A DNA stretch of 64,000 nucleotides from the NCBI GenBank assembly GCA_965214255.1, contig OZ243948.1, forward strand, positions 1,433,885 through 1,497,884, given 5' to 3'. The position numbers were made by a program, and so were the translations under genes. Below, one piece after another: positions 1 through 64,000 of the stretch (position 1 is its first letter; each line of letters begins with the position of its first letter). Source of the DNA: Alphaproteobacteria bacterium. Its GTDB lineage: Bacteria > Pseudomonadota > Alphaproteobacteria > SMXP01. The notes beneath the pieces are model-generated. The model was not told the origin of the DNA. It did not search any database and saw nothing but the letters and a program-made list of their open reading frames with translations.

Positions 1-608
1 AACGCGAACAGTTTTTCCCGAGGGTCGCGGTCGCGCTTGTACTGCTCGACGGCGTCGTCGGCGGTCTGCTTGGTGAGGCTGTTCTTCAGTTCGAAGGTGA
101 GGACGGGAAGGCCGTTGATGAACAGCGCGATGTCCAGCTCGCGCGAAGTCTCGTTCGCGCTGTAGCGCAGTTGCCGGGTGACGGTGAAGCGGTTCTGCTG
201 AAAACGCTCTTGCGCCGTCTCGTTGCCCGGGGACGGGGTGCCGTAGAACAGGTCGATCCGGTGGGCGCCGTGTTTGACGCCATCTCGGAGTACGTCAACG
301 GTCCCGCGCTTGGAGACTTCGCCGCGCAACCGGTCCAGGAACTTGCGGCGGGTGGGGCCGTCTTCCGAAAGGCTCAGAGACTCGGCGACACGAGGTTGCG
401 TCTCCCGGAGGAAGGCGGAGAGTTGGTGCAGGTCGACGCAGTGCTCCCGGTCGTAGTGGCGGTGACTGCCGGGTCTCCACCCGACGCCGCCAGGGGCCGC
501 GGACGTATCGAAGTCCGCCGCAGTGGCCGTCGGCTCGCACGGGTCGCCGGCCAGCGCCGTGCAGATCAGGCGTTCGAGGCCGCGTTCGGTGGTGTCTGTG
601 GTCGTCAT
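1..608 (-). CDS. hsdR: Type I restriction enzyme R subunit (HsdR), N-terminal part; gene runs off the window edge
   Basis: Minus-strand frame is open to position 1 with ATG at 608..606. Hand translation gives MTTTDTTERGLERLICTALAGDP... then ...RELDIALFINGLPVLTFELKNSLTKQTADDAVEQYKRDRDPREKLF, which is the conserved HsdR N-terminal region (D-x-x-L-F-x-N-G-x-P-x-x-x-x-E-x-K). It lies 5 bp downstream of orf256 in the same operon as hsdS and hsdM. Confidence 0.8.
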   Translation of the reverse strand, partial: MTTTDTTERGLERLICTALAGDPCEPTATAADFDTSAAPGGVGWRPGSHRHYDREHCVDLHQLSAFLRETQPRVAESLSLSEDGPTRRKFLDRLRGEVSKRGTVDVLRDGVKHGAHRIDLFYGTPSPGNETAQERFQQNRFTVTRQLRYSANETSRELDIALFINGLPVLTFELKNSLTKQTADDAVEQYKRDRDPREKLFA

Positions 609-613
609 GTCGC

Positions 614-1384
614 CTAGTTCAAGACGGCGACGAATTCGTCCGGTCGCGACCAGCACGAAACGGTGGATAAAGGCTCGATCATCTTGAAATCTTCATCGGA
701 CCAGACGTCGGACGTGTCGTCGAACAACGAAACGAACTCGTGGGCCTTCGGTCCTGCGGCGAGGTGATTCAGATCGTGCCAGACTGCCACCGCGTGCTCG
801 GAGACCCTGCGGGCCGCCGCACGGTTTCCGGTAGTCAAGACCAGAACAAGAGAACTTCGCCGCTCGGCGCGAACGTGAAAATCGATCGTCCAGCGATGCC
901 CCGAACGCCCGACCAGCTTCTCACCGGGTTCGAACTCAAACTCCCTCTCGGTAAGGAAGTCGGCGACGTCACCGGTAATAGACTGAACCGCCTGCGTTCG
1001 GAACGTGAACCACAGGTCGGATACGCGCAGGGCCGCCTGCGCGACCCGGGTGACGACCTCCGCAAGGTCGTCGCCGGGCCGACACTTCGCCTGAAGCATG
1101 CCCCGGCGGAACTCGATTCCATGCGTCACGCATGTATCTTCGATAAGCCGCGTCTGCTTCGGTGAGCGGCGCAACGACATGGACTGCATCCGAAGCCAGC
1201 CCGTGGTTTCGGCAAGGTCGCTCACCGTCACCCCGTTGTCATGGACTTGGCAGAAGAGATCGATGTTGTCGCCGTCCGGGTAGAGATAGGGCGTCCGAAT
1301 CCGTTGATGGTCTCCCTGCTCCGAGCAGGTGAACAAGGCGCCCAAGCGTTCCTGAAGATCACGGCAGATTTGGCTGGAGTCCAT
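614..1384 (-). CDS. Hypothetical protein (256 aa) encoded between hsdS and hsdR; no motif recognised
   Basis: ORF with ATG at 1384..1382 and stop 5 bp before the hsdR start. It is co-oriented and tightly packed inside the hsd operon. No signal peptide and no Walker, HEPN or Fic motifs were seen. Confidence 0.55.
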   Translation of the reverse strand: MDSSQICRDLQERLGALFTCSEQGDHQRIRTPYLYPDGDNIDLFCQVHDNGVTVSDLAETTGWLRMQSMSLRRSPKQTRLIEDTCVTHGIEFRRGMLQAKCRPGDDLAEVVTRVAQAALRVSDLWFTFRTQAVQSITGDVADFLTEREFEFEPGEKLVGRSGHRWTIDFHVRAERRSSLVLVLTTGNRAAARRVSEHAVAVWHDLNHLAAGPKAHEFVSLFDDTSDVWSDEDFKMIEPLSTVSCWSRPDEFVAVLN

Positions 1385-1423
1385 CAGAACATCTCACTTG
1401 GTTATCTTCTCGGCCAATGGAGT

Positions 1424-2875
1424 TCACACCGCCGCCGTTTCACGAGAGGCGTCGATATTGTCGGCTTCCGTCGGAGTCTCGTCAAGTCCGGGGTCGTCGG
1501 TCTCGTCTTCGGCGGCGAGGGGGTCGACCTGCGGCAGGGCCGCCGCCGCTTCGCGCACGTCTAGCTTGCCGGTGACGACATCGGCGACGAGGCGGGCGCG
1601 GTATTCGTCGAGCAGTTCGACTTCGCGGTCGGCGCGGGCGATGGCAGCGTCGATGTCGGCGGCAGCCTTGTCGAGATATGCGACGATGGCGGTTTGTTCG
1701 GGGAGGGGTGGTAAAATCACAGAGACTTTTTTCAACTCAGGCCAGTAAAGATTACGCTGTATTGTTCCTACCCCCTTGGAAAAAATCAGATATTGCGAAA
1801 CCATCAATTTTGTGCGTAGCAAGTAATTTGCATATACCGGATTCCAGCAATCGTTGAGACTTAAGACAATGTATGCTGGGCTTACTATTCCTTTGTATTG
1901 GGATACGCCTACCGATCCACGCCAAGCCTGTTGGTTGTTAAGAACAAAATCTCCCGGATCGACAGCTTGATAGTTAATCAAATCAACGCTTGTGGCATTT
2001 GCGCGCTTTTCTTCGACATCAGAAAACCTAACAACAGATTTATCCAGGTAGACGGAAAGAAGCTCTCGTTCCGGACAGTTACGCACGGACTTTAGATTGG
2101 AAACTGCACAGATCGGTAACACCTCCCAATGCGCCGGTACTTCCCCCAGCCATTCGACGCCGGAGTCCTTCATGGGCGCGTCGGGGTCGAGGCCGCGGGT
2201 GACGGCGCGGTGGACGAGGGCCTGCTTTTGCTCTTTGAGCAGAGCCACCAGCTTGCGCTTCGCCTTCGTGAGCCACCGCACCCGCCGGTCTATGTAGTCC
2301 AGATACCGCACGATGGCAGTTTGTTCATCCGGCGCCGTTGGAACCGCGACCGATATTTCTCGCATCCGAGCCTTCGACAAGTCCCACTGTCCAATACGAA
2401 CCCCATCTGAAGCCTTGTTGAAGCTAGGAACATACGCCTTTGATCTTATGGCCGTGTGAAAGAAGTCGCCATCGACTCCATGAAGGGCAAACACGAAGTA
2501 CGCGGGACTCACCAGCCCATTAAATTTCGACACACCATACGAGCCCTGCCACGCCTTCATCTTGTTCATGGCAAATTGACCTTGTTGAACGACCTTGTAA
2601 TTGCTTAGGTCGTCGGGAACGTAATTGTGGTTTTCGTCCCTATTGGAGAGGTCTCTAAGAATCACACCCTGTTCCCGCACCACTGATAGCAGAGGCAAAT
2701 CAGGCTGATTTCTAGTGACAACAGATCGGAGAAGGTGCCTTAGTTTCTTGATTTCCCAATGCGCCGGTACTTCGCCCAGCCACGCGACGCCGGAGTCCTT
2801 CATTTCGGGATAGGGTTCGAGTGTCTTGGCAACGGCTGCGGCCGTCGCTTCCACAGGTCGATCGGTCCCGGTCAT
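1424..2875 (-). CDS. hsdS: Type I R-M specificity subunit HsdS with two target-recognition domains
   Basis: The duplicated conserved segments KDSGVAWLGEVPAHWE and KDSGVEWLGEVPAHWE and the PEQTAIV motifs fit the two-TRD HsdS architecture. Preferred start is the ATG at 2875, which forms an ATGA overlap with the orf126 stop; the ORF track extends to 2902. Confidence 0.9.
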   Translation of the reverse strand: MTGTDRPVEATAAAVAKTLEPYPEMKDSGVAWLGEVPAHWEIKKLRHLLRSVVTRNQPDLPLLSVVREQGVILRDLSNRDENHNYVPDDLSNYKVVQQGQFAMNKMKAWQGSYGVSKFNGLVSPAYFVFALHGVDGDFFHTAIRSKAYVPSFNKASDGVRIGQWDLSKARMREISVAVPTAPDEQTAIVRYLDYIDRRVRWLTKAKRKLVALLKEQKQALVHRAVTRGLDPDAPMKDSGVEWLGEVPAHWEVLPICAVSNLKSVRNCPERELLSVYLDKSVVRFSDVEEKRANATSVDLINYQAVDPGDFVLNNQQAWRGSVGVSQYKGIVSPAYIVLSLNDCWNPVYANYLLRTKLMVSQYLIFSKGVGTIQRNLYWPELKKVSVILPPLPEQTAIVAYLDKAAADIDAAIARADREVELLDEYRARLVADVVTGKLDVREAAAALPQVDPLAAEDETDDPGLDETPTEADNIDASRETAAV

Positions 2876-3252
2876 GGAGCGGCATCCGCCTTGTACCGCC
2901 AACCGCGCTCCGTAGCGGCTACGGTGAGCCGTTTCGCCTTCTTTTCGACTTGCGTGTTGGAGCAGGCGGTGAAATCGATCAGCGCATGAGCGGGATGAGG
3001 CTCAGGATCGGGCTCAACCGGCAAGTCCTGCGCGGCACAGTCGCCACGGGAGACGGCGAGGACGCCGACCGAGGCGAACCCGAGATCTCCCGTGTAATAC
3101 GCCCAGGCGTCTTCAGCCGTAATCAGATCGCCGTCATAAACCGACAGACGCTTGCCGTCCTTGGGGAAAGGTTTGAACGCCTGGCTGGTCACGCGGCCTT
3201 TCTGTACCCAGGACGGGCTAACCTGACGATACAGCAAGGCGTCGTCGTTCAT
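2872..3252 (-). CDS. Hypothetical protein (126 aa), translationally coupled to orf375 upstream and hsdS downstream
   Basis: ATGA overlaps occur at both ends (3249-3252 and 2872-2875). Sequence: MNDDALLYRQVSPSWVQKGRVTSQAFKPFPKDGKRLSVYDGD...HALIDF. No recognisable family. Confidence 0.5.
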   Translation of the reverse strand: MNDDALLYRQVSPSWVQKGRVTSQAFKPFPKDGKRLSVYDGDLITAEDAWAYYTGDLGFASVGVLAVSRGDCAAQDLPVEPDPEPHPAHALIDFTACSNTQVEKKAKRLTVAATERGWRYKADAAP

Positions 3253-4376
3253 GACGCCTTGCCCAGGGTTTTCTCAAGTTTCTCAACGAGCCATGCCCAG
3301 GAATCGTCATCCTCGAGACCGAGCTCGCGGGTCTCTTCGTCGTCGGTCTCCAGGTCGAGTCCGTGCCATGTGCCGCGCTTATCGGCCAAGTGAATATCCA
3401 GCGACAAGTTCCACCGGTCGTTCGACCACTCGGCGCGAATGTCGCCTTCGGGAGTGGGATAGAGGTGCGGCAACACGGTTTCATCGGGATAATGAAGATC
3501 GCAGGCTCTTTCCAGCCAATCGACCCCGTCCGCCGGAGGAGCTTTGCCTTCCCCTTCCAGCCAGCCGTCCTTCAGCAGGCGTATCTCGTCGAGCCGCGCG
3601 CCGATGTCCAGAGGATCGAGGGCGTTGATGTGCTCGATGGAATCGAATCGGACCAATTTTCCGCCGCGATTCACGACGCCTACTCCTTGAATCAGAACCT
3701 TTTGCCCGGCCTGATAGCCGTTGAACACTTCCAATATGGTGTCTCGGTGTTGCGGAGCAATGGGCGCCGCCACCTTCTTGCCGTCAGGCAACTGCAACTC
3801 GAACCGCATATTGTCCTGATCCGCCTCCGGGACCAGGCCGCGAATGGCGGTCTCCTCGGCGATCTCCCGCGCCGAGGCGGATGCGTAGACCAGTCGTCGC
3901 CTGATTTCGCGGTCGAGTCTTGCGGGAGCAGGCCCGCTCCGCGTTCCGAATTCCATGGCTTCCCCTTCCCGAAGGCTTCGCCCCATCCGGTCGAAGTAGC
4001 TGAGCCATTTCTCGGGCAGGTAATCCGTAATTCCCTCTCCTTTTTCAGCGGCGGCAATGGCCGAAACGATCAAATTACGGGCCTTCTCGAAGTACTTCTG
4101 ATTCACCGGCGGAAACAGCGTCGGAGAGGCCGTAACCAGCGAGATCACGGGAACCGCGCTGCCGTCCTCGATGCCCGTCAGCTTCAATTCGATGCCGTTG
4201 GTAAATCCGCGCGGCGATCTTTTTCGGTCAGGATGGTCTTTGAGAAACTCGGTTTTCGCCACCTCGACGATCATCTCCTCAAGGACGGCCAGGTCCTTCA
4301 AAAACTCCAAGGGGATCGCCTTCCCTTCGAAGCGACTTCCGGTCAGCCTGGGTCGCATGAACTCATGTGCGCTCAT
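3249..4376 (-). CDS. Hypothetical protein (375 aa) within the hsd operon
   Basis: Long ORF with good codon periodicity that overlaps the fic stop by 14 bp and orf126 by ATGA. No catalytic motif recognised; the C-terminus is acidic (…LETDDEETRELGLEDDDSWAWLVEKLEK). Confidence 0.55.
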   Translation of the reverse strand: MSAHEFMRPRLTGSRFEGKAIPLEFLKDLAVLEEMIVEVAKTEFLKDHPDRKRSPRGFTNGIELKLTGIEDGSAVPVISLVTASPTLFPPVNQKYFEKARNLIVSAIAAAEKGEGITDYLPEKWLSYFDRMGRSLREGEAMEFGTRSGPAPARLDREIRRRLVYASASAREIAEETAIRGLVPEADQDNMRFELQLPDGKKVAAPIAPQHRDTILEVFNGYQAGQKVLIQGVGVVNRGGKLVRFDSIEHINALDPLDIGARLDEIRLLKDGWLEGEGKAPPADGVDWLERACDLHYPDETVLPHLYPTPEGDIRAEWSNDRWNLSLDIHLADKRGTWHGLDLETDDEETRELGLEDDDSWAWLVEKLEKTLGKAS

Positions 4377-5607
4377 CGTTCACCTCGACGGTTTCCCCGC
4401 CCGGACTCTCGCCCGCCAATCCCTCGCTCTCACGTTCCGGCGCGGCATCCAGTTCGGTTCCTTCATTGAGGATGGCCAAGTACCGGCCATAAGCGAACAG
4501 GCGCCCGTAGTGCCTTCCCGTAACTTCACGGACAATCCCGTAGTCGACAAGCCGGTCCATCGCCGATGAAACGGCGGGAAAGGAGAGCACCTTGCGCTTG
4601 CAAATCTCGGAAATGGAGAGGATCGGTCGTTCCGTCAGGGCCTGATGCACGAGCAAGGCCGAACCGGTGCGGCGGCCCCGCCTTTCTATGGCTTCCCTGT
4701 CTTTCATAAACATCTCGGACAGGCGGCGAGAGGTGGCGACCGCGTCTTCGGCGCCCACCCGCACGCTTTCGAGAAAGAAAGCCAGCCACGCTTCCCAGTC
4801 ACCGGTGCGGCGCACATGGTCCAACAAATCATAATACGTGCTTTGGCGGCGCTTGAAGTAAAGGCTCAAATACAGCAGCGGTTCCCGCAATACGCCGGAC
4901 CGACAAAGCAGAAGAACGATCAACAGCCGCCCGATGCGCCCGTTGCCGTCGAGGAAGGGATGGACGGTCTCGAACTGTACATGGGCGAGCCCCGCGCGGA
5001 TCAATACCGGCAGCCCGTCGTCCTCCGCGTTCAGAAAGCGCTCCAGGTCGGACATGCAGTCCTGCACGGCGGTATACGGCGGGGGCACGAATACCGCGTT
5101 GCCGGGCCGGGTGCCGCCAATCCAGTTCTGCGAACGGCGGAATTCGCCGGGCGCCTTGTTGCTTCCCCGCCCTCTCCGCAACAACACGCCGTGAATCTCG
5201 CGGATCAGACGATTGGACATCGGGAAGCCTTCCCGCAGGCGGCTCAGGCCGTGCTCCAGGGCGGCCACATGGTTCGAGACTTCGACGACATCGTCCAGCG
5301 GCACGCCGGACCTCTCCTGCGACTCATAAAGCAGGAGATCGGAAAAGGACGATTGCGTTCCCTCTATCTGCGAGGACAGGACGGCTTCCTTGCGTACATA
5401 GGCGTAAAGAAAGAGCGTCGAGTCGGGTAAAAACGCCGAGATGTTATCGAGCCGGCCGAGGGCGAGGGCCGCCGATTCGAAGGACTGTTGCAGAGCGCCG
5501 TCCAGGACGGGCGGGGGATCGGGCGGCAGCGGCGCAGGCAGAAAGGCGCGGACCCGTTCGCCCCCCGCGCTCGTGATTTCGTATCCGCCTATTTCTCCGC
5601 GCTCCAT
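4363..5607 (-). CDS. fic: Fic-family protein (adenylyltransferase/AMPylator fold) with an N-terminal inhibitory helix motif
   Basis: Canonical Fic motif HPFLDGNGRIGRLL (HxFx[DE]GNGRxxR). An upstream [ST]xxxE[GN] inhibitory motif (SSQIEG) is consistent with a class II arrangement. C-terminal region is wHTH-like. ATG at 5607..5605. Confidence 0.85.
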   Translation of the reverse strand: MERGEIGGYEITSAGGERVRAFLPAPLPPDPPPVLDGALQQSFESAALALGRLDNISAFLPDSTLFLYAYVRKEAVLSSQIEGTQSSFSDLLLYESQERSGVPLDDVVEVSNHVAALEHGLSRLREGFPMSNRLIREIHGVLLRRGRGSNKAPGEFRRSQNWIGGTRPGNAVFVPPPYTAVQDCMSDLERFLNAEDDGLPVLIRAGLAHVQFETVHPFLDGNGRIGRLLIVLLLCRSGVLREPLLYLSLYFKRRQSTYYDLLDHVRRTGDWEAWLAFFLESVRVGAEDAVATSRRLSEMFMKDREAIERRGRRTGSALLVHQALTERPILSISEICKRKVLSFPAVSSAMDRLVDYGIVREVTGRHYGRLFAYGRYLAILNEGTELDAAPERESEGLAGESPGGETVEVNDERT

Positions 5608-5686
5608 ATCGGATGAGTACCGAGTGATTTAAAGGAAATTGAATTTACCACTGTGAAATTAAAATTTCACGCAAAAAATTTAATTT
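5563..5686. repeat. Direct repeat copy A (~124 bp): AT-rich segment plus the first ~15 codons of fic
   Basis: About 92% identical to 5947..6069, including the stretch gagtaccgagtgatttaaaggaaattgaatttaccactgtgaaattaaaatttcacgcaaaaaatttaatt. Confidence 0.8.
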
Positions 5687-5743
5687 GCTGTAACCGGCAG
5701 TCCTTCGGGTTCCCGCTCCAAAGCCGGAATGCGGCTCCATATG

Positions 5744-5903
5744 TAACGCAGCCTTTCATACGGCAAGAATATGGTTCTATATGTTCGGCAGCCGTTCATA
5801 TAGCGGGCATTTGGGCCCATATGTAACGCAGCCGTTCATATAGCGGGAATGTGGACCCATATGTAACGCAGCCTTGAATATGGCGTTCTGTTGAGGCGGC
5901 CTT
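5744..5903. repeat. 4 x 40-bp tandem repeat, each unit containing CATATG/CATATA palindromic elements
   Basis: The units ggctccatatgtaacgcagcctttcatacggcaagaatat, ggttctatatgttcggcagccgttcatatagcgggcattt, gggcccatatgtaacgcagccgttcatatagcgggaatgt and ggacccatatgtaacgcagccttgaatatggcgttctgtt are directly adjacent. GC is about 45%. Confidence 0.8.
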
Positions 5904-5946
5904 GAACATTCATGCGGGACACTCCCCGACGATCTCGCCCGGCAGT

Positions 5947-6069
5947 CCCCGCGCTCGTGGTTTCGTATCCGCCTGTTTCTCCGCGCCGCATATCGGATGA
6001 GTACCGAGTGATTTAAAGGAAATTGAATTTACCACTGTGAAATTAAATTTTCACGCAAAAAACTTAATT
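5947..6069. repeat. Direct repeat copy B with a degenerate fic start (MRRGETGGYETTSAG) fused to an hsdM-3'-end-like tail
   Basis: Reverse-complement reads atg cgg cgc gga gaa aca ggc gga tac gaa acc acg agc gcg ggg, then act gcc ggg cga gat cgt cgg. This tail resembles the hsdM terminus gct gct ggg cga gat cgt cgg caa gta g. Copy B lies 40 bp downstream of the true hsdM stop. Confidence 0.7.
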
Positions 6070-6109
6070 CTCTACAAGTAAAACCTTACATCAAGACAGG
6101 TTCAGGTTC

Positions 6110-8083
6110 CTACTTGCCGACGATCTCGCCCAGCAGCCCCCCGCTCTCCCGTCCCAGCGCGAGGATGTCGCCTCGAATCTCCTCAAGGGAGCGCATCGGC
6201 TCCGGCTTGTAGAAGTGGCGCGTGAAGCTGATCTCGTAGCCGATCTTGACAGCTTCCGGGCGATACCAGGCGTCGGGCGCGTAGGGCAAGACCTCGCGCT
6301 TCAGGAACGCCTCTATGCCGCCCTTCTCGGTGAGCGGGACCTGCTCCGTGTCGCGCAGGTCCGGGTCCGGCTCGTACTCGACCACGGCGGGTTCGCCCTC
6401 GACGGTCGCCTCGAACAAGCCATGCAGAGGGTCCGCCCCCCCCCGCCTGTGGATCTTGCGGATGACGGGCGGCGCGTCCTCGGAGCGCGCGCCGGTCTCT
6501 TTGAGCGTCTTGATCTCCGCCGCCTTGCAGGCGCGGTTCGGGTCGGCGCCCTCGATGCGGAGCGGGCGCTCCACGACCACTTTCCAATACCCGAAAGCCT
6601 CGTTGTCGAAGATCCTGCTCCGCTCGGTTTCCTCGAAATCGAGGAACGCCTCGCAGATGCGCCGGATGTCGTCCTCGCCCAACTCGCAGTTCTTCTTGCC
6701 CAGATTCTTACGCAGGGGCCGGTACCACTCGGTCGCGTCGATGAGTTGCACTTTGCCCCGGCGGTGCTCCGGCTTGCGGTTGGTCAGCACCCAGACGTAG
6801 GTGGCGATGCCGGTGTTGTAGAACAGGTTCAGCGGCAGCGCGACGATCGCTTCCAGCCAGTCGTTCTCGATGATCCAGCGGCGGATGTTGCTCTCGCCCT
6901 GGCCGGCGTCGCCGGTGAACAGCGAACTGCCGTTGTGGACCTCGGCGATGCGGCTGCCGAGGGGCGTGTCCCGCTTCATCTTGGAGAGCAGGTTGACGAG
7001 GAACAGCATCTGCCCGTCGCTCGACCGCGTCACCAGGGAATATTCCGGGTCGTCGCCGTGTTGGATCATAAAGCGCGGATCGTGCATGTCCTTCTTGCCG
7101 CCCATGCGCTCCAGGTCCGTCTTCCAGCTTTTGCCGTAGGGCGGATTGGAGAGCATGAAGTCGAACGCGCGCGGGTGGGGGTAGGCATCGTTGGCCAGGG
7201 TGGAGTGTTGCGGGCCGCCCTCGATTTTATCCGCGTCATCGCCCTCGCCCTTGAGCATCAGGTCGGCCTTGCAGATCGCCGCGGTCTCCGCGTTGATCTC
7301 CTGGCCGTAGAGGTGCGTCGAGACCTGTTTCCCGCGTTCCGCGGCCAGTTCCTGCAGCGTCTGTTCCGCCAGGGTCAGCATGCCGCCGGTCCCGCACGCG
7401 CCGTCATAGAGAAGGTACGTGCCGGATTCGATCCGGTCGGAGATCGGCTGGAACACCAGCTTCGCCATCAGCCGCACCGCGTCGCGGGGCGTCCAGTGCT
7501 CACCGGCCTCCTCGTTGTTCTCCTCGTTGAAGCGGCGCACCAGTTCTTCGAAGATCGTACCGATGGCGTGGTTGTCGAGGCCCGGGAGCTTGATATCGCC
7601 TTTGGCGTCCTTGACGGGTTCCGGGCTCAGGTTCACCTTGGGGGAGGTGAATTTCTCGATCAAGACCCCGAGCGCGTCGGCGCGGCTCAGGCGGGGGATC
7701 TGGTTGCGGAACTCGAAGTTGTCGAGTATCTCCTGCACGTTCGGCGAGAATCCGTCGAGATAGGCCAAGAAGTCCGCTTCAAGTTGGTGCTGGTTGCCTC
7801 GCGCCCGCAGATCGTTGAGCGTGAATTGGGAGGTGTTGTAGAACGCCTGCCCCGACGCCTGGCGCAAGGCGGCGCTCTGGTCGACCAGACCGGCCCGGTC
7901 GAGACTGGCCTTCATGTCGAGGACCGCCCGTTTGGTGTCTTCGAGGACCGCGTCGAGACGACGCAGGACGGTCATCGGGAGGATCACGTCGCGGTACTTG
8001 CCCCGCGTGTAGAGGTCCCGGAGCACGTCATCGGCGATTCCCCAAATGTAGTTCGCAATCCACGTTACATCGCCGTTGGTCAT
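6110..8083 (-). CDS. hsdM: Type I R-M N6-adenine DNA methyltransferase subunit HsdM (long form, 657 aa)
   Basis: NPPYG catalytic motif (LSNPPYGKSW) and a SAM-binding region (LYDGACGTGGML). Neighbours hsdS and hsdR lie on the same strand. Confidence 0.9.
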   Translation of the reverse strand: MTNGDVTWIANYIWGIADDVLRDLYTRGKYRDVILPMTVLRRLDAVLEDTKRAVLDMKASLDRAGLVDQSAALRQASGQAFYNTSQFTLNDLRARGNQHQLEADFLAYLDGFSPNVQEILDNFEFRNQIPRLSRADALGVLIEKFTSPKVNLSPEPVKDAKGDIKLPGLDNHAIGTIFEELVRRFNEENNEEAGEHWTPRDAVRLMAKLVFQPISDRIESGTYLLYDGACGTGGMLTLAEQTLQELAAERGKQVSTHLYGQEINAETAAICKADLMLKGEGDDADKIEGGPQHSTLANDAYPHPRAFDFMLSNPPYGKSWKTDLERMGGKKDMHDPRFMIQHGDDPEYSLVTRSSDGQMLFLVNLLSKMKRDTPLGSRIAEVHNGSSLFTGDAGQGESNIRRWIIENDWLEAIVALPLNLFYNTGIATYVWVLTNRKPEHRRGKVQLIDATEWYRPLRKNLGKKNCELGEDDIRRICEAFLDFEETERSRIFDNEAFGYWKVVVERPLRIEGADPNRACKAAEIKTLKETGARSEDAPPVIRKIHRRGGADPLHGLFEATVEGEPAVVEYEPDPDLRDTEQVPLTEKGGIEAFLKREVLPYAPDAWYRPEAVKIGYEISFTRHFYKPEPMRSLEEIRGDILALGRESGGLLGEIVGK

Positions 8084-8128
8084 GGGCCGGGGTCTCGGAA
8101 GGGTGAAGGGCGCGGCGATCTTACCCGA

Positions 8129-8157
8129 CGGGCGCGGGGAAAACAGCCCCCCGCCCG
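8129..8157 (-). terminator. GC-rich hairpin downstream of the phosphatase gene (possible terminator, no U-tract)
   Basis: cgggcgcgggg-aaaacag-ccccccgcccg forms an 11-bp stem with one mismatch. It lies 20 bp past the stop at 8177. Confidence 0.25.
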
Positions 8158-8176
8158 ATACGATTCGACAGGGCGT

Positions 8177-8881
8177 TCAGCGCCGCCGGGCATGACGATA
8201 ACGCGCCGCCGGCGCGCCGTGGGCCTGGAGAAATCGAGGGTCGCCGCCGTCGAGAACGACGGCCGTCATGGCGCCGGAAAAATAGGCGCCGGTATCGATG
8301 CCGATTCGATTGGGCTTGAGTTCCGGGTCCGCACGGGGCGAATGGCCGTGCACCACCTTCACCGGAGCGCCCTTATAGGTGTAGGCGCGCTCGCTGTTCA
8401 AAAACCGATCCCTGATCCAGTAGAGATCGCGCGTTTTCTGATGCTCCAGATCGGTCTCCGGGTCGACCCCCGCATGGGCGAAATAGAAACCGTCCCGCAC
8501 ATGATGGGAGGCAAGGCCGGCGATCCAGTCGCGGTGAGCTTTCGGCACCTCCCCGCCGTAGCTTGTCAAAGTCTGCGCGCCGCCGTTGAGGAGCCACACA
8601 TGGCCGTGTTTTCCGGCGTAATAGTCCTCCATCAACGCTTCGTGGTTGCCTTTGAGGCATATTTCGTCGAACCCGTGCTTGGCGAGGGGTTTTTCCATCA
8701 GCAACCCGACGACGCCTGCGGAATTTTCGCCGCGGTCGATATAGTCGCCCAGATAGACGACGGTGCGCGCCCGCTCCCGATAATGCTCGGCCGCGTCTTT
8801 CGCTATCAGGTCCACGAGCCGGGCGAACTGGTCGAGCATGCCGTGAACGTCGCCCACGGCGTAGGTCACGCGCCGCGTCAT
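8177..8881 (-). CDS. Metallophosphoesterase, Ser/Thr protein phosphatase 1 / ApaH-like family
   Basis: Phosphoesterase motifs GDVHG, GDYIDRG and GNHE. Confidence 0.85.
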   Translation of the reverse strand: MTRRVTYAVGDVHGMLDQFARLVDLIAKDAAEHYRERARTVVYLGDYIDRGENSAGVVGLLMEKPLAKHGFDEICLKGNHEALMEDYYAGKHGHVWLLNGGAQTLTSYGGEVPKAHRDWIAGLASHHVRDGFYFAHAGVDPETDLEHQKTRDLYWIRDRFLNSERAYTYKGAPVKVVHGHSPRADPELKPNRIGIDTGAYFSGAMTAVVLDGGDPRFLQAHGAPAARYRHARRR

Positions 8882-8924
8882 GGGACTCTCCCGGTTCGGA
8901 CGATTTGTCGACTGCGCGCCATTC

Positions 8925-10637
8925 TCAGCGAATGAAACCGAGACTTTCGAGTTTGACGATCAGGCGGTGGGCCGCCAGATCGGGAGACAGTTGTTCCGTA
9001 TCTATGGAGATTTCGGGATTTTCGGGAACGTCGTAGGGGTCGCTGATACCCGTGAACTCCTTGATCAGGCCGGCGCGCGCCTTGGCGTAAAGCCCCTTTC
9101 GGTCCCGCCGTTCGCACACCTGCAAGGACGTCGCGACATAGGACTCCACGAAACCGCCGACGGGCTCGATCATCTCGCGCACCGCCCGCCGCGTCGCGGC
9201 ATAGGGCGCTATAGGCGCGCAAATGGCGATGCCTCCGTTCTTGGTGATCTCGCTCGCCACATATCCTATGCGCAGGATGTTGAGATCGCGGTGTTCTTTC
9301 GAAAAGCCCAGTTCGCTCGACAGGTTCTTGCGGACGATATCGCCGTCCAAAAGCGTGATCCGCCGCCCGCCGATTTCCATGAGCTTTATCATCAGAGCGT
9401 TGGCGACGGTCGACTTGCCCGACCCGGAAAGACCCGTAAAGAACACGGTGAAGCCCTGCTCGTGCCGCGGCGGATGGGTCTTGCGCAGTTCGCTGATGAC
9501 GGCGGGGAACGAAAACCAGTCGGGAACGTCGAGACCCTCGCGCAGCCGTCGGCGCATTTCGGTGCCCGAAATCTCGAGGACCGTCTCGTCGGACCCGGTC
9601 CGGTCCACCGGCACGTACTGGTTCCGCTCCCGGACATAGACCATCGCGCGGAACGGCACCATGGCGATGCCCAACTCGTCTTCGAACTTCACCATGAGGT
9701 CCTGAGCGTCGTAAGGACCGTAAAAATCCTTGCCGTTCCTGTCCTTCCCCGGGCCCGCATGGTCGCGCCCCACGATGAAATGCGTGCAGCCGTAATTTTT
9801 TCGGATAAGGGCGTGCCAAAGCGCTTCGCGCGGGCCCGCCATGCGCATCGCCAGAGGCAGCAGGCTCAGCGCCGTCGTTTGATCCGGGTATTGATGCAGC
9901 ACATGCTCGTAGCAGCGCACGCGAGTGAAATGGTCGACGTCGCCCGGCTTGGTCATGCCGACGACCGGATGAATGAGCAGATTGGCCTCCGCCTCGCGCG
10001 CGGCCCTGAAGGTCAGTTCCTGGTGCGCGCGGTGCATGGGATTGCGCGTTTGAAAGGCGACGACCCTGCGCCAGCCCAGCTTCTCGAAGCGGTCGCGCAG
10101 CTCCCGGGGGCTGTATCTCAAATGTTTGAAATCGTAATGGATCGGGGCCTGGACCCCGGCGAGGGCGCCGCCCAGGTAAACCGGATGGGCGCGATTGAAA
10201 AGATAGTTGACGCCGGGATGCGTGTCGTCGACGGTGCCGAACACCGCCCGGGCTTCGGATTCCTTGTCGGGCGTCCATTTCTCTTCGACTTCGAGGCTTG
10301 CGATATGGACCCCTTCACGGTCTCGAAGCACGAGGGTCTCGTCGATGTCGACCGTAGCGGCGAACTCCTCGGACACGTCCAGCGTGACGGGCATGGGCCA
10401 CAGCACGCCGCTGTCAAGCCGCATGTCTTTCAAGACGCTCTCGTAGTCGGCTTGTTTCAAAAAACCGTCGAGCGGCGAGAACGCCCCGTTGAGCAACAAT
10501 TCCACATCGCAGATCTGGCGCTCGGTCAAATCCCAGGACTTGAAATCAAGCGCCCGTTTCTTTTCGCGCTCCGCCTGCTCGGACGACAGATAAAGAATCT
10601 TGAGTTCGCCGCCGTGCGGCTCTTTGAAAGCCCCCAT
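8925..10637 (-). CDS. sat: Bifunctional sulfate adenylyltransferase (ATP sulfurylase) / adenylylsulfate kinase
   Basis: N-terminal ATP-sulfurylase region (FQTRNPMHRAHQEL) and C-terminal APS-kinase P-loop (GLSGSGKST). Confidence 0.9.
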   Translation of the reverse strand: MGAFKEPHGGELKILYLSSEQAEREKKRALDFKSWDLTERQICDVELLLNGAFSPLDGFLKQADYESVLKDMRLDSGVLWPMPVTLDVSEEFAATVDIDETLVLRDREGVHIASLEVEEKWTPDKESEARAVFGTVDDTHPGVNYLFNRAHPVYLGGALAGVQAPIHYDFKHLRYSPRELRDRFEKLGWRRVVAFQTRNPMHRAHQELTFRAAREAEANLLIHPVVGMTKPGDVDHFTRVRCYEHVLHQYPDQTTALSLLPLAMRMAGPREALWHALIRKNYGCTHFIVGRDHAGPGKDRNGKDFYGPYDAQDLMVKFEDELGIAMVPFRAMVYVRERNQYVPVDRTGSDETVLEISGTEMRRRLREGLDVPDWFSFPAVISELRKTHPPRHEQGFTVFFTGLSGSGKSTVANALMIKLMEIGGRRITLLDGDIVRKNLSSELGFSKEHRDLNILRIGYVASEITKNGGIAICAPIAPYAATRRAVREMIEPVGGFVESYVATSLQVCERRDRKGLYAKARAGLIKEFTGISDPYDVPENPEISIDTEQLSPDLAAHRLIVKLESLGFIR

Positions 10638-10830
10638 CGATCAGTTCTCCAAACGCACCAGGATCCGCCGCCGAATCGCTGCGCGAAGCGATAGTTTAGT
10701 TCCGGGGACAAGGCAAGCCGTTTTCCACAATTACTTGAGGAAACCCCGGCGCGCGGAGCGAAGATCGGCGATGGGCGCGCGCGGTCGAGACGGCTCCCGC
10801 CGTGACGTCAACGGCGGATGATATTGTCCG

Positions 10831-11307
10831 TCACGGCCTGTCGCCGGGGCCGTCCGCGGCCCGGTCGTCTTCACCGTCGTTCGACCGCCGTATCGGCGAC
10901 GCGGCGCGCCGCCAAGAGCCCCGCTCCACTCGATAGCGCCCGCGGGCGGAAAACGACTCGCCCGGCGGCTTCACGACCTCGACGAGCGCGCCGGCCAGCG
11001 AAATACAACTGCGGTGATTGAGCATATGGACGGATGTCTCGCCTCCCGTCGTCGCCCGGACAAGGACGGCCTGAGCGTCGTCGTCGCCGCGGCGGAAGCC
11101 TCGATTGCACACGGTCACGCCGCGGGCGCGGGCGCCCGTATCGACAATCACGGCGTCGTTCAGTTCGGTGACCGCCCAGGAATTCCAACCGCCGGTTGCA
11201 ATCCTGCTCAAGGCGACGGAGCGAAACGAGAGCGAAAACGAAAGCGCGACCGCGCCGAGCGCGATCACGACGGCGAAAACCGCCAAACACAGATTCACGA
11301 TCTTCAT
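10831..11307 (-). CDS. Hypothetical exported protein (158 aa) with an N-terminal hydrophobic signal-like segment
   Basis: MKIVNLCLAVFAVVIALGAVALS... is signal-like. The alternative overlapping frame 10871..11464 is arginine-rich and low-complexity, so it was rejected. Confidence 0.4.
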   Translation of the reverse strand: MKIVNLCLAVFAVVIALGAVALSFSLSFRSVALSRIATGGWNSWAVTELNDAVIVDTGARARGVTVCNRGFRRGDDDAQAVLVRATTGGETSVHMLNHRSCISLAGALVEVVKPPGESFSARGRYRVERGSWRRAASPIRRSNDGEDDRAADGPGDRP

Positions 11308-11478
11308 GAAAATGCCCTTCCCTGATAATGAACGGCTGTCGACTGCGGCGCCGGAAGCGGTCTCGAACCCGGTCGTGCAACCGGCCCCGAACGAGGACCG
11401 GATGGTGTTTCGGGGACATTAAATCATGCTTAAACATCCGCGAGCGACGGCGAGAGGCGCTCACGCCGAAGCGGCGTA

Positions 11479-12411
11479 TCAGGCGGCGGGGCGAAAGCCG
11501 AGCGGGAGCCCGGCGTCGGGGACGAAACCGTACATGTCTTCATCGGGCACCGCTGCGGCCACCACCTTGCGCACCTCCAGCAATTGGTGCAGGTCGATGC
11601 CCGTCTTGAGACCCATCGCTTCGAGCATGAAGACCAGATCTTCGGTGACGATGTTGCCGCTGGCGCCCGGCGCGAACGGACAGCCGCCGATGCCGCCGAG
11701 GGAACTGTCGATCGTGGTGACGTCTTCCTCGATCGCCGCCAGGACATTGGCGAGGCCCAGGCCGCGGGTGTTGTGCAAATGAATGCCCGTGACCGCGTCC
11801 GCGCCGACGGCGGCGCGCACCGCGCGGATCATGTCTTTGACCTGCTTCGGGTTGGCGTAGCCGGTCGTATCCGACAGTCCGACTTCGTCGCAGCCCGCCG
11901 CCATCAACTGCTCCGCAAGGGAAACCACCTTCGACTGCGGGATCTCGCCTTCCAGGGTGCATCCGAACGCCGTCGACAAGCCGCCTTCGAACTTGGGCCT
12001 CTCGTCGGCAGGTAGACCCCTCAGAAGCGCCGCGATGCCGCGCACCTCGTCCAACATCCGGGCGTGGTCGCGGTTGACGTTTTTGAGACTGTGGGTCTCG
12101 CTCACGGACAAGGGAATGGTGATCTTGTGGACGCCGGTTTTGACGGCGTTTTCGGCCCCCTTCAGATTCGGCACCAGCGCCGCGACGGTGAGGCCCTCGA
12201 TGGTGAGCGCATGTTCGACGACGGCCGCCGTATCGGCCAGTTGCGGCAAGATCCTGGGCGGCACGAAAGAGCCGACCTCGATTTCCGGAACGCCGGCCGC
12301 CGCTTCCGCCGCGATCCATGCCTTCTTGGCCTCGGTCGGCATGATGGAGTCGATGCTTTGGAGGCCGTCTCGCGGGCCGACTTCGCTGATCTCGATATCA
12401 ATGGCGCTCAT
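11479..12411 (-). CDS. Hydroxymethylglutaryl-CoA lyase
   Basis: Motifs EVGPRDGLQ, GGCPFAPGASGN and the HxH-type metal ligands typical of the HMGL-like TIM barrel. Confidence 0.85.
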   Translation of the reverse strand: MSAIDIEISEVGPRDGLQSIDSIMPTEAKKAWIAAEAAAGVPEIEVGSFVPPRILPQLADTAAVVEHALTIEGLTVAALVPNLKGAENAVKTGVHKITIPLSVSETHSLKNVNRDHARMLDEVRGIAALLRGLPADERPKFEGGLSTAFGCTLEGEIPQSKVVSLAEQLMAAGCDEVGLSDTTGYANPKQVKDMIRAVRAAVGADAVTGIHLHNTRGLGLANVLAAIEEDVTTIDSSLGGIGGCPFAPGASGNIVTEDLVFMLEAMGLKTGIDLHQLLEVRKVVAAAVPDEDMYGFVPDAGLPLGFRPAA

Positions 12412-12538
12412 GAACCTTTACCATGTCTCGTGAATGGATTAAGTGAAACTCCGCAAACGCGTTTTACCCCATGACGCCGCGCGACGGAAGCATATGTCAC
12501 TGATCCTTTGACCTGTTTTACCAAGGAACGAAGCCCCG

Positions 12539-13729
12539 ATGTCAACCGGTTCTGACCTGCCTTTGTCAGGAATTAAAGTCGTCGAATTCACCCACATGGT
12601 GATGGGTCCGACCGTCGGCGTCATACTTGCCGACCTGGGCGCCGACGTGATCAAAGTGGAGCCCCTGAAGGGCGACAATACGCGCCGCCTCATCGGGTCC
12701 GGGTCCGGCTATTTCCCGATGTACAACCGCAACAAAATGAGCGTTTGCCTCGACCTCAAAGCCCCGGAGGGCAACGAGGTCGCGCGCAAGCTCATCGAGC
12801 GGGCGGACATCATGATCGAAAATTTCCGTCCGGGCGCCATGGAAAAACTGGGATACGGATACGCCGACCTCGCGGCGGACAACCCCCGCCTGATCTATTG
12901 CTCGGCCAAGGGGTTCCTCGCCGGGCCTTACGAAAAGCGCACGGCGCTCGACGAGGTTTGCCAAATGATGGGAGGGCTCGCCTACATGACCGGGCCGCCG
13001 GGGCGGCCCCTGCGCGCGGGCGCGTCCGTGATCGACGTCACCGGCGGCATGTTCTCCGTGATCGGAATATTGGCGGCCCTTGAAGAGCGCCATCGCACGG
13101 GCAAGGGACAGGAAGTCAAAAGTTCGCTCTTCGAAACCACGGTCTATCTGGTCGGCCAGCACATGGCTCAATACGCCGTCACCGGCGCGCCGGCGAAACC
13201 CATGCCCGTGCGGGTCTCCGCATGGGCCGTTTACGACGTGTTCGAAACCAGGGACGAAGGCCAGGTGTTCGTCGGCGTGGTGAGCGACACCCAATGGAAA
13301 AAGTTTTGCGAATTTTTCGATCTCTCCGAATTCGGCAACGACCGGACCATGGCGGCCAACAACGACCGCGTCAAAAAACGCGACGTCATACTCCCGAAAA
13401 TCCGGGAGATGTTCAAAAAGTTCACGCGCGACGAACTGCTCGCCAAGCTCGAAGACATCGGTTTGCCGTTCGCGCCGATCATGCGGCCCGAAGACATGTT
13501 CGAAGATCCTCACCTGACGGCGTCGGGAGGGTTGTTGGACTTGACGATTCCGGGCGGCGATAAAACCAGATTGCCCGCCCTTCCTCTCGAAATGGGCGGC
13601 CAGCGTTTCGGCGTGCGCCGAGACTTGCCGAGGGAAGCGGAGCACAGCCGAGAAACCTTGAGCGCGCTGGGCTATTCGGAGGCGGAGATCGACAGGCTTG
13701 TCGCCGACGGCATCGTTCGGGTCGAGTAG
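12539..13729 (+). CDS. CoA-transferase family III (CaiB/BaiF-like)
   Basis: N-terminal LSGIKVVEFTHMVMGPTVGVILADLGADVIKVEP is the hallmark of family III CoA-transferases. Confidence 0.85.
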   Translation: MSTGSDLPLSGIKVVEFTHMVMGPTVGVILADLGADVIKVEPLKGDNTRRLIGSGSGYFPMYNRNKMSVCLDLKAPEGNEVARKLIERADIMIENFRPGAMEKLGYGYADLAADNPRLIYCSAKGFLAGPYEKRTALDEVCQMMGGLAYMTGPPGRPLRAGASVIDVTGGMFSVIGILAALEERHRTGKGQEVKSSLFETTVYLVGQHMAQYAVTGAPAKPMPVRVSAWAVYDVFETRDEGQVFVGVVSDTQWKKFCEFFDLSEFGNDRTMAANNDRVKKRDVILPKIREMFKKFTRDELLAKLEDIGLPFAPIMRPEDMFEDPHLTASGGLLDLTIPGGDKTRLPALPLEMGGQRFGVRRDLPREAEHSRETLSALGYSEAEIDRLVADGIVRVE

Positions 13730-13736
13730 GCCGCGG

Positions 13737-14369
13737 CTACCCTTGCGGGCCGATATAGACCCAGGGGCGGTCGGCCCGGTCTTTGCGCTGAAATTCCGAA
13801 ATCTCGTCCTTGTGCCGCAGGGTCGCGTCGATCATGTCGAGCCCTTCGAGCAGCATCCGTTTGTTGGCGGGCTCAATGTCGAACTCATAACTGCCGCCGT
13901 TGGGCGCGGTCACCCTGCCGTTGGGCAAATCGACGTGAATTCTGTTCGCTTGCGGGTCGGCGTCCACCTGGGCGGACAGGTCCTTGACCGCATCGTCGCC
14001 GAGCGCGATGGGCGCGATACCGTTTCTTACGCAATTGTTATAGAATATGGCGCCGAAGCTCGGCGCGATGATGGCGCGGATGCCGTATTCGGCAAGCGCC
14101 CAAACGGCGTGCTCGCGCGACGAACCGCAGCCGAAATTGGCGCCCGACAATATGATGCTGGCGCCGTCATAGGCCGGCCGGTTCAAGACGAACTGCGGAT
14201 CCGGTTCGCGGCCGCCGGGCTCGGTGTAGCGCCAATCCGCGAAAAGCCCTTCGCTCAAACCCGTCTTCGACACACGCTTCATCTCGCGCGAGGGGATGAT
14301 CGCGTCCGTGTTGACGTTGATGCGCAGGAGCGGCGCGGCGACGCCCGTATGTTCGACAAATTTCTCCAT
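13737..14369 (-). CDS. leuD: 3-isopropylmalate dehydratase small subunit
   Basis: LeuD-like sequence (…SGANFGCGSSREHAVWAL…), adjacent to leuC. Confidence 0.85.
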   Translation of the reverse strand: MEKFVEHTGVAAPLLRINVNTDAIIPSREMKRVSKTGLSEGLFADWRYTEPGGREPDPQFVLNRPAYDGASIILSGANFGCGSSREHAVWALAEYGIRAIIAPSFGAIFYNNCVRNGIAPIALGDDAVKDLSAQVDADPQANRIHVDLPNGRVTAPNGGSYEFDIEPANKRMLLEGLDMIDATLRHKDEISEFQRKDRADRPWVYIGPQG

Positions 14370-14373
14370 GTGA

Positions 14374-15780
14374 TCACAAGTACTTTCGAGGATCGGCGAT
14401 CCTGCCCTCGACGGCCGACGCCGCGACCATGGCGGGGCTCGCCAAATGCGAACGCGTCTTCGGCCCCTGGCGGCTTTCGAAGTTCCGGTTGGTGCTGCTC
14501 ACCACGCGCTCCTGAAAGCCCATCGCTTCGCCGCCCGCATAAAAACACATGGAACAGCCCGACTCGCGCCACTCGAACCCTGCGTCCTTGAAGATCCGGT
14601 CGATCCCCTCTTTTTCCGCTTCCGCCTTCACGAACGACGAGCCCGGCACGATGATCGCCTTGACGCCGTCGGCCACCTTGCGCCCTTTCAAGATCTCGGC
14701 GGCGATGCGCATGTCGCTGATCCGGCTGTTGGTACAGGAACCGATGAACGCGGCATCGATGGATAGAGTCTGCATGGGTGTGCCGGGTTGCAAACCCATA
14801 TATTCGAGCGCGCGCTCCATCGACGGGCGCGCGTTCTCATCGACGGCGTCTTCGGCGGGGTCCGGGACCGCGCCGTCGACAGGCACCGCATGCTGCGGGC
14901 TCGTGCCCCATGTGATCATCGGGCTTATGTCGGCGGCGTCGACCGCGAGTTCGTTGTCGAAGACCGCGTCCGAATCGGATTTCAGGCTGTTCCAATAGGC
15001 AACCGCCTTGTCCCAATTCTCGCCCTCGGGCGCAAAAGGACGCCCGCGAACATAATCGATGGTCTTGCCGTCGGGGGCGATGATGCCGCTGAAAGCGGAG
15101 AATTCGACCGCCATGTTGCACAAGGTAAAGCGCGCCTCGATCGCGAGCGCCTCGATGGCCGGGCCGGCGAACTCGACGGCATGGCCGCTTGCCCCCGCCA
15201 CGCCGTACTTGGCGATCAGATGCAAAATCATGTCCTTGGCGTAGGTCGCGGGGCCCGGTTGTCCGTCGAACGTCACGCGCATGGTCTTGGGTTTTTTGAG
15301 CTTCAGCGTTTTCGTCGCCAGCGCGTGCTCGGCTTCCGTCGAGCCGATGCCCCAAGCCAGGGCGCCCAACCCGCCCAACGTGGAGGTATGGCTGTCGGGA
15401 CAAATGAGCGTCACGCCCGGAAGAGCGATTCCCTGTTCGGCCGAGACCACGTGAACGATCCCCTGGCGCGGATCGCCCAAATCGAAGAAATGAATGCCCG
15501 CCGCTTGCGCCGCTTCGCGGGTGGTGCGAATAAAGGCGGTGCCGCCGGGCATGATCGTGTTGTCGTTTCGTCCGGGCAAAGTGTCGACGATGTGATCGAG
15601 CGTGCAAAACACATGCTCCGGATTCAGGATGTCTCTCCCCTCCGACTCGATGCTTTTCAGCGCGATGCTGCCGGTGCGCTCATGCAAGAAAATGCGATCG
15701 ATGTAGACGAGGTCGGTCCCATCATCGAGACGCGCCACCGTGTGCGCGTCCCAGAGCTTTTCAAACAGGGTTCGTCCCAT
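14374..15780 (-). CDS. leuC: 3-isopropylmalate dehydratase large subunit
   Basis: Aconitase-family motifs (DSHTSTLGGLGALAWGIGSTE, GSCTNSRISD). Start is taken at the internal ATG 15780 (MGRTLFEKLWDAH); the track ORF extends to 15798. Confidence 0.85.
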   Translation of the reverse strand: MGRTLFEKLWDAHTVARLDDGTDLVYIDRIFLHERTGSIALKSIESEGRDILNPEHVFCTLDHIVDTLPGRNDNTIMPGGTAFIRTTREAAQAAGIHFFDLGDPRQGIVHVVSAEQGIALPGVTLICPDSHTSTLGGLGALAWGIGSTEAEHALATKTLKLKKPKTMRVTFDGQPGPATYAKDMILHLIAKYGVAGASGHAVEFAGPAIEALAIEARFTLCNMAVEFSAFSGIIAPDGKTIDYVRGRPFAPEGENWDKAVAYWNSLKSDSDAVFDNELAVDAADISPMITWGTSPQHAVPVDGAVPDPAEDAVDENARPSMERALEYMGLQPGTPMQTLSIDAAFIGSCTNSRISDMRIAAEILKGRKVADGVKAIIVPGSSFVKAEAEKEGIDRIFKDAGFEWRESGCSMCFYAGGEAMGFQERVVSSTNRNFESRQGPKTRSHLASPAMVAASAVEGRIADPRKYL

Positions 15781-16110
15781 GCGGTTTCCCGGATCCATCT
15801 GACCTGCACGACCATATTCGGCTTGCCGAACGCGAGTAAGGCGATATTAGGCGCGAATGCCCGTCCTTCCAAGACCGCAAGCCAAGCGCAGCACGGATCG
15901 CGGCGCCGTGCTGCGCGGCGACCCCCGCGACAAATCATCTTATTGGCAGAGGGCTGTTGAGATTCCTAAGTATGAGGACGGCCAAGGCGTTCAAACCGCG
16001 CTCATCGGTTCCGATTTGACGACGAGGCGGGGGTGTCGTCCTTGAAGTTTGTCAAGGGACATGTTTTCTTGGCGACTCTTGAAATCGGACGGGAGCGAAG
16101 GATTTTAGCG

Positions 16111-17946
16111 GTGTCGGTGTCAGAGCCAAAAACGAACAACAAGACGCTGATCGATTGGGTCGATGACGTGGCCGCGCTCTGCAAGCCCGACGACATCCAC
16201 TGGTGCGACGGCTCGGAGCGGGAATACGAAGCTCTGTGCGAGCAATTGGTTCAAGCCGGAACCTTCACCAGACTGAATCAAGACAAGCGGCCGGATTCGT
16301 TTCTGGCGCGCTCCGACCCGCGTGACGTGGCGCGGGTCGAGGACCGCACGTTCATCTGTTGCCCGGCAAAAGACGACGCCGGGCCGACCAACAACTGGTG
16401 CGACCCGGAAGAGATGAAATCCAGGCTCAAATCGCTGTTCGACGGAGCGATGCGCGGGCGCACCATGTACGTCATTCCCTTCAGCATGGGGCCGCTCGGG
16501 TCCGACATCGCGCAAATCGGGGTCCAGATCAGCGACTCGCCGTACGTGGCCGTCAGTATGCGGGTCATGACGCGCATGGGCGACGGGGCGCTCGAAGCTC
16601 TGGGCAACGGGGATTTCGTGCCTTGTCTCCATTCGGTCGGCGCGCCCCTCAAGCCCGGTGAGAAGGACAGCCCCTGGCCGTGCAATCCCGACAACCGCTA
16701 CATCGCGCACTTCCCGGAAGAGCGCTCCATCTGGTCGTTCGGCAGCGGCTACGGCGGCAACGCGCTCTTGGGCAAAAAGTGTTTTGCCCTTCGTATCGCG
16801 TCGACCATGGCGCGCAAAGAAGGCTGGCTCGCGGAACACATGTTGATTTTGGGGGTCGAGTCTCCCGAGGGCGAGCGAACCTACGTGGCCGCGGCCTTCC
16901 CCAGCGCCTGCGGCAAAACGAACCTCGCCATGATCATTCCGCCCAAGGGCTTCGACGGGTGGAAGACGTGGACCGTGGGCGACGACATCGCGTGGATCAA
17001 ACCCGGGAAGGAAGGACGGCTCTATGCGATCAACCCGGAAGCGGGTTTTTTCGGTGTAGCTCCCGGCACGTCCATGAAATCGAACCCCGCCGCCATGCGT
17101 TCCGTGTCGCACAACAGCATCTTTGTCAACGCCGCCATGACCGAGGACGGCGACGTATGGTGGGAAGGCATGTCCGACGCGCCGCCCGCGCGGCTCATCG
17201 ACTGGCGGGGCCAGCCGTGGTCGCCCGACAGCGGCGGGACGGCGGCGCACCCCAATGCGCGGTTCAGCACGCCCATACGGCAATGTCCCAGCATCGATCC
17301 GGGCTGGGACGATCCTGAAGGAGTCCCCATCAGCGCCTTCATCTTCGGGGGGCGTCTGAGCAAGACATTTCCGCTGGTCCTCGAGTCCTTCGATTGGCGC
17401 CACGGCGTCTACCTTGCAGCGACCATGGGATCGGAAGCGACGGCGGCGGCGGAAAACCAGGCGGCCATCCGACGCGACCCCATGGCGATGCTGCCCTTCT
17501 GCGGTTACAACATGGGCGACTACTGGGCCCACTGGCTCACGTTCGGAGAGCAAATCACGAACCCGCCGAAAATCTATCGCGTCAACTGGTTCCGCAAGGA
17601 CCCGTCGGGCGCGTTTTTATGGCCGGGCTTCGGTCAGAACATGAGAGTGATACAGTGGGTGATCGACCGCGTTCACGGCCGGGCCGAGGCATCCGAATGC
17701 CCATTCGGGATGATGCCCAAATATGGCGACATCAACTGGCGGGGACTCGAGTACGGGTCGGACGCTTTCCAGGCTTTGATGTCGATCGACCGCGAGGAAG
17801 CCACGGCGGAAGCGGAGAATCAGCGGTCATTTTTCGACCGCCTCGAAACCAGACTGCCCCGGGAAATGGAACGGCAGCGCCATGCTCTGCTCGCCCGATT
17901 GGCAAGCGCTCCGCCCGTATGGCAGCCGCCGTTCGTCGAGTCATAA
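16111..17946 (+). CDS. pckG: Phosphoenolpyruvate carboxykinase (GTP-dependent)
   Basis: GTP-PEPCK signatures (…[11 protein letters not shown]…, [14 protein letters not shown]). The track ORF begins at GTG 16033. A GTG at 16111 with an upstream aagga gives an N-terminus of typical length, so the start is uncertain. Confidence 0.85.
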
Positions 17947-18090
17947 ACGGGACATTGAAACAAGCGACCCTTGAGGGCGCATTGATATCTCCCGCGGCAA
18001 ACATAAAGCGCCCCTCGAAGCGGGCTTCACAATCGCTTAACAATAAGTGATTAGATCGAGGGTGAACCGATATAAGGAGACGTCAGACCC

Positions 18091-19518
18091 TTGCCTCGAA
18101 TGCGAGCACGCAATTGCAAGATCGTCGCCACGCTCGGACCCGCGAGTGATCCGCCGGAGCGTCTCCAGGCTCTCTTTGAAGCGGGCGCCGACGCGTTCCG
18201 CATCAATTTCGGTTACGGCGGCCAGGACGATCACAAACGCCGCATCGACACCATTCGCGATGTCGAGCGCGAGGTGGGCCATCCCATACCCGTTATCGCC
18301 GACCTGCAAGGCCCCAAGATACGGGTGGGTACGTTCCAAGGCGGCGGTATCACACTCAAACGCGGCCAATCCGTCGCGCTGCAGGCGGCGGACGAAACGA
18401 CGTCGGAGGCATGCATCCCCCTTCCGCACCCGGAGCTTTTGGAAGCGATACGGCCGGGCGACGCCGTCAAACTCGACGATGGACGCCTCGAACTTTCGGT
18501 CACGGAAACCGGCGGCGGCAGTGTGACCGCAAAAGTGATCGTGGGCGGCACCCTGACGGACAACAAAGGAGTCAACGTCCCCTCGCGCATTTTGCCGATA
18601 TCGGCCTTGACACAAAAGGACCGCGATCATCTCGAGTTCGCGCTGGACACGCATGTCGATTTCGTGGCGCTCAGCTTCGTGCAAGATCCCGAAGACGTCA
18701 TCGAGGCGCAAAAGCTGATACAAGGGAACGCCAACATTCTCGTAAAAATCGAAAAACCGTCCGCAATCGACTCGCTCGACAAGATCATCTCGCTCGCGGA
18801 TGCGGTCATTATCGCGCGCGGCGATTTGGGCGTGGAGTTGCCGCCGGAGCGGGTTCCCACCGTCCAGCGCCAGGTCATCAGAAAGTGCCGCTCAGCCGGC
18901 AAGCCGGTTGTCGTGGCCACCCACATGCTCGAATCCATGATCGAGGCCCCGACGCCCACGCGCGCGGAAGCCTCCGACGTGGCGACCGCGGTTTATCAAG
19001 GCACGGATGCGGTGATGTTGAGCGCCGAATCGGCGGTCGGGCGTCATCCCGCAACGGCGGTCGCCATCATGGACCGGATCATCCAGGCGGTCGAAGCCGA
19101 CCCCGATCACTGGTCGTTTCTGGCCCGCCACGATCATCTGCCCAAGCCGACCTCCGAAGACGCGATCAGCTTGTCGTCACGCCAAGTGGTCAACCTGTTG
19201 AAGTGCAAAGCCATCCTGGCCTTTACAAATACCGGGTCGACGGCTTTGCGCATGTCGCGCGAGCGGCCTCAAACAAAAGTCTTCGGTCTCACTCCCAATC
19301 GAAAAATCGCGCGGCAACTGGCGCTGGCCTGGGGTATTCACAGCGTCATTACGGAAGACATTACGAACTTCGGCGAAATGGTGACGCGGGCCGAGGACGT
19401 GGCAACCGAGCACGGCGACGTGCAGGCCGGCCAGCTTATTGTCGTCACCGCCGGTATTCCGTTCGGGCGACCGGGAACCACCAACACGATGAAAATCATC
19501 CGTGTCGGCGACGAATAA
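18091..19518 (+). CDS. pyk: Pyruvate kinase
   Basis: CKIVATLGPAS N-terminus. The start is TTG 18091, 10 nt after aaggaga, or alternatively ATG 18100. Confidence 0.9.
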   Translation: MPRMRARNCKIVATLGPASDPPERLQALFEAGADAFRINFGYGGQDDHKRRIDTIRDVEREVGHPIPVIADLQGPKIRVGTFQGGGITLKRGQSVALQAADETTSEACIPLPHPELLEAIRPGDAVKLDDGRLELSVTETGGGSVTAKVIVGGTLTDNKGVNVPSRILPISALTQKDRDHLEFALDTHVDFVALSFVQDPEDVIEAQKLIQGNANILVKIEKPSAIDSLDKIISLADAVIIARGDLGVELPPERVPTVQRQVIRKCRSAGKPVVVATHMLESMIEAPTPTRAEASDVATAVYQGTDAVMLSAESAVGRHPATAVAIMDRIIQAVEADPDHWSFLARHDHLPKPTSEDAISLSSRQVVNLLKCKAILAFTNTGSTALRMSRERPQTKVFGLTPNRKIARQLALAWGIHSVITEDITNFGEMVTRAEDVATEHGDVQAGQLIVVTAGIPFGRPGTTNTMKIIRVGDE

Positions 19519-19560
19519 CCCGAGATAAGGCCGCCGTTTCCCGCGGGCCGTCAGACCGGA

Positions 19561-20439
19561 CTATTGCGGGCGTTCGGTGTCGGCAATGGCGACACGATGC
19601 ATCAGCCGATGGGCCGGATAGAAATCGTTGATGCCTTTGTGCACCGTGCAGCGATTGTCCCAAAATGCGATCGAGTGCTTTCGCCATTTGAAGCGCACGT
19701 GGAATTCGGGCTGCTTGATGTGGTCATAAATGTAATCGAGCACGGCCTTGCTTTCCGCCCCGGTGACATCCTTGATGTGAGAGGTCATGAGGGGATTGAC
19801 GAAAAGCGACTTCTTTCCGGTTTCCGGATGGGTGCGCACGAGAGGATGCTCGACCGGCGGCGTGCGCTTGTAAAAACTGGTATAGGCTTCCGGGCCGCGC
19901 TCGCTCAAGACGCCCGGACCCATGATGGCGACAAGATCGTGCACCGCCGTGAGGCCCGAGAGAAACCCTTTCATCGGCTCGGACAGCGCGTCATAAGCCG
20001 CCTGCATATTGCCCCAAACCGTGTCGCCGCCCTTTTCCGGGACGTCGAGCGCATACAACACGGAACACCTTGACGGAATCTCGACAAACGTATCGTCCGC
20101 ATGCCAGGTCACGTCGCTGCCGATCTGCGAATATTCGTCATATTCCTGAACTTTGACGTGGGGGTCGTTTTCGAGCGTCGGCACGAACCCCGCCTTTTGA
20201 AACTCTCCGAAGTGACGGGCGAACGCCTTGTGCTGATCGGGCGTGATGTCCTGGTCCCGAAAGAAAAGTACGAGATGCTCAAGCCAGGCCGACCGAATCT
20301 CTTTGACCGTTGCTTCATCGAGGGGCGCGGTCATGTCAACGCCGCTCACCTCGGCTCCCAATGTCCCGCCGACCGGCTGAACTTCAATATGTCGGTAGGA
20401 AGTCACAAGGATGGCCCCTCGACTCGGAATCCTCCGCAA
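19561..20439 (-). CDS. TauD/TfdA-family alpha-ketoglutarate-dependent dioxygenase
   Basis: HxD...H facial-triad context (WHADDTF … TVH). Confidence 0.75.
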   Translation of the reverse strand: MRRIPSRGAILVTSYRHIEVQPVGGTLGAEVSGVDMTAPLDEATVKEIRSAWLEHLVLFFRDQDITPDQHKAFARHFGEFQKAGFVPTLENDPHVKVQEYDEYSQIGSDVTWHADDTFVEIPSRCSVLYALDVPEKGGDTVWGNMQAAYDALSEPMKGFLSGLTAVHDLVAIMGPGVLSERGPEAYTSFYKRTPPVEHPLVRTHPETGKKSLFVNPLMTSHIKDVTGAESKAVLDYIYDHIKQPEFHVRFKWRKHSIAFWDNRCTVHKGINDFYPAHRLMHRVAIADTERPQ

Positions 20440-20466
20440 TCGTGATTGTCACACGTGTACAAGCCG

Positions 20467-21255
20467 TCACTCGTCTGCGGCGAGAGACGCAAACGCGGCG
20501 CCCTGCCAATTGTTCGCAGGGGCGTCGCCGTCCTGATAGAGTTCGAACGTCTTCTTGTTGGCATCGGCATCGCTGAGCGCGGCAACGAGCACGGCCGCGA
20601 CGTCCTTGCGAGGAATGGCGCCTCTGCTGTCGTCACCCTGATCGAACCTGAGACCGACCGTGCCGGCATCGTGTTGATAGCCTTCGAGCCCGCCGGGGCG
20701 AACGACGGTGTAGTTCAATCCGCTGGCGCGCAAATGATTTTCGCCTTTCAGCTTCCAGATCAAGACGTTGCTGAACATTTTGTTCAAGGGATTGTCGGGG
20801 CTGTCGTCGGTGGCGCCTTGGGACGATACGAGAACGAAGTGTTTCACGTTCGCCGCGACCGCCGCATCGATCAGGTTTTTGACACCGCCATAATCCACGA
20901 ATTCCGGCGAGTTCGGTCCCCGGGGTTCCTGTGACCCGATGGTGCAGATGACGTAGTCGGCGCCCTCGACGGCGGCGGTGAGAGTCGCCGGATCGGTGGC
21001 ATCGGCCCGGACCCAGTCATAGCCCGCGCCGACGCTTTGGGCCGCCCGTTCCGGGTTGCGCGTCATGCCGCGCGGGGTATAGCCGTCTTCGCTGAGGATC
21101 TCCATAACGTGGCGGCCGGTTTTTCCCGAGGCGCCCGCGACCAAAACCGTTCCCTTGTCTCTCTCGACGGACGCATCACCCATTCCAACGGCACCCTCCG
21201 TCAAAAGCAGGGAGGCCGCATAAGACAAAGCCAGCAGCTTGAAAGCTCTTTTCAT
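20467..21255 (-). CDS. NAD(P)-binding NmrA-like/atypical SDR protein with N-terminal signal peptide
   Basis: Internal ATG 21255 preceded by agggga. Signal MKRAFKLLALSYAASLLL, then the Rossmann motif VLVAGASGKTG. Paralog of the gene at 49790..50557. Confidence 0.7.
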   Translation of the reverse strand: MKRAFKLLALSYAASLLLTEGAVGMGDASVERDKGTVLVAGASGKTGRHVMEILSEDGYTPRGMTRNPERAAQSVGAGYDWVRADATDPATLTAAVEGADYVICTIGSQEPRGPNSPEFVDYGGVKNLIDAAVAANVKHFVLVSSQGATDDSPDNPLNKMFSNVLIWKLKGENHLRASGLNYTVVRPGGLEGYQHDAGTVGLRFDQGDDSRGAIPRKDVAAVLVAALSDADANKKTFELYQDGDAPANNWQGAAFASLAADE

Positions 21256-21445
21256 GTGAAGTCCCCTGGTCGTTTTTCGTTTCAACTGCTTCATGTCATA
21301 AATGAGCTTGGAGCGATCTGCAACCGGCCCGCTATCGTGATCGGCGGCGGAGTCACGATCGAGGCGGGAGCGCCCGAATGCGGAGGCGGAGACAGACTTG
21401 CGATCCGAGTCTAGTATGGGCTGAAATCCCGCAAAGGAGAGTCCC

Positions 21446-22507
21446 ATGATCATACCCTGGCAAGCGACTTGCATGCAGACCATCACATATATCGTCAACA
21501 AGACGTCGACGCGCGATGACGCGATGGCGATCGTCAACAAAAGCCTCGACCGGTGGATCGAACTCATCGGCGCGGCGGCGCGCGGCGATTCCAAGGGCGT
21601 CCTTCTGTTTCCCGAATTTGCGCTCACCGGCTTCCCTCTTTGGGAATCGGCCGACGAGTGGATCGAAAAGGCCTGCATCGAAATCCCGGGGCCCATAACG
21701 GAGCGCTTGCAGGAGCAGGCGCAGAAGTTCCGTATCCATATCGGCGCCAACTCCTACGAGCGGGATCCCGAATGGCCGGGCCGGTATTTCAATTGCTCTT
21801 ATCTTATCGACACGTCCGGCGACGTCATTTTGAAATACAGACGCATCAACACGGTTCATACGAACTCGCCTCACGATTTCATGGACAAATATCTGGACAG
21901 ATACGGCATCGAGGGCACCTTCCCCGTCGCCGACACGGACCTCGGCAAGATCGCCATGATGCCTTGCGGCGAGATCATGTACCCGGAGGCCGCCCGCATG
22001 TTCATGTTCCGCGGCGCCGAAGTGCTGCTGCACCCGACGAGCGACCACGGCGCAAGCGACCGCAATGCGTGGGAGTCGGCCAAGAAGGTGCGCGCGTCCG
22101 AAAACATGATGTACCTGGTATCGACCAATACGGGCGGCACCATGGACGCGCCCTACGGCGAGGGCACGACGGCCGGCCATTCCAAAATCATCGACTACAA
22201 CGGACAGGTGACGGCGACGACGGGCGCGCCCGGCGAGTCGACGGTGGCCGCGGCGGTCATCGATGTGGAGGGCTTGCGGCGCGCGCGTCAAAGCCCCGGG
22301 GCGCTCAACCGCCTGCTGCGGCAACGGGTCGACATCTACCGGCCGCTTTACAATTCGACGACCTTCTATCCGCCCAATCAATTCGCCGACGCGCCCATGG
22401 ACTCCAAAGAACGCATCATGGAAATCCAGCGCCAGGCGCTCGACAATATGGCGAGACGCGGAATCATCTCGCTGCCCGAGGACGCCAAACCCGAAGCGGC
22501 GGAGTGA
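21446..22507 (+). CDS. Carbon-nitrogen hydrolase (nitrilase/amidase superfamily)
   Basis: E-K-C triad context (LLFPEF…, …KYRRIN…, IAMMPCGEIMYPE). Confidence 0.8.
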   Translation: MIIPWQATCMQTITYIVNKTSTRDDAMAIVNKSLDRWIELIGAAARGDSKGVLLFPEFALTGFPLWESADEWIEKACIEIPGPITERLQEQAQKFRIHIGANSYERDPEWPGRYFNCSYLIDTSGDVILKYRRINTVHTNSPHDFMDKYLDRYGIEGTFPVADTDLGKIAMMPCGEIMYPEAARMFMFRGAEVLLHPTSDHGASDRNAWESAKKVRASENMMYLVSTNTGGTMDAPYGEGTTAGHSKIIDYNGQVTATTGAPGESTVAAAVIDVEGLRRARQSPGALNRLLRQRVDIYRPLYNSTTFYPPNQFADAPMDSKERIMEIQRQALDNMARRGIISLPEDAKPEAAE

Positions 22508-22633
22508 TGACCGGCTTCGGCCCGTTTTTCGAGGCCGCCGGTTGATCGAGCGTGCGGATCGGGCCTGAAGTCCGGTTGAATTTCATCGCGCATTGACGGT
22601 TGTTCAAGAGGAACGGTCACGGGAGAGGCGAAC

Positions 22634-23740
22634 ATGATCGTCGGAGTTCCGAAAGAGATCAAGGCGCACGAATATCGTGTCGGGCTGACGCCCGAGAGCG
22701 TGCGCGCGCTTGCGGACCGCGGTCACGACGTTGTGGTCGAAACAGGGGCCGGGGCCGGCATCGGCGCGGGCGACGCGGACTACGAAACCGCAGGCGCGAC
22801 AATCGCGGAAGACGCCGAACATGTTTTTGCCGCCGCCGGTCTCGTCGTCAAAGTCAAGGAACCGCAGCCTGCCGAATACGCGCTCTTGCAGCCTCGTCAA
22901 ACGCTCTTCACCTATTTGCATTTGGCCGCGGATCCCGTTCAAGCCGAAGCGCTCATGGCCTCGGGACTCACCGCCATCGCTTATGAAACGGTCACCGATG
23001 CGGACGGACGCTTGCCGTTGCTCACCCCCATGAGCGAAGTGGCGGGACGCCTGTCGGTTCAAGCCGGCGCGCATTTCCTGGAGAAAGCGCAAGGAGGCGC
23101 CGGGGTCTTGATCGGCGGCGTGCCGGGCGTGGCCCCCGCCGATGTCGTCATCATCGGCGGCGGAACGGCGGGAACGGAAGCGGCCAGAATGGCGTTGGGC
23201 CTGGGCGGCGAAGTCACCGTTCTCGACATTTCCCGCGCGCGGCTGGCTGAACTCGACGACCTCTTTTCAGGACGTGTGCAGACCGTCTTTTCGACCGCGG
23301 ATGCGCTCGAACGCCGGGTGACCGAAGCGGACCTCGTCATCGGCGCGGTTCTGGTTCCGGGCGCCGCGGCGCCCAAGCTGGTCAGCGGAAACATGATCAA
23401 AGCCATGCGCGAAGGGTCCGTGGTCGTCGACATCGCCATCGATCAAGGCGGATGCTTCAAGACGAGCAGGCCCACGACCCACGACAACCCGACATTCGTC
23501 GTCGACGGCGTCATTCATTATTGCGTGACGAACATGCCGGGCGCGGTCGCCAAAACCTCGACCTACGCCCTCAACAACGCCACGCTGCCGTTCGTCCTCA
23601 AGCTCGCCGATCTGGGCACGGAGCAAGCCCTCGCCCATGATCCTCACTTGGCGCACGGCCTCAACGTGCGCAACGGAGAGCTCGCGCATGAGGCCGTGGC
23701 GACGGCGCTCGGCAAAAAACTGGGGGTCGCGCCCAACTAG
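22634..23740 (+). CDS. ald: Alanine dehydrogenase
   Basis: MIVGVPKEIKAHEYRVGLTP N-terminus and NAD-binding VVIIGGGTAGTEAA. Confidence 0.9.
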   Translation: MIVGVPKEIKAHEYRVGLTPESVRALADRGHDVVVETGAGAGIGAGDADYETAGATIAEDAEHVFAAAGLVVKVKEPQPAEYALLQPRQTLFTYLHLAADPVQAEALMASGLTAIAYETVTDADGRLPLLTPMSEVAGRLSVQAGAHFLEKAQGGAGVLIGGVPGVAPADVVIIGGGTAGTEAARMALGLGGEVTVLDISRARLAELDDLFSGRVQTVFSTADALERRVTEADLVIGAVLVPGAAAPKLVSGNMIKAMREGSVVVDIAIDQGGCFKTSRPTTHDNPTFVVDGVIHYCVTNMPGAVAKTSTYALNNATLPFVLKLADLGTEQALAHDPHLAHGLNVRNGELAHEAVATALGKKLGVAPN

Positions 23741-23852
23741 CCATTTCCGTTGACTCCGCCCCGCTTCGCGGCTAGTACGGCGCCGTAAATCGGATGTGAA
23801 ACATATGGATAGCGGCCCGGAACGGACCGCACTGACAACAAGGTGATCTTCC

Positions 23853-24083
23853 ATGCGAAAAAGTAAGCGCGGCGGAAAGACCGTCTACCTTGATGACGTG
23901 AGCATCTGGTGGAACGAAGACACGGGCCAAATCCATATTAGCTTCGAAGGCAAAATCTCCACGGTAAGCCCCGATCCAAGCAGCGAGCGCGGGAACCAAC
24001 ACCTATTCCGGAAGTTGGCGGAGTGCCTTCGCGATGCCGGTGCGCCGCACCCGACGCCAGATAACGGTTGGTCAGGCGTATAA
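23853..24083 (+). CDS. Small hypothetical protein (76 aa)
   Basis: ATG preceded by aaggtga, located in an otherwise non-coding gap. No homology recognised. Confidence 0.3.
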   Translation: MRKSKRGGKTVYLDDVSIWWNEDTGQIHISFEGKISTVSPDPSSERGNQHLFRKLAECLRDAGAPHPTPDNGWSGV

Positions 24084-24099
24084 TTCGCTCTCGTTTCCG

Positions 24100-24888
24100 T
24101 TATTCGAGAAGTGTGCTTGAGGCCAATCCTGCGGCTGCAAACGCGCGGACAGCATCGCCAAACGACACCAGAATCGCTCGATAGTCCGGGTTGCGCTCCG
24201 GCTTCCATTCCGGGTGCCACTGTACGCCCAAAACGTAAGATTTCGCCGAAGACAGGGAAACGGCCTCTATGGTGCCGTCTTCCGCCATGGCTTCGACGTT
24301 CAGGCCGTCGGCCAACCGGTCGATTCCCTGTCCATGCAGAGAGTTCACGCGAAGGGTGGATTTACCCTCGAGAATGTCTTGCAAGACACCGCCGGGCGTC
24401 ACGTCGACCGTATGGGCGGGAGCGTATTGCACGTCGAGGGGGTCCGTGCGCTTTTCGCGGTGGTCGAATCGTCCGTCCTCTTCCTGCACATGTTGATGCA
24501 ATGTGCCGCCGAGGGCGACATTGAGTTCCTGAATGCCTCGGCAAATGCAAAGTATCGGAACGCCCTTATCAATCGCCGCCTTGATCAGCGGCAGCGTGAT
24601 CATGTCCCGTTGCCGGTCGAACACCATGTCGAGCCGCCAGGCATTCACGCCGTAATGCTTCGGATAAACATTCGTTGCGGCGCCGGTGAACAAGACGCCG
24701 TCGGCCCACGACAGGATATCGTCCGTGTCCAGAGGATTACGCGCGGCGGGCACGAGCACCGGCACGACGCCCGCGTGATCGCGAACGGCCTCGACATATG
24801 TCTCTCCCGCCGCATGATAGACGTGTTTGCCAACCTGTTTGGTATCGCACGGCACTGCGACCAGGGGTGTCCTCGTCTTGCGGCTCAT
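24100..24888 (-). CDS. Gamma-glutamyl-GABA hydrolase-like class I glutamine amidotransferase (peptidase C26, PuuD-like)
   Basis: GATase1 catalytic Cys context (ILCICRGIQELN) and a His near the C-terminus (WHPEW). Confidence 0.8.
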   Translation of the reverse strand: MSRKTRTPLVAVPCDTKQVGKHVYHAAGETYVEAVRDHAGVVPVLVPAARNPLDTDDILSWADGVLFTGAATNVYPKHYGVNAWRLDMVFDRQRDMITLPLIKAAIDKGVPILCICRGIQELNVALGGTLHQHVQEEDGRFDHREKRTDPLDVQYAPAHTVDVTPGGVLQDILEGKSTLRVNSLHGQGIDRLADGLNVEAMAEDGTIEAVSLSSAKSYVLGVQWHPEWKPERNPDYRAILVSFGDAVRAFAAAGLASSTLLE

Positions 24889-24929
24889 CGCCGGGCCCTC
24901 TCGACTGCAATTCGAAACGCGAACATATC

Positions 24930-26243
24930 TCAGTCGACGGATTTTAAAGCATCCGCGACGGATTCGAAAATGGCATCGATCTGATCGCGCTCAACGACCA
25001 AGGCCGGCGCGACGCAAACCGTGTCGCCGACCGTCCGCACCAAAGCGCCGTTGTCGAAACAATGTTGAAAAACGTCGGAGGCGCGCCGCGTCGGCGCGCC
25101 GGGCCGCGGTTCGAGTTCGATGGCGGCCGCCAATCCCAAATTGCGGACGTCGATAACATGGGGCGCGCCTTTGAGGGAATGGGCGGCCTCTTCGAAATAG
25201 GCGCTCATGTCGCGGGCGCGGTCGAACAAGCCTTCTTCACGATAGACTTCGAGCGTGGCGATGCCGGCCGCCGCCGCCAGGGGATGGCCGGAATAGGTGT
25301 AACCGTGAAACAATTCGATGCCCGGTTCGGGGCCGCTCATGAAAGCGTCGTAAATCTCTTTGCTGACGAAACAACCGCCGCACGGCACCGCCGCGTTGGT
25401 CATGCCTTTGGCGCAAGCGATCATGTCGGGCTGAACGCCGAACCGCTCGGCCGCAAACGAGGCGCCGAGGCGGCCGAAGCCGGTGATCACTTCGTCAAAA
25501 ACAAGCAGGATACCGTGGCGGGTGCAAATCTCGCGCAGCCTTTGGAGGTACCCCTTGGGCGGAACCAAAACGCCGGTGGAGCCCGCGACGGGTTCCACGA
25601 TCACCGCGGCAATGGTCGAGGCATCGTGGAGCGCCACGAGCCGTTCCAAATCGTCGGCGAGGTGCGCGCCCCATTCGGGCTGCCCTCTGGAGAAGGCGTT
25701 TTTTTCCGGATCGTGCGTATGAGCAAGATGATCGACCCCGGACAGGAGCGCGCCGTAATACATGCGGTTCTTGACCATGCCGCCGACGGAAATGCCGCCG
25801 AAGCCGACACCGTGATAGCCGCGCTCGCGGCCAATGAGACGGGTCCGTGCGCCGTCGCCGCGTATGCGGTGATAGGCGAGCGCAAGTTTGAGCGCCGTGT
25901 CTACGGCTTCCGAGCCCGAGGTGGTGAGAAAAATATGGTCGAGACCGGCGGGCGCCATCGCGACGAGTTGGGCGGCAAACTCGAAGGACCGGGGATGACC
26001 GAAGTTGAACGGGCTCGCATAGTCGAGCCGGTCCGCTTGCCGTTTGATCGCTTCGACGATCTTGGGATGGCAATGGCCCGCGTTGGTACACCACAAACCC
26101 GCGATGCCGTCGAGAATTCGGCGCCCGTCGGCGGACGTGTAATACATGCCTTCCGACGCGACCACCATGTTGGGGCGGGCCTTGTACTCCCGGTTGGCCG
26201 TAAACGGCATCCAGAGTTCTTCCAAGCTGTTGGGTAGACTCAT
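24930..26243 (-). CDS. Class III (omega) aminotransferase, PLP-dependent
   Basis: DEVITGFGRLG, with the PLP-lysine region typical of AT-III. Confidence 0.85.
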   Translation of the reverse strand: MSLPNSLEELWMPFTANREYKARPNMVVASEGMYYTSADGRRILDGIAGLWCTNAGHCHPKIVEAIKRQADRLDYASPFNFGHPRSFEFAAQLVAMAPAGLDHIFLTTSGSEAVDTALKLALAYHRIRGDGARTRLIGRERGYHGVGFGGISVGGMVKNRMYYGALLSGVDHLAHTHDPEKNAFSRGQPEWGAHLADDLERLVALHDASTIAAVIVEPVAGSTGVLVPPKGYLQRLREICTRHGILLVFDEVITGFGRLGASFAAERFGVQPDMIACAKGMTNAAVPCGGCFVSKEIYDAFMSGPEPGIELFHGYTYSGHPLAAAAGIATLEVYREEGLFDRARDMSAYFEEAAHSLKGAPHVIDVRNLGLAAAIELEPRPGAPTRRASDVFQHCFDNGALVRTVGDTVCVAPALVVERDQIDAIFESVADALKSVD

Positions 26244-26418
26244 CGTCGCTTCCCGTCCGACCGTTCAATCGGATCTCTCATCCCCCGGGCCGTTATATTG
26301 CACGTGACCTGAAAAGGCCGTTCGGAAACGCGCGGCACCGTGCCGGTCCCGAGCGCGACGATACCGGTCTCGGCGCGCAACCCGGCGGGCGGCGCGTCGA
26401 ACGAAGCCGCCGTCTCGT

Positions 26419-27858
26419 TCATGCCGCGTCCGGGCCGCTCCAGACCCAGCCATATTGAGTGTTGCTCGGGTCCGCGCCTTCGTGAATGTACTCCGCTTTG
26501 AGTTTGCTCAATCCGTCATCGGGAAAAGCGTTGCGCACCGCGTCGACGTCAACATCGAAAATCGCGGCGGCATTGAGACCCAAAATCCTTTCCTTGTCTT
26601 TGTCGGTAATCGGCGCATAACCGAACTCGGCTTGCATGTCTTCGGTAATTTGAAAGCGTCTGAACGCTTCGATCTGCCATTGGGGCGAGCCCCACCATAT
26701 CGAGTCGGTGCCCCAAATCACATGATCGACGCCGTAGGCTTTGATGACCTGACCCAAAAGATGGGCGCAAATCTTGGGATGCGTGATGACCGTGTGACCG
26801 AACGTCGTGCCCAATTCCATATAGACATTGGTCATGGAAGGATTGGCCTCCCGGTCGCGCACGAGATCCGTCGTCCATTCGAGATAGCCGTTCTCGCCGA
26901 TATAGTCGTCCGGGTCCTCCGGCAGTTCGTAGTTGGCCGCCTTGAATCCCGAGTGATAGACGATGAAATTGAGGTCCGGGTTGTCGAGCGCGGCCTTTTT
27001 GATGTCGCGCGGATGGGTGTAATCGACATTGGAGCCCGGCAGCGGCAGACCTTTGTGAACGCAATGATTCTTGATCCCGAGTTGGCGTGATTTGTCGTAA
27101 AGCGGATAGACCTTTTCTTCGTCATCCATGGTCCAAGGGTATTCGCCCTTGATTTGCATCACGCCGGTATAGCTTTTCCACGCGTCGATCTTGAGCTCCT
27201 TGACTTGGCGCTCCATCTCTTCCTCGACGTTGGCGATGTACGGCGCGAAGAAGCCGTGACTCATCATGCGTTGCGAGCCGGCGAGCGCATTGAGCGCATC
27301 GCGCGCGGCGACCATTTCATCGGCGCTCAAGACCCCCATGACTTCCGACGGCACGCCGCTGATGAGGGCGACGGACGTATCGCTGTCGAAAAAGACCTCC
27401 TTCGTATAGTTCTGAAATTGAAGGTCGCCCTTTTGCGGCTCGACCCCTTCCAAGTCCTTATTGAAGGCCGCCGAAAGCCTGCGGAAGAACAAAGGCTCCT
27501 GCGCATTGACGCCGACATGATGTGTTTGCACGTCGAACACGAACTGGTTTTTGGGCCAGAGTTCCCTGTAGGCGTCGAAATCGACCGCCTCGGCGGCATT
27601 CACTTTGAAATAACCGCCGAAAACGTCGTTCATCGCCATGAACGCGGCCGCCATGCCGCCGCTCGTGGCGAGGAATTGGCGGCGCGAAAGCCCCAGTTTT
27701 TTCGAATAGAGGTCAGCCAGTGTCGTAATGCGGTGCTCGACCCGCTTTTGGCGATTCGTTTGCGGCATCGGAAAATATTCTTCGTTGGATATCACTTGTG
27801 TGGGCAAAGGCGTCGCCCGCCCGGCGCGCCTGTCTTCCAAGTATTTCGGTATCCACAT
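26419..27858 (-). CDS. Amidohydrolase-2 family metal-dependent hydrolase with Tat signal
   Basis: Twin-arginine motif LSRRQFLATSGGMAAAFMA and amidohydrolase TIM-barrel His residues (…HCVHKG…, IVYHSGF…). ATG 27858 has a strong gaggaggg RBS, which leaves an unusually long ~55-aa region before the RR motif. Confidence 0.75.
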   Translation of the reverse strand: MWIPKYLEDRRAGRATPLPTQVISNEEYFPMPQTNRQKRVEHRITTLADLYSKKLGLSRRQFLATSGGMAAAFMAMNDVFGGYFKVNAAEAVDFDAYRELWPKNQFVFDVQTHHVGVNAQEPLFFRRLSAAFNKDLEGVEPQKGDLQFQNYTKEVFFDSDTSVALISGVPSEVMGVLSADEMVAARDALNALAGSQRMMSHGFFAPYIANVEEEMERQVKELKIDAWKSYTGVMQIKGEYPWTMDDEEKVYPLYDKSRQLGIKNHCVHKGLPLPGSNVDYTHPRDIKKAALDNPDLNFIVYHSGFKAANYELPEDPDDYIGENGYLEWTTDLVRDREANPSMTNVYMELGTTFGHTVITHPKICAHLLGQVIKAYGVDHVIWGTDSIWWGSPQWQIEAFRRFQITEDMQAEFGYAPITDKDKERILGLNAAAIFDVDVDAVRNAFPDDGLSKLKAEYIHEGADPSNTQYGWVWSGPDAA

Positions 27859-27957
27859 GGGTTCCCTCCTCGACCGTCTCTCCGGGCCGCCGACTCACGG
27901 AAAAGCATAACGCGCCGCACGCCGGTTACAAATCTCCGACGGCCGCCCATCGACGCG

Positions 27958-29475
27958 CTAGGCGCCCCATTTGGGCAGCGGGAAGTCCGCCACCGGGATG
28001 GTCGTGGTCTTTGCTTCCGTAAAGAAATGCAGACAGTCCTCGCCGCTGTCGCGGCCCACGCCGGAGTTCTTGTAACCGCCGAAGGGCGCGCGCAGTTCAC
28101 GGGTGATGGGCGTATTCACCCAGACCGTACCGGCGCGCAAGTCCCGAGACGCTTTCATGATCGTCGCGACGTCCTTCGACCAAATATATGCGACAAGCCC
28201 GTACTCCGTGGCGTTGGCGATAGCGATCGCCTCGTCCAGGTCGTCGAATTTCAAAAACGTCGCAAAAGGACCGAAGATCTCTTCCTGACAGACGCGGGTG
28301 TCGTTGCTGCGCGCAAGCACGGCGGTGGGTTCGACATAATAGCCGCGCCCGTGGGCGGCGGCGCGTTTGCCGCCGGTCAGCAGTTCCGCGCCTTCGCCCG
28401 TCGCGATGTCCACATAGGACAGAACCTTTTTCATATGACCCTCGAAACACAAGGGGCCGATCTGGGTGGCCGGGTCCATCGGGTCGCCCACGACGATGTT
28501 GGAACAGCGCTTGGTGAATTTGTCGATGAACTCGTCGGCGACGGCCCGCTCGACAAGAATGCGCGACCCGGCCAGGCATTGCTGACCGTTGCCGCCGTAA
28601 ATGCTGAGCAGCGATCCGTCAAGCGCGCGGTCCAGATCGGCGTTGGCGCAGATGATGTTGGCCGACTTTCCCCCCAATTCCAGCGCCACGGGTTTGAGAC
28701 CCTCACCGGCGCGCGACATGATCGCGCGGCCCGTGCCCGTCCCGCCGGTAAAGGACACGACGTCGACGTCCGCGTGAGCGACGAGCGCATCGCCGGTGAC
28801 ATGGCCGCGGCCGTTGACAAGATTGACCACGCCTTCGGGCAAGTCGGTTTCGTGCATGAGTTCGACCAGCCGCCTGAGCGAGAGGGGCGTGTATTCCGAC
28901 GGCTTGATCACGCAGGTATTTCCGAACGCGATACAGGATGCGATTTTCATGGAACACAGGCCGAGCGGCACGTTCCACGGACCGATGAGCGCGCCCACGC
29001 CGACGGGCTCCCGCGTCACATATGACACGTAGGGCCTGGTCTGATCGTAAGCGTCGCCTTGGGCCTGGCTCGCCACCTCGGCGAAATACTCGAAATTCCA
29101 GCCCGTGCGCGGGATCATCATGCCCTCGACGCTGAGCATGGGAAGGCCGGAGTCGAGAACTTCGAGAAAGGCGAGTTCCTGCGCGTGATCCAAAACGATA
29201 TCGCGTATCTGCAAGAGAACCTTCTTGCGCGCCGCGACGTCCATTGCCGGCCAAGGTCCGCCGTCGAATGCGGCGCGCGCGGCAGCCGCGGCGGCCGCGG
29301 CTTCATCGGCGTCGGCCTCGGCAAGAACGGTCAGGACGTCTTCCGTCGCCGGATTGATCGAGGGAATCTCGTGCGCGGCGCCAGAGTCGACGGACTCGCC
29401 GCCGATAAAGCTGGTGACGCGGGGCGGCACCGCAAAGGGAAACTCACCGGATTCAACCGCCGTCATGGTCATCAA
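27958..29475 (-). CDS. NAD(P)+-dependent aldehyde dehydrogenase
   Basis: ALDH catalytic Cys region (GQQCLAGSRILV) and Glu region (LELGGKSA). Confidence 0.9.
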   Translation of the reverse strand: MMTMTAVESGEFPFAVPPRVTSFIGGESVDSGAAHEIPSINPATEDVLTVLAEADADEAAAAAAAARAAFDGGPWPAMDVAARKKVLLQIRDIVLDHAQELAFLEVLDSGLPMLSVEGMMIPRTGWNFEYFAEVASQAQGDAYDQTRPYVSYVTREPVGVGALIGPWNVPLGLCSMKIASCIAFGNTCVIKPSEYTPLSLRRLVELMHETDLPEGVVNLVNGRGHVTGDALVAHADVDVVSFTGGTGTGRAIMSRAGEGLKPVALELGGKSANIICANADLDRALDGSLLSIYGGNGQQCLAGSRILVERAVADEFIDKFTKRCSNIVVGDPMDPATQIGPLCFEGHMKKVLSYVDIATGEGAELLTGGKRAAAHGRGYYVEPTAVLARSNDTRVCQEEIFGPFATFLKFDDLDEAIAIANATEYGLVAYIWSKDVATIMKASRDLRAGTVWVNTPITRELRAPFGGYKNSGVGRDSGEDCLHFFTEAKTTTIPVADFPLPKWGA

Positions 29476-29512
29476 TAAGGCTCCTTGCGCCGCGCGTCGT
29501 TACAGGACGAGT

Positions 29513-30712
29513 CTAGCTCATGACGTGAACGTTCGGAAGCCGTGAACCCGCCCATTGGGCTGTGGCGCGAGAGCCGCTCGATCGAGGGCGCGCCGGGGCC
29601 GGACCCGCCCGGCCCCAGTCTTCGGCTCCTTCCTCGATACGGCGGAAAAGTTCGGCGCTGAGGTTCTGCGCCTGTGCGAGTTGAGCGTCGGTCATGATCT
29701 TTCGCAGCGAGTCTCTGGCTTCCGCCGCTTTTTGATCTGGACCTTCGAAGACTCTATTGACTTCACCTTCCCGCGCAGCGGCAATGTTGAACCAGGCATA
29801 CGCCTGAACATAATCCTGCGGCACGCCCCAGCCCTCACGGTACATGACGCCGAGGTTGTATTGGGCCTGGGCCCCCAAAAACGCCCCATGCTCGGCGGAC
29901 TTGCGGAACCACTCCACGGCTTGAGCATAGCTCTGCGGCACACCCCGGCCTTGGGCGTACATGGTACCGAGTGTGTTTTGGGCGTGGGCCCCCAAAAACC
30001 CCCGCCCATGCTCGGCGGTCTTGCGGAACCACTCAAAGGCTTGGGCATCGCTCTGCGGCACGCCCCGGCCTTCGGCGTACATCCGGCCGAGTTCGCTTTG
30101 GGCACCGACATCCCCCTGCTCGGCGGCTTTGCGAAACCACTCAAAGGCTTGGGCGTCGCTCTGCGGCACGTCACTGCCGATGATGTACTTGAGGCCGAGC
30201 ATATATTGGGCGACGGCATAGCCCTGCTCGGCGGACTTGCGGTACCACGCCACGGCTTGGGCGTCGCTCCGCGGTACGCCCCAGCCATTGGAGTACATAC
30301 GGCCGAGGTTGTATTGGGCGGCGGCATCCCCCTGCTCGGCACCCTTTAGAGACCGCTCGGCGGCCTTGAGAAACCACTCAACAGCTTGGGCGTCGCTCTC
30401 AGGTACACCCTCGCCATATTCATACATTCTGCCGAGTTCAAGTGCGGCGCCCGCATGCTCCTGCTCGGCGGCCTTGCGGTACCACTCCACGGCTTGGGCG
30501 TCGCTCTCAGGCACGCCCTGACCTTGATAATACATGAGGCCGAGGTTGTACTGGGCTTCGGCATCTCCCTGCTCGGCCAAAGGCAGAAATTCCCTGTACG
30601 CGGCGTCGTAATCGCGTCGGTCGTAAGCGGCCAAACCGGCCTCAAGATCCGCCGCCGGGGCGACGGTCGTCCAGAGCAGCCACACCGACAGCGCGGCAAC
30701 GAATCGCCTCAT
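29513..30712 (-). CDS. Sel1-like repeat (TPR-like) protein with signal peptide
   Basis: At least 9 repeats of AQYNLGxMYxxGxGVPxSDAQAVEWYRKAAEQG, with matching internally repetitive DNA. Confidence 0.85.
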   Translation of the reverse strand: MRRFVAALSVWLLWTTVAPAADLEAGLAAYDRRDYDAAYREFLPLAEQGDAEAQYNLGLMYYQGQGVPESDAQAVEWYRKAAEQEHAGAALELGRMYEYGEGVPESDAQAVEWFLKAAERSLKGAEQGDAAAQYNLGRMYSNGWGVPRSDAQAVAWYRKSAEQGYAVAQYMLGLKYIIGSDVPQSDAQAFEWFRKAAEQGDVGAQSELGRMYAEGRGVPQSDAQAFEWFRKTAEHGRGFLGAHAQNTLGTMYAQGRGVPQSYAQAVEWFRKSAEHGAFLGAQAQYNLGVMYREGWGVPQDYVQAYAWFNIAAAREGEVNRVFEGPDQKAAEARDSLRKIMTDAQLAQAQNLSAELFRRIEEGAEDWGRAGPAPARPRSSGSRATAQWAGSRLPNVHVMS

Positions 30713-30745
30713 CTCACCCCATCTCTCTTCGCCGGCGCCATAGAG

Positions 30746-32662
30746 CTAAACCTTCCTGGTGCGCATCTCCGCAATTGAAATATCGGGATGCCAGGTCAGT
30801 TCGCCGCCCGGGCCCCAACGCTCGGTCCGGATGTCGAGAATATAGGGCTTGCCGTCCCGCGTGGCGTCGATGCCGCGGCGGATGGCGTTGCGCAAGTCGG
30901 ACGGGTCTTCCGCCACCTCGCCGTCGATGCCGAAGGCTTTGGCCATGTGGACGAAATCGACGTCCGGGTCGCCAAGATAGGTGACCAGGTCTTTTTTGGC
31001 CTTGCCCTGGTTGCCGCCCCATCCGAACGCGCGGTTCATATTGTAGCCGTGGTTGTTGTAAATGACCTGGAGAACCGGCGCGTCATACCGCGCCAAGCTC
31101 CAGAGCGCGTTCTGGAACATGAACGCGCCGTCGCCGCACATGGAAACGACCTGCCGGTCCGGCTGCGCAAGCTTGGCGCCCAGCGCGACGCCCGACCCCC
31201 AACCCAGAACTTCGCCGGGCGTGGGGCCCAGCATCATTTTTTTGTCGTCGGCAAAATCGAACCAGTCGGGCGCGCCCAACAACGGCTCGCCCACGACGAT
31301 GGCGTCGTCGTCGAGCAACTCGTTCAAATCGCTCGACACACGGGCCGTCGTCATGGGGGCCTTGTTCCATGTACGACGCGACCTCGCGACGCGCCTTTCG
31401 TGGGTTTGATCGGTGAAAGCCTTGATGCGCGCGAACCGCTCGGTTCGGATCAAGGCGATCCGCTCGGCGGTCGCGACCGATTTGACGGCGTCGATCAGAT
31501 CCTCGATGGCCGCGCGCGCCTCGGAGACGATGCTCACTTCGGTCGGATGATGGAGCGCCAGCTTCCTGGGCTCTATGGACACCTGAACATATTTGGCGTT
31601 CTTCGGCAGCGGCCCGGTCAATATGTAGTTGCTCCTCTCGGGAAACTGCGAGCCCAAGGCAATGAAAAGGTCGCAATCGCGCATATAACCGATGAACGGC
31701 GTATGCCGGCCCAGGAACAACGGATGCCGGCTCGGAAAGTCCGCAAAAGGACTCCAGCCCTGGGTGACGGGTACGGCCAACAGATCCGCAAGCTCGATCA
31801 TTTGCGGCGTCCCCTTGGACTTGGTCACCTCAAGGCCCACCATGATCAACGGATTTTCCGCTTCGACAAGCAGCCTGGCGAGTTCCGTTATCGCTTCGGG
31901 GTGGGCTCTGATGCCGGAGGCCACTTCGAATTTGTCCTGGGGTAAAATCCTTCCCGTCGCCTCCTGCTTGTAGAGATCTTCGTTGAGTTGCAGGAACGTG
32001 GGTCCGCCCGGCGCGGTGTGCGCAATCTGAATGGCGCGGCGGGTGAACTCGGGAACCCGCTCCGCGTCATACATCCGATAGCTCCACTTCATGAACGGGT
32101 CCATGACCTCTTGCCAGTCGACGAGTTCGATATTGCCGCGCCGCTCGGACGTCTCGCCGCTTTCGCGCGCCGTCATCACCAGCAGAGACGAGCGGTCGGC
32201 CATCGCGTTGTGGATGTTGCCGGCGGCATTGCCGAGACCGGGCTTGGGAATGATCACCGCCCCCACCTCGCCGCCGGAGGCCATGTGATACCCCTCGGCC
32301 ATGGCGACGCACTGTCCTTCGTTGGTGGCCAGGAAGTTCTTGATCTGCGGCCGGGTCACCACGGAATCGAAAAACTTGCCGATGCCGGCGCCGCAGCCGT
32401 GGAACAAATGGGTGATATCGGCTTCCAAAAGCGCTTCGCACAGAAGGTCCGCGCCGTTGCCCGTCACTTCGCGCGCGCCCCGGGCGTCGCGCTCGGGCGC
32501 GGAGGAGGGAGCGCCGGAGGGCATCTCCTGCGCCTTGAGTTGGGACATATTGCTCATGAGCGCTTCGGCGGAGGCCGCGGTCACGCCGAGGGCCGCCAAC
32601 TCTCCCATGAAACCGCGGCGAGAAATCTTGTCGTCGAGATATCGTTTGACGAGAGCTCTCAT
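30746..32662 (-). CDS. Thiamine-pyrophosphate-dependent enzyme (acetolactate-synthase/benzoylformate-decarboxylase-like) with an N-terminal twin-arginine signal
   Basis: TPP-binding motif GDGAFMFQNALWSLARYDAPVLQVIYNNHGYNM (GDG-x24-NN). Tat motif ISRRGFMGELAALGVTAASAEA. Confidence 0.8.
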   Translation of the reverse strand: MRALVKRYLDDKISRRGFMGELAALGVTAASAEALMSNMSQLKAQEMPSGAPSSAPERDARGAREVTGNGADLLCEALLEADITHLFHGCGAGIGKFFDSVVTRPQIKNFLATNEGQCVAMAEGYHMASGGEVGAVIIPKPGLGNAAGNIHNAMADRSSLLVMTARESGETSERRGNIELVDWQEVMDPFMKWSYRMYDAERVPEFTRRAIQIAHTAPGGPTFLQLNEDLYKQEATGRILPQDKFEVASGIRAHPEAITELARLLVEAENPLIMVGLEVTKSKGTPQMIELADLLAVPVTQGWSPFADFPSRHPLFLGRHTPFIGYMRDCDLFIALGSQFPERSNYILTGPLPKNAKYVQVSIEPRKLALHHPTEVSIVSEARAAIEDLIDAVKSVATAERIALIRTERFARIKAFTDQTHERRVARSRRTWNKAPMTTARVSSDLNELLDDDAIVVGEPLLGAPDWFDFADDKKMMLGPTPGEVLGWGSGVALGAKLAQPDRQVVSMCGDGAFMFQNALWSLARYDAPVLQVIYNNHGYNMNRAFGWGGNQGKAKKDLVTYLGDPDVDFVHMAKAFGIDGEVAEDPSDLRNAIRRGIDATRDGKPYILDIRTERWGPGGELTWHPDISIAEMRTRKV

Positions 32663-32801
32663 TTTTCTCTCCTTTGCTGCTTCCGGAACCGTCTCGCAAC
32701 TCCGGGCGGCGCGGTCACCGCAGAGAGCGGGCGTATACCAAGCGGATCAGACACGTCCAATGGATACTATGCATGGGTTTCGTAAAGGACAACCGTCGAA
32801 C

Positions 32802-33128
32802 CTAGTTCACGTCATCGGAAGCCGTCAAATAGGCGTAAATGTCGCCCACTTCGCCGTCGGTGAAGAGACCCGTGAAATCGGGCATGTAGGGGCTGCCGCC
32901 GGTGAGCAGCACCTCAAGATCGGCCAACTCTCCTTCGAAGACCTCAAGCCCCGACTTTTGGGCCCCGTGGCAGCGCTCGCAAAACTCGCCGTACAGGCCG
33001 GCGCCGTTGGCGGACTCGGCGGCGGCAGCCTTCGAGACGCCCAATCCCCGTTTCACGGACGGGGCCGACAGCCAAAGGCTCCACGCCAGGACCGAAGCCA
33101 AAACGACAAAGCCGACAGCCTTGCTCAT
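32802..33128 (-). CDS. Monoheme c-type cytochrome (periplasmic)
   Basis: CERCHG heme-binding site. Internal ATG 33128 gives the signal peptide MSKAVGFVVLASVLAWSLWLSA. Confidence 0.75.
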   Translation of the reverse strand: MSKAVGFVVLASVLAWSLWLSAPSVKRGLGVSKAAAAESANGAGLYGEFCERCHGAQKSGLEVFEGELADLEVLLTGGSPYMPDFTGLFTDGEVGDIYAYLTASDDVN

Positions 33129-33343
33129 GCTCGAATCCTCGACGCGAACCCCAAAACCCGGAAACCGGCCTTTTTCAATCTCACAAAGGCGTTTATACCT
33201 TCTTCGCGCGCCGCGCCGCAACGGCAGTTTCCGGATAGGCAACGCCAACCGGCCGGAGCGCAGCCGTGTCGGCACCCTCGCCGTGCGGGCGATGGATGAC
33301 AGTCATGGCGCCGAGAAGCCGTGCAAGAGGAAGGAACATCCCG

Positions 33344-33928
33344 ATGGATACGCAAGCCGTGTTTCATTATCTCTGCGAGAACCGCCGCAGCGCGGATGAC
33401 ATTCCCGATCACAAGGGACCGGGCGTATACGCCATCTTCGCCCGCTCAACCGGATGCTTGCCCGGCATCAAGCTGGAGAAAAGCAGACTCGTCTACGTGG
33501 GTCACGGCAAGGACCTCGCCGAGCGCACCGGCGACCATTTCACGGAGCAGAAGAGCGGCCGATCTACCCTAAGGCGGAGCCTCGGGGCGCTGCTCAAATC
33601 GGAGTTGGGCCTGAAGGCCGAACCCTGGTCGGGGGGCCGCTCGGAGAGTAACTATACAAATTATCGTTTCGCAGACAACGGCGAAGCGGACTTGAGCGCA
33701 TGGATGCGACGCGACCTCACATGTGCAATCTATCCCTTCAACGGCGACACGGAAACCCTTAAAAAACGGCTGAAAACCCTTGAGAAACAACTGATCGAGG
33801 AAAACGAACCGCCCCTCAACCTGAAAAGTTGGCCTAATCGTTATCCTAATCCTTATAAAGAGGAAATTGAGGAATTGAGGAAACAGTGCAGGGAAGAGGC
33901 GAAACGCACCCTTAGCGGCTCCGCGTAG
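33344..33928 (+). CDS. Stand-alone GIY-YIG nuclease-domain protein
   Basis: GPGVYAIFA…LVYVGHGKDLAERTGDHF resembles the GIY-(10-17)-YIG-(x)-R block (compare UvrC VIYVGKAKDLKKRLSSYF). ATG 33344 is preceded by aggaagga. The 3' third is low-GC. Confidence 0.6.
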   Translation: MDTQAVFHYLCENRRSADDIPDHKGPGVYAIFARSTGCLPGIKLEKSRLVYVGHGKDLAERTGDHFTEQKSGRSTLRRSLGALLKSELGLKAEPWSGGRSESNYTNYRFADNGEADLSAWMRRDLTCAIYPFNGDTETLKKRLKTLEKQLIEENEPPLNLKSWPNRYPNPYKEEIEELRKQCREEAKRTLSGSA

Positions 33929-34004
33929 GGCGGCCGTGGAAGCGGATTGAGGACGCCCTCCGGCATTCGGTTTTCAAACCCGGCGCGATTCGGCGGCGGC
34001 GGAT

Positions 34005-35153
34005 CTATTCCGCGGCTTGGGCGACATCCCTGGCAGGCACGCGGGGCACCACATCATGCACCCAGCCGTCGGGCGCGGCGCGGCGCGCGGGCGACGGAAC
34101 GACGCGGTAGTGATCGTCCGCCGCAAGCTCGGCCATGCGCCGCTTGTCGATTTGCCAGCCCCTGTCGCGCATACCGCGCATCACGCGCCAATAAGCCTGC
34201 CACAGGCGATCCTCGCGGTCGACGTGAATGGCCCGTTCGCTGGGCATGCTCGGCGCGCGCTTCGGCAAGACCGCTTCGGCAATGGCGCGGTCTTCGCGAA
34301 TATTCTTCAGATTGCGCTTCAGGTGCTCCTCATCCATGGACTCGTCGGTCATGAAATTCCGCGTGAACACCCAGCGCATATGCGTGGTCTCGTCGTCAAT
34401 CGGCGTCGACGTCTCGTAAAACACCATGCGCATGCCGGACCCCGCGCCGCCGATTTCGACATCGCCGCGCAGCGTCCAACCGGGAACGAAGAACGTAAAC
34501 CTGGAAACGACGGTGGGACGCTCCTTTTCGCGCACTTTGCCCCACTCGCCTTTCGGGCCGGGCGTCGATACTTCTATGAATGTCTTGAAGCCGTTTTCAA
34601 AAAACTCGACCTTGTGATCCGGCGGGCGATTGGGATTGTCGCCGCCGAACGGCGTGCCGTGGACGATCGGCAAATGAACGTGGTCGAAGTTGGACATTTT
34701 GGCGTAGTGATAGTTGCAATCCCAAATCTCTTCGTAGTGAAAATGACGAAATGCGGGATCGTCATATTGCGGCATGTCATAGATCGGCATGGCCGCGTCC
34801 GGGTCTTCGCCCAAAAAGGTCCAAATGAGACCGTATTTTTCCTGGGTCGGATAGGAATCGACGCGCGCCCGGTCGGGAATGTCCTTTTCCGGTCGTTCTT
34901 GCGACGGCACCATGACGCAGGCGCCGCTCGCATCGAAGCGCCAACCGTGAAACGGACACGCCACCGCGCCGTCGCCATGGCATGCGCCGTCGCCCAAATT
35001 GGCGCCTCGATGGGGACAAACGCCGCTCAAGCAAACGGCGCGGCCGTTCTTGTCGCGAAACAGCACGAAATCACGGCCGAGCATGCGCACATGCCGCGGT
35101 TCGTCCTTCAGGTTTTCGCCGGTCTCGGCAACATACCAGACGTTGGTGTACAT
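34005..35153 (-). CDS. Rieske [2Fe-2S] non-heme-iron oxygenase, alpha-subunit-like
   Basis: Rieske motif CPHRG…(16)…CPFHGW. The start is the internal ATG 35153. Confidence 0.8.
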   Translation of the reverse strand: MYTNVWYVAETGENLKDEPRHVRMLGRDFVLFRDKNGRAVCLSGVCPHRGANLGDGACHGDGAVACPFHGWRFDASGACVMVPSQERPEKDIPDRARVDSYPTQEKYGLIWTFLGEDPDAAMPIYDMPQYDDPAFRHFHYEEIWDCNYHYAKMSNFDHVHLPIVHGTPFGGDNPNRPPDHKVEFFENGFKTFIEVSTPGPKGEWGKVREKERPTVVSRFTFFVPGWTLRGDVEIGGAGSGMRMVFYETSTPIDDETTHMRWVFTRNFMTDESMDEEHLKRNLKNIREDRAIAEAVLPKRAPSMPSERAIHVDREDRLWQAYWRVMRGMRDRGWQIDKRRMAELAADDHYRVVPSPARRAAPDGWVHDVVPRVPARDVAQAAE

Positions 35154-35259
35154 GGGTCCGTCTCCTAAGTGATGGCCTGTTCCCCTGCCGCCTTTCGTTC
35201 TCGGGCCGCCGGTGAGCGGAACGGAACCCCACACCCCGCCGCTGGACGGCCAGACGGAC

Positions 35260-36174
35260 TTAGAAATGGTACTTCAGTCCCCCGGTTACGGTCCAGTTGC
35301 TTATCGCGTCCAGGTCCAAATCGGTCGTAAACGGCGTGGTGCCGTCCGCGCGGACCGGCGCGTGACTGCGGATCGATTCCCACAACTTGTCCTTTTCCTC
35401 AAAACCGCGAAAGCGGGTCCAGCGTATTTTCGTACCGATGGAAACATCGTCGCTGAGCGCGTAGTCGACACCACCCGCGACCTGAAAGCCGAAAGCGGTC
35501 CCCTCCAGATTCGTGTCTATAATGCTGACCGTACCGGCGGCGGCCCGCTGCCATTCCTCCGGGCCAAGATCCGCCTTGCGCGAAAAGCGGGCCTTGTAGC
35601 GCATTTCTATCAGGCCCAGCCCCACGCCGCCGCCGAGATAGGGCGTCCAACGAGACTCATTGCGAAAATCGTAGTAGACGTTGAAAAAGAAATGCTGGGC
35701 GCCGAAATCGTTAATGCCTTCCGAGGGCGGATCGTCCTCCCTCCATTCGCTCTGTTTGGTCGCGAGAGGGTCGTTCGTTCGCGACCCCAGGCTGACGGGC
35801 TTTTCTTCCGAACCCTGGCGACGGTTAAGATACTCCGCTTCGAAACGGAAACTGCCGAGCGCGTAACCGAAGGTCGCGGCGCCCGCAAAACCCGCACCCG
35901 GGCCGAAGCTGTTCGAGAAAAGCGCCGCGGGGTCGTTGTTCGTGCAAACGTCGTCGGTCGGGGCGTCGCCGGGGTCGGCGTAGAGAAGGGTATCGCAGCG
36001 CGTGGGGTGATTGACTCCCGACTGCGAAATACCGACATCCCCGGAGATCGAGACTCCCGCTTCAACGCCCACGTAAAATCCGTCTTCCGCGGCGCGCCCG
36101 TCCGCGGCCCGGAAAATCAGCAGCAAAAATCCGAGACAAACCCCGGGGAGATTTTCAAGATTGCGTTTGCTCAT
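35260..36174 (-). CDS. Outer-membrane beta-barrel protein (OmpA/OmpW-like porin family)
   Basis: Signal peptide, alternating amphipathic strands, and a C-terminal …GGLKYHF with terminal Phe. ATG 36174 is preceded by aaggaga. Confidence 0.7.
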   Translation of the reverse strand: MSKRNLENLPGVCLGFLLLIFRAADGRAAEDGFYVGVEAGVSISGDVGISQSGVNHPTRCDTLLYADPGDAPTDDVCTNNDPAALFSNSFGPGAGFAGAATFGYALGSFRFEAEYLNRRQGSEEKPVSLGSRTNDPLATKQSEWREDDPPSEGINDFGAQHFFFNVYYDFRNESRWTPYLGGGVGLGLIEMRYKARFSRKADLGPEEWQRAAAGTVSIIDTNLEGTAFGFQVAGGVDYALSDDVSIGTKIRWTRFRGFEEKDKLWESIRSHAPVRADGTTPFTTDLDLDAISNWTVTGGLKYHF

Positions 36175-36211
36175 CCCAAATATCTCCTTTTCGGAAATCA
36201 TCCCCGTTTCA

Positions 36212-37714
36212 TCACCTGCCGCCGAAAAACTCCGACCACTTTCCGTCGATGCGTTCGAAGGACTCGGGCGCATTCTCCTCCAGGAGCGTGCGCGAGTAAG
36301 GCGGCCAACCGGCGGGGCCGCCTTCATCCGGCAATTGCCGCGTGGCGTCGATCACCATTTTACTCGACAATCCGCGATGGGGAAGGCTCGGGTCCGGCGC
36401 GCGTTGCAGGGTTTGCGGAATGAACAGGTGCGCGCTCGGCTGCCAGCGCGCGCCGATCGCATGCAAAATCGAATGAGGGTCCAAAATATTGATGTCCTTG
36501 TCGACGACGATGACGGTTTTGCTGCCGAACGGCGTCGCCGCGATCGTCTGCCCGGTCTGAATGCCCTCGCCCGGCGCACGCTTGTCGATGGAGACGACGG
36601 CAAAGCCGAATGCGCCCGGCATCAAATAGTAGCCCGTCAAGTTGGGCAGCATGGCTTTGTAGCGAAAATACTCCGCCGCCAGTTGCGGACTCATGGGCAT
36701 GTCGTTGGTCACGCCGGTGAACGAGTTCATCACCCACGGCTGATGCCTGTGGGTGATCGCCGTAATATTCATGAAGAACACGCGGCTCTCCTCGGGGCCC
36801 ATATAGCCGTACATTTCCGCATACGGACCTTCCGGCTCCGACTCGTCGAGGGGGATTTCCCCTTCGATAATCATCTCCGCGGTCGCGGGTACGAGATAGT
36901 CGACGGTCTCGCATTTGACGACCTCGACCGGCTTGCCGCGCAAGCCCCCGGCGATGGCGAGTTCACTTTCGCCCAAGCCGGCCATCCGGTTGCTGGAAAC
37001 CGCAAACGTAATGGGGTCGGACCCGAAGGCGATGGCGCACGGCGCGACCTTCTCGCCGCGCCGCTTTTTGGCGTTCAGAATAAGCCAGCCGTGCTGTCCC
37101 GGCTGGGGGTTAACGGCGATCTTGTTTTTGCCTTTGAGCTGACAGCGGTAGGTGCCGACGTTGGGACCTATCTCTTCGTCATACAAAAACACCGACCCCA
37201 TATTGAGATAGCGGCCCGCGTCGGCCGGATTGTTCTTCAAAAACGCATATTGAAGAATGTCGATGTCATCGCCCGTATGAATCACCTCTTTACAGGGCGC
37301 CATGGAAGCGTCGATTTCGACGGGGTCTTCCGTCAGCCATTTGGCCGCCGCGTCCCGGCGTTTGCCGATCGCCTCGATAACGATTTTGTAAAGCTCCTGC
37401 TCGTCTTCCGTCTCCGTATCGAGACCGAAAGTCATGGCCTCGTCGACAAAACTGCCGTACGGGTTGCAGATAACGGGGCCTTCGCGCCACTCGCCGTCGA
37501 TTTTCAGGCGCTCGATCAGCAGAGCGGGCGCCCGGTCTTTGCCCAACCGGTCGATCATGCGATAGGCGAGCGCGGTCGCTTCATAAAAGTCCTGATCGAT
37601 TTCCGGGATGCGGACAAGCCGCCCTTCGGTCTCCAGCGCGTATATGTAATCGCGCATGGAGTCGTAGGGCCCGAGGTGAGGCTGATTGCCGGGGGAATGA
37701 GTACGAGAGGACAC
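36212..37714 (-). CDS. UbiD-family (prFMN-dependent) reversible decarboxylase
   Basis: Overall UbiD-like sequence (…ICNPYGSF…, …IIEGEIPLDE…). Confidence 0.8.
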   Translation of the reverse strand: MSSRTHSPGNQPHLGPYDSMRDYIYALETEGRLVRIPEIDQDFYEATALAYRMIDRLGKDRAPALLIERLKIDGEWREGPVICNPYGSFVDEAMTFGLDTETEDEQELYKIVIEAIGKRRDAAAKWLTEDPVEIDASMAPCKEVIHTGDDIDILQYAFLKNNPADAGRYLNMGSVFLYDEEIGPNVGTYRCQLKGKNKIAVNPQPGQHGWLILNAKKRRGEKVAPCAIAFGSDPITFAVSSNRMAGLGESELAIAGGLRGKPVEVVKCETVDYLVPATAEMIIEGEIPLDESEPEGPYAEMYGYMGPEESRVFFMNITAITHRHQPWVMNSFTGVTNDMPMSPQLAAEYFRYKAMLPNLTGYYLMPGAFGFAVVSIDKRAPGEGIQTGQTIAATPFGSKTVIVVDKDINILDPHSILHAIGARWQPSAHLFIPQTLQRAPDPSLPHRGLSSKMVIDATRQLPDEGGPAGWPPYSRTLLEENAPESFERIDGKWSEFFGGR

Positions 37715-38027
37715 AGATGACTCCCTGACGTCGTTGTCGGCCTTGGTCGCCGCCCTTTATATACGGCAGACCGCCCCAAGGAACCAAATATTGTGCCGTC
37801 GCCGCGCGGCGGACGCACGTTATGCGAAGCTGACGAATCGCAAGATGTCACGGACACAAGGCAAATCTCTCCGGCGGTTCACCGGCCGTGCCTCGCATCG
37901 TTTTCAGTCATCGGTCTTCACCGCTCGACCCGGCTTTCGACATTTGACAAGGTCGAATCAAGTGTGCGCTATTGATCGCTCAAGCGCCGCATCCAACCGG
38001 AAACTCATAAAGCCTAAGGAGACCGTC

Positions 38028-38879
38028 ATGACCGCATCTTCATCCGTCGTCAATCGCAGAACGGCGCTGGCGGCCGTCGCCGGCGCGGCGAGCGCAAGCC
38101 TCGTCACCGGCGCGCGGGCGGGGAACACGCTCGACTTGAACGACCCCGACGATCTCCTGACGGCCATCGCCAAAATGCGCGGCAGCACCGACGGGCGGGT
38201 GACCATGGGTTGGGTGATCGGCACACGCTACGCGGTGGTCGAAAGTCTGGCGACGCCCATGTGGAATATCCTGGCGGGTACGTTCAGCCGCTGCCAAAAA
38301 ATTTCCGAAGACACGTACGAAGTCAAAAGCATCGAAGTCGCCTATTTTACCGACCTCGAAACCGGCAAGTTGAAAGAGACGTGGAACAATCCCTTTACCG
38401 ATACCACGGTGGAACTCGAACGCACGCGCATGGGGCCGTCGACCTTCACCATGACCGCGAAGAGACTCACCGTTCCAAATCCGTCCGGCGAAGCCGCCGG
38501 AATGGTGATCGACCATGAATTCAAGCCTCCCGTCATCGTCGGCGACGACGTGTGGATCACGGAAGAGATTCAAGTTGACGGGCCGCCGTTCGGACCGGGC
38601 ATGCGCAAGTTCGCCTACAACGAAATGACCACTTATCACAGTACGCTGGACGAACTTTCCGATCCGGATTCGGGGGCCGTGTCGGCTTCGATTCAGTATC
38701 AGAGTCTGGTAAGCTTCAGGCCCTGGATGGCGTTCGGCGATATTACCGGCCATACCACGGGCCGCGGCAGCGGACGCCATATCGACAGCGTCGACAAGTT
38801 TCCCCGCTACTATTTGGAACTCACGGAAAAATACAACGCGGACGTGTTGAACGATCCGGTCGCCGTTCTGGAGGGTTGA
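38028..38879 (+). CDS. Tat-signal periplasmic hypothetical protein (DUF1838-like)
   Basis: ATG 38028 follows aggag. Tat signal VVNRRTALAAVAGAASASLVTGARA. Confidence 0.6.
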   Translation: MTASSSVVNRRTALAAVAGAASASLVTGARAGNTLDLNDPDDLLTAIAKMRGSTDGRVTMGWVIGTRYAVVESLATPMWNILAGTFSRCQKISEDTYEVKSIEVAYFTDLETGKLKETWNNPFTDTTVELERTRMGPSTFTMTAKRLTVPNPSGEAAGMVIDHEFKPPVIVGDDVWITEEIQVDGPPFGPGMRKFAYNEMTTYHSTLDELSDPDSGAVSASIQYQSLVSFRPWMAFGDITGHTTGRGSGRHIDSVDKFPRYYLELTEKYNADVLNDPVAVLEG

Positions 38880-38978
38880 TCCTCGACGGCAACCGGATCT
38901 CCGAAAACAACCCTATGGTCTTCAAGGCGTCACATTCGCTAAACTGCGGACCTGACCGTTAGCGAAAGAGAGCTTTAT

Positions 38979-39701
38979 ATGACCATCCGTTTCGCTGAGA
39001 CGATCACGAAAACGGGAGCATGGCTGATCGCCTTGACCGCCCTCGGCTTGGCGGCTTCGTGCGGAGAGCCGCAGGAGGAAGCATCGGCGGAAAGCACGGG
39101 CCGGGTCGCGGATGCGTCAAACCCTCTCGATGATTTCTGCGCCGACGCACAACGGCATCTCGCGGGCACATCGCTTGAGACCACAAATATCATCCACGAT
39201 AAATGGCCGGACTATACGGCCTCCAAGCCGGAAGTGGATGAAACCGAACTCGTGTCGCATCAATTCCTGTACCAAGAGGCCCTGCCAAACTCGGGCGCGC
39301 CTTACGTTAAAATCATTTCCTGCAAAACGAAATCGTCCGACCGCATCAAAACATTTCGCGGCGAGGACGCCGCAGGGGCGCAATCGTCATGCGGCGCCGT
39401 CAACCGACGCACCGTCGAGCGCGTCATCGACAGGCTCAAGTTGGATGACCCGCCAGAAATCATCTATGACGAGGACGACTCCGTGCTGATGGGGCCGCAA
39501 TGGCTTGAGCCCTGGCCCTACAAAGTCGCTTACGAGGATGAATCCGGCGCTCTTCACTTCAGAGGCAAGGGCATGCTGATCCCCTACAGCAAGCTCATCC
39601 CCATGCCCGACCGCTTCAAGGGCGTACACTATTGCCACTTGGTCGCCCCCGATTATGCGGAAGCCCTGCTAACGGGCAAAATCGAAGCGCCCGAACTCTA
39701 G
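38979..39701 (+). CDS. Putative lipoprotein
   Basis: Signal plus lipobox LGLAASCG. Confidence 0.6.
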   Translation: MTIRFAETITKTGAWLIALTALGLAASCGEPQEEASAESTGRVADASNPLDDFCADAQRHLAGTSLETTNIIHDKWPDYTASKPEVDETELVSHQFLYQEALPNSGAPYVKIISCKTKSSDRIKTFRGEDAAGAQSSCGAVNRRTVERVIDRLKLDDPPEIIYDEDDSVLMGPQWLEPWPYKVAYEDESGALHFRGKGMLIPYSKLIPMPDRFKGVHYCHLVAPDYAEALLTGKIEAPEL

Positions 39702-39770
39702 CTGCCGCGCCGAGTCCGGCGGCGGCTTGACGGACATGACGGAGCCTCAAACGAGTTCAAAAATCGAGTG

Positions 39771-40847
39771 TTACCGGCGCGGCTGTTTGCCGAAGAAGGG
39801 GGCAACGTCCCGGTTGGAAACCATATAGCAATTGACCAACATGGATAACATGTTGATACCGATCCGCTCGGCTCGCGGCTCCGTCCAGCTATAGGTCAAC
39901 TCCTTGATCCCGTCTTCGGTTCGTTCGAGAAGGTAAAGCACCAGCGAATTGCGCGTAAATGCGCCGACTTCGTTGTTGATGGGCCATTCCACGTTGCGCA
40001 GGATCACGCCGATCTCCCGCCCGTCCTCGGCTTCGAACCACTTGATGCCGCCCATATCGTGGAGATCACGGATTTCATAGCGGTCGAAAGGCTCGTCCCG
40101 GCCGCCGGAAACACCCGGAATATCCGCGTAACAGTTGAACGTCCGGGCGCGGCTCAATTGATACATGTCGCCGGCGGTATTTCCGTAAATCTGATTGCCG
40201 TCATCGTCGAAACCCCGCTGCAGCACCCACAGCGCGTCCGGGCTTAGAAACATGTGAAAATCGACATTCGCCTCACCGACGCCGGCCAGGTCGCGCCGGC
40301 AGGTCTTCAGGTCCGTGCGGCCGTTGAATTGACCGGGCTCGCGCCGCCACAACACGTCACAACCCTCTTCATAAAGGGCCGTCTCGGGCGTCAGACCGTC
40401 GAGTTTCGACAAATCCGAATGGGCGTCGGTGAGCGCCGCGTGTTCGGGGCCGTCATAAATGTACATTTTCATGCGCACGGCGTTCGCCCGATTGTCGACT
40501 TCAAGAGCGTAGATCCGGCGCAGATAGGGCTCGCCGTCTCTGCCGCGCGTCGCCTGAACCCAAAAGACATATGCGCCGAATGCGGGCAAGTCGATCCGGT
40601 CCACGGTCGCGTAAACGCGCGGGTGGCGAAGATCTTCGGTCAAATTGCGGCGCACATCGAAATAGTTTTGATTGGCGTTGTCATAGCGCCCCGGAAACAT
40701 CTCGGCGATGACCATAATATCCCGCTCGGCGGGCGTCCCGTCCTGTCCTTGTCCCCAAGCCGTTTGCGCTCCGGCGAGAATAAAAGCCGCCGCCGCCGCA
40801 ATCGCCGTTCCGATCATGTCGTCTCTCCCGATTTGGCGCCGAAACAC
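39771..40847 (-). CDS. Secreted hypothetical protein (358 aa)
   Basis: N-terminal signal (IGTAIAAAAAFILAGAQTAWG). No motif recognised. Confidence 0.55.
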   Translation of the reverse strand: MFRRQIGRDDMIGTAIAAAAAFILAGAQTAWGQGQDGTPAERDIMVIAEMFPGRYDNANQNYFDVRRNLTEDLRHPRVYATVDRIDLPAFGAYVFWVQATRGRDGEPYLRRIYALEVDNRANAVRMKMYIYDGPEHAALTDAHSDLSKLDGLTPETALYEEGCDVLWRREPGQFNGRTDLKTCRRDLAGVGEANVDFHMFLSPDALWVLQRGFDDDGNQIYGNTAGDMYQLSRARTFNCYADIPGVSGGRDEPFDRYEIRDLHDMGGIKWFEAEDGREIGVILRNVEWPINNEVGAFTRNSLVLYLLERTEDGIKELTYSWTEPRAERIGINMLSMLVNCYMVSNRDVAPFFGKQPRR

Positions 40848-41039
40848 GCCGATCTTTCCCGCCGCGAACGGGCCCGCGCGTCAAAGGTCGATTTCCAGCA
40901 AGACCTCATCGAGGGCGAATTGTCAACAATCGTTGCCATTCCCGCCGGTGCCGTGCTTAACTCCGGCCATCGCGGGGATATACTCCCCGCGTCGATCGAA
41001 TCGTTTGAAGCATTGACAGACTCAGGAGAGACGGCGGAA

Positions 41040-41228
41040 ATGACCGACATAACAGTCACCATCACCAAAGAGGAGTTGAGGCGGACCATTTCGGCCTTGC
41101 AACTCATGTTCGCGACGGACACGGAAGAAGCGGAACGCGAAAACCCGTCGCGGCCGGCCGAAGACCTCATCGCGGACGCGGAAACAACGCGTGCGCTGAT
41201 TAAAAAAATCAGAACGACTGCGAAATAA
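41040..41228 (+). CDS. Small hypothetical protein (62 aa)
   Basis: ATG 41040 lies 9 nt after aggagag and is the only non-overlapping part of the longer track ORF 40254..41228. Confidence 0.3.
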   Translation: MTDITVTITKEELRRTISALQLMFATDTEEAERENPSRPAEDLIADAETTRALIKKIRTTAK

Positions 41229-41252
41229 CACCGGATAAAGGAGTTTGGTATT

Positions 41253-42158
41253 GTGAGACCTCATGTAGAGATAGTTCAACAGACTGATTTATGTTGGCAC
41301 GCTGCGGAGTTGCCCCAGGGCTCTGGTCGGGTTGCGCAGCGCAATTTGTGTTACGACGAGGAGAACGGTGCGGCGTCGACCAAGCTTCGTTTTGATACGG
41401 ATTGGAACCGTGAGGGCGGGTATCACGAGGCTGACACGGAGTGGTATGTTTTGGACGGCGAGGTTCGTCTTGGCAATCATGTTCTGCGTCAGGGGTGTTA
41501 TTGGCGTGCTCCTGCGGGGTTTCGGATACCGGACATGTTTGTGAGGGAAGGCACCGAGGTGTTGCTGTTTCGGGAGTATGGGGACTGGGGGTTTTCGGTA
41601 TCCGACGATCACCGTGACAGGTTCATATCCCAGGGCGGGAACACTGCGTCCCGGAAGCCGGGCAAGCTTACGGTGATGGATTCGAACAAGATGACGTGGA
41701 TGCCCAACATTTTCGAAGGCGACACCCAGTGGGAGTTGATGCTCAAGATGCTCTACCGGGACCCGCCCAACGGAGAGGACATCACCAAGGGCTTCGTCAC
41801 GATCCTGTGTTGGGCCCCGCCCGGCTGGTCCGACAACCGCCTCATTCATCATCCCGTGTTCGAGGAGGCCTATACCATCGACGGGCACATGGAATACAAC
41901 TTCGGACGCATGGATCCGGGAACCTATTTCTTCCGGCCCGCCAAGGTCAAACACGGCCATTTCATGGCCGGTGAGGAAAAGGGCGCCACATGGATCTTCC
42001 GTCTCGACGGACATCTGGTCAACTGGGTTACCATCGAAGAGCAGATCAAGGTCATCGGAAAAGCCCTCAACTACGACCCCGCTACACAGGGACCCGTCAT
42101 CGCCGGACTCCCCGTCCGATCAAACTCAACCGGAACATGGAACCGCGATGGACAATAG
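41253..42158 (+). CDS. Bicupin-like hypothetical protein (paralog 1 of 3)
   Basis: Two cupin-like halves. Paralogous to 50661..51527 and 63400..64000 (MRPHVEIVQQTDLCW… / MPRPHIEFIQSQALPW… / MSNRVIEYLDLTKTSHEPL…). Confidence 0.55.
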   Translation: MRPHVEIVQQTDLCWHAAELPQGSGRVAQRNLCYDEENGAASTKLRFDTDWNREGGYHEADTEWYVLDGEVRLGNHVLRQGCYWRAPAGFRIPDMFVREGTEVLLFREYGDWGFSVSDDHRDRFISQGGNTASRKPGKLTVMDSNKMTWMPNIFEGDTQWELMLKMLYRDPPNGEDITKGFVTILCWAPPGWSDNRLIHHPVFEEAYTIDGHMEYNFGRMDPGTYFFRPAKVKHGHFMAGEEKGATWIFRLDGHLVNWVTIEEQIKVIGKALNYDPATQGPVIAGLPVRSNSTGTWNRDGQ

Positions 42159-42237
42159 TTGAGACTCGCTCAGGGCGCACGAACAAGAATGGAGGCAAAC
42201 GAGTTTTGCCTCCATTTCGCTCAGGCCTAAAAGCCGA

Positions 42238-42894
42238 TCAGTTCGACAGCACCGCCTCTTCACCACGAACCTGTTCCTGCGTCCATTCCCATGGATACTG
42301 CTTTTTGGGCGCCTGTCTCAAAATCAGGAACGGGGCCGGCGTCGATGTCGCCGTCATGAATTTCCAAAGCTTTTCCGTAAAGTCCTCGTCCTGCAAACTC
42401 AGCGCGTCTTCAGGCAAGTCGATATAAGGATCGTCGCCCTCCTCGCAGACATTGATGCTGCGGAAGAAAAGAATCTTGCCGGGCTCGTCCGGCATGAGCG
42501 CCCGCATACGGAACGACTCGTACATGTTGTCGGGCATGGCTTTCTTGGGACTGGTCCAGACGATCTCGTCGACCACCTCCGTGATGGTGATGCCGCCCTC
42601 TCCGGTTATCGGCGCCGCCAACGGACGCATCTTGGTTCGAATTTCCCAATCGTGATCGTGATGCGGGCGAACGCTGTTGATCTCCTCGGGGATCTTGACC
42701 CGCACTTCCTTGACCGGCGCGCCTCTGCACCCGTGCGTAACGAGAAGTTCGATATCGACCCTGTGTCCGGCGTAAGCCTCGGTTTTGGTCAGAAAATTAT
42801 GGCTCCAGGCGGAACCGGAAAGCAAAAGCCCGGCCCCTAAAACCGCAGCCGCGATGCTCAAAGACGCTCTCATTCTCCCTCTCCTCGCTTGCAT
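42238..42894 (-). CDS. YcnI-like (DUF1775) periplasmic protein, putative copper-binding
   Basis: Signal peptide cleaved just before His (…SGSAWS|HNFL…), giving an N-terminal His typical of the family. Confidence 0.45.
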   Translation of the reverse strand: MQARRGRMRASLSIAAAVLGAGLLLSGSAWSHNFLTKTEAYAGHRVDIELLVTHGCRGAPVKEVRVKIPEEINSVRPHHDHDWEIRTKMRPLAAPITGEGGITITEVVDEIVWTSPKKAMPDNMYESFRMRALMPDEPGKILFFRSINVCEEGDDPYIDLPEDALSLQDEDFTEKLWKFMTATSTPAPFLILRQAPKKQYPWEWTQEQVRGEEAVLSN

Positions 42895-42979
42895 CCCGTG
42901 TGGGCGTATTTTACCACACGGTCAGGCGCAATGCGACTATTACGGGTCTTGAGCGAACCCGAATCGGGAGCGAAGTATC

Positions 42980-44494
42980 ATGAGGACGCATCTTTCTTCA
43001 GCAAGACTGTCTTTTTTCCTTTTTGCGCTAGCCCTGAGCCTGCGGCCAAGCCAAGCCCGGGCCGCCGATCCCTTGGACGAGATCGACAGCGACTTGTTGC
43101 CGACAGTGGAGGAAATACACGCATGGCACGCCAGCAAAGACGAACGGGGGCCCACATTCGCCGGCAGCCCATCCTGGCTCAATTTCATGTCCATTGTCGA
43201 AACGGAATTGGCGTCGCGCGGCGTCGTGGACGTCATCAAGGACGCCTATTCTTATCCGCGGCAAACGACCTCGTTTTACTACGACGAGGGACAGTGGTCT
43301 CTCAAAATCGACGATGACGACATACCCGTCGCGTCCTACTGGGCCTATTCGGGCTCGACCGGACCCGAGGGTATAACCGCTCCCCTCGTTCTCTATGAGA
43401 CGGGGACGGCGCTCAATGAACTCGAAGGAAAAATCGCGATCTTTGAAGTGCCGGCGCTTCCCGATGAGCGACCGTCGATGTTTCAAGAGCCCGGTTACGA
43501 ATTCGCGACGGACGCCGACACGGTGACGAGCAATGCGGCGCTGAGTTCCGACCAATGGTACCAAACCAACTACGTCACGCGCTTCGGCCGGTTCGACGTC
43601 ATCGTCAAGGAAAGCCGCGCGGCGGGCGCGCTCGTCGTCTTTTCAATGGGTCCGGGACGCGCGGCCGGTCTCTATACGTTCCCCTTGCTGAACCCCGTTT
43701 TTATCGGCGCACCCGGTCTTTACCTGGACGCCGCCGCCGGGGCGCGCGTCAAGCGGGCGGCGCGGGACGGCAAGAGCGCAACGATGACCCTGCGGGACGA
43801 AATCGAACAAACCGAGGCTTACCTCTATACGGGCTTTTTGCCCGGCAAAGACTACGGTACCGATGATGACGAATACGTCTTCGTCATCACACACGCGGAC
43901 GGCCCCAATCTCACCCAGGACAACGGCGCCTTCGGCGTCATGTCCGTTGTCCGCTACATGTCGAACATCCCGCGAAGCGAGCGGCGGCGAACGCTGGCGG
44001 TCATGATCGATTCACAGCATTTCATGCCGCACCGGCACATGACCGACTGGTATGGGATTCATCCGGACATCGTCGAAAAGATCGTCGCGACGATAGGCAT
44101 CGAACATCTGGGCCAGCGGGAATATGTCGAGCGCGGCGGCGACTTCGTTCAGTCTGGTCTTCCGGAGCCCACCCTCGTCTTCGTTCAGGACAACGACTTT
44201 TTGATCGACGAAGCGATCGAAGCGGTCAAACGATTCGACTTGAGGCGCACCATGGTTCAGTCGCCGCCGCGCGGGGGTCAGGGGAACTGGTCCGGCATGA
44301 GCGACATAGCGGTCAAACGGAATTATCCCGGATACGGCATGAGCACGCTGATGAGCGCCTACTGGTCGACCCACGCGCGCCTCGACTCATTCGACGCCAG
44401 ACAATTCCGCAAACAACTGGGAGTCGCCGCTCACCTCACGGCGGTGCTCATGCAAGCGGACCTCGAAGACATGGCCATTGAAGCGAAAGACTGA
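42980..44494 (+). CDS. Secreted hypothetical protein (504 aa)
   Basis: Signal peptide LSFFLFALALSLRPSQARA. No motif recognised. Confidence 0.55.
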   Translation: MRTHLSSARLSFFLFALALSLRPSQARAADPLDEIDSDLLPTVEEIHAWHASKDERGPTFAGSPSWLNFMSIVETELASRGVVDVIKDAYSYPRQTTSFYYDEGQWSLKIDDDDIPVASYWAYSGSTGPEGITAPLVLYETGTALNELEGKIAIFEVPALPDERPSMFQEPGYEFATDADTVTSNAALSSDQWYQTNYVTRFGRFDVIVKESRAAGALVVFSMGPGRAAGLYTFPLLNPVFIGAPGLYLDAAAGARVKRAARDGKSATMTLRDEIEQTEAYLYTGFLPGKDYGTDDDEYVFVITHADGPNLTQDNGAFGVMSVVRYMSNIPRSERRRTLAVMIDSQHFMPHRHMTDWYGIHPDIVEKIVATIGIEHLGQREYVERGGDFVQSGLPEPTLVFVQDNDFLIDEAIEAVKRFDLRRTMVQSPPRGGQGNWSGMSDIAVKRNYPGYGMSTLMSAYWSTHARLDSFDARQFRKQLGVAAHLTAVLMQADLEDMAIEAKD

Positions 44495-44630
44495 ACGCAG
44501 ACCGCCGAGGCAAGACGCGCTCCGATATTTGCCCCCCTGCCGGCCAATTTGTGGCACACTCCGTCCGCCCGGTTCATAATGCTCCCGCGCATCCCGGCGC
44601 ACTCTCGCGAAACTCGGATGGAAACGACCA

Positions 44631-46301
44631 ATGTCCGCTTTGATTTCACGCCATATCGCCACGGTCGGCAGCCGCCAAGTTCATTACCGCCGCGCCGGAG
44701 ACGGCCCGCCCGTCATGCTGTTGCACCAGTCGCCTACATCGTCGCGGGAATACGTGCCGTTGATTACGGAACTGGCAAAGGACTTCACCGTCTTTTCGCC
44801 CGACACGCCGGGCAACGGGCTGTCGGACCCCCTGCCGATCGAAACCGTCACCATGAGCGATCTGGCAGACGCGGTCGCGGGTCTCCTCGACGAACTGGGC
44901 ATTGAAAAAATTCCCGTCTACGGCTTTCACACGGGCGCGCTCTGCGCTCTTGAACTGGCCCGCCGTCATCCGGACCGCATCGCGCTGTCCATTGTCAACG
45001 GCTACATTCAGATGGACGACGCCACGCTTCAAGATTTTCTCGATCATTATTTTGCGGAACTCCATGTGGATTGGAGCGGCAGTCATCTCGCCTGGATCTG
45101 GGCGCGCATGCGCGAACAATATATTTTCTTCCCGTGGTACAAGAAGGGCCTCGAACACCGCGGAAATTTCGATCTTCCGTCCAAAGAGCATATTCACGAC
45201 GCCGTCATGGAAATTTTGAGGGCGGGCGATCACTATCGCGGGCCGTACCGCTCGGCGTTCATGTTCGACGCGGCGGAAGCCGTGCAACAGGTCACGGCAC
45301 CGACCGTCATGATGTGCGCGCGCAGCGACGTGTTGTTCGCCTTTTTCGAGGTGATGCCGAAACCGGCGGACTGCGTGACCAAGCTCGCGACGGACTCCCA
45401 CGAGCACAGCGAGCGGGAACTCGTTCGGCTGTTCAAGGAAAACCCCTCTTCGGCTGCCGCGCCCGAGGTCGCCCCGACCAGGGCGATGGAAGGCAAAGTG
45501 TGGCGTGAATGTTTCGCCGTAAACGGCGGCACGCTCTACGGGCGGCGCAACACCGACGGTCAGGGACGCCCCGTCGTCATTCAGCATGCCTCCGCCGGGT
45601 CGAGCGCGGGTCAGGTGGATCTGATGCAGGCGTTCATCGGCAAGCGTCCGGTGATCGCCTTCGATTTGCCGGGCAACGGCGAAAGCGACAGATTGCTGGA
45701 CGCCGACGACATCACCGTCGCCCGACAGGCGGATTTCCTGGCTCAAGGCATTCGCGCCGCGGGCTACGACGAAATCGATATCATCGGCGACTGGGGCGGC
45801 GGAACCGTAGCGGTCGAACTCGCGGCGCAGAACCCCGATCTCGTCAAACACGTCGCCGCGCCTCACCTGATCGTGCTCGACGACGCCACCCGCGAGAGGT
45901 ACCTTGAGCACTATACGCCGCCCCTCGACATCGACGAATATGGCGGGCATATGCTCAAGGCGTGGGTCATCATCCGCGATCAGGAACTTTTCGCCCCCTA
46001 TTTCGAGCGCAAGCGCGAGAACATCATTCGCTCGCACGAGCCGCGCATAGATCCGCAACACGTTCATCTGCGCACGCTCGATCTTTTGAAATGCGCCGAT
46101 CTTTACGGCAAGTTCTACGCCGCACACTTCACCTACCCGGTCCTGGATCGACTGAAGCGGCTTGCCTGCCCGATTCTGATCGGCGATCCGGACGGTCCGG
46201 CCGCCGCGCTCGACTTGCCCAACGTCACGGCGCGAAAACTGCCCTATGGACCCGGCCCCGAACTCGCCGACGCCCTGCTCACATTCTTCGAAACCGCGTA
46301 A
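44631..46301 (+). CDS. Tandem-duplicated alpha/beta-hydrolase-fold protein (epoxide-hydrolase/dehalogenase-like) with variant nucleophile elbow
   Basis: Domain 1 has HQSPTSS…PGNGLSDP…YGFHTGAL, with His at the nucleophile position. Domain 2 has QHASAGSS…PGNGESD…IGDWGGG, which is GHDWGG-like. Confidence 0.7.
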   Translation: MSALISRHIATVGSRQVHYRRAGDGPPVMLLHQSPTSSREYVPLITELAKDFTVFSPDTPGNGLSDPLPIETVTMSDLADAVAGLLDELGIEKIPVYGFHTGALCALELARRHPDRIALSIVNGYIQMDDATLQDFLDHYFAELHVDWSGSHLAWIWARMREQYIFFPWYKKGLEHRGNFDLPSKEHIHDAVMEILRAGDHYRGPYRSAFMFDAAEAVQQVTAPTVMMCARSDVLFAFFEVMPKPADCVTKLATDSHEHSERELVRLFKENPSSAAAPEVAPTRAMEGKVWRECFAVNGGTLYGRRNTDGQGRPVVIQHASAGSSAGQVDLMQAFIGKRPVIAFDLPGNGESDRLLDADDITVARQADFLAQGIRAAGYDEIDIIGDWGGGTVAVELAAQNPDLVKHVAAPHLIVLDDATRERYLEHYTPPLDIDEYGGHMLKAWVIIRDQELFAPYFERKRENIIRSHEPRIDPQHVHLRTLDLLKCADLYGKFYAAHFTYPVLDRLKRLACPILIGDPDGPAAALDLPNVTARKLPYGPGPELADALLTFFETA

Positions 46302-46314
46302 GGGAGTATCCTAC

Positions 46315-47154
46315 ATGCAGATCGACCGTGGATTCGTTCGCATCGACGAAGGTCTCGTACATTACCGCCATTGCGGCGAGCCGAGCGATGCGCCGCCGCT
46401 TTACATGATTCACGCCTCTCCGGCGTCGTCCATTGCCGTCGCCGGTCTCATGGGACACCTGGGCGCGACGCGCAAAGTCTACGCTCCCGATACGCTGGGC
46501 AACGGCGATTCGGCGCCGCCCGCCCTCGACAAGCCGCAAATGGACTACTACGCGGAAACCGTGACGCGGGTGCTCGATGGATTGGGACTCGATCAGGTGG
46601 ACATGTTCGGCAGCCACACCGGCGCGCACATCTCTTCGGAAGTCGCCATTCGTTATCCAGACCGCGTGCGCAGACTCGTCTTCGACGGCGTCGCCATGTT
46701 CACCGAAGACGAGCGCCGCGAATGTTTGGAGAATTACGCGCCCGAGATGGCGCCCGACATTTACGGCAATCATCTCAACTGGGCGTGGCACTTCGTACGC
46801 GACCAGGGCGCGTATTTCCCTTATTTCAAACGGGACCCCGAGCATGTCCGCAGCGTACCCATGCCGTCCGCGGACGTGCTTCACGCCATAACCGTAGAAG
46901 TGATGAAGGCGATCCGCACCTATCACAAAGGCTACCGCGCGGCTTTCAGTCACAACATTCGCGAGCGGCTGCCGCTCATCGAGCAGACGACGTTTTGCAT
47001 GGCGTCGGACTCCGATCCTCTGAACCCGGGCGTCGATGAAACGGCGCGTCTCGTCAAAAACTCCCGCAAAGCGATCCTGCCGGGCGAAGAGACGCCCGAA
47101 GGCTTGGAAGCCAAGGCCGAAGCCATTCAACGGTTTCTTGATGACCATGACTAA
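46315..47154 (+). CDS. Alpha/beta-hydrolase-fold protein, single domain (paralog)
   Basis: IHASPASS…LGNGDSAP…FGSHTGAH. ATG 46315 follows agggag. Confidence 0.7.
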   Translation: MQIDRGFVRIDEGLVHYRHCGEPSDAPPLYMIHASPASSIAVAGLMGHLGATRKVYAPDTLGNGDSAPPALDKPQMDYYAETVTRVLDGLGLDQVDMFGSHTGAHISSEVAIRYPDRVRRLVFDGVAMFTEDERRECLENYAPEMAPDIYGNHLNWAWHFVRDQGAYFPYFKRDPEHVRSVPMPSADVLHAITVEVMKAIRTYHKGYRAAFSHNIRERLPLIEQTTFCMASDSDPLNPGVDETARLVKNSRKAILPGEETPEGLEAKAEAIQRFLDDHD

Positions 47155-47983
47155 CCCCGCTCCATTCGGCCCCGCGAACATCGTGCGGGACTACGGCGCT
47201 TACGAGCACGGACAGATCCATTTCCGGATCTCCAGGCCGGACGACCCGGCGCGCACGCCGCTCATGTGCTTTCACATGAGTCCGAGTTCGGGCCGCATTT
47301 ACGCGCGGCTTTTGAGTTATCTGGGGACGGACCGGATAGCGCTCGCTCCGGACACGCCGGGCTTCGGCGAAACGGACGTGCCGCCCCGCCCCTTGGAGAT
47401 CGAAGATTTCGCCGAAGCGAATTTCGGATTGCTCGATCAATTGGGTTTGACCGGTGAAGTCGATGTCATGGGGTATCATACGGGCTCTTTGACCGCTTCC
47501 GAGATGGCGCGCCAACAGCCGGGGCGCATCCGCCGCGTGATCCTGATCTCCGCTCCGATCTTCACGGAAACGGAACTCGAAGAATTTCGCAACGAGTACG
47601 CGCACCGCGAAGTCAAGGAAGACGGCAGCCATCTGGTCGACTTGTGGAAGGCCGTGCGCTTCTGGGGCGACAAAACGCAAACCCTCGAAAACGCCATGGA
47701 GCACTATGCCGAACATTTGCGCGGCGGCAAGAATTCCTGGTGGGGCCACCGCGCGGCCTTCAACTACAAACTGCAGGACACGCTGCCGCGGCTCGGTCAG
47801 CCCATTCTGGTCCTCAATACGGAAGACGATCTGCACGAGCACTCCTTGCGCGCCGCGACGCTCATGCAGAACGGACGCATCCGGGAACTTCCCGGCTGGA
47901 GCCACGGGTTTCTGGATATCCATACGCAAGAGGTCGACGCCCTTGTCCGCGCGTTTCTCGACACGGACGAGGTCTCTTCTTGA
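47141..47983 (+). CDS. Alpha/beta-hydrolase-fold protein, single domain (paralog)
   Basis: FHMSPSSG…PGFGETD…MGYHTGSL. The start overlaps the previous gene by 14 bp, or by 8 bp if ATG 47147 is used. Confidence 0.7.
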   Translation: MTMTNPAPFGPANIVRDYGAYEHGQIHFRISRPDDPARTPLMCFHMSPSSGRIYARLLSYLGTDRIALAPDTPGFGETDVPPRPLEIEDFAEANFGLLDQLGLTGEVDVMGYHTGSLTASEMARQQPGRIRRVILISAPIFTETELEEFRNEYAHREVKEDGSHLVDLWKAVRFWGDKTQTLENAMEHYAEHLRGGKNSWWGHRAAFNYKLQDTLPRLGQPILVLNTEDDLHEHSLRAATLMQNGRIRELPGWSHGFLDIHTQEVDALVRAFLDTDEVSS

Positions 47984-48010
47984 TAACGGCGGTTCGTCGT
48001 TCCGGGGCCC

Positions 48011-49613
48011 TTGCATATTGCGGTGTGTTCGACAATAAAAGCGTTTATGACGGACACGAGACCGACGGCGGCGACGGACCGCTTCACCCTTTTGACGGTC
48101 GCCATCGCCGCACTCGGCGCGGGACTCGTGCTGGGACGCGAGTTCACCTTCGGAGTGGTATTATTCTCGGATTCGGCGTCTCATATAGGCGCCGCCCGGA
48201 GTCTGCTGGCCGGGGAAGGACTTCTCAGATGGGACGGCAACCCTTATATTTCGTGGCCTCCTCTCTACCCCCTGCTTCTGGCCGCGGCCAGTTTGGGGAT
48301 ATTCGATCCCATCGCCGTCGCCGGCCCTCTCAACGCCGTCATTTTCGGACTGACTATTTTCATCGTGGGGCGGTATCTGCGGCAACGCCTGGCGTCCCGA
48401 TTCCTGGCGGCATGGGGCTGTCTGGCAACGGCCCTGGCGATCCCGCTGGTGACAATTTCGTCATGGGCGCTCGCCGATACCCTGTTGATCCTGCTGACGA
48501 CCCTGGCGCTCATTCAGACCGACAGGTTCCTGACCGAGGGCAAGACCCGGACGCTGGTCTGGGCGGCGGTGTTCAGCGCCCTGGCCTTGCAGTCCCGGTA
48601 CATCGGGGTTGTCGTGCCGGTTTTTATAGGGCTGCTGCTCCTCTTCCAGCGGGGGGGGGGCCATGGCCCGGAGAGCGGGGCGCGTCGCCGCTTGCTCTCT
48701 GATCGTGGCGGCGCCGACGGTCCTGTGGTTTCTGCGCAATCTCTTGACCGTCGGAGTGATCAAGAGGTACCGCCCGCCCGGCGGCGATCCTCTGATGCTG
48801 CTGCGGGATGTTTTCGACATCCTGTGGAGTTGGGCGCAAATCAATAGTGCTGCGGTGGTCCTGGCGTCGCTCGCCTGTATTTTCGTTGTCGTGCAATGGA
48901 GGCGTTTGACCGTTGCCGACTGGCGGCCTTTCTGGCTGTTCGCGGGTTTCGCGCTGACGTACCTCGTCCTGCTCATCGCGGTCTTATCGTTTCTGACCAA
49001 TGTCAACCCTCATCGTATAGGGGAGAGACAGATGATTCCGGTGTATATTCCACTCCTGATAGCCGTGGTGTTCGTGCTGGACCGTGTTCTCGACCATGAA
49101 CGAGAGAGGAAGCTGTTGGGAAGCGTCGGCGGCCTGCCGATCGTTCGAACGATGATGCCGGGAAAGAAGGGAAGCGCGCTGGCCGCCATTGTCATGATCG
49201 TTCTTTCTCTGGGAGCGGCGAGTCAGATATTTCCGAACGTCTCCGGCATTATCAAAGCAAACCGCGGCGAGATTTTCCTGGGGTTAAGCGGGCCGCGCTG
49301 GGCCGGTTCCGAGACGATGCGATACCTCCGGGAAAACCCCGTTGCGGGGGAAATATTGAGCAATACGCCATATCCTTTGTCGCTTTACCTCGGTAGAAAC
49401 TATAAGTATCCATCCTACCATTATATGCCGAAAGTCTCCCGGGGCGGGCTGGAGCGGCTATTGATCCCGGACGGCGCGTACATAATCTGGTTCTACAGAC
49501 CAACGTGGAACCGGCGTGAATATGTCTATGGCGGATCCGACCTGGAATTAATTCCGGGCCTGCAACCGGTGGCGGAACTGGCGGACGGTATCGTCTTCAG
49601 GGTGGCAAGGTGA
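48011..49613 (+). pseudogene. Polytopic membrane protein (GT-C/ArnT/PMT-like) split into two frames at a G10 homopolymer
   Basis: ORF 48011..48847 (frame 2) and ORF 48663..49613 (frame 0) are both multi-transmembrane. They join in-frame if the G tract at 48651..48660 is G9. Confidence 0.55.
48651..48660. repeat. Poly-G (G10) homopolymer at the frameshift site
   Basis: Sequence is ctcttccagc + gggggggggg + ccatgg. Confidence 0.9.
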
Positions 49614-49789
49614 ACAGACGCGCGGAGGGCGCCCGCGACGACCGGGGCGGTTCATCGTTCCGGGACGGTTGCATACCGGGGCGTGTTCAGCGACAAGGGT
49701 GTTCATGGCGGACGCGAGACTGACGGCAGTGGGATTCGCGCCATCGGCAGGGTGCGGCGCGCGCGTATCGGCGAGCGAGCCGCGCTCGC

Positions 49790-50557
49790 CTATCGCTCTT
49801 CGGAATTTTCCAACCGCTCGCGGATCTGACGATTGATCTCCTCGGCGCCGGGGCGCGTGTCTTTCACCGTCGGATCCACCGCGTTGTAGATTCGACCGAT
49901 GGTGCCGTCGTCTTCAAGCGCTTGAACCACGAGGAGCGCTACATCCGATCTCATTATGGAACCTGCCGGAGAGTTCGTCGGGAGCAACTCTCCCTTGCCC
50001 GTGGGCAGGCCGTCGATCAGACCGCCCGGGCGGATGATGGTGTAATCGAGGCCGCTGGCAATCAAGTGGTCTTCGCCGCGCCGTTTTTCGTACATGACAT
50101 TTCCCATGTAATCCCCCGGATCGGGCTTTTCGGTCGGCGCGTCGTCGACGCCGATGGCGCTCACCTGGATGACGCGTTTGACGCCCGCCGCCAGCGCGGA
50201 CTCGTTGATATTCCTGTTGCCGACATAGTCGGGCCGCGGTTCTCCGGGGCGGCCGCCCAAAGAACTCACCACCGCGGTGAACGAGCCGGACGCAAAGGCA
50301 GCCGCCACGTCGCCGTCGTTCAAGGCGTCACCCACGACATACGAAACGCCAAGCGGCTCCAAACCTTCAAGATTGGATGTGGGCCTGACAAAGACGGTGA
50401 CGTCCCGGCCCTGGCCGCGCAGCAGCTTTACCGTTTCAAGTCCGCAGCCGCTCGTGCCGCCGAATACGAGAATGCGGTCATCCGCCCGCGCCGACGTGAG
50501 CGCGGCGCCGAGACCGAGCGCCAAGCCGAAAATACTCGATATCCACTTTTTCAACAT
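49790..50557 (-). CDS. NAD(P)-binding NmrA-like/atypical SDR protein with signal peptide (paralog of 20467..21255)
   Basis: ATG 50557 has a ggagga RBS. Signal MLKKWISSIFGLALGLGAALTSARA, then ILVFGGTSGCG. Confidence 0.7.
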   Translation of the reverse strand: MLKKWISSIFGLALGLGAALTSARADDRILVFGGTSGCGLETVKLLRGQGRDVTVFVRPTSNLEGLEPLGVSYVVGDALNDGDVAAAFASGSFTAVVSSLGGRPGEPRPDYVGNRNINESALAAGVKRVIQVSAIGVDDAPTEKPDPGDYMGNVMYEKRRGEDHLIASGLDYTIIRPGGLIDGLPTGKGELLPTNSPAGSIMRSDVALLVVQALEDDGTIGRIYNAVDPTVKDTRPGAEEINRQIRERLENSEER

Positions 50558-50660
50558 GATGGGCATCTCCTCCATTTCCGAACGGGCCGTATTGCAGGGG
50601 CCGCGCAGACCGCCGTGACGACTCGCCGTTCGCCGGCCTTCATGTATTTATGTAAAAACG

Positions 50661-51527
50661 TCAGTAGCACAGTGTTTCGCGGCCGGGCGCGCGGCCGTAT
50701 CGTTCGAGTCCGGGCGGCAATACGGGGCGGTGTTGCGGCGTCCATGTGAAGCTTTCGTCGCCCTCGGGAGTTTCCGTTTCCAGCGGGCCGCCTTCGGTAC
50801 GGAACAGCATGAGGTTGCCGGTCTTGGATCCGAAAGGCCCGTGGCGCATGTGGGGCGGGCGCCAAAAATACGCGCCGGGCATCATGATACCCGTATCGCC
50901 CGCCATCTCGCCGGTGAGCAAATACATCTCTTCGACAACGGGATGCACTTCAACGACGCTGTTCCGCCACAGGGGCGGCGCCGAAATGATCCACGTTTGA
51001 TTCCCCGTGTAAGGATCGACACGGAGCACCAGATTTCCGAAGTCCGCGACGCCTTCGCCGAGCGCGCTGTCCGGATCCACGTTGAGCCTGGTTTGATCAT
51101 GCGAAAAGGACGCCGTCAGCACGTCGACGCGCTCGATGAGCAGGTCCGGGTCATATAATCCCGACGGCGCGGGGCCGGCCGCGGAAACGGGCTCGCCGGA
51201 GTAAAACGTCAAAACGACGGCGCCGTCCGGCGATTCCACCTCGGTGCGCGCATAGCCGGCCGGCAGATGGGCGTAACACATTTCACCGTAATCAATGTCA
51301 TTGATCTTCAGAGCGCCGCCCAAAACGAAAAGTTCCTCGTGAACGGGCACGTGTTCGACCGCACGCCTTCGCCAACCGGGCGGATATTTGACGAGCGTGC
51401 TGCCGGCCCCGCTGTCGGCGTCCCGGCTCAGGACTTTTACCTCCGTGTCTTCCAGAAGGCCGCCCCAGGGACTTTTCGTCCAGGGCAAAGCCTGCGATTG
51501 AATGAACTCGATATGAGGCCGCGGCAT
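50661..51527 (-). CDS. Bicupin-like hypothetical protein (paralog 2 of 3)
   Basis: See the bicupin paralog at 41253..42158. Confidence 0.55.
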   Translation of the reverse strand: MPRPHIEFIQSQALPWTKSPWGGLLEDTEVKVLSRDADSGAGSTLVKYPPGWRRRAVEHVPVHEELFVLGGALKINDIDYGEMCYAHLPAGYARTEVESPDGAVVLTFYSGEPVSAAGPAPSGLYDPDLLIERVDVLTASFSHDQTRLNVDPDSALGEGVADFGNLVLRVDPYTGNQTWIISAPPLWRNSVVEVHPVVEEMYLLTGEMAGDTGIMMPGAYFWRPPHMRHGPFGSKTGNLMLFRTEGGPLETETPEGDESFTWTPQHRPVLPPGLERYGRAPGRETLCY

Positions 51528-51604
51528 CGTTTCCTCTCTTGATCGATTCCTGGTCCCCGCCCGAAAGGCAAGACGCGGATTTTAGCACGAGCGCGCGCCC
51601 GCTT

Positions 51605-52984
51605 CTACGGATTCGAGCCCGAGCGGGACAGTTCGAGGCTCGCGTCCCAATCGGCGCGGAACGTTTTGGCCGCCGCGAAATAGTGTACGGCGGACCAGAC
51701 GCCCGCCGCGCTCATGACCGCGAGAAGCGCATAGCGCAACGACTCGTCGCCGTAGTCCGCGGCCAGGACATCGCTCAGAATGCCCACAACCTGCGGACCG
51801 AAGCCGAGACCGATGAGATTGACGATACACAAGGAGACGGCCGTGACGCTCGCGCGCATGCGCACGCTGGCGAGCCCTTGAAGGGACGCGCCGAACGGGC
51901 CCAGGTGAAGCGAATAGAGAATGACCGGAACGGACAATATCAACAGCGCCGCTTCCCGCACCGGATACCACAAGACGAGGGCGGCGAACGGCACGGACGA
52001 CAGGACCGCGGCGCCGGGCAGCCACAAATACCAGCGTCGATCCGACCGACTCAAGTGATCGGACCAACGCCCGCCGACAAGAGTGCCCGCCCCTCCGGCA
52101 AAGCCCACAACCAGGGCAAGCCAAGTGCCGATTTCACCGGTGGTCATACCGTGCGAGCGAACGAGAAACGACGGTATCCAGGCGAGTACGCAGCCGTAAT
52201 TGAGACTGACGAGACAAACGGCGGCCATCAAATGGCGGTAGGACGGGCTGGTGTAAAGATGTCGGACGACGGCTGCGAAAGAGGGAACCGACCGAGCCGC
52301 CGTCAAGCCGTCGGCGAGACCGCGCGTCGGCTCGCGCAATGTGGAATAGACGATGAACGCCAAAAGAAGCCCAGGGACCCCCACCACGAAAAAGGCCGTG
52401 CGCCAACCGAAGAACTCGTTGATCCAGCCGCCCGCCAAAAACCCGATCAGAACGCCCACGGGAATACCCAGCGTATATATGGAAAGCGCCGTCGCGCGCC
52501 TTTCCGGAGGGAAATAGTCCGAGATCAGGGAATAAGCGGGAGGGCTGCCGCCCGCCTCGCCGAAACCCACACCGACGCGCGCGAGCGCCAACTGCGCAAA
52601 ACTCTGGGCAAACCCCGAAAGCGCGGTCATGGCGCTCCAAACCGCGATGGCGATCGAGATGACGTTTTTGCGGTTCCAATGATCGGCTATGCGCGCGATC
52701 GGGATCCCCGCAAGCGCATAAAGAACGGCGAAGGCGATGCCGGTGAGAAAGCCGAGCTGCGTGTCGGAAAGATCGAGCTCCGCCTTGATGGGAGGAAGCA
52801 GAATCGCCAGGATTTGGCGGTCGATGTAATTGACCACCGAAACAACGAACAAAATCGCGATGACATAGCGTCTGTAGCCGTCCGTCACGAGCGGCGAGGG
52901 GTGTCTCGGCATGTTCGGCGCTTCGCTTGTCATAAGGCGCATGACGTCCTCGATCGTGGGTGCAACGGGCGCGTCTGCCGACAA
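51605..52984 (-). CDS. MFS transporter
   Basis: 12 hydrophobic segments and the MFS loop motif (…GIPIARIADHWNRKNV…). Confidence 0.85.
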   Translation of the reverse strand: MSADAPVAPTIEDVMRLMTSEAPNMPRHPSPLVTDGYRRYVIAILFVVSVVNYIDRQILAILLPPIKAELDLSDTQLGFLTGIAFAVLYALAGIPIARIADHWNRKNVISIAIAVWSAMTALSGFAQSFAQLALARVGVGFGEAGGSPPAYSLISDYFPPERRATALSIYTLGIPVGVLIGFLAGGWINEFFGWRTAFFVVGVPGLLLAFIVYSTLREPTRGLADGLTAARSVPSFAAVVRHLYTSPSYRHLMAAVCLVSLNYGCVLAWIPSFLVRSHGMTTGEIGTWLALVVGFAGGAGTLVGGRWSDHLSRSDRRWYLWLPGAAVLSSVPFAALVLWYPVREAALLILSVPVILYSLHLGPFGASLQGLASVRMRASVTAVSLCIVNLIGLGFGPQVVGILSDVLAADYGDESLRYALLAVMSAAGVWSAVHYFAAAKTFRADWDASLELSRSGSNP

Positions 52985-53097
52985 TGGTATAGCAAGATCC
53001 CGCCCTGCACGGGTTTTTAGCGGCGCTTTCCCATTTTCCGAAAGCCGACTAGAATGCGGTCCGGGTCAATGCGGACATGCTGAAAGGAAGGCGATCC

Positions 53098-53937
53098 ATG
53101 GTCGAGGCAAAGCGAATTGCGATCATCGGCAGCGGATCCGCATATACGGGCCGAAAGGAACCGCCTCCCTTGATCGCGGACATCGTCGGCGACGGCATCG
53201 TCGCGGACGTCGTCGAACCGCGGCTTCAAGCGTTTCCTTCCACGCCTTACGACCGCGGCATTGTACAACTGGCATATGTCGACTGCGCCATAGAAGCGGA
53301 AAAGGCGGGCTGCGACGCCCTCTATATCAATACGGTGGGGGACTATGGAATCGACGAAATGCGCTCGGCCGTGGACGTTCCCGTCGTGGGGGCCGGCGAA
53401 GCCACCATGCATCTCGCCGGCACGTTGGGAAGACGTTTTTCCATCGTGACGATCTGGCCCGCACGGATGAATTTCATCTATGACGAGCGGCTGCGCAGTT
53501 GCAACATGTCAACCAAATGCGTATCGGTGCGCAACGTGCTTGCGAACGAGGACGTGCCCGACGCCGAAAGCGCCTTGACCACGACGGAAAAACTGGGCGC
53601 CGGCGACGCGACTCTCGTCGACCGGGTGCTTATGGAAATCGAGCGCGCAAAAAAAGAAGACCGGGCCGACACGATCATGCTGGGATGCACGTGTATGGCC
53701 CCGATCAAGGCCGCGCTTGCCGTGCGCACCGACGCGCCGGTTCTGGACGCGATGACCTGCGGCTACAAAATGACGGAAACGGTGCTCATGCTGGGTCTCG
53801 GCCACAGCAGCATCGCGTTCCCGAAACCGGCCGCCGCAAATATCGCCGCCGTGGACAAACTCGTTTCCGGCGGCGGCATCGCCGATCTCGACGAGGAATG
53901 CGACGTCTGCCTGGTCCCTCGAACGGCCGCCGAATAG
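53098..53937 (+). CDS. Asp/Glu/hydantoin racemase-family protein (arylmalonate decarboxylase/maleate isomerase-like)
   Basis: ATG 53098 follows aaaggaagg. Two catalytic Cys contexts (…NTVGDYG…, …LGCTCMAP…). Confidence 0.7.
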   Translation: MVEAKRIAIIGSGSAYTGRKEPPPLIADIVGDGIVADVVEPRLQAFPSTPYDRGIVQLAYVDCAIEAEKAGCDALYINTVGDYGIDEMRSAVDVPVVGAGEATMHLAGTLGRRFSIVTIWPARMNFIYDERLRSCNMSTKCVSVRNVLANEDVPDAESALTTTEKLGAGDATLVDRVLMEIERAKKEDRADTIMLGCTCMAPIKAALAVRTDAPVLDAMTCGYKMTETVLMLGLGHSSIAFPKPAAANIAAVDKLVSGGGIADLDEECDVCLVPRTAAE

Positions 53938-53951
53938 TCGGCGCGTCCCGC

Positions 53952-55937
53952 TTAGAGCCGGCGGCCCAATTCGAGACCTTCCGTCACGGCAGCCCAAATG
54001 GAGCGCGGCGTCACGCAATCCCCGATCGCTTCGACACCGTCGGGAACCTCCGTTACCGCGGCGCCGGTCGCGAGCACGATGGCGTCGAACGGGCCCAAAT
54101 CTCTTCCGTCGATTGTGCGCGCCATGCCGTTTTCCACCCGATCGACGAGCGTGCTCGTGTGAATCGTCACGCCCGCGTCCGACATGCGTTTGGTGACGCT
54201 CTCGATTTCTACCGTGAATTGAAGATCGGGAAGGCCCAGACTCATGCGGTCTGTGGTGACCGTGACCGAACTCACGTCCGGCATGGCATTGATGGATTCG
54301 ACCGTCGACACCGAGGCCCAGCCGCTTTCCTCATCTATGACCAGGACCTTGCCCGACACCCCGCGGCGGCCGGCCAGAACGTCGCGTCCGTGAGGCAGAG
54401 TCTCCGTACCGGGAATACCGTCGAACAATTGCGGCCGGTTGCGCCAGACGTGAGTGTTTGCGGGTCTGGCCCCCGTCGCCCAAACCACCTTGTCGGCGCC
54501 GAGGGCCGCAGGATCGCTCACGCGCGCGCTCAAATGAACATCGACATTCAGACGTTCGAGTTCGCCTTCCCACCAAGCCAGCGCGGGGCGCATTTCGCCC
54601 CGATGAGGCGCTTCCGCCGCGAGACGGAACGCGCCGCCCAGCCTGGGTTCCGCCTCATAAAGCGAGACGCGGTGTCCGCGGGCGGCCGCGACGCGCGCGG
54701 CTTCCATACCCGCCGGGCCGCCGCCGACAACGGCGATGTCTTTGGGCTTACCTGCGGGCTTGGCGTCGGGCAGTTCGTATTCACGGCCCGCGCGCGGATT
54801 GATGATGCAGCTTGACGGGACCGCGCGAAACGCGAAGCCCAGGCATGCCTGATTACACGACATGCAGGGGCGTATGCGCCGCCGCTCGCCGCGCTCCAGT
54901 TTGGCTGTCCAATCGGGTTCCGCGATGTGAGCCCGCGCCATGGCTACGCAGTCCGCCTGTCCTTTGGCGATGACCTCCTCGGCCTCTTCCGGCGACTTGA
55001 TGCGGCCTGCGACGACGACCGGCACGGACAACTCCCGTTTGAATTTCGCCGCCGCGGGCGCCACATCGGCCCGCGCCCAATGCATGGGCGAAATCATTTT
55101 TTCAAACGTCCAGTTGGTCGCCGTCATGACACTGACGTAGTCGACGAGCCCTTTGTCGGCCAGCAGTTTCATGGACGGGACGGATTCGTCCAGTCCGTAA
55201 CCGTCGGGGTCGTGTTCGAGCAGGTGCTCGGCCGACGTGCGTACGGTGACGGCCGTATCGGAATCCGCCTCTTCCCGCACCGCTTCCAGCACCTCGACCA
55301 GAAACCGGCAACGGTTTTCGAGCGAGCCGCCATATTCGTCCGTGCGGCGATTGAGACGGGGCGACAGGAAAGCGCCCATCAGATAATCCGATGCGGTTTG
55401 CACTTCGATAACGTCAAGACCCGCCCGGGCGCAGCGGCGCGCGGCCATGCGGTACGCCTGCCTGATTTCAGCCAAGTCGTCCTTCGTCATTTCCTTCGGG
55501 ATATCGCCGGTGACGAACGACGGAACCGGCGACGGAGCAAGGGGCACGACTCCGTCAAAATGCGAGACATTGTGCCCGCAATGCCAAAGGATGAGCGAGA
55601 GGCGCGAACCTTCCGCGTGGACCGCTTCAGCCGCCTTGGCCAGCCCGTCGACGCAGTCCTCCTCCCACAATTGCGGCGACATGATCCCCATGACGGACGA
55701 CGGGTGAATCGGCGCCGACCCCATGCCGACGACCGCCGCGCCGCCTCGCGCGCGCTCTCGCAAATAGCCGATATAGCGGTCGCCCACCTTTTTGTCTTCG
55801 GTGCCCAGGTTCATGCTGTGTCCCGGAATGACGACCCGATTTCGAAACGTCAAAGGCCCCATCCGAATGGGCGACAAAAGATTGGGATAGGCGTCGGACG
55901 GCGAAGATTCCGCTACCGTCATATTCGTTTCCTTCAT
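53952..55937 (-). CDS. 2,4-dienoyl-CoA-reductase-like oxidoreductase (OYE-like FMN domain, 4Fe-4S Cys cluster, FAD/NAD(P) domain)
   Basis: Old-Yellow-Enzyme-like N-terminus, a CMSCNQAC iron-sulfur motif, and a C-terminal Rossmann motif (IAVVGGGPAGMEAA). Confidence 0.8.
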   Translation of the reverse strand: MKETNMTVAESSPSDAYPNLLSPIRMGPLTFRNRVVIPGHSMNLGTEDKKVGDRYIGYLRERARGGAAVVGMGSAPIHPSSVMGIMSPQLWEEDCVDGLAKAAEAVHAEGSRLSLILWHCGHNVSHFDGVVPLAPSPVPSFVTGDIPKEMTKDDLAEIRQAYRMAARRCARAGLDVIEVQTASDYLMGAFLSPRLNRRTDEYGGSLENRCRFLVEVLEAVREEADSDTAVTVRTSAEHLLEHDPDGYGLDESVPSMKLLADKGLVDYVSVMTATNWTFEKMISPMHWARADVAPAAAKFKRELSVPVVVAGRIKSPEEAEEVIAKGQADCVAMARAHIAEPDWTAKLERGERRRIRPCMSCNQACLGFAFRAVPSSCIINPRAGREYELPDAKPAGKPKDIAVVGGGPAGMEAARVAAARGHRVSLYEAEPRLGGAFRLAAEAPHRGEMRPALAWWEGELERLNVDVHLSARVSDPAALGADKVVWATGARPANTHVWRNRPQLFDGIPGTETLPHGRDVLAGRRGVSGKVLVIDEESGWASVSTVESINAMPDVSSVTVTTDRMSLGLPDLQFTVEIESVTKRMSDAGVTIHTSTLVDRVENGMARTIDGRDLGPFDAIVLATGAAVTEVPDGVEAIGDCVTPRSIWAAVTEGLELGRRL

Positions 55938-56194
55938 GCAAAAAACGGAGCGGCGACAAGTCGCGGCTCTTCTCGCCCGAAGTCCGACGGGAGTTCCGGG
56001 TCCACATCGAGTGTATACCTGTTTTAGCCTCGTCGATCACTTGTCATCGAACGGCGAGCGGGCGGAAGGGGAATGTCATGAATCGAGATTCGCTTCCGGC
56101 GGCCGTCACCGCCGAAACCCGGGCGGGAACGGCAGGCAAACAAAAGCCCGGCGGAGTCCGACTCCGCCGGGCTTTGTCGACCTCGGATCTTCGC

Positions 56195-58348
56195 CTAATT
56201 CAGCCTTGCCGTAATCCGGCCGCCGAAGCGGAGCGGGTCGGTCGGATAGAAGCGTCCGAACAGGATGGCGTCATATGCTTTTTCATTCGTGCAATTGCTG
56301 CATTCCATCGCAATGCGCCACCGGCCGTCCGCCAACTCGATCCCCGCCTGGGCGTTGGTCAAGACCTTGTTCTGGATGACGTCGTTCGCATTGCCTTGAG
56401 CGGCATAGTAGTCCGCGTGATAGCTCGCGTCGGCGGAGAGGAAGGCGTCAAACAGATCGTTGACCGGACGGCGATAATTGAAGCCCCAGTGCGCCGTCCA
56501 TTGCGGAAACTGCTTGAGATTGGGATTGCCGATCGTAAGCTGCGGACGCAGTTCGGTAAAGCCGCCCTTCTGATAGCCGGCGCTGGCAAACAGGTCGAGA
56601 CCTTCGATCATGCTGACGAAGAGTTCCCCTTCGATGCCGCTGACCCTCGAATCACCGGCGTTGAACTGGCCGAAGACGCTGCCGCCGCCGGCAAGGCCCG
56701 CCTGCGTGGCGGTGGTGACCAGATCCTTGTACGTGGTCCGGAAGCCGGTCAGGTTCAAGCGCACCTGATTGTCGAACCATTCCGACCGCATGCCGGCTTC
56801 ATACGAATTCACGTTTTCCTGACGGAAATCGAAGAAGTCCGAGGCGATGTCGATACGGTTGTTCCAACCCGGCGATTTGTGTCCGTTGGTGTAGGTGACG
56901 TAGAAATTGATATCGTCCGTCGCCTGCCATTGAATGCCGACCTTCGGATCGAATTCCCACGTCTCCAACTCTACGGGCACGCCCATGGCAATGAGGTCGG
57001 CCGTAAGCAGCGGGCCGGTACCGATTTGATAATCGATCTCCGTTTGCTTCTGCTCGTAGGTTACGCGGCCGCCGAATATCAGATTCACGTCGGGAACGAC
57101 CTCGTAGTCCAACTGCGAATAGAAGGCCACACTGTTGATATCCCAGTCGAGCTTGCGGTCAGCGGTATTGACGGGCGGCATGGTGCTATCGACGAATCCA
57201 TTGAAGTCGAGGATGCGCTGGTTGTTGGACTCGTTGATATAGAAGATGCCGCCGACCCAACTCATGTTGCGGTCGACGATCTCGAAATCGGCCGTGCCCT
57301 TGACCTCTTGCGTGAACACGTTCACTTCGGACTCCTGGTCGATCAGGAATCCGCCCTCGGGGAAAAAACCGGCCGCCAGCAGAGCCCCCGGATCATAGAA
57401 TTCACCCAGAAGCTCCATCTTCGTGTGACGATACGAGGTGATCGATTCGACCGCGACGGGGCTGCCGTCCCAACGCGCCGTCAAATTGAACCCGTAATCT
57501 TTGCCCCACGTGCCGAAATCGGGATCTTCCTGGCCCGGAGTCGTGTAACTAAACAGATCCTCGGCTCCGCTTGATGAACCGATCGGGCCAATATTGTCAG
57601 ATTCCGTGAAGTCGAACGACAAATCAAGCGTCAAAGAGTCGCTGGCCAGCAAGCGCCCCTGAAGCATGAGGCCCTGTTTGCCCTTTTGGTGAGACACGGC
57701 TCCCGGCACCGAAATATTCTCCTGATGACCGTCATCGCGCTCGAAGAAACCGGTCGCTTTGAGAAAAAGGTTATCCCGAACCGGCGCGTTGGCGGTGGCA
57801 AACAGATTCACTTCATTTTTGTTGCCGTAGCGAACGCTCATTCTACCGTAGAACTCGTCGCTCGGCTTTTTCGTAAAGACCTTGACCGCGCCGGCCGTCG
57901 CATTGCGGCCGTACAGCGTGCCTTGGGGGCCGCGCAGCACTTCGACGCGCTCAATGTCCAGGAACGAGACATTGTTGTTCAACTGCCGCGGGAAAACGAC
58001 GTCGTCCACATAGGTTTGAATGGGCGGATCGAAGCTCAACAGACTTTCGTCGTTGCCGACGCCGCGCATGAAGTAGGTGATATTGTTGTTTTGACCGACA
58101 TTGCGGTTTCCGATCAGGTTGGGCACCTGGCGGATCAAATCATGGGTGTCGAGGATCATGCGCTGCTGGATCTGTAACTCGCCCAAGGCCGTTACGGCGA
58201 CGGGAACGTCTTGCAAATTCGCCTCGCGCCGTTCCGTCGTCACGGTAATGACGCTTACCTGAGCCGATGCGGACACGGCGGCCAGACAGCCGCCCGCCAA
58301 CAGCATCGCGGCCGCGGAATATTTGAGCTTCGAAGTTTCTTTAATCAT
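56195..58348 (-). CDS. TonB-dependent outer-membrane receptor
   Basis: Signal peptide, TonB-box-like ISVITVT and plug motifs (…VEVLRGPQGTLYGRNATAGAVKV…). The C-terminus ends …ARLN rather than the usual aromatic residue. The start is the internal ATG 58348. Confidence 0.85.
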   Translation of the reverse strand: MIKETSKLKYSAAAMLLAGGCLAAVSASAQVSVITVTTERREANLQDVPVAVTALGELQIQQRMILDTHDLIRQVPNLIGNRNVGQNNNITYFMRGVGNDESLLSFDPPIQTYVDDVVFPRQLNNNVSFLDIERVEVLRGPQGTLYGRNATAGAVKVFTKKPSDEFYGRMSVRYGNKNEVNLFATANAPVRDNLFLKATGFFERDDGHQENISVPGAVSHQKGKQGLMLQGRLLASDSLTLDLSFDFTESDNIGPIGSSSGAEDLFSYTTPGQEDPDFGTWGKDYGFNLTARWDGSPVAVESITSYRHTKMELLGEFYDPGALLAAGFFPEGGFLIDQESEVNVFTQEVKGTADFEIVDRNMSWVGGIFYINESNNQRILDFNGFVDSTMPPVNTADRKLDWDINSVAFYSQLDYEVVPDVNLIFGGRVTYEQKQTEIDYQIGTGPLLTADLIAMGVPVELETWEFDPKVGIQWQATDDINFYVTYTNGHKSPGWNNRIDIASDFFDFRQENVNSYEAGMRSEWFDNQVRLNLTGFRTTYKDLVTTATQAGLAGGGSVFGQFNAGDSRVSGIEGELFVSMIEGLDLFASAGYQKGGFTELRPQLTIGNPNLKQFPQWTAHWGFNYRRPVNDLFDAFLSADASYHADYYAAQGNANDVIQNKVLTNAQAGIELADGRWRIAMECSNCTNEKAYDAILFGRFYPTDPLRFGGRITARLN

Positions 58349-58750
58349 CGGTTCCCCCGATCTTGACGAAAAAACTGGCTGGAACACCCCCGCCCCAACA
58401 GCGGACCTTGGACCCAACCCTCTGTCACGAACAAAACATCACGAGGCATGTCACGACCCCGTGAAAATACTTGAACTTGGAAACTCCCCCTCTTCAGCGG
58501 TCGCCTCCGCACGCGCACGGATTACTAAAAGCCAATCTATTACTTTAAGGTTAAAGAAAGCAATATGCGACGAATTTTGGAGAGAATTCCCAAGTGAGAC
58601 AATTTTGCAACAAATTTGTTATTGAATTGAAGCACAAGAGCGCTCGAAAATAAAGGGGCTCTCGGCAGCCTTGAGGTTTTGCATTCGCCGAAGCGTTGGG
58701 CCATTGTTTGCCGCACGCGTCCGCATCAAAATCCGGGAGTTCATGCAAAC

Positions 58751-60427
58751 ATGGCCGTATCTCAAATCGAACGGCATTTCGTGACGTTCGATAACCGTCA
58801 AATTCATTACCGCCGCGCCGGGTCGGGGCCGCCCGTCCTGCTCCTGCACCCCTCGATGCGTTCATCGGCCATTTACATATCGTTGATCGAAAGGCTCGCC
58901 GAACATTTCACCGTCATCGCCATGGACTCGCCGGGTTACGGCCTGTCGGATCATGTCCACATGCTAAAGCCCGAGATTCCGGATTTCGCCGACGGCGTCA
59001 TTCAATTCCTGGACACGCTGGGCATCGACAAAGTTGGCCTTTACGGCCAGCTCACGTCGGCAAAAATTGCGCTCGACCTGGCATGCCGCTATCCGGAACG
59101 CTTTACCGTCGTCGTTCTCGATAAATACCTCATGCATACCGAAGATGAGCGCCGCGACGTGCTGTTGAATTTTGCGCCCGAATTCAAGCCCGTTTGGGAC
59201 GGTCGGCACATGCTGCATGCCTGGACGTTCGTGCGCGAGCACGCCCACTCCTATCCCTGGCACCGGCAAACCGCGACGACGCGCATCGACGTGGACATGC
59301 CGGACGCCGACGGTCTTTATTTCGGGGTCATGAACTTTTTCCGGACGGGCCTTTTTTATCATCTGGGGCCAAGGGCCGCCTTCCGCTATATCGGCCAGCC
59401 TCGCGTTCACCAGATCAAGGCGAGGACATTTTTTCTGGGCACGCGGCTCAAACCGTTTGATACCCACCTTGAGCGTCTGCCCGAACTGCCCGGTCACGTC
59501 ACGGCGGAAATGGTGGAAGACGAAGCGCAATTCGAGTCGCGCCTGATGGAAATTCTGTCGGCGTTTCCCTCAAACGCACAGGTGCCGCCGGCTCCCGCCC
59601 CCGCGCCCCTCAAAGACCGATGCGTCAGCACGTATCTCGAAGGCGACGGCGGTCTTGTCCATGTGCGCCACAACCCTCACGGGTCCGGACGGCCATTGCT
59701 TCTGGTACACGGCGCCGGGTCCGCCGCGCGCATCGGCGAACGTTTGGCCGACTCATTGACGGGAAAGAGACCGATTATCGGAATCGACCTTCCGGGCCAC
59801 GGAGAATCCGACCCCCTCGCGAACATCGAAGCCGATACGGTGGCGGCTTATGCCTCATCCCTCGCGCAATCCGTCGATCGCTTGAACTTGACCGAAGTCG
59901 ACATCCTGGCGCTCGAAGGCGGCGGCTGCGTCGCCCTTGAGTTGGCCAATTTGAAACCCGGCTTCATAAAACAACTCGTCCTTTGCGACGTACTTTGCCC
60001 CGGCACCGAAGAATACGATGAATTTCGAACGCGCTATGCGCCGACGATCATGCCGGACGAACACGGCGGCTATTTGCTGCAAGCCTGGCATTTCATTCGC
60101 GACCAATATCTGTTCTGGCCGTGGTTCGATAAACGAAAAGAAAACTTTTTGTGGGAACCACCCTATGCGGAACTCGAGTTCGTGCATTCCAAAGTCGTCG
60201 AGCTTTTGAAATCCTTGAAGTCATTTCAGAGTTTCTATCGCAGTCAATTCGATTACCCGTTCGAAGAGCGGTTGCGCGGCAGCGCGGCGCCCCTGTCCGT
60301 TTACACGTTCCCCCATGATCCGAAGCTCGCCCATGCCGAACGCGCGGGCAGGGCCGCAGGCGTCGAACTCCGGCGCCTGACTCGCGAAATGAACTCCTGG
60401 GCCGAGGAAATCCATGCCCAGGGGTAG
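58751..60427 (+). CDS. Tandem-duplicated alpha/beta-hydrolase-fold protein (paralog of 44631..46301)
   Basis: LLHPSMRSS…PGYGLSDH in domain 1 and LLVHGAGSA…PGHGESDP in domain 2. Nucleophile-elbow positions are GQLTS and LEGGG. Confidence 0.7.
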   Translation: MAVSQIERHFVTFDNRQIHYRRAGSGPPVLLLHPSMRSSAIYISLIERLAEHFTVIAMDSPGYGLSDHVHMLKPEIPDFADGVIQFLDTLGIDKVGLYGQLTSAKIALDLACRYPERFTVVVLDKYLMHTEDERRDVLLNFAPEFKPVWDGRHMLHAWTFVREHAHSYPWHRQTATTRIDVDMPDADGLYFGVMNFFRTGLFYHLGPRAAFRYIGQPRVHQIKARTFFLGTRLKPFDTHLERLPELPGHVTAEMVEDEAQFESRLMEILSAFPSNAQVPPAPAPAPLKDRCVSTYLEGDGGLVHVRHNPHGSGRPLLLVHGAGSAARIGERLADSLTGKRPIIGIDLPGHGESDPLANIEADTVAAYASSLAQSVDRLNLTEVDILALEGGGCVALELANLKPGFIKQLVLCDVLCPGTEEYDEFRTRYAPTIMPDEHGGYLLQAWHFIRDQYLFWPWFDKRKENFLWEPPYAELEFVHSKVVELLKSLKSFQSFYRSQFDYPFEERLRGSAAPLSVYTFPHDPKLAHAERAGRAAGVELRRLTREMNSWAEEIHAQG

Positions 60428-60504
60428 AAACGGATGGAATATCGGCCCGATCCGCGATATTATGAACTGACGACAACCCACACTTCCTGCGAGAGTATTA
60501 AGCC

Positions 60505-61668
60505 ATGGCCAGCCAGTTTCGACACGCGGTTCTCCCGGAGGCCACGAGTGAAGAAGAAGCCCGGCAGGACTTCGTCTTGAGCTTAAGTCAACATTGCATG
60601 AACAACGTCATGCCCGGGATCTCTCCCCTTTACGAAAAGAGAGTTTTGCCGGAGATCAAGCGTGAAAAAGGCCGCGAGCCGGAAACGCGTCATGAAATCC
60701 GCAAGGCCATGCAACGCCAGCCGTACTATCAAATGGCAAGCTCCTTCCAACGCACGACGCAGGAAATGCTATGGAACTCCGTCGACGAAAGCGTGTTGCG
60801 TCAATTGCCCCATTTGATCGACAAGATGAAAAAGGTGACCGGCAGCAAGACCAAAGGGTCGCTGACGCTCGACCCCGGCTTTGAAATTCCCCGCTATATC
60901 AAAAACAACGATCATCATGTCATGCCGGGAGGATTTTCGGCCGACTTGTGCGAAAACGACATCACCGGCGGCGCCATGTACGACCGGGGCGTCTTTCTGT
61001 TCACCGACGGCATGTTCGGCGAAAAGAACGACAGTGTCGGCAAGGCCGGAGTCCGTTTCATCAAGACGTATTATCCCGACCTCAAACCGAACAGAATCCT
61101 CGACGTGGGCTGCGGTGTCGGCATGACGACAGTCCCCCTCAAGGAAGAATGGCCGGACGCGGAAGTCCATGGCATCGATGTCGGACCCGCCTTTTTGCGT
61201 TACGCCCATGCCCGCGCGGAAGAATTCGGCGCCGAGATTCATTTCCATCAGATGAACGGTGAAGGCACGGGTTTCGAGGACAACTCATTCGACCTCGTCA
61301 TTTGCTCGACCGTGTTTCATGAAACCTCGGTGCGCGCCGCGCAAAACCTCATCAAAGAAGCCCAACGCATATTGCGGCCGGGCGGCGTCTACGTTGTCGG
61401 TGAACAGCCGCCCTATGAGGGCAAATCGGCGTTCGAGCAATTCGTCGGCGATTGGGACACGTTCAACAACAACGAGCCCTTTTGGGCCAAGTGCCATGAG
61501 ACGGATTTTGTCGGGATCTGCAAGGATGCCGGCTTCGCGGAGGCATGGTCTTCCCTTGAAGACAGTGTGGGATCAACCAACGAACTCGAAGGCAAAATCG
61601 ACCCGGGCGAAATCGTCGGCACGGACCGCGGCGGCGGGACCTTTTGGTTCTTTACCGCGACGAAGTGA
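60505..61668 (+). CDS. Class I SAM-dependent methyltransferase with ~180-aa N-terminal extension (paralog A)
   Basis: Motif I ILDVGCGVGMTT. Post-I acidic residue, plus FDLVICSTVFHE and LRPGG. Confidence 0.75.
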   Translation: MASQFRHAVLPEATSEEEARQDFVLSLSQHCMNNVMPGISPLYEKRVLPEIKREKGREPETRHEIRKAMQRQPYYQMASSFQRTTQEMLWNSVDESVLRQLPHLIDKMKKVTGSKTKGSLTLDPGFEIPRYIKNNDHHVMPGGFSADLCENDITGGAMYDRGVFLFTDGMFGEKNDSVGKAGVRFIKTYYPDLKPNRILDVGCGVGMTTVPLKEEWPDAEVHGIDVGPAFLRYAHARAEEFGAEIHFHQMNGEGTGFEDNSFDLVICSTVFHETSVRAAQNLIKEAQRILRPGGVYVVGEQPPYEGKSAFEQFVGDWDTFNNNEPFWAKCHETDFVGICKDAGFAEAWSSLEDSVGSTNELEGKIDPGEIVGTDRGGGTFWFFTATK

Positions 61669-61713
61669 GTTAACTGCGGTATAAGGGTTCGGCAATCAAC
61701 GAGGCATCATGCA

Positions 61714-62877
61714 ATGGACAAACAATTCCAACACGCTCTGCTCCCCGCAACCAACAGCGACGAACAGGCCCATCAGGAGTTCGTCCAAAGCCTGCAGCAT
61801 TATTGCATGAGCGACGTCATGCCGGGCGTGTTGGCGGCGTATGAAAAACAAGTGCATCCCAGACTTGTGCGCGAATACGGCCGCGAGCCGGAAACCCGCC
61901 AGGAAGTGCGCAGGGAAATGGAGCGCCATCCCTACTACCAGATGGCCAGTTCATTTCAGCGGACCTCAAAGGAACTCCTTTGGGAGTCCGTCGACCAAAG
62001 CATATTGAGACAGTTGCCTGAACTCGTTGACAAGGCAAACGAATTGACCGGCGGCAAGACCAAAGGGTCTTTGACGCTGGATCCCGATTTGGAAATCCCC
62101 CGCTATGTCTTGAAAAACGACCATCACGTCATGCCCGGCGGGTATTCCGCGGAACTGTGCGACGGCGACATTGCGGCCGGCGCTTTGTACGACCGCGGCG
62201 CCTATCTGTTTGCCGACGGCCTCTTCGGCGAAAAAATGGACAATCTCGGCAAACTGGCGGTTTGGTTCATCAAAAAACATTTCCCCGAGATGAGGCCGGA
62301 GCGGATTCTCAAAATCGGCTGCAATATAGGCGCGTCCACGCTGCCCCTTAAGGAAGCGTGGCCGGAGGCGGACGTCCATGGCATCGATGTCGCGCCCGTC
62401 CTGCTTCGCTACGGGCATGCCCGCGCGGAAGATCTGGGGGTCGCCGTGCATTTTCATCAAATGGACGCCGAAAACTTGAAATTCGAAGACAACAGCTTCG
62501 ACATCGTCTACAGCGTCGCCACCTTCCATGAACTCAATCGACGGGCGGTCTCGAACGTGATCGATGAAGCCCATCGGGTATTGAAACCGGGCGGCGCCTT
62601 CGTGAACGGCGAACAGCCGCCCTACGAAGGCAAGCCGGCTTTCGAACAGTTTTTGGGCGACTGGGATACGCTTAACAACAACGAGCCGTTTTGGGGCGCG
62701 TTTCATGACATGGACGTAGTCGAGATGTGCCGAAAGGCGGGTTTCAGGAAAGCATGGGACGGTTACGGTCCGACGCTCACCTCGCTTGAGAACATGGAAG
62801 CGACGTTTGACCCATCCGAAATCGTCGGCACGGACCGGGGCGGCAGTGAATTATGGTTTTTCGCCGCTATAAAATAA
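61714..62877 (+). CDS. Class I SAM-dependent methyltransferase with N-terminal extension (paralog B, tandem duplicate)
   Basis: ILKIGCNIGAST and LKPGG. The sequence is collinear with paralog A over the full 387 aa. Confidence 0.75.
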   Translation: MDKQFQHALLPATNSDEQAHQEFVQSLQHYCMSDVMPGVLAAYEKQVHPRLVREYGREPETRQEVRREMERHPYYQMASSFQRTSKELLWESVDQSILRQLPELVDKANELTGGKTKGSLTLDPDLEIPRYVLKNDHHVMPGGYSAELCDGDIAAGALYDRGAYLFADGLFGEKMDNLGKLAVWFIKKHFPEMRPERILKIGCNIGASTLPLKEAWPEADVHGIDVAPVLLRYGHARAEDLGVAVHFHQMDAENLKFEDNSFDIVYSVATFHELNRRAVSNVIDEAHRVLKPGGAFVNGEQPPYEGKPAFEQFLGDWDTLNNNEPFWGAFHDMDVVEMCRKAGFRKAWDGYGPTLTSLENMEATFDPSEIVGTDRGGSELWFFAAIK

Positions 62878-62957
62878 GTTTGTCCGTTTATTTGACGGCC
62901 GCAAAATAAAATCTCCGAAGAGCCAATCCGGCTCATGTGGGTAGCCGAGGGATCATC

Positions 62958-63314
62958 ATGCTGGACAAGATACAAACGCCGCGCCACGCTCAGGGCCGTC
63001 GGCCTCAATATTTCGATGAAGCGCCGCTTGACCAACTGCACGCCATGATCATCGCCCTCACGGGCGAGGTTTCCGTTCTTGCCGACCGTATCGACACCGT
63101 CGAAGTTTTGCTGGACCAAAAAGGAACGATCAGCCGGGATGACATCGAAACTTTCGCCCTCACCGATGACATCAGAGAGAGGCGGCGCGAGAAAAGATCC
63201 AAATACATCGCCCGGGTGTTCCGCAGTGTGAGCGACGCGCGCGCGGCCATCGAAAAAAGCGAGTCCGACAAATCCTACGCTCAAACGATTGACGAAGATT
63301 CCGTGACGGGATAG
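62958..63314 (+). CDS. Small hypothetical protein (~118 aa)
   Basis: ATG 62958 lies 6 nt after gaggga. Confidence 0.4.
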   Translation: MLDKIQTPRHAQGRRPQYFDEAPLDQLHAMIIALTGEVSVLADRIDTVEVLLDQKGTISRDDIETFALTDDIRERRREKRSKYIARVFRSVSDARAAIEKSESDKSYAQTIDEDSVTG

Positions 63315-63399
63315 CCCGGTCTCATTCGTTCCGCCCGTTTCAAGCACGTGCTCGGACTTGAAACGAATTCAGACCAAACAAACCGAAGTGAGGCAGGAC

Positions 63400-64000
63400 A
63401 TGTCCAACCGCGTTATCGAATATCTGGATCTCACGAAGACGTCCCATGAGCCCCTTTTGGATCATGGCCTTCCCCTGGGCATGCGAGGGCGGCAGCTCAT
63501 GGATATCCCCTCGGGCGAAACCAGTTTTCTGGTACGGGTCGGTCCTCAGTGGCGCCGCGTCGAGACCGGGTACTACGACAAGGGTCTTGAAATTCTGGTC
63601 CTGGACGGGGCGCTCACCATCGCAGACCAGGAGCTTACGCGGACGTGTTTCAGCTACTTGCCGGCGGGCGCGAAGACGGGGCCTTGGTCGTCGCGGGGCG
63701 GGTGTGACATGCTCTTGATGTTCAAAGGCCCGCCCAACTTCGTTCAGTCGGACAGCGACGGGCCGGGCGTGAAAGCGGACCAGCGCATCGACTGCCTGGA
63801 TGCCAAGGCAACCCCTTGGAATGCCATGCCCGGCTACGAAGGACGCAGCCGGGAGGAAGCGGGTGGGATGCTCTCTCACAAAACTCTGTGCGAGGACCCG
63901 GAGACCAAAGCCTATACGTATTTGGTACGTCAAGGAGCGGGCTGGAGCGAGCCCAAGCTTGAAGCCCATGCCACCTGGGAGGAATTGATCCTTCTCGAAG
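63400..64000 (+). CDS. Bicupin-like hypothetical protein (paralog 3 of 3), truncated by window end
   Basis: ATG 63400. The N-terminus MSNRVIEYLDLTKTSHEPLLDHGLPLG is collinear with the other two paralogs. Confidence 0.5.
   Translation, partial: MSNRVIEYLDLTKTSHEPLLDHGLPLGMRGRQLMDIPSGETSFLVRVGPQWRRVETGYYDKGLEILVLDGALTIADQELTRTCFSYLPAGAKTGPWSSRGGCDMLLMFKGPPNFVQSDSDGPGVKADQRIDCLDAKATPWNAMPGYEGRSREEAGGMLSHKTLCEDPETKAYTYLVRQGAGWSEPKLEAHATWEELILLE

Follow-up and report, generated by a model that had tools for sequence, protein, structure and literature searches.

Extra same-strand genes among hsdM, hsdS and hsdR are a described phenomenon – together with genes inside BREX, DISARM and Hma loci, they have been collected as embedded defence genes (Payne et al. 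2024). Genes embedded in Type I restriction-modification (R-M), BREX and DISARM loci were the source of the 'guilt-by-embedding' candidates listed as PDC entries (Payne et al., bioRxiv 10.1101/2024.01.29.577857). In one study of PADLOC candidates, only four of eight protected E. coli. The PDC catalogue (PADLOC-DB v2) gives no fold or mechanism for two of its entries, PDC-M32 and PDC-M24, and no functional study or experiment on either was found in the literature. Latent toxic effectors encoded between hsd genes include the anticodon nucleases PrrC (PrrC-EcoprrI) and RloC. The SoFic family of Fic proteins, a single-gene system in PADLOC, has a reported role in abortive-infection defence. Toxin-antitoxin systems with toxins of the ADP-ribosyltransferase (ART) fold include DarTG, ParST/Xre-RES and MbcTA, some of them anti-phage. 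The Salmonella Rhs1 toxin TreTu, which has the immunity protein TriTu (PDB 7ZHL, 7ZHM), is a 113-aa ART in which an Arg and a Ser bind the phosphates of NAD+ and which ends in a basic helix.

The locus described here lies at the left end of a 64-kb stretch of DNA (the window). It encodes a Type I R-M system and also three add-on modules, acquired separately and all catalogued already. The explanation that we consider reasonably probable is that of a single hsdM-hsdS-hsdR locus (MTase_I PDLC03029 type) with two intergenic slots for three independent mobile cassettes, of which PDC-M32 would be a toxin-immunity module. The first slot, from hsdM to hsdS, holds the cassette of a SoFic-family Fic protein (predicted AMPylase) and the PDC-M32 cassette, and the second, from hsdS to hsdR, holds orf256 (DUF1828, PDC-M24B) but not the DUF6978 gene that usually accompanies it.

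Organisation of the locus and identity of its genes

All of the genes are on the minus strand, in the order hsdM, 502-bp spacer, fic, orf375, orf126, hsdS, orf256, hsdR (Table 1). Pfam and PADLOC matches bear out the original prediction of a Type I R-M locus with four additional genes, and its anatomy was exact to the base. The hsdM gene stands alone upstream of the spacer, fic and orf375 overlap by 14 bp, and the orf375 stop overlaps the orf126 start in ATGA (4 bp), as the orf126 stop does the hsdS ATG. A gap of 39 nt separates hsdS from orf256, and one of 5 nt separates the orf256 stop from the hsdR ATG at 608. These overlaps and short gaps suggest that fic through hsdR are co-transcribed. 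A consensus scan for promoters and terminators inside the operon found none that was convincing, and the number of sites was not above that in shuffled sequence.

Two parts of the prediction went too far. The gene order was called non-canonical, but an order of hsdM, cassettes, hsdS, cassette and hsdR is seen repeatedly in many related loci. The set of extra genes was not recognised and was put forward as possibly undescribed, but PADLOC-DB v2 has models for all four (SoFic, PDC-M32A, PDC-M32B and PDC-M24B).

The hsdM product matches PF02384 (N6-adenine methyltransferase, 1.5e-49), PF12161 (HsdM N-terminal domain, 1.8e-21) and the PADLOC model MTase_I PDLC03029 (2.8e-234). Matches of hsdS to PF01420 (9.7e-12) and to PADLOC Specificity_I (1.9e-120) cover both halves of the protein; the gene begins with the ATG at 2875 and not with an upstream TTG at 2902, which the ORF finder had listed. 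The 202 visible residues of hsdR match HSDR_N (1.5e-16), with the motor domains falling outside the window, and a complete HsdR of 1004 aa is found at the equivalent position in a syntenic locus, L081.

The fic product matches the PADLOC SoFic model (1.3e-112, model positions 6–359 of 361) and the Pfam families Fic_N (1.2e-23) and Fic (1e-17). The active-site motif HPFLDGNGRIGR and the inhibitory motif SSQIEG are both present in the translation. In its Fic_N and Fic domains, HPFxDGNGRxxR active site and SxxxEG inhibitory helix, the protein resembles the Fic protein of Shewanella oneidensis. It differs in scoring only 148 bits against the NCBIfam SoFic equivalog NF046030, for which the cut-off is 550 bits, and in having no 47-aa AS1-like gene downstream. 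By sequence, we class it as a member of the SoFic family and not as the equivalog. The C-terminal tail, which runs over the start of orf375, is 23 aa longer than that of the Fic protein in L081.

The other three extra genes match the PDC catalogue at 1e-51 to 1e-145. The orf375 and orf126 products, encoded adjacently on the same strand, have full-length PADLOC matches to PDC-M32A (2.6e-145) and PDC-M32B (2.1e-51), and orf256 matches PDC-M24B (5.2e-100) and DUF1828 (PF08861, 9e-12). PDC-M24 is incomplete in the window.

Table 1. Genes and repeats of the locus, with positions in the window
Feature	Position	Strand	Description
hsdM, methyltransferase subunit	8083..6110	-	657 aa; Pfam HsdM_N + N6_Mtase
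Spacer, repeat-rich	6109..5608	-	502 bp, hsdM-fic interval
123-nt AT-rich block, copy 1	5947..6069	-	repeat of 5563-5685
hsdM 3' end, second copy of last 30 nt	5921..5950	-	87% identical to 6112-6141
Tandem 40-bp repeats, about 4 copies	5722..5881	-	TRF: period 40, 3.8 copies at 5722-5873, 76% matches
123-nt AT-rich block, copy 2	5563..5685	-	repeat; near-palindrome GTGAAATTTTAATTTCAC + first 15 fic codons
fic, SoFic-family class II Fic protein (predicted AMPylase)	5607..4363	-	414 aa; Pfam Fic_N + Fic, PADLOC SoFic
orf375, PDC-M32A	4376..3249	-	PADLOC model
orf126, PDC-M32B	3252..2872	-	126 aa; PADLOC model
hsdS, specificity subunit	2875..1424	-	Pfam Methylase_S, PADLOC Specificity_I
orf256, DUF1828 protein, PDC-M24B	1384..614	-	PADLOC + Pfam
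hsdR, first 202 codons only	608..1	-	Pfam HSDR_N, TIGR00348 hsdR; remainder past left window edge

Distribution of the cassettes among related loci

PDC-M32 was surveyed in 80 loci from Verrucomicrobiota, Planctomycetota, Acidobacteriota, Chlorobiota, Bacillota, Chloroflexota, Spirochaetota and Proteobacteria. M32B follows M32A in 75 of these, most commonly with a 4-bp overlap; the five exceptions are two contig ends, two loci without M32B and one with only a C-terminal remnant of it. Apart from hsdM (26 loci) and hsdS/hsdR (24 loci), no neighbour recurs, and the commonest order is hsdM>M32A>M32B>hsdS. The prediction that the extra genes are associated with defence and not housekeeping is supported, and the refutation proposed with it, homologs mostly outside defence or R-M contexts, does not hold: the orf375/orf126 homologs adjoin Type I genes in 34 of the 80 loci. 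Among loci with full flanks, Type I genes are adjacent in 19 of 37 for orf375/orf126 and in 13 of 21 for orf256. The other M32 loci (about half) stand alone amid housekeeping genes, for example those for PGK, TIM, GrpE and PolA, with few defence genes near. M32 is rare on plasmids (four weak matches) and absent from deposited phage genomes. A distant M32-like pair on a Limnohabitans plasmid has RelE/ParE and VapBC toxin-antitoxin genes clustered around it.

PDC-M32 is an autonomous two-gene pair, and the cassettes are distributed independently of each other. This bears on the original proposal that all four extra genes belong to a single accessory module that evolved as a unit and acts with the R-M enzyme, which we now regard as very improbable. 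The tight packing with overlaps does suggest one transcript, and the order Fic-M32A-M32B-hsdS-...-hsdR is also found in L081 and in a second locus, L009. However, fic is present in only one of the 80 M32 loci and orf256 in none, while among 86 orf256 loci M32 is present only in L081. Even between the window and L081, its closest syntenic relative, the Fic proteins share only 47.5% identity, against 85% for the M32 DNA. The slot before hsdR contains M24A and M24B in L081 but PDC-S06, a PrrC/LmuB-like ABC ATPase, in L009, and half of the M32 loci have no Type I genes at all. Sister loci carry other cassettes in the same slots – a HigBA-like pair, PDC-M19A, PDC-S16-like genes and PDC-S06.

No gene in the window is homologous to PrrC or RloC, though the arrangement of a latent toxic effector (here a predicted one) between hsd genes is a point of likeness, as is the PrrC/LmuB-like PDC-S06 gene of L009. 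M24, like M32, also occurs in loci without any Type I genes, so obligatory control of these cassettes by the R-M enzyme is unlikely.

The orf256 gene is the orphan half of the candidate system PDC-M24. Of 59 loci with an orf256 homolog, 42 have PDC-M24A (DUF6978) directly upstream and 17 lack it, and a tblastn search of the 64-kb window with two M24A proteins gave no match. With its partner gene absent, orf256 may be impaired. It is possible, though we doubt it, that it is a decaying remnant, a functionless B gene left behind when the A gene was lost. L081 is among the loci in which M24A precedes the homolog, and what is missing from the window is exactly the ca. 440-bp M24A gene, with no trace of it elsewhere in the 64 kb. 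Against decay, orf256 is an intact, full-length gene whose product shares 84% identity with its L081 counterpart, and hsdS-orf256 without M24A recurs in four other loci (L092, L118, L154 and L161), with hsdR following in L118 and L154, the two that are long enough to show it. This recurrence, together with the 17 loci without M24A, suggests that the B protein can work alone or with other partners.

Among the points that count against our overall explanation of the locus, half of the M32 loci have no defence genes as their context, and orf256 is without its usual partner gene. Others are the success of only four of the eight PADLOC candidates in E. coli and three features of M32B described below – the missing canonical Glu, the match to Tse2 and the stand-alone form of its relatives.

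Predicted structures of the PDC-M32 proteins

In its AF2 model (pLDDT 95.2), orf126 has a minimal ADP-ribosyltransferase fold, including the split beta-sheet of ARTs. Residue conservation was calculated from 132 M32B relatives of 32–56% identity, and three residues are each conserved in at least 95% – R9 (98%), S37 (98%) and H89 (95%). In the model, R9 is on strand 1 (6–11) and S37 is on strand 2 (35–40), which makes them candidate NAD+ contacts, and H89 opens the fifth strand. The catalytic Glu that is canonical in R-S-E and H-Y-E ARTs is absent from the start of strand 5, where the conserved residue is H89, and the family-consensus Glu before H89 is an Ala in orf126. The atypical ARTs Tpt1 and TreTu likewise have no catalytic Glu. 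M32B also shares with TreTu a basic C-terminal helix, rich in lysine and arginine (99–116).

The model of orf375 (pLDDT 91.5) has three domains: an N-terminal alpha/beta domain, an OB-like beta-barrel (about 140–252), for which two programs gave OB-fold matches, and a C-terminal domain (about 282–371) made of a helix, a five-strand sheet and a helix. The C-terminal domain resembles TriTu. Relative to the catalogue, what is new is that PDC-M32 looks like an ART toxin with a large partner that probably inhibits it.

The pair differs in several ways from TreTu-TriTu. There is no sequence similarity, and profiles built from the M32A and M32B alignments retrieved neither 7ZHL nor 7ZHM from PDB sequences at any E value up to 10. 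The best 150 M32B relatives all stand alone at ca. 125 aa, none being fused to Rhs or another polymorphic-toxin carrier. M32A has extra domains that bring it to four times the length of TriTu, and the gene order is partner then toxin, in an intracellular cassette and not a secreted effector. DarTG, in which a macrodomain antitoxin is paired with a DarT (DUF4433) toxin, ParST/Xre-RES and MbcTA are also different, in that no macrodomain, ARH, NADAR or Xre/DUF2384 domain was found in M32A, and M32B is much smaller, with an R-S-H signature in place of H-Y-E or R-E-S. Identity to KptA/Tpt1, an RNA 2'-phosphotransferase, and to the T6SS toxin Tse2 is only 9–19%. Tse2, the second-best match of M32B, is ART-like, but to our knowledge its ART activity has never been demonstrated, and its partner is the all-helical immunity protein Tsi2.

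On the basis of these models, PDC-M32 is likely to be a toxin-immunity module acting by abortive infection. The predicted toxic effector is orf126, which would probably use NAD+ in modifying a conserved macromolecule of the host or the phage. The product of orf375, encoded just upstream, would keep it inactive, the TriTu-like domain covering the active site, and the OB-like barrel and N-terminal domain may serve as a sensor of infection. Release of the effector on infection would then stop growth or phage replication. Both M32 proteins are 55–75% identical across phyla, which appears unusually high for a toxin-antitoxin pair and counts against a toxin-immunity reading.

PDC-M32 could instead be only a selfish addiction pair that stabilises the DNA around it, with the hsd genes providing a permissive recombination hotspot and no role in phage defence. 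The solitary loci among housekeeping genes fit this, as do the distant pair in the plasmid toxin-antitoxin cluster, the three loci with M32A but no intact M32B (as tolerance of an orphan antitoxin would predict) and the HigBA-like pair housed in hsd slots. We think it unlikely: ca. 43–51% of loci adjoin Type I genes, far more than the roughly 1% or less that we would expect of random insertion, judging from typical genome content, and the family's rarity on plasmids and absence from phage genomes also weigh against it. The two readings are not mutually exclusive, since phage defence is also a function of many toxin-antitoxin pairs.

Another alternative is that M32B is a KptA/Tpt1-like enzyme that modifies or repairs nucleic acid, with the OB-like domain making M32A a substrate-binding subunit and not an inhibitor. 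The 180-aa Tpt1 has an R-H-R-R tetrad and an additional N-terminal domain that binds RNA. M32B lacks that domain, being the NAD-binding lobe only, and has R-Q at the position of the Tpt1 R-H dyad. The patchy, horizontally transferred distribution and the embedding in R-M loci are also unlike a housekeeping repair enzyme, and we give this alternative little credence.

Repeats in the spacer

The two 123-nt AT-rich blocks in the region of the spacer form a direct repeat of 95% identity. Copy 2, with its near-palindrome GTGAAATTTTAATTTCAC, is probably the fic promoter/operator. In copy 1, an ATG at 5991 opens a chimeric ORF of 52 codons, in which 16 Fic-like codons are followed by out-of-frame sequence from the end of hsdM. 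The second copy of the hsdM 3' end is read as a recombination scar, and equivalent copies flank the cassettes on both sides in L081 and L009. Stacking of cassettes through recombination at the hsdM 3' end may have left these hsdM-end copies and the duplicated promoter blocks in the spacer.

The tandem 40-bp unit is absent from the 64-kb window outside the spacer. Its 22-nt core has three matches in the window, all in the spacer, compared with none in 100 shuffles. The repeats upstream of fic are kept in L081 and L009 at 73–80% identity.

The hsd locus and its gene families

The order of the genes, the length of the spacer, and the overlaps and gaps proposed in the original prediction agree base for base with the ORF map and the junction sequences. 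HsdM, HsdS and the N-terminus of HsdR are recognised by both Pfam and PADLOC. The packing of the genes makes co-transcription from fic to hsdR plausible; a scan for consensus promoters and terminators returned sites at background level.

Features of the hsd locus and of the hsdM-end copies in two sister loci (window coordinates unless another locus is named)
Feature	Coordinates	Strand	Detail
hsdM	8083..6110	minus	ORF map and Pfam/PADLOC
Spacer	6109..5608		502 bp, between hsdM and fic
fic	5607..4363	minus	Fic_N and Fic domains
orf375	4376..3249	minus	overlaps fic by 14 bp
orf126	3252..2872	minus	ATGA overlap with orf375
hsdS	ATG 2875 to 1424	minus	ATGA overlap with orf126
orf256	1384..614	minus	39-nt gap after hsdS
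hsdR	start 608, leaves window	minus	202 codons visible; 5-nt gap after orf256
123-nt block, two copies	5563-5685 and 5947-6069		AT-rich near-palindrome and start of fic
40-bp tandem unit (GGCTGCGTTACATATGGGYCCA...)	5722-5881		3.8 (about four) copies, upstream of fic
hsdM 3'-end pair	5921-5950 and 6112-6141		
hsdM-end copies, L081	3084-3225/4719-4860 and 6282-6299		
hsdM-end copies, L009	5498-5704/8152-8358 and 9738-9755		

The extra genes had been put forward as a possible undescribed defence module. The defence part of this was right in spirit, as the genes match PADLOC defence models; the "undescribed" part was not, since every gene already has such a model. Strong matches in PADLOC-DB v2 were obtained for orf375 (PDC-M32A, 2.6e-145), orf126 (PDC-M32B, 2.1e-51) and orf256 (PDC-M24B, 5.2e-100). 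In Pfam, NCBIfam and PDB sequences, orf375 and orf126 had no match, either as single proteins or as profiles, and orf256 yielded DUF1828 alone. The Fic protein has HPFLDGNGRIGR as its active-site motif and SSQIEG as its inhibitory motif. Its match to the PADLOC SoFic model has an E-value of 1.3e-112, and it scores under the NCBIfam equivalog cut-off. PHROG families exist for all of these genes.

Phage defence candidates have been defined by their nesting in Type I restriction-modification (R-M), BREX or DISARM loci, and PDC-M32 and PDC-M24 are given as two-gene cassettes in the supplement of that study (Payne et al., bioRxiv 10.1101/2024.01.29.577857). A literature search found no functional work on either; the one mention of PDC-M32 concerns a Sinorhizobium prophage in which PADLOC detected it. 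Eight other PADLOC candidates were tested in one study, and four of the eight were active. The locus is a classic example of a Type I R-M operon with defence genes inside it, and adds an instance rather than a new category.

Distribution of the PDC-M32 and PDC-M24 cassettes

An orf375 profile, run against species-representative genomes, found 80 loci with a very wide phylum range. M32B follows M32A in 75 of these, most commonly with a 4-bp overlap; the five exceptions are two contig ends, two loci without M32B, and one with a C-terminal remnant only. When neighbours were grouped by all-against-all clustering, the only recurrent ones were hsdM (26 loci) and hsdS/hsdR (24 loci), and the commonest gene order was hsdM, M32A, M32B, hsdS. 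A pooled PADLOC scan of the genes just upstream of M32A gave no useful information, as its results were taken up by redundant methyltransferase models.

Of the 37 loci whose flanks reach 5 kb or more upstream and 6 kb or more downstream, 19 carry these Type I genes. In the other loci the neighbours of the pair are ordinary housekeeping genes, and defence genes are few in the vicinity. The proposal that the four extra genes form one module did not stand – among the 80 M32 loci, fic is found in one and orf256 in none. PDC-M32 is therefore a cassette of two genes, self-contained and mobile by horizontal transfer, that strongly prefers the slot between hsdM and hsdS. The family is absent from the deposited phage genomes searched. 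A distant homologous pair lies inside a toxin-antitoxin gene cluster on a Limnohabitans plasmid.

That solitary copies are generally recent escapees from hsd loci was considered and rejected: an hsdM remnant lies upstream of one solitary cassette alone (locus L045). In an Isosphaeraceae locus (L031, about 10000–11850), two M32A and two M32B ORF matches stand in series, followed by a 1123-aa ORF; either a tandem duplication or split genes may account for this.

Upstream of orf256 homologs there is usually a partner of about 150 aa, assigned to Pfam DUF6978, that matches PDC-M24A at 1e-62 to 1e-69. In 86 orf256 loci (80 from a metagenome scan and 6 from exact look-ups), M24A is directly upstream of the orf256 homolog in 42 of 59 evaluable cases and hsdR directly downstream in 21 of 55; 13 of the 21 loci with full flanks have a Type I context. 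M24A was not found anywhere in the 64-kb window. The window has 39 nt (1385–1423) separating hsdS from the DUF1828 gene; at that point the sister locus closest in synteny, L081, on a 357-kb ENA metagenome contig, has a DUF6978 gene (9549–9991), a clean presence/absence difference of exactly one gene. Four other loci (L092, L118, L154 and L161) likewise lack M24A and have hsdS immediately ahead of the orf256 homolog; two of them extend far enough to show the gene that follows, and in both it is hsdR. In another hsd locus (L084, 6747–9122), gene calling fuses the DUF1828 gene to a DUF5615 (PIN-like) domain, and three DUF433 genes lie around it; the hsdS-hsdR slot seems here to have received a DUF433/DUF5615 set that resembles a toxin-antitoxin system.

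Cassette exchange and repeats at the hsdM end

L081 and a second sister locus, L009 (from a Nitrospirales MAG), have the hsd backbone and the M32 cassette in common with the window, at about 85% DNA identity. The Fic proteins of L081 and the window, in contrast, are only 47.5% identical, which rules out a single co-evolved four-gene module. After hsdM, L081 has a Gp49/HTH_37 (HigBA-like) pair and a DUF2188 gene, and L009 has PDC-M19A and a PDC-S16-like gene. The slot before hsdR holds M24A and M24B in L081 and PDC-S06, a PrrC/LmuB-like ABC ATPase, in L009. Comparison of the three related loci shows swapping of cassettes in two fixed slots.

The fic/orf375 overlap is probably a by-product of a cassette junction, as homology between the window and L081 starts only 29 nt before the orf375 start codon. 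The tail of the window Fic (4363–4440) is about 23 aa longer than that of L081 and extends across the orf375 ATG and its ribosome-binding site.

Three kinds of repeat lie in the spacer: a direct repeat of 123 nt whose copies are 95% identical, a duplicate of the final 30 nt of hsdM, and 40-bp tandem repeats. The folding of the spacer is better than that of shuffled sequences (z -3.4) because of these internal repeats, and an Rfam search of the window found zero RNA families. The 40-bp unit is confined to the spacer within the window and is kept upstream of fic in both sister loci (73–80% identity); a regulator-binding array is one possibility. In the hsdM-proximal copy of the 123-nt block, the near-palindrome has the form GTGAAAATTTAATTTCAC, and a 52-codon chimeric ORF from 5991 joins Fic N-terminal codons to out-of-frame hsdM-end sequence. 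This copy may be a second promoter or a mere relic.

In L081 and L009, the extra genes after hsdM are bracketed by a direct repeat of 142–207 nt, made up of the hsdM 3' end and 40-bp repeats, and both loci carry, between fic and M32A, an exact 18-nt copy of the hsdM end of the window. The three related loci all have hsdM 3'-end copies where embedded cassettes begin on their 5' side, which gives a concrete clue to the assembly of embedded arrays. Both the repeated hsdM end and the duplicated 123-nt block of the window have the look of recombination scars: recombination, acting serially at the end of hsdM, would have stacked the cassettes and left hsdM-end copies behind.

The gene upstream of hsdM on the same strand (8177–8881, 93 nt away) encodes a 234-aa calcineurin-like metallophosphoesterase. 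It is not kept in L081, where pilin and TPR genes occupy its place, and is probably unrelated to the hsd locus.

Predicted function of the PDC-M32 pair

An exhaustive profile search with M32B found 1,306 clusters at 50% identity. The best 150 of these are, without exception, free-standing proteins of about 125 aa, which gives no support to a role for M32B as the C-terminal domain of a polymorphic toxin. Across 132 of the best 150, themselves 32–56% identical to the window protein, conservation is 95% or more at five residues (R9, F26, S37, G63 and H89). In the model, M32B is confidently predicted to have an ADP-ribosyltransferase (ART) fold. R9, in strand 1, and S37, in strand 2, are the putative counterparts of the two residues that contact NAD+ in ARTs, and H89 opens the fifth strand, in the place of the catalytic Glu of classical ARTs. 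With this placement and conservation, the M32B signature would be an unorthodox R-S-H.

The ART toxin TreTu, whose immunity protein is TriTu, has 113 aa, Arg and Ser contacts to NAD+, and a basic C-terminal helix. M32B has in common with it a small predicted ART fold and the basic C-terminal helix, with R9 and S37 as putative equivalents of the Arg and Ser, and on this likeness a toxin-immunity pair is proposed. M32A has a predicted immunity-like and OB-like architecture, and would both inhibit the effector, M32B, and sense infection. A Foldseek search of the PDB with M32A found zero matches at E below 0.001 and did not recover TriTu, and the fold likened to TriTu is a common one, which weakens that likeness. 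Both M32 proteins are also unusually conserved for a toxin-antitoxin pair, which counts against the proposal.

The full reading is that PDC-M32 is a widespread, hitherto uncharacterised anti-phage system in which a 126-aa R-S-H ART is held in check by a large partner with a TriTu-like lid and an OB-fold sensor, and that the hsdM 3'-end scars mark a defined route of cassette stacking in Type I loci. We offer this tentatively, as possible rather than probable. If true, it would be a new ART-based mechanism of abortive infection, set apart from the DarTG and RES systems. The new element is the toxin-immunity hypothesis, which the ART fold of the small protein and the immunity-/OB-like large partner make directly testable; for a family of more than 1,300 clusters in many phyla, with no published function found, such a lead may matter. 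By analogy, candidate targets of M32B would be a nucleic acid end, as for Tpt1, or a translation factor, as for TreTu. NarE, heat-labile enterotoxin and pertussis toxin S1 are also named in connection with this mechanism.

What the first reader, a model, noticed from the sequence alone, without database searches (positions are those of the whole stretch)
614..1384. Unknown 256-aa protein wedged between hsdS and hsdR
The gene lies 39 bp after the hsdS stop and 5 bp before the hsdR start. This is the position usually occupied by nothing, or by anticodon-nuclease or Abi-type insertions. No motif was recognised, and the protein is cytoplasmic and moderately acidic.
Basis: seen in the sequence. Interest (0 to 1): 0.55.

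Follow-up and report, generated by a model that had tools for sequence, protein, structure and literature searches.

The report
Solitary half of a defence-candidate gene pair
The gene between hsdS and hsdR is real, but it belongs to a catalogued, untested family (Pfam DUF1828, PADLOC candidate PDC-M24B) that normally travels with a small partner gene missing here, so it is an ordinary cargo gene with one unusual twist.

Summary
The ORF is confirmed at 614..1384 on the minus strand. It encodes 256 aa, lies 39 nt after the hsdS stop and 5 nt before the hsdR start, and is under purifying selection (dN/dS 0.09-0.25).

It is not motif-less. It matches Pfam DUF1828 and PADLOC PDC-M24B (E 5e-100). 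PDC-M24 is an untested "guilt-by-embedding" defence candidate (Payne et al. 2024).

The AlphaFold model (pLDDT 86) has two domains:

The most constant neighbour of homologues is not hsdR. It is a 150-aa DUF6978 gene (PDC-M24A) directly upstream, with overlapping stop and start (TGATG). An M24A match is present in 89 of 100 loci that could be judged.

About two thirds of well-flanked loci sit in type I R-M operons, in the order hsdS-A-B-hsdR. The rest sit among housekeeping genes, transposons, an integrase island and a Streptococcus satellite phage.

The window has no A gene at all, so B is solitary here. This state recurs independently in other loci.

My best guess, which is inferred and not shown: B is the binding and neutralising or sensing partner of an A effector. 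Here it would be a retained orphan, co-expressed with hsdR.

Verdict: new member of a known candidate family; modest interest.

The parts
614..1384 (-). Solitary PDC-M24B gene (DUF1828 plus a DUF1829-like domain), 256 aa including the stop codon
   Evidence: ORF list. PADLOC PDC-M24B E 5.2e-100. Pfam DUF1828 over aa 31-121. dN/dS 0.09-0.25. It carries all family-invariant residues.
983..1384 (-). N-terminal domain (aa 1-~134), T3SS-chaperone/YbjN/DUF2170-like fold. It carries the most conserved motifs, TPxxYPDGD (D37 invariant) and TDLGET (D56 invariant).
617..982 (-). C-terminal domain (aa ~135-256), PD-(D/E)xK restriction-endonuclease-like fold with a degenerate active site. D168 and the D222-D223 'SLFDD' motif are conserved, but there is no conserved Lys. 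Equivalent to Pfam DUF1829.
1385..1423 (-). 39-nt hsdS-to-ORF spacer. In relatives this position holds the 456-nt PDC-M24A (DUF6978) gene. No remnant of it is present here.
   Evidence: Junction comparison. tblastn of M24A against the window finds nothing below E 0.47. Profile HMM search of the six-frame translation gives best E 0.27.
609..613 (-). 5-nt spacer between the ORF stop (TAG) and the hsdR ATG. Only a weak AGG lies 4-5 nt before the ATG, so translational coupling to hsdR is likely.
   Evidence: Sequence. In L006, L009 and L014 the homologous stop overlaps the hsdR start.
1..608 (-). hsdR 5' part (first 202 codons; the rest lies outside the window)
   Evidence: Pfam HSDR_N. PADLOC REase_I. 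60-72% identical to HsdR N-termini of related loci.
1424..2902 (-). hsdS (492 aa as listed, TTG start)
   Evidence: Pfam Methylase_S. PADLOC Specificity_I E 1.9e-120.
6110..8083 (-). hsdM, first gene of the operon
   Evidence: HsdM_N plus N6_Mtase. PADLOC MTase_I E 2.8e-234. About 80% identical to HsdM of the related loci.
1457..1485 (-). Weak sigma-70-like site (TTGACG-17-GACAAT) inside the hsdS 3' end, about 70 nt upstream of the ORF. A possible promoter for an ORF-hsdR unit, but not above chance.
   Evidence: 2 sites found against 2.1 expected from shuffles.

Best explanation
SHOWN. The ORF encodes the B protein of a mobile two-gene cassette, DUF6978 (A, about 150 aa) followed by DUF1828/DUF1829 (B, about 259 aa). 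This cassette is PADLOC's untested defence candidate PDC-M24. The cassette is one of many cargo modules that lodge in the hsdS-hsdR slot of a horizontally spreading type I R-M lineage. In this window the A gene is cleanly absent, so B is solitary. It is intact, under purifying selection, and packed between hsdS and hsdR, so it is almost certainly co-transcribed with them and probably translationally coupled to hsdR. B has an N-terminal T3SS-chaperone/YbjN-like domain and a C-terminal restriction-endonuclease-like domain that lacks the canonical (D/E)xK lysine.

INFERRED. PDC-M24 works like a toxin-antitoxin or abortive-infection pair.
- A carries an invariant DHHNP-x-C...G-x-H-x-H-x-W motif and has no recognisable fold. 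It would be the effector.
- B would be its binder, neutraliser or sensor. The chaperone-like domain would hold A (or a phage protein). The catalytically degenerate nuclease-fold domain would bind DNA or mediate oligomerisation.
- A solitary B, as here, would then be a harmless orphan 'antidote/regulator'. It would be kept because it still neutralises incoming A-type effectors, because hsdR translation has become coupled to it, or both. It would not be expected to kill phage on its own.
For: Family identity: PADLOC M24B E 5e-100 and Pfam DUF1828.

The A partner:
- The 151-aa upstream ORF of relatives matches PDC-M24A (E 1.7e-64) and Pfam DUF6978.
- Its stop overlaps the B start (TGGTGATGG) in most relatives.
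- An M24A match lies directly upstream of B in 89 of 100 loci that could be judged.
- All 16 places reached by searching with A have B directly downstream.
- The pair is conserved down to 24% identity in Streptococcus satellite phage Javan357.
- One protein, P0202, is an A-B fusion.

A is absent from the window.

No conserved Lys in B strand 3; the conserved residues are acidic.

B persists without A:
- A is absent in 8 loci where B is full length. Inspection of the loci flagged as truncated shows A broken by stops, frameshifts or deletions in about 12 more.
- L091 is an in-frame A-B deletion fusion.
- dN/dS between the two orphans L007 and L008 is 0.25, and 0.14 for the window against each of them.
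- The window protein keeps every invariant residue and deviates from the consensus at 10 of 153 well-conserved columns, against a median of 5.
- In the one locus where B is interrupted (L016), the A copy has R73G at an otherwise invariant position.

Precedent: a DUF1829 domain occurs in DS-6B, the proposed antitoxin-like, DNA-binding partner of the validated HipAD defence system (PMC13092281).
Against: - No experiment exists for PDC-M24. It is only a candidate.
- Which partner is toxic is not shown.
- The 'A decays, B stays' pattern comes from loci found by searching with B, so it is biased towards intact B. The A-anchored control is small: four A proteins plus one viral locus.
- L016 shows an A ORF without a functional B, so A may not be toxic.
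- Gene order with the toxin first is the less common TA arrangement.
- B keeps several invariant acidic residues (D37, D56, D123, D168, D222, D223) that could form an unconventional catalytic site. 'Inactive' is therefore an inference from the missing Lys, not a demonstration.
- I could not inspect model coordinates or run a complex prediction.
Confidence: 0.42

Rival explanations
1. B is itself the effector. It would be an unconventional PD-(D/E)xK-fold nuclease whose chaperone-like N-domain senses a phage protein. A would be only an accessory or regulator. The solitary B in this window would then still be a working single-gene abortive-infection or defence nuclease that backs up the type I R-M system.
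For: - Restriction-endonuclease-like fold.
- Conserved acidic residues E139, D168, D204, D222 and D223.
- B stays intact and under purifying selection without A in several independent lineages.
- Embedded in a defence operon.
- The family also sits at the accessory-gene position of a phage satellite.
Against: - There is no conserved Lys or Arg where (D/E)xK should be. Strand 3 is hydrophobic (SLVxxLS).
- The strongest conservation lies in the non-nuclease N-domain.
- The window protein does not reach Pfam DUF1829.
- A is co-inherited in about 80-90% of loci, which argues that B normally needs it.
Confidence: 0.2
2. B is an accessory of the restriction enzyme. For example, it could be a chaperone-like assembly or gating factor for HsdR, or a transcriptional regulator of hsdR. 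That would explain why it sits immediately before hsdR and can lose A when embedded.
For: - 26 of 39 well-flanked loci are type I R-M loci, and hsdR starts within 120 nt in 23 of the 40 loci with a downstream hsdR.
- The stop and start overlap or are 5 nt apart.
- M24B and HsdM diverge to a similar degree across phyla (74-80% against about 80%), which suggests long co-residence.
- 6 of the 8 loci with A absent and B full length are R-M-embedded.
Against: - A third of loci have no hsd genes, and there B always comes with A.
- The excess of orphans in R-M loci is not significant (Fisher p 0.26).
- In many R-M loci other cargo genes separate B from hsdR by 0.2-6.7 kb.
- Many unrelated cargo genes use the same slot: DarG, pAgo, PIN TA pairs, AAA_21 plus DUF4276.
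Confidence: 0.12
3. The gene is a functionless leftover of a decayed cassette that has simply not yet accumulated disabling mutations.
For: - A is gone.
- Many relatives show the cassette in various states of decay.
- The window protein lacks the 3 C-terminal residues seen in relatives and shows 10 deviations at well-conserved columns, against a median of 5.
Against: - Intact ORF with all invariant residues present.
- dN/dS 0.09-0.14 against relatives, and 0.25 between two orphans that share the orphan architecture.
- The deviations are mostly conservative.
- Tight packing with hsdR argues for continued expression.
Confidence: 0.15

Closest known systems
PADLOC phage-defence candidate PDC-M24 (Payne, Hughes, Fineran, Jackson 2024, bioRxiv 10.1101/2024.01.29.577857; cassette CAS_00098 FAM_00129>>FAM_00065)
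   Same: The ORF matches the PDC-M24B model over its full length (E 5e-100). Like the founding examples, it is embedded in a type I R-M operon.
   Different: The A gene (DUF6978) that defines the two-gene candidate is missing here. The candidate itself has never been tested, and no paper mentions it by name.
Pfam DUF1828 / DUF1829 proteins (for example 'Lj965 prophage protein' of Streptococcus satellite phage Javan357)
   Same: Same two-domain architecture and the same upstream DUF6978 partner. The DUF1828 match is above the gathering score.
   Different: Only 24% identical. The window protein's C-domain is too diverged to reach the DUF1829 model. The genomic setting differs: satellite accessory region against R-M operon.
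Class I type III secretion chaperones and YbjN/DUF2170 proteins (Spa15, SicP, CesT-like proteins, AmyR, BacA/PA14_16140)
   Different: No sequence similarity (4-16% identity). No T3SS context. Fused to a nuclease-fold domain. The conserved PDGD and TDLGET motifs are specific to DUF1828.
PD-(D/E)xK restriction-endonuclease-fold nucleases (PspGI, BstEII, AF1548, and the Can2 and Card1 nuclease domains)
   Different: The (D/E)xK element is absent and no Lys is conserved. The best-conserved motif (SLFDD after strand 4) is not a canonical nuclease motif.
Other cargo embedded between hsd genes: PrrC/RloC anticodon nucleases, TgvAB of Vibrio cholerae VPI-2 (bioRxiv 10.1101/2024.04.04.588119)
   Same: Same genomic logic: an independent module nested between hsdS and hsdR. 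TgvAB is also a two-gene unit that needs both genes.
   Different: No homology. There were no PrrC, RloC or GmrSD hits. TgvAB and PrrC have demonstrated activities; this family does not.
HipAD / DS-6 (DefensePredictor, PMC13092281)
   Same: DS-6B carries a DUF1829 domain and is proposed to be the antitoxin-like, DNA-binding partner of a toxic kinase. In L093 a solitary M24B sits behind HipA-like and HIRAN genes.
   Different: DS-6B pairs DUF1829 with DUF3037, not DUF1828, and its partner is a kinase, not DUF6978. The link is by domain name only. I did not compare sequences.

Membership tests
PADLOC PDC-M24 (two-gene candidate system) | Protein matching the PDC-M24B profile | tested here: met
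   PDLC04540 E 5.2e-100, residues 5-255 against profile positions 3-253 of 256.
PADLOC PDC-M24 (two-gene candidate system) | Adjacent upstream PDC-M24A (DUF6978) gene | tested here: not met
   Only 39 nt separate hsdS from the ORF. No M24A is found anywhere in the 64 kb by tblastn (best E 0.47) or by profile HMM (best E 0.27). No remnant is present at the junction.
PADLOC PDC-M24 (two-gene candidate system) | Anti-phage activity | not testable with these tools
   It is listed only as a candidate. No paper names PDC-M24.
Pfam DUF1828 | Score above the gathering cutoff | tested here: met
   45.6 bits against a cutoff of 22, residues 31-121 covering the whole 91-position model.
Pfam DUF1829 | Score above the gathering cutoff for the C-terminal domain | tested here: inconclusive
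   The window protein gives no hit at E<=0.01. The homologous C-domain of the Javan357 protein does hit DUF1829 (31.6 bits against 22.2), and the SLFDD/LIDD motif aligns by eye.
PD-(D/E)xK nuclease superfamily | alpha-beta-beta-beta-alpha-beta core fold | tested here: met
PD-(D/E)xK nuclease superfamily | Catalytic D...(D/E)xK residues conserved | tested here: not met
   D168 is present in 38 of 49 sequences. Strand 3 reads SLVxxLS, and no Lys reaches 60% conservation anywhere in the domain. This was judged from sequence and secondary structure, not from a superposition.
Type III secretion class I chaperone / YbjN-like | Chaperone fold | tested here: met
Type III secretion class I chaperone / YbjN-like | Encoded next to a secreted effector or T3SS genes, and binds that effector | tested here: not met
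   Its neighbours are hsd genes and defence cargo. Binding cannot be tested with these tools.
Type II toxin-antitoxin-like pair | Two small co-directional genes with coupled translation | tested here: inconclusive
   Met in relatives, with the TGATG stop/start overlap. Not met in the window, which has only one of the two genes.
Type II toxin-antitoxin-like pair | One partner toxic and neutralised by the other | not testable with these tools
   Only indirect evidence exists: A is lost or broken while B stays intact in about 20 loci. That sample was found by searching with B, so it is biased.
   The only PADLOC hits are PDC-M24B. Pfam gives DUF1828 only. NCBIfam gives nothing.

The most novel reading that the evidence does not exclude
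DUF6978-DUF1828/1829 would be a new kind of two-component abortive-infection module. A type-III-chaperone-like domain would cage a small effector that has no known fold and carries a His/Asn/Cys motif. Solitary B copies wedged before hsdR would have been co-opted, either as standing 'immunity' against incoming A-type effectors or as a chaperone-like gate on HsdR. That would link a cargo module functionally to the restriction enzyme that hosts it.
Probability: 0.15. Interest if true: 0.6.

Novelty: new member of a known kind. Interest (0 to 1): 0.3.

Why it matters
If the pair really is a defence or toxin-antitoxin module, it adds a system whose two proteins have no characterised relatives. One has no fold match in the PDB. 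The other combines a secretion-chaperone fold with a degenerate nuclease fold.

The repeated survival of the B gene without A would then be a natural experiment showing which partner is dispensable.

In practical terms, the finding shows that this window's type I R-M operon is a cargo carrier. It holds SoFic, PDC-M32AB and half of PDC-M24, which fits the 'guilt-by-embedding' picture. As it stands, the locus confirms an existing catalogue entry and does not reveal a new phenomenon.

Tried and rejected
- **Anticodon nuclease, Abi or another known defence protein.** Rejected: no hits in PADLOC, Pfam or NCBIfam other than PDC-M24B and DUF1828.
- **Sequence relatives with solved structures.** None for B or A.
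- **Foldseek against AFDB50.** The library was not available.
- **Fusion proteins as functional clues**. Most look like gene-calling or deletion artefacts: GNAT, DUF429, DUF5615, an HsdR C-terminal fragment. Only the DUF6978-DUF1828 fusion P0202 is informative.
- **Recovering the rest of hsdR and the organism.** The taxon is therefore unknown, and the integrity of hsdR beyond codon 202 could not be checked.
- **Plasmid collection.** No homologue of A or B.
- **Viral contigs.** Only 1-2 weak loci.
- **Profile A2 as a locus query.** Too diverse to derive search patterns.
- **Enrichment of solitary B in R-M loci.** Not significant (Fisher p 0.26 and 0.63).
- **Promoter and terminator scan.** Nothing above chance.

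Full report
**1. The observation**

- The ATG is at 1384-1382 and the TAG stop at 616-614. The product is 256 aa.
- The hsdS stop (1426-1424) is 39 nt upstream.
- The hsdR ATG (608-606) is 5 nt downstream.

The flanking genes are bona fide hsdS, hsdR (only its first 202 codons lie inside the window) and, further upstream, hsdM.

The protein is acidic (pI 5.4) and has no hydrophobic segment.

It is a real gene. GC3 is 0.75 against GC2 0.44. It has more than 1000 homologues. dN/dS against relatives is 0.09-0.14.

**2. What the protein is**

It is not motif-less.
- It matches Pfam DUF1828 above the gathering score.
- It matches two PHROGs of unknown function.
- It matches PADLOC's PDC-M24B model over its full length, E 5e-100.

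PDC-M24 is one of 145 'phage defence candidates' that Payne et al. derived by 'guilt-by-embedding'. These are gene cassettes found nested inside BREX, DISARM or type I R-M systems. The candidates are untested (bioRxiv 10.1101/2024.01.29.577857). No paper in the library names PDC-M24. DUF1828, DUF1829 and DUF6978 are mentioned only in passing.

**3. Structure**

An AlphaFold2 model built on 44 homologues is confident (mean pLDDT 86) and has two domains joined by a long helix.

Foldseek against viral models gives phage DUF1828 proteins and restriction-endonuclease or DUF2726 proteins.

A diverse alignment (49 sequences, 25-53% identical to the window protein) gives this conservation:
- Invariant: D37 (in TPxxYPDGD) and D56 (in TDLGET), both in the chaperone-like domain.
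- Near-invariant: C20, T31, P32, P36, L64, D123, D223 and W245.
- In the nuclease-fold domain: D168 (38/49), D204 (43/49), D222 (42/49) and D223 (47/49).
- No lysine is conserved, and the strand that should carry (D/E)xK reads SLVxxLS.

The fold is therefore nuclease-like, but the canonical active site is not there. This is an inference from sequence and secondary structure. I could not superpose coordinates.

The homologue in Streptococcus satellite phage Javan357 hits Pfam DUF1829 with the equivalent region. So the architecture is DUF1828 plus DUF1829.

**4. What travels with it**

I collected loci from four sources:
- 18 loci from GTDB genomes (Vicinamibacterales, Gammaproteobacteria, Spirochaetia, Gemmatimonadota, Latescibacterota and Caldilineaceae, 62-86% identity);
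- 80 loci from metagenomes;
- 8 places for 52-65%-identical homologues;
- 16 places reached from the partner protein.

Two patterns emerge.

(a) *The constant neighbour is a DUF6978 gene, not hsdR.*
- A ~151-aa gene lies directly upstream. It matches PADLOC PDC-M24A (E 1.7e-64) and Pfam DUF6978.
- Its stop overlaps the B start (…TGGTGATGG…).
- An M24A match is present in 89 of 100 loci that could be judged.
- Every place reached by searching with A has B directly downstream.
- The pair recurs at 24% identity in the Streptococcus satellite, where the A ORF is unannotated.
- One protein, P0202, is an A-B fusion.

(b) *Association with type I R-M is strong but not obligatory.*
- 26 of 39 loci with at least 3 kb on both sides carry hsd genes.
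- The usual order is hsdM…hsdS-A-B-hsdR. hsdS ends 500-590 nt upstream of B, which is the length of A plus short spacers.
- hsdR starts within 120 nt in 23 of the 40 loci with a downstream hsdR.
- The other third sit among housekeeping genes, transposases, an integrase plus Mrr island, or a phage satellite.
- The same R-M lineage has HsdM about 80% identical across phyla. It carries many other cargo genes in the same slots: DarG, pAgo, an HTH-IrrE protein, PIN/RHH and DUF433/DUF5615 pairs, HicA, AAA_21 plus DUF4276, and an IS200-like transposase.

**5. What is special here**

The window has no A gene. Only 39 nt separate hsdS from the ORF. The junction shows no remnant. Neither tblastn nor a profile HMM over the six-frame translation finds A anywhere in the 64 kb.

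Solitary B is not unique to this window.
- A is absent with B full length in 8 other loci. These include L006 (a 12-nt remnant of A remains), L007 and L008, L025, L039, L069 and L093. In L091 an in-frame deletion fuses the first ~12 residues of A to B.
- Inspection of the loci flagged as truncated shows A broken by stops, frameshifts, 5' truncations or internal deletions, with B intact, in about 12 more.

Orphan B genes stay under purifying selection: dN/dS is 0.25 for L007 against L008, and 0.14 for the window against each of them. The window protein retains every invariant residue. It deviates at 10 of 153 well-conserved columns, against a median of 5, and mostly conservatively.

Caveat: these loci were found by searching with B, so they over-represent intact B. 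The A-anchored control is small.

In the single locus where B is interrupted (L016), the A copy carries R73G at a position invariant in 37 other A proteins. This is anecdotal.

**6. The partner protein**

Its invariant residues cluster in DHHNP-x-C…G-x-H-x-H-x-W. The motif recurs as H-x-NP…G-x-H-x-H-x-Y in the Streptococcus copy. I could not assign a chemistry to it.

**7. How it most likely works**

*Shown:* family membership, domain folds, the obligate-looking A-B pairing, the absence of A in this window, embedding in a cargo-rich R-M operon, and purifying selection.

*Inferred (confidence about 0.4):*
- PDC-M24 behaves like a toxin-antitoxin or abortive-infection pair.
- A is the effector.
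- B is the binder, neutraliser or sensor. A secretion-chaperone fold is a polypeptide-binding device. The nuclease-fold domain without a catalytic lysine would bind DNA or oligomerise.

DUF1829 has a precedent of this sort. In the validated HipAD/DS-6 system, the DUF1829-containing DS-6B is proposed to be the antitoxin-like, DNA-binding partner of a toxic kinase (PMC13092281).

On this reading the window's gene is an orphan 'antidote/regulator'. It is tolerated and still selected, perhaps because hsdR translation is coupled to it: the spacer is 5 nt with only a weak AGG.

*Rivals:*
- B is an unconventional active nuclease that can defend alone (0.2).
- B is an HsdR-directed accessory (0.12). 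The non-R-M third of loci and the non-significant enrichment of orphans in R-M loci (Fisher p 0.26) weigh against this.
- B is a decaying remnant (0.15). dN/dS weighs against this.

**8. Comparison with what is known, and novelty**

The closest catalogued entity is PADLOC PDC-M24. The B criterion is met and the A criterion is not, so the system as defined is incomplete here.

The protein is a member of Pfam DUF1828. It has the folds, but not the defining functional features, of T3SS chaperones and PD-(D/E)xK nucleases. It is unrelated to PrrC, RloC or TgvAB, which share only the embedding logic.

It is therefore a new member of a known but uncharacterised candidate family, present in an orphan state.

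New in this analysis, as far as the held literature shows: the fold assignments, the lack of a fold match for A, the recurrent loss of A with retention of B, and the unannotated A gene in a Streptococcus satellite.

**9. Verdict**

The gene is ordinary embedded cargo of an already listed candidate family, with an interesting missing-partner twist.

Interest is 0.3. The most novel reading not excluded is a chaperone-caged effector module with B co-opted at hsdR. I give it probability 0.15, and interest 0.6 if true.

Noticed in passing
window 2872-5607 (- strand): The same hsd operon carries three more cargo genes between hsdM and hsdS: SoFic (4363-5607; Fic_N plus Fic; PADLOC SoFic E 1e-112), PDC-M32A (3249-4376; E 3e-145) and PDC-M32B (2872-3252; E 2e-51). 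The M32A/B pair also occurs about 3 kb from a fragment of an M24B homologue in L017.
   Followed up: partly
window 5563-6141 (hsdM-SoFic spacer): The spacer has a repeat structure. A 123-nt direct repeat (5563-5685 and 5947-6069, 95% identical) comprises an AT-rich leader with the palindrome GTGAAA-n6-TTTCAC plus the first ~17 codons of fic. There is a 30-nt copy of the hsdM 3' end (5921-5950 against 6112-6141). Between them lie 3.8 copies of a 40-nt tandem repeat (5722-5873). It looks like a recombination or insertion scar, or a regulatory array.
   Followed up: partly
L123 2454-2918 (MK448450.1, about 2353-2817, minus strand): Streptococcus satellite phage Javan357 has an unannotated 154-aa ORF that is a clear DUF6978 / PDC-M24A protein (Pfam E 1e-29). 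It overlaps the start of the annotated 'Lj965 prophage protein' (DUF1828 plus DUF1829) and lies next to the integrase.
   Followed up: yes
L091 1830-2624: An in-frame deletion fuses the first ~12 residues of M24A (MPLTNAEFDAILAD) to M24B from about residue 14. This creates a solitary B with an A-derived N-terminus.
   Followed up: partly
L093 7861-10795: A solitary M24B homologue lies about 420 nt downstream of a HipA-like kinase gene and a HIRAN-domain gene, outside any R-M locus. DUF1829 also occurs in the HipAD (DS-6B) defence system.
   Followed up: no
L015 7986-9425; L007 11161-12525; L039 337-2162; L069 4752-5243; L006-L008 upstream of M24B: Other occupants of the cargo slots on either side of M24B (hsdS-M24B and M24B-hsdR) in the same R-M lineage: a short pAgo (E 4e-196), DarG (E 4e-130), AAA_21 plus DUF4276, an IS200-like Y1 transposase, and an HTH plus IrrE/M78 peptidase protein (RmrA-like).
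   Followed up: partly
L016 10001-11965: The M24B homologue is split by a ~1.2-kb insertion that carries a 332-aa ORF on the opposite strand. The adjacent M24A ORF is intact in length but has R73G at an otherwise invariant position.
   Followed up: partly
window 1424-1560 (hsdS 3' end): HsdS ends in a long acidic, low-complexity tail (…AAEDETDDPGLDETPTEADNIDASRETAAV). The HsdS fragment of L039 has a similar tail, so it is a feature of this lineage and not a scar left by loss of M24A.
   Followed up: partly

Follow-up and report, generated by a model that had tools for sequence, protein, structure and literature searches.

PDC-M32, a coupled gene pair in a type I restriction-modification operon: a predicted ADP-ribosyltransferase-fold toxin and its candidate immunity/sensor partner

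ADP-ribosyltransferase (ART)-fold toxins are employed against phage by DarTG and CmdTAC, where the toxin is held back until infection and then brings about abortive infection by ADP-ribosylation of DNA (DarT) or mRNA (CmdT). An ART toxin with an immunity protein is also found in the Salmonella Rhs T6SS pair TreTu/TriTu (PDB 7ZHL/7ZHM). Closest to the locus described here is PDC-M32, one of 145 candidates drawn from genes that lie inside BREX, DISARM and type I restriction-modification (R-M) operons and listed by "guilt-by-embedding" as cassette CAS_00128, FAM_01821>>FAM_00608 (Payne et al., bioRxiv 10.1101/2024.01.29.577857). In the same work the gap between hsdM and hsdS is a recognised hot spot of defence genes. 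The PDC-M32 catalogue entry consists of two hypothetical proteins, for which a search of the literature found no domain assignment, mechanism, phage assay or other experiment.

The window, i.e. the whole stretch of 64,000 nucleotides analysed here, carries such a pair in an hsd operon situated entirely on the minus strand. The operon contains hsdM (positions 6110–8083), a Fic gene (4363–5607), gene A (3249–4376; 375 aa), gene B (2872–3252; 126 aa), hsdS (1424–2875), a DUF1828 protein (614–1384) and the 5′ end of hsdR, which runs from position 608 to the window edge. Both A and B have an ATG start, and the ATG of hsdS is at position 2875. All positions come from the list of open reading frames and the raw sequence. 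The end of the Fic gene overlaps the start of A by 14 nt (4363–4376), a junction read from both the list and the raw sequence, and A-B is co-transcribed with Fic in the window. At both 3249–3252 (A/B) and 2872–2875 (B/hsdS) the plus-strand letters are TCAT, giving a stop/start overlap ATGA on the coding strand, which at the A/B junction represents translational coupling. The sequence-only reading had placed a 375-aa and 126-aa pair between Fic and hsdS, each of its two junctions being an ATGA overlap, and the open reading frames and raw sequence agree with this exactly. hsdS also starts at or right beside the end of B in six other embedded loci, two of them read from gene calls. PADLOC shows SoFic and PDC-M24B beside A-B in the hsd operon of the window as well.

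Protein A matches the PADLOC model for PDC-M32A (PDLC04574) over its full length, residues 2–372 aligning with profile positions 2–373 of 376 (E-value = 2.6e-145). Residues 1–121 of B match the 123-position PDC-M32B profile (PDLC04579, E-value = 2.1e-51), and B is the next gene after A on that strand, with the 4-nt overlap. The pair shares family, gene order and type I R-M embedding with PDC-M32 and differs from it in nothing. Thus the earlier suggestion that the two proteins are either highly diverged or novel is not supported in the sense of an unclassified pair, whereas the other part of that interpretation, a coupled module of the toxin/antitoxin or abortive-infection type, stands. Searches with A and B in Pfam and NCBIfam (E ≤ 1) and against PDB profiles were empty, and the three domains of A scanned separately gave no Pfam match either. 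A and B each correspond to a PHROG family of unknown function. There are 624 homologs of A with approximately 375 aa and more than 400 of B with approximately 122–140 aa. Among 1.84 billion cluster representatives, a profile search gave 1308 B clusters, which are almost all stand-alone proteins of 120–140 aa. New here are the invariant R9, S37 and H89 of B and the three-domain layout of A with a TriTu-like acidic C-terminal domain.

The sequence-only reading recognised no catalytic fold. Structure prediction gives B as a complete domain, with high confidence, and the model displays the split β-sheet of the ADP-ribosyltransferase fold. Structural matches of the model include the ART toxin TreTu, Tse2 (second-best) and DarT. 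No sequence-profile match was obtained at E ≤ 1 in Pfam/NCBIfam to curated ART families (DarT, RES, PTS_2-RNA, ADPRTs_Tse2 and others). A relationship of B to Tse2 by sequence was considered and rejected, as hhalign of the B profile with a Tse2 sequence verified against PDB 5AKO gave a probability of 0.4%. We know of no demonstration of ART activity for Tse2. The C-terminal helix of B is basic, with a net charge of +4.

The AF2 model of A (pLDDT 88.7) shows three domains. The N-terminal α/β domain (aa 1–168, positions 3873–4376, minus strand, from the secondary structure of the model) is the most conserved part of A, with G13, R15, P22, F58, G72, F128, G132, R133, L135, E139 and R159 invariant in 111 sequences. 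The fold search of A gave no fold for this domain, and Foldseek of A against PDB added only OB-fold matches and left it unmatched. The central domain (aa 169–256, positions 3609–3872, minus strand) has a predicted OB fold and is acidic (pI ~5.2), so that a role as nucleic-acid sensor is doubtful. The C-terminal domain (aa 257–375, positions 3252–3608, minus strand), proposed to neutralise B, has a predicted α-β5-α structure and is very acidic, with a net charge of −15 that is complementary to the basic helix of B. Besides OB folds, the best structural match of A is TriTu, the immunity protein of TreTu. The match carries no residue range; it probably belongs to the C-terminal domain, which the published architecture of TriTu fits. 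HTH, RHH and AbrB domains are absent from A in Pfam scans.

A survey of 165 related loci shows that the A/B overlap is no accident of the window, since an NTGA stop/start overlap of 4 nt is found in 61 of the 72 B-carrying loci among 80 genome loci, in many phyla. Nearly all the remaining junctions overlap by 1, 8 or 11 nt. Viewed from B, gene A is directly upstream in 78 of 85 loci and the other 7 loci end within 175 nt of B; thus B is never seen without A. The reverse does not hold, as an intact A is found with a frameshifted B (two loci), with a truncated B (four loci) or with no B (two loci). The possibility of a single fused open reading frame had been set as a refutation of the earlier interpretation, and no A-B fusion was found; the lengths of A and B are constant. 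Longer "B" entries were considered as fusions and rejected, since they come from miscalled starts or from frameshifted tails. The survey shows no third gene conserved beside A-B.

The pair thus shows features of a type II toxin-antitoxin system: co-directional, adjacent and coupled genes with the antitoxin first, and orphan antitoxins with no orphan toxin. Given the ART fold of B, the polarity is the usual one for type II, where the large upstream gene would be the antitoxin and the small downstream gene the toxin. A DNA-binding antitoxin domain is not recognised in A by Pfam, and there is no sign of a palindromic operator. In 104 loci where the end of hsdM is not within 150 nt upstream of A, palindromes upstream of A show no enrichment over shuffled sequence (mean best arm 5.5 versus 5.3), hence classic type II autoregulation is unsupported.

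From these properties A-B appears to be an ART-fold toxin with a tethered immunity/sensor antitoxin, forming an autonomous mobile module that is often found inside type I R-M operons and probably acts by abortive infection. We give this reading a probability of roughly 0.55. Embedding between hsdM and hsdS is found in 25 of 84 loci with informative flanks (~30%), and 52 of the 84, with both flanks informative, show no hsdM or hsdS neighbour and represent autonomous cassettes. Thus the association with hsd genes is not obligate. Stand-alone cassettes situated between housekeeping genes, of which three examples were noted, indicate a mobile module, and A-B is present on 5 IMG/VR viral contigs. 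The proposal that the pair resembles a toxin/antitoxin or abortive-infection module gains support from the coupling, the autonomous cassettes and the lack of fusions. Neighbours elsewhere include DarTG, RhuM, a Schlafen-like ATPase and IS elements, and in one locus DarTG shares the hsd operon with A-B. Fic was considered as part of the module and rejected, as it is found beside A-B in only 2 of 80 genome loci.

The same neighbourhoods also fit, in part, a plain selfish addiction module, i.e. an ART-like toxin and antitoxin that stabilise themselves and the hsd island by post-segregational killing and take no part in phage defence. All of the toxin-antitoxin evidence applies equally to such a module, most of the loci with informative flanks have no hsd neighbours, several lie amid housekeeping genes and away from any other defence gene, and no phage assay of PDC-M32 was found in the literature. 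However, about 30% of the loci sit exactly in the hsdM-hsdS hot spot for defence genes, the recurrent neighbours are defence genes (SoFic, DarTG, RhuM), and the approximately 255 conserved residues that A carries beyond the minimal B-associated domain are hard to justify for simple neutralisation. Post-segregational killing as the sole function seems unlikely.

Variants of A show which part goes with B. Short A proteins of 130–264 aa match only positions ~255–373 of the PDC-M32A HMM; they carry unrelated N-termini, in one case an antitoxin-like PF01954 domain, and are followed by an overlapping intact B. One short variant is found on 12 contigs. B has the C-terminal domain of A directly upstream in every informative locus (78 of 78). 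Whether the gene preceding a short A is a detached N-terminal/OB half was considered and rejected (hhalign probability ≤ 0.5%, and two such upstream genes are mutually unrelated). Covariation gives a mild signal in the same domain. Mirror-tree partial correlations with B are 0.355 for the C-terminal domain, 0.278 for the N-terminal domain and near zero for the OB domain, values of the first two that are barely separated. In inter-protein mutual information (Neff ~89), the C-terminal domain accounts for 24 of the top 50 pairs where approximately 16 are expected, a weak excess. The strongest pairs join H338, S325 and D345 of the C-terminal sheet of A with K107 and R108 of B.

Another explanation is a two-subunit modifying enzyme, in which A recruits substrate through its OB fold and N-terminal domain and B is a catalytic subunit, either a non-toxic NAD+-dependent transferase or a Tpt1-like 2′-phosphotransferase with foreign or damaged nucleic acid as substrate. 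Against it, the OB and N-terminal domains are missing from the short variants, in which B stays intact, and several genomes have lost B but kept A intact, as a decaying toxin would do and a catalytic subunit would not. The acidic OB domain also argues against this explanation. The catalytic tetrad of Tpt1 is Arg-His-Arg-Arg, and no evident counterpart is found among the invariant residues of B in 111 sequences. This explanation is improbable, to about the same extent as pure addiction.

The invariant residues of B also bear on whether it is an enzyme. R9, D32, S37 and H89 are strictly invariant in 111 sequences with ~46% mean pairwise divergence. R9 is situated on predicted strand 1, S37 on strand 2 and H89 at the start of strand 5, so that, with places read from the predicted strands, the strand-5 position of the triad is occupied by an invariant His and not by Glu. 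We read R9-S37-H89 as a putative R-S-H form of the ART triad. The canonical catalytic Glu is not conserved, position 88 holding Glu in the majority of the family and Ala in the window, and catalysis by B is a prediction only. B could instead be a catalytically dead ART-like protein that acts by stoichiometric binding, with A still as its immunity partner. Against this, strict invariance of four residues at such divergence suggests an active site, and TreTu is a case of an active ART with an unorthodox site (PMC9825190). A dead B is accordingly considered quite unlikely, somewhat more so than the preceding two explanations. Were B inactive or non-toxic, A-B would still be a widespread conserved pair, of less interest.

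A role of A and B as accessory/regulatory parts of the type I R-M enzyme, or an origin as pieces of one decayed gene, as nesting in the hsd operon and coupling of B to hsdS in the window might suggest, is effectively refuted by the locus survey, with 52 of 84 informative loci lacking hsdM/hsdS neighbours, constant lengths, no fusions and both proteins folding as complete domains with high confidence.

For the preferred reading, a toxin with a tethered immunity/sensor antitoxin, the following mechanism is proposed. The analysis itself shows the anatomy of the genes, their family, the predicted folds, the asymmetry of co-occurrence, the modular domains and the complementary charges; from these, binding, toxicity, use of NAD+, target, trigger and a defence phenotype are inferred. 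B would be a minimal 126-aa enzyme with an ART fold, an R-S-H triad and a basic C-terminal helix. A would be made first, the conserved NTGA overlap coupling translation of B to that of A. The acidic C-terminal domain of A may bind B and cover its NAD+/substrate face, as TriTu does on TreTu, keeping B inactive. The N-terminal domain and OB fold would be accessory and most likely serve sensing or regulation, so that a response to a phage cue, or degradation or sequestration of A, would release B. Once free, B would ADP-ribosylate a target essential to the infected cell and so arrest it. Candidate targets are nucleic acid, on which DarT, CmdT and Tpt1-like enzymes act, or a translation factor of the kind attacked by TreTu.

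It is conceivable, if rather doubtful, that PDC-M32 represents an unrecognised and widespread family of immune ARTs, with a minimal R-S-H-type enzyme locked by a portable acidic immunity domain on interchangeable sensor front ends and a target new for defence ARTs. B of PDC-M32 is found in at least 1300 clusters at 50% identity, in many bacterial phyla and some phages. The front ends in such a family would be the N-terminal domain plus OB fold, the PF01954-like domain or unrelated extensions. The PDC-M32 name in any case now gains a testable mechanism, i.e. a predicted ART-fold toxin, a TriTu-like domain and swappable N-terminal modules, with R9, S37 and H89 as targets for mutation and A 257–375 plus B as the minimal construct.

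Comparison with known systems shows both shared and separate features. PrrC/EcoprrI, an anticodon nuclease in a type I R-M operon, is likewise an abortive-infection-type effector that lies among hsd genes. PrrC is regulated by Hsd proteins and is almost exclusively embedded, whereas A-B is mostly found outside hsd operons and would bring its own neutraliser. Tse2/Tsi2 and the RES-Xre, ParST and MbcTA families differ in that B has no Pfam RES or Tse2 match, hhalign with Tse2 is negative and A has no Xre HTH. DarT is among the structural matches of B, but B shows no Pfam DarT match (PF14487). DarG acts as a macrodomain hydrolase and removes the modification again, whereas neither A nor B shows a Macro domain in Pfam and the fold matches of A are to OB folds and TriTu. 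CmdTAC needs a SecB-like chaperone, in contrast to A-B with no third gene conserved beside it. TreTu/TriTu has no sequence similarity to B/A, and a target such as EF-Tu is known for TreTu. TreTu forms the C-terminal tip of a secreted polymorphic Rhs toxin directed at other bacteria, whereas B is a free cytoplasmic protein, and in A the immunity-like domain is fused to approximately 255 extra residues. If confirmed, A-B would be a third ART-based anti-phage architecture beside DarTG and CmdTAC, and would provide an evolutionary or mechanistic link between T6SS-type effector/immunity pairs such as TreTu/TriTu and defence modules that act inside the cell.

The operon-like gene array at positions 1–8083 of the window lies on the minus strand. 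hsdM (6110–8083; Pfam HsdM_N and N6_Mtase) is followed, all in the same orientation, by a spacer of approximately 500 nt containing repeats, a Fic gene (4363–5607; Fic_N and Fic domains, PADLOC SoFic E = 1.3e-112), gene A (3249–4376, 375 aa), gene B (2872–3252, 126 aa), hsdS (1424–2875, ATG at 2875; Methylase_S), a gene for a 256 aa DUF1828 protein between hsdS and hsdR (614–1384; PADLOC PDC-M24B, E = 5e-100) and the 5′ end of hsdR (608 to the window edge). Fic and A overlap by 14 nt. The plus strand reads TCAT at 3249–3252 and 2872–2875, thus the A/B and B/hsdS junctions are both ATGA overlaps, as the sequence-only reading had stated.

The DUF1828 protein is a second embedded defence candidate of this hsd operon, and one type I R-M operon holds three embedded defence-type cassettes: Fic, A-B and the DUF1828 protein. 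The Fic protein scores 148 bits against the NCBIfam SoFic equivalog, far under the cut-off of 550 despite the PADLOC SoFic match. The hsdM-Fic spacer (5563–6069) carries a 40-nt tandem repeat array at 5722–5881, with units such as CATATGTAACGCAGCCGTTCATATAGCGGG, bracketed by a 123-nt direct repeat (5563–5685 and 5947–6069, 95% identical) that copies the start of Fic (~15 codons, together with the 78 nt preceding them). This duplicated Fic start results in a pseudo-start ORF at 5836–5991. The spacer repeats may be an insertion/recombination scar or an iteron-like regulatory array. The target-recognition domains of hsdS (1650–2100 and 2400–2700) have a G+C of 0.44–0.50 vs 0.60–0.66 in the remaining operon, which suggests that they were acquired or swapped horizontally.

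Neither A nor B gives a match in Pfam, NCBIfam or a profile search of PDB sequences. In PADLOC-DB, A matches PDLC04574 (E = 2.6e-145) and B matches PDLC04579 (E = 2.1e-51); by these profile matches both belong unambiguously to the candidate system PDC-M32. PDC-M32 appears in the supplementary material of Payne et al. (bioRxiv 10.1101/2024.01.29.577857) as cassette CAS_00128, FAM_01821>>FAM_00608, with the number 98 beside it; it is one of 145 candidates whose source is purely genes located inside BREX, DISARM and type I R-M systems. The sole further mention found in the literature lists it as a PADLOC match within a prophage of Sinorhizobium (PMC12429752); one study tested eight PDC/HEC candidates, M32 not among them (PMC12881386). 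A and B are each a PHROG family of unknown function. Thus the pair is already catalogued, without functional annotation. The sequence-only interpretation is thus partly supported: its suggestion of a toxin-antitoxin or abortive-infection pair holds, but the pair is not unclassified.

Homologs of A number at least 624, nearly all of 368–400 aa, and those of B 402, of 122–140 aa. Searched with a B profile, 1.84 billion cluster representatives yield 1308 clusters (E ≤ 1e-3), nearly all of them short proteins that stand alone; the few longer entries, considered as fusions and rejected, are miscalled starts or frameshifted tails. No A-B fusion is present among the homologs and B-profile clusters, and the alternative of a decayed single gene, which the sequence-only reading had named, is therefore rejected.

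The survey comprises 165 loci. Eighty are A-anchored, from GTDB genomes of many phyla (Planctomycetota, Latescibacterota, Acidobacteriota, Chloroflexota, Proteobacteria, Verrucomicrobiota, Spirochaetota, Nitrospirales and others), and 85 are B-anchored (5 from IMG/VR, 80 from metagenomes). A 4-nt NTGA overlap joins A to B in 61 of the 72 A-anchored loci with B, the remainder mostly overlapping by 1, 8 or 11 nt. The A C-terminal domain lies directly upstream of B in every B-anchored locus whose sequence extends 175 nt or more before the B start (78/78).

Both flanks are informative in 84 loci: hsdM and hsdS flank 25 pairs, 7 pairs have an hsd gene at just one side and 52 have no hsdM or hsdS neighbour. 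In embedded examples, DarT-Macro, RhuM or a Schlafen-like ATPase is encoded in the same operon; one pair follows a complete R-M system beside an IS21 element, and others are lone cassettes flanked by housekeeping genes. Thus the pair is a mobile, autonomous unit that preferentially occupies the hsdM/hsdS hot spot. That it is a purely selfish addiction module is an unlikely reading. A Desulfobulbaceae-type hsd operon (L082, 4056–5428; L081, 11327–12394) has A-B between hsdM and hsdS and a DarT fragment plus macrodomain gene (DarTG) between hsdS and hsdR, so that two different ART-type modules share one R-M operon. In an IMG/VR viral contig (L087, 1–6418), a divergent pair (A 33% identical) is flanked by a large gene resembling DNA methyltransferases (930 aa) and by one resembling UvrD helicases (700 aa), which suggests that A-B also embeds in other defence/R-M-like cassettes of (pro)phages.

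The model of A (pLDDT 88.7) shows three domains: an α/β N-terminal domain (~1–168), the most conserved part, an OB domain, and an α-β5-α C-terminal domain (~257–375). The C-domain is extremely acidic family-wide (median net charge −15, pI 4.3) and complements the basic helix of B (99–116, pI ~10). With a pI of 5.2 the OB domain is acidic as well, which speaks against it binding nucleic acid in the classical way.

In several loci A is short (129–264 aa) and matches the PDC-M32A HMM at positions ~255–373 only. The N-termini of these variants are unrelated to A, and an intact overlapping B is next in each. P0393, a short form of 160 aa, has a PF01954/AF2212-like antitoxin-type N-terminal domain; one of the short forms is present on 12 contigs. 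The gene upstream of short A was considered as a detached A N-terminal half and rejected as unrelated. In L175 (4289–5938) and L177 (4325–6165) only 1 nt separates short A from an unrelated 236- or 224-aa gene, a hint of three-gene variants. From the short forms, what is conserved at the core is the C-domain with B, to which the N-terminal and OB region is added as an accessory that can be exchanged. Domain distances correlate with those of B at a partial r of 0.355 (C-domain), 0.278 (N-domain) and 0.015 (OB), a weak statistic. Mutual information, suggestive only at Neff ~89, places 24 of the top 50 inter-protein pairs in the C-domain vs ~16 expected, led by H338, S325 and D345 of the A sheet with K107 and R108 of the B C-terminal helix.

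Intact A also persists where B is disrupted or lost. B is frameshifted after ~20–35 codons in two Latescibacterota genomes (L029, 9131–9379; L031, 9119–9577), deleted in L043 and L045 (a convergent 999-aa gene abuts A in L043) and truncated in L049, L056, L069 and L073. This is the decay pattern expected for a toxin B and an antidote A. That the pair is a two-subunit modifying enzyme, targeted by A, is about as improbable as the addiction module; the short A variants, the B losses and the acidic OB fold all argue against it.

Seven B residues are invariant in 111 paired sequences: R9, F26, D32, S37, G41, G63 and H89. R9 (motif LLYRQV) falls in predicted strand 1, S37 (LSVYDG) in predicted strand 2 and H89 at the start of predicted strand 5. 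Judged by where they fall along the fold, R9, S37 and H89 occupy the three ART triad sites, and we infer a putative active site of R-S-H form. Two points count against an ART: the catalytic Glu is absent, and sequence searches link B to no ART family. Less likely than the addiction and two-subunit readings is a catalytically dead B acting as a binding-type toxin like Tse2. The locus survey refutes the reading of A-B as R-M accessory subunits or as fragments of a gene.

Gene anatomy, co-occurrence, modularity and predicted folds favor an ART-fold toxin with a tethered antitoxin, at a rough probability of 0.55. A would be translated first, and termination-reinitiation at the NTGA overlap would keep B at or below the level of A. 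The acidic C-domain would bind B, capping its active face and basic helix, while the N-terminal and OB region may sense or transduce an infection cue, or control A stability. Once triggered, freed B would be toxic, using NAD+ to ADP-ribosylate an essential target and abort infection. Two further points count against the model: the mapping of the TriTu match to the C-domain is indirect, and no operator-like palindrome lies upstream of A.

The family was catalogued beforehand with candidate status; it is not categorically new, nor yet demonstrated, and is a good concrete experimental target. Membership of A-B in the DarTG, RES-Xre and Tse2 families was rejected, since the sequence domains that define them were looked for and are absent. 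DarTG and CmdTAC share a similar biological logic, ART-based abortive defence. PrrC is hsd-dependent, whereas A-B is not. Judged from genes and predicted folds, the nearest architecture is that of TreTu/TriTu and Tse2/Tsi2, an ART-fold toxin with a lid-type protein inhibitor. A-B appears to be of a known type, in which an ART toxin is paired with an immunity protein; its predicted antitoxin is modular, with three domains, and the putative toxin site is R-S-H.
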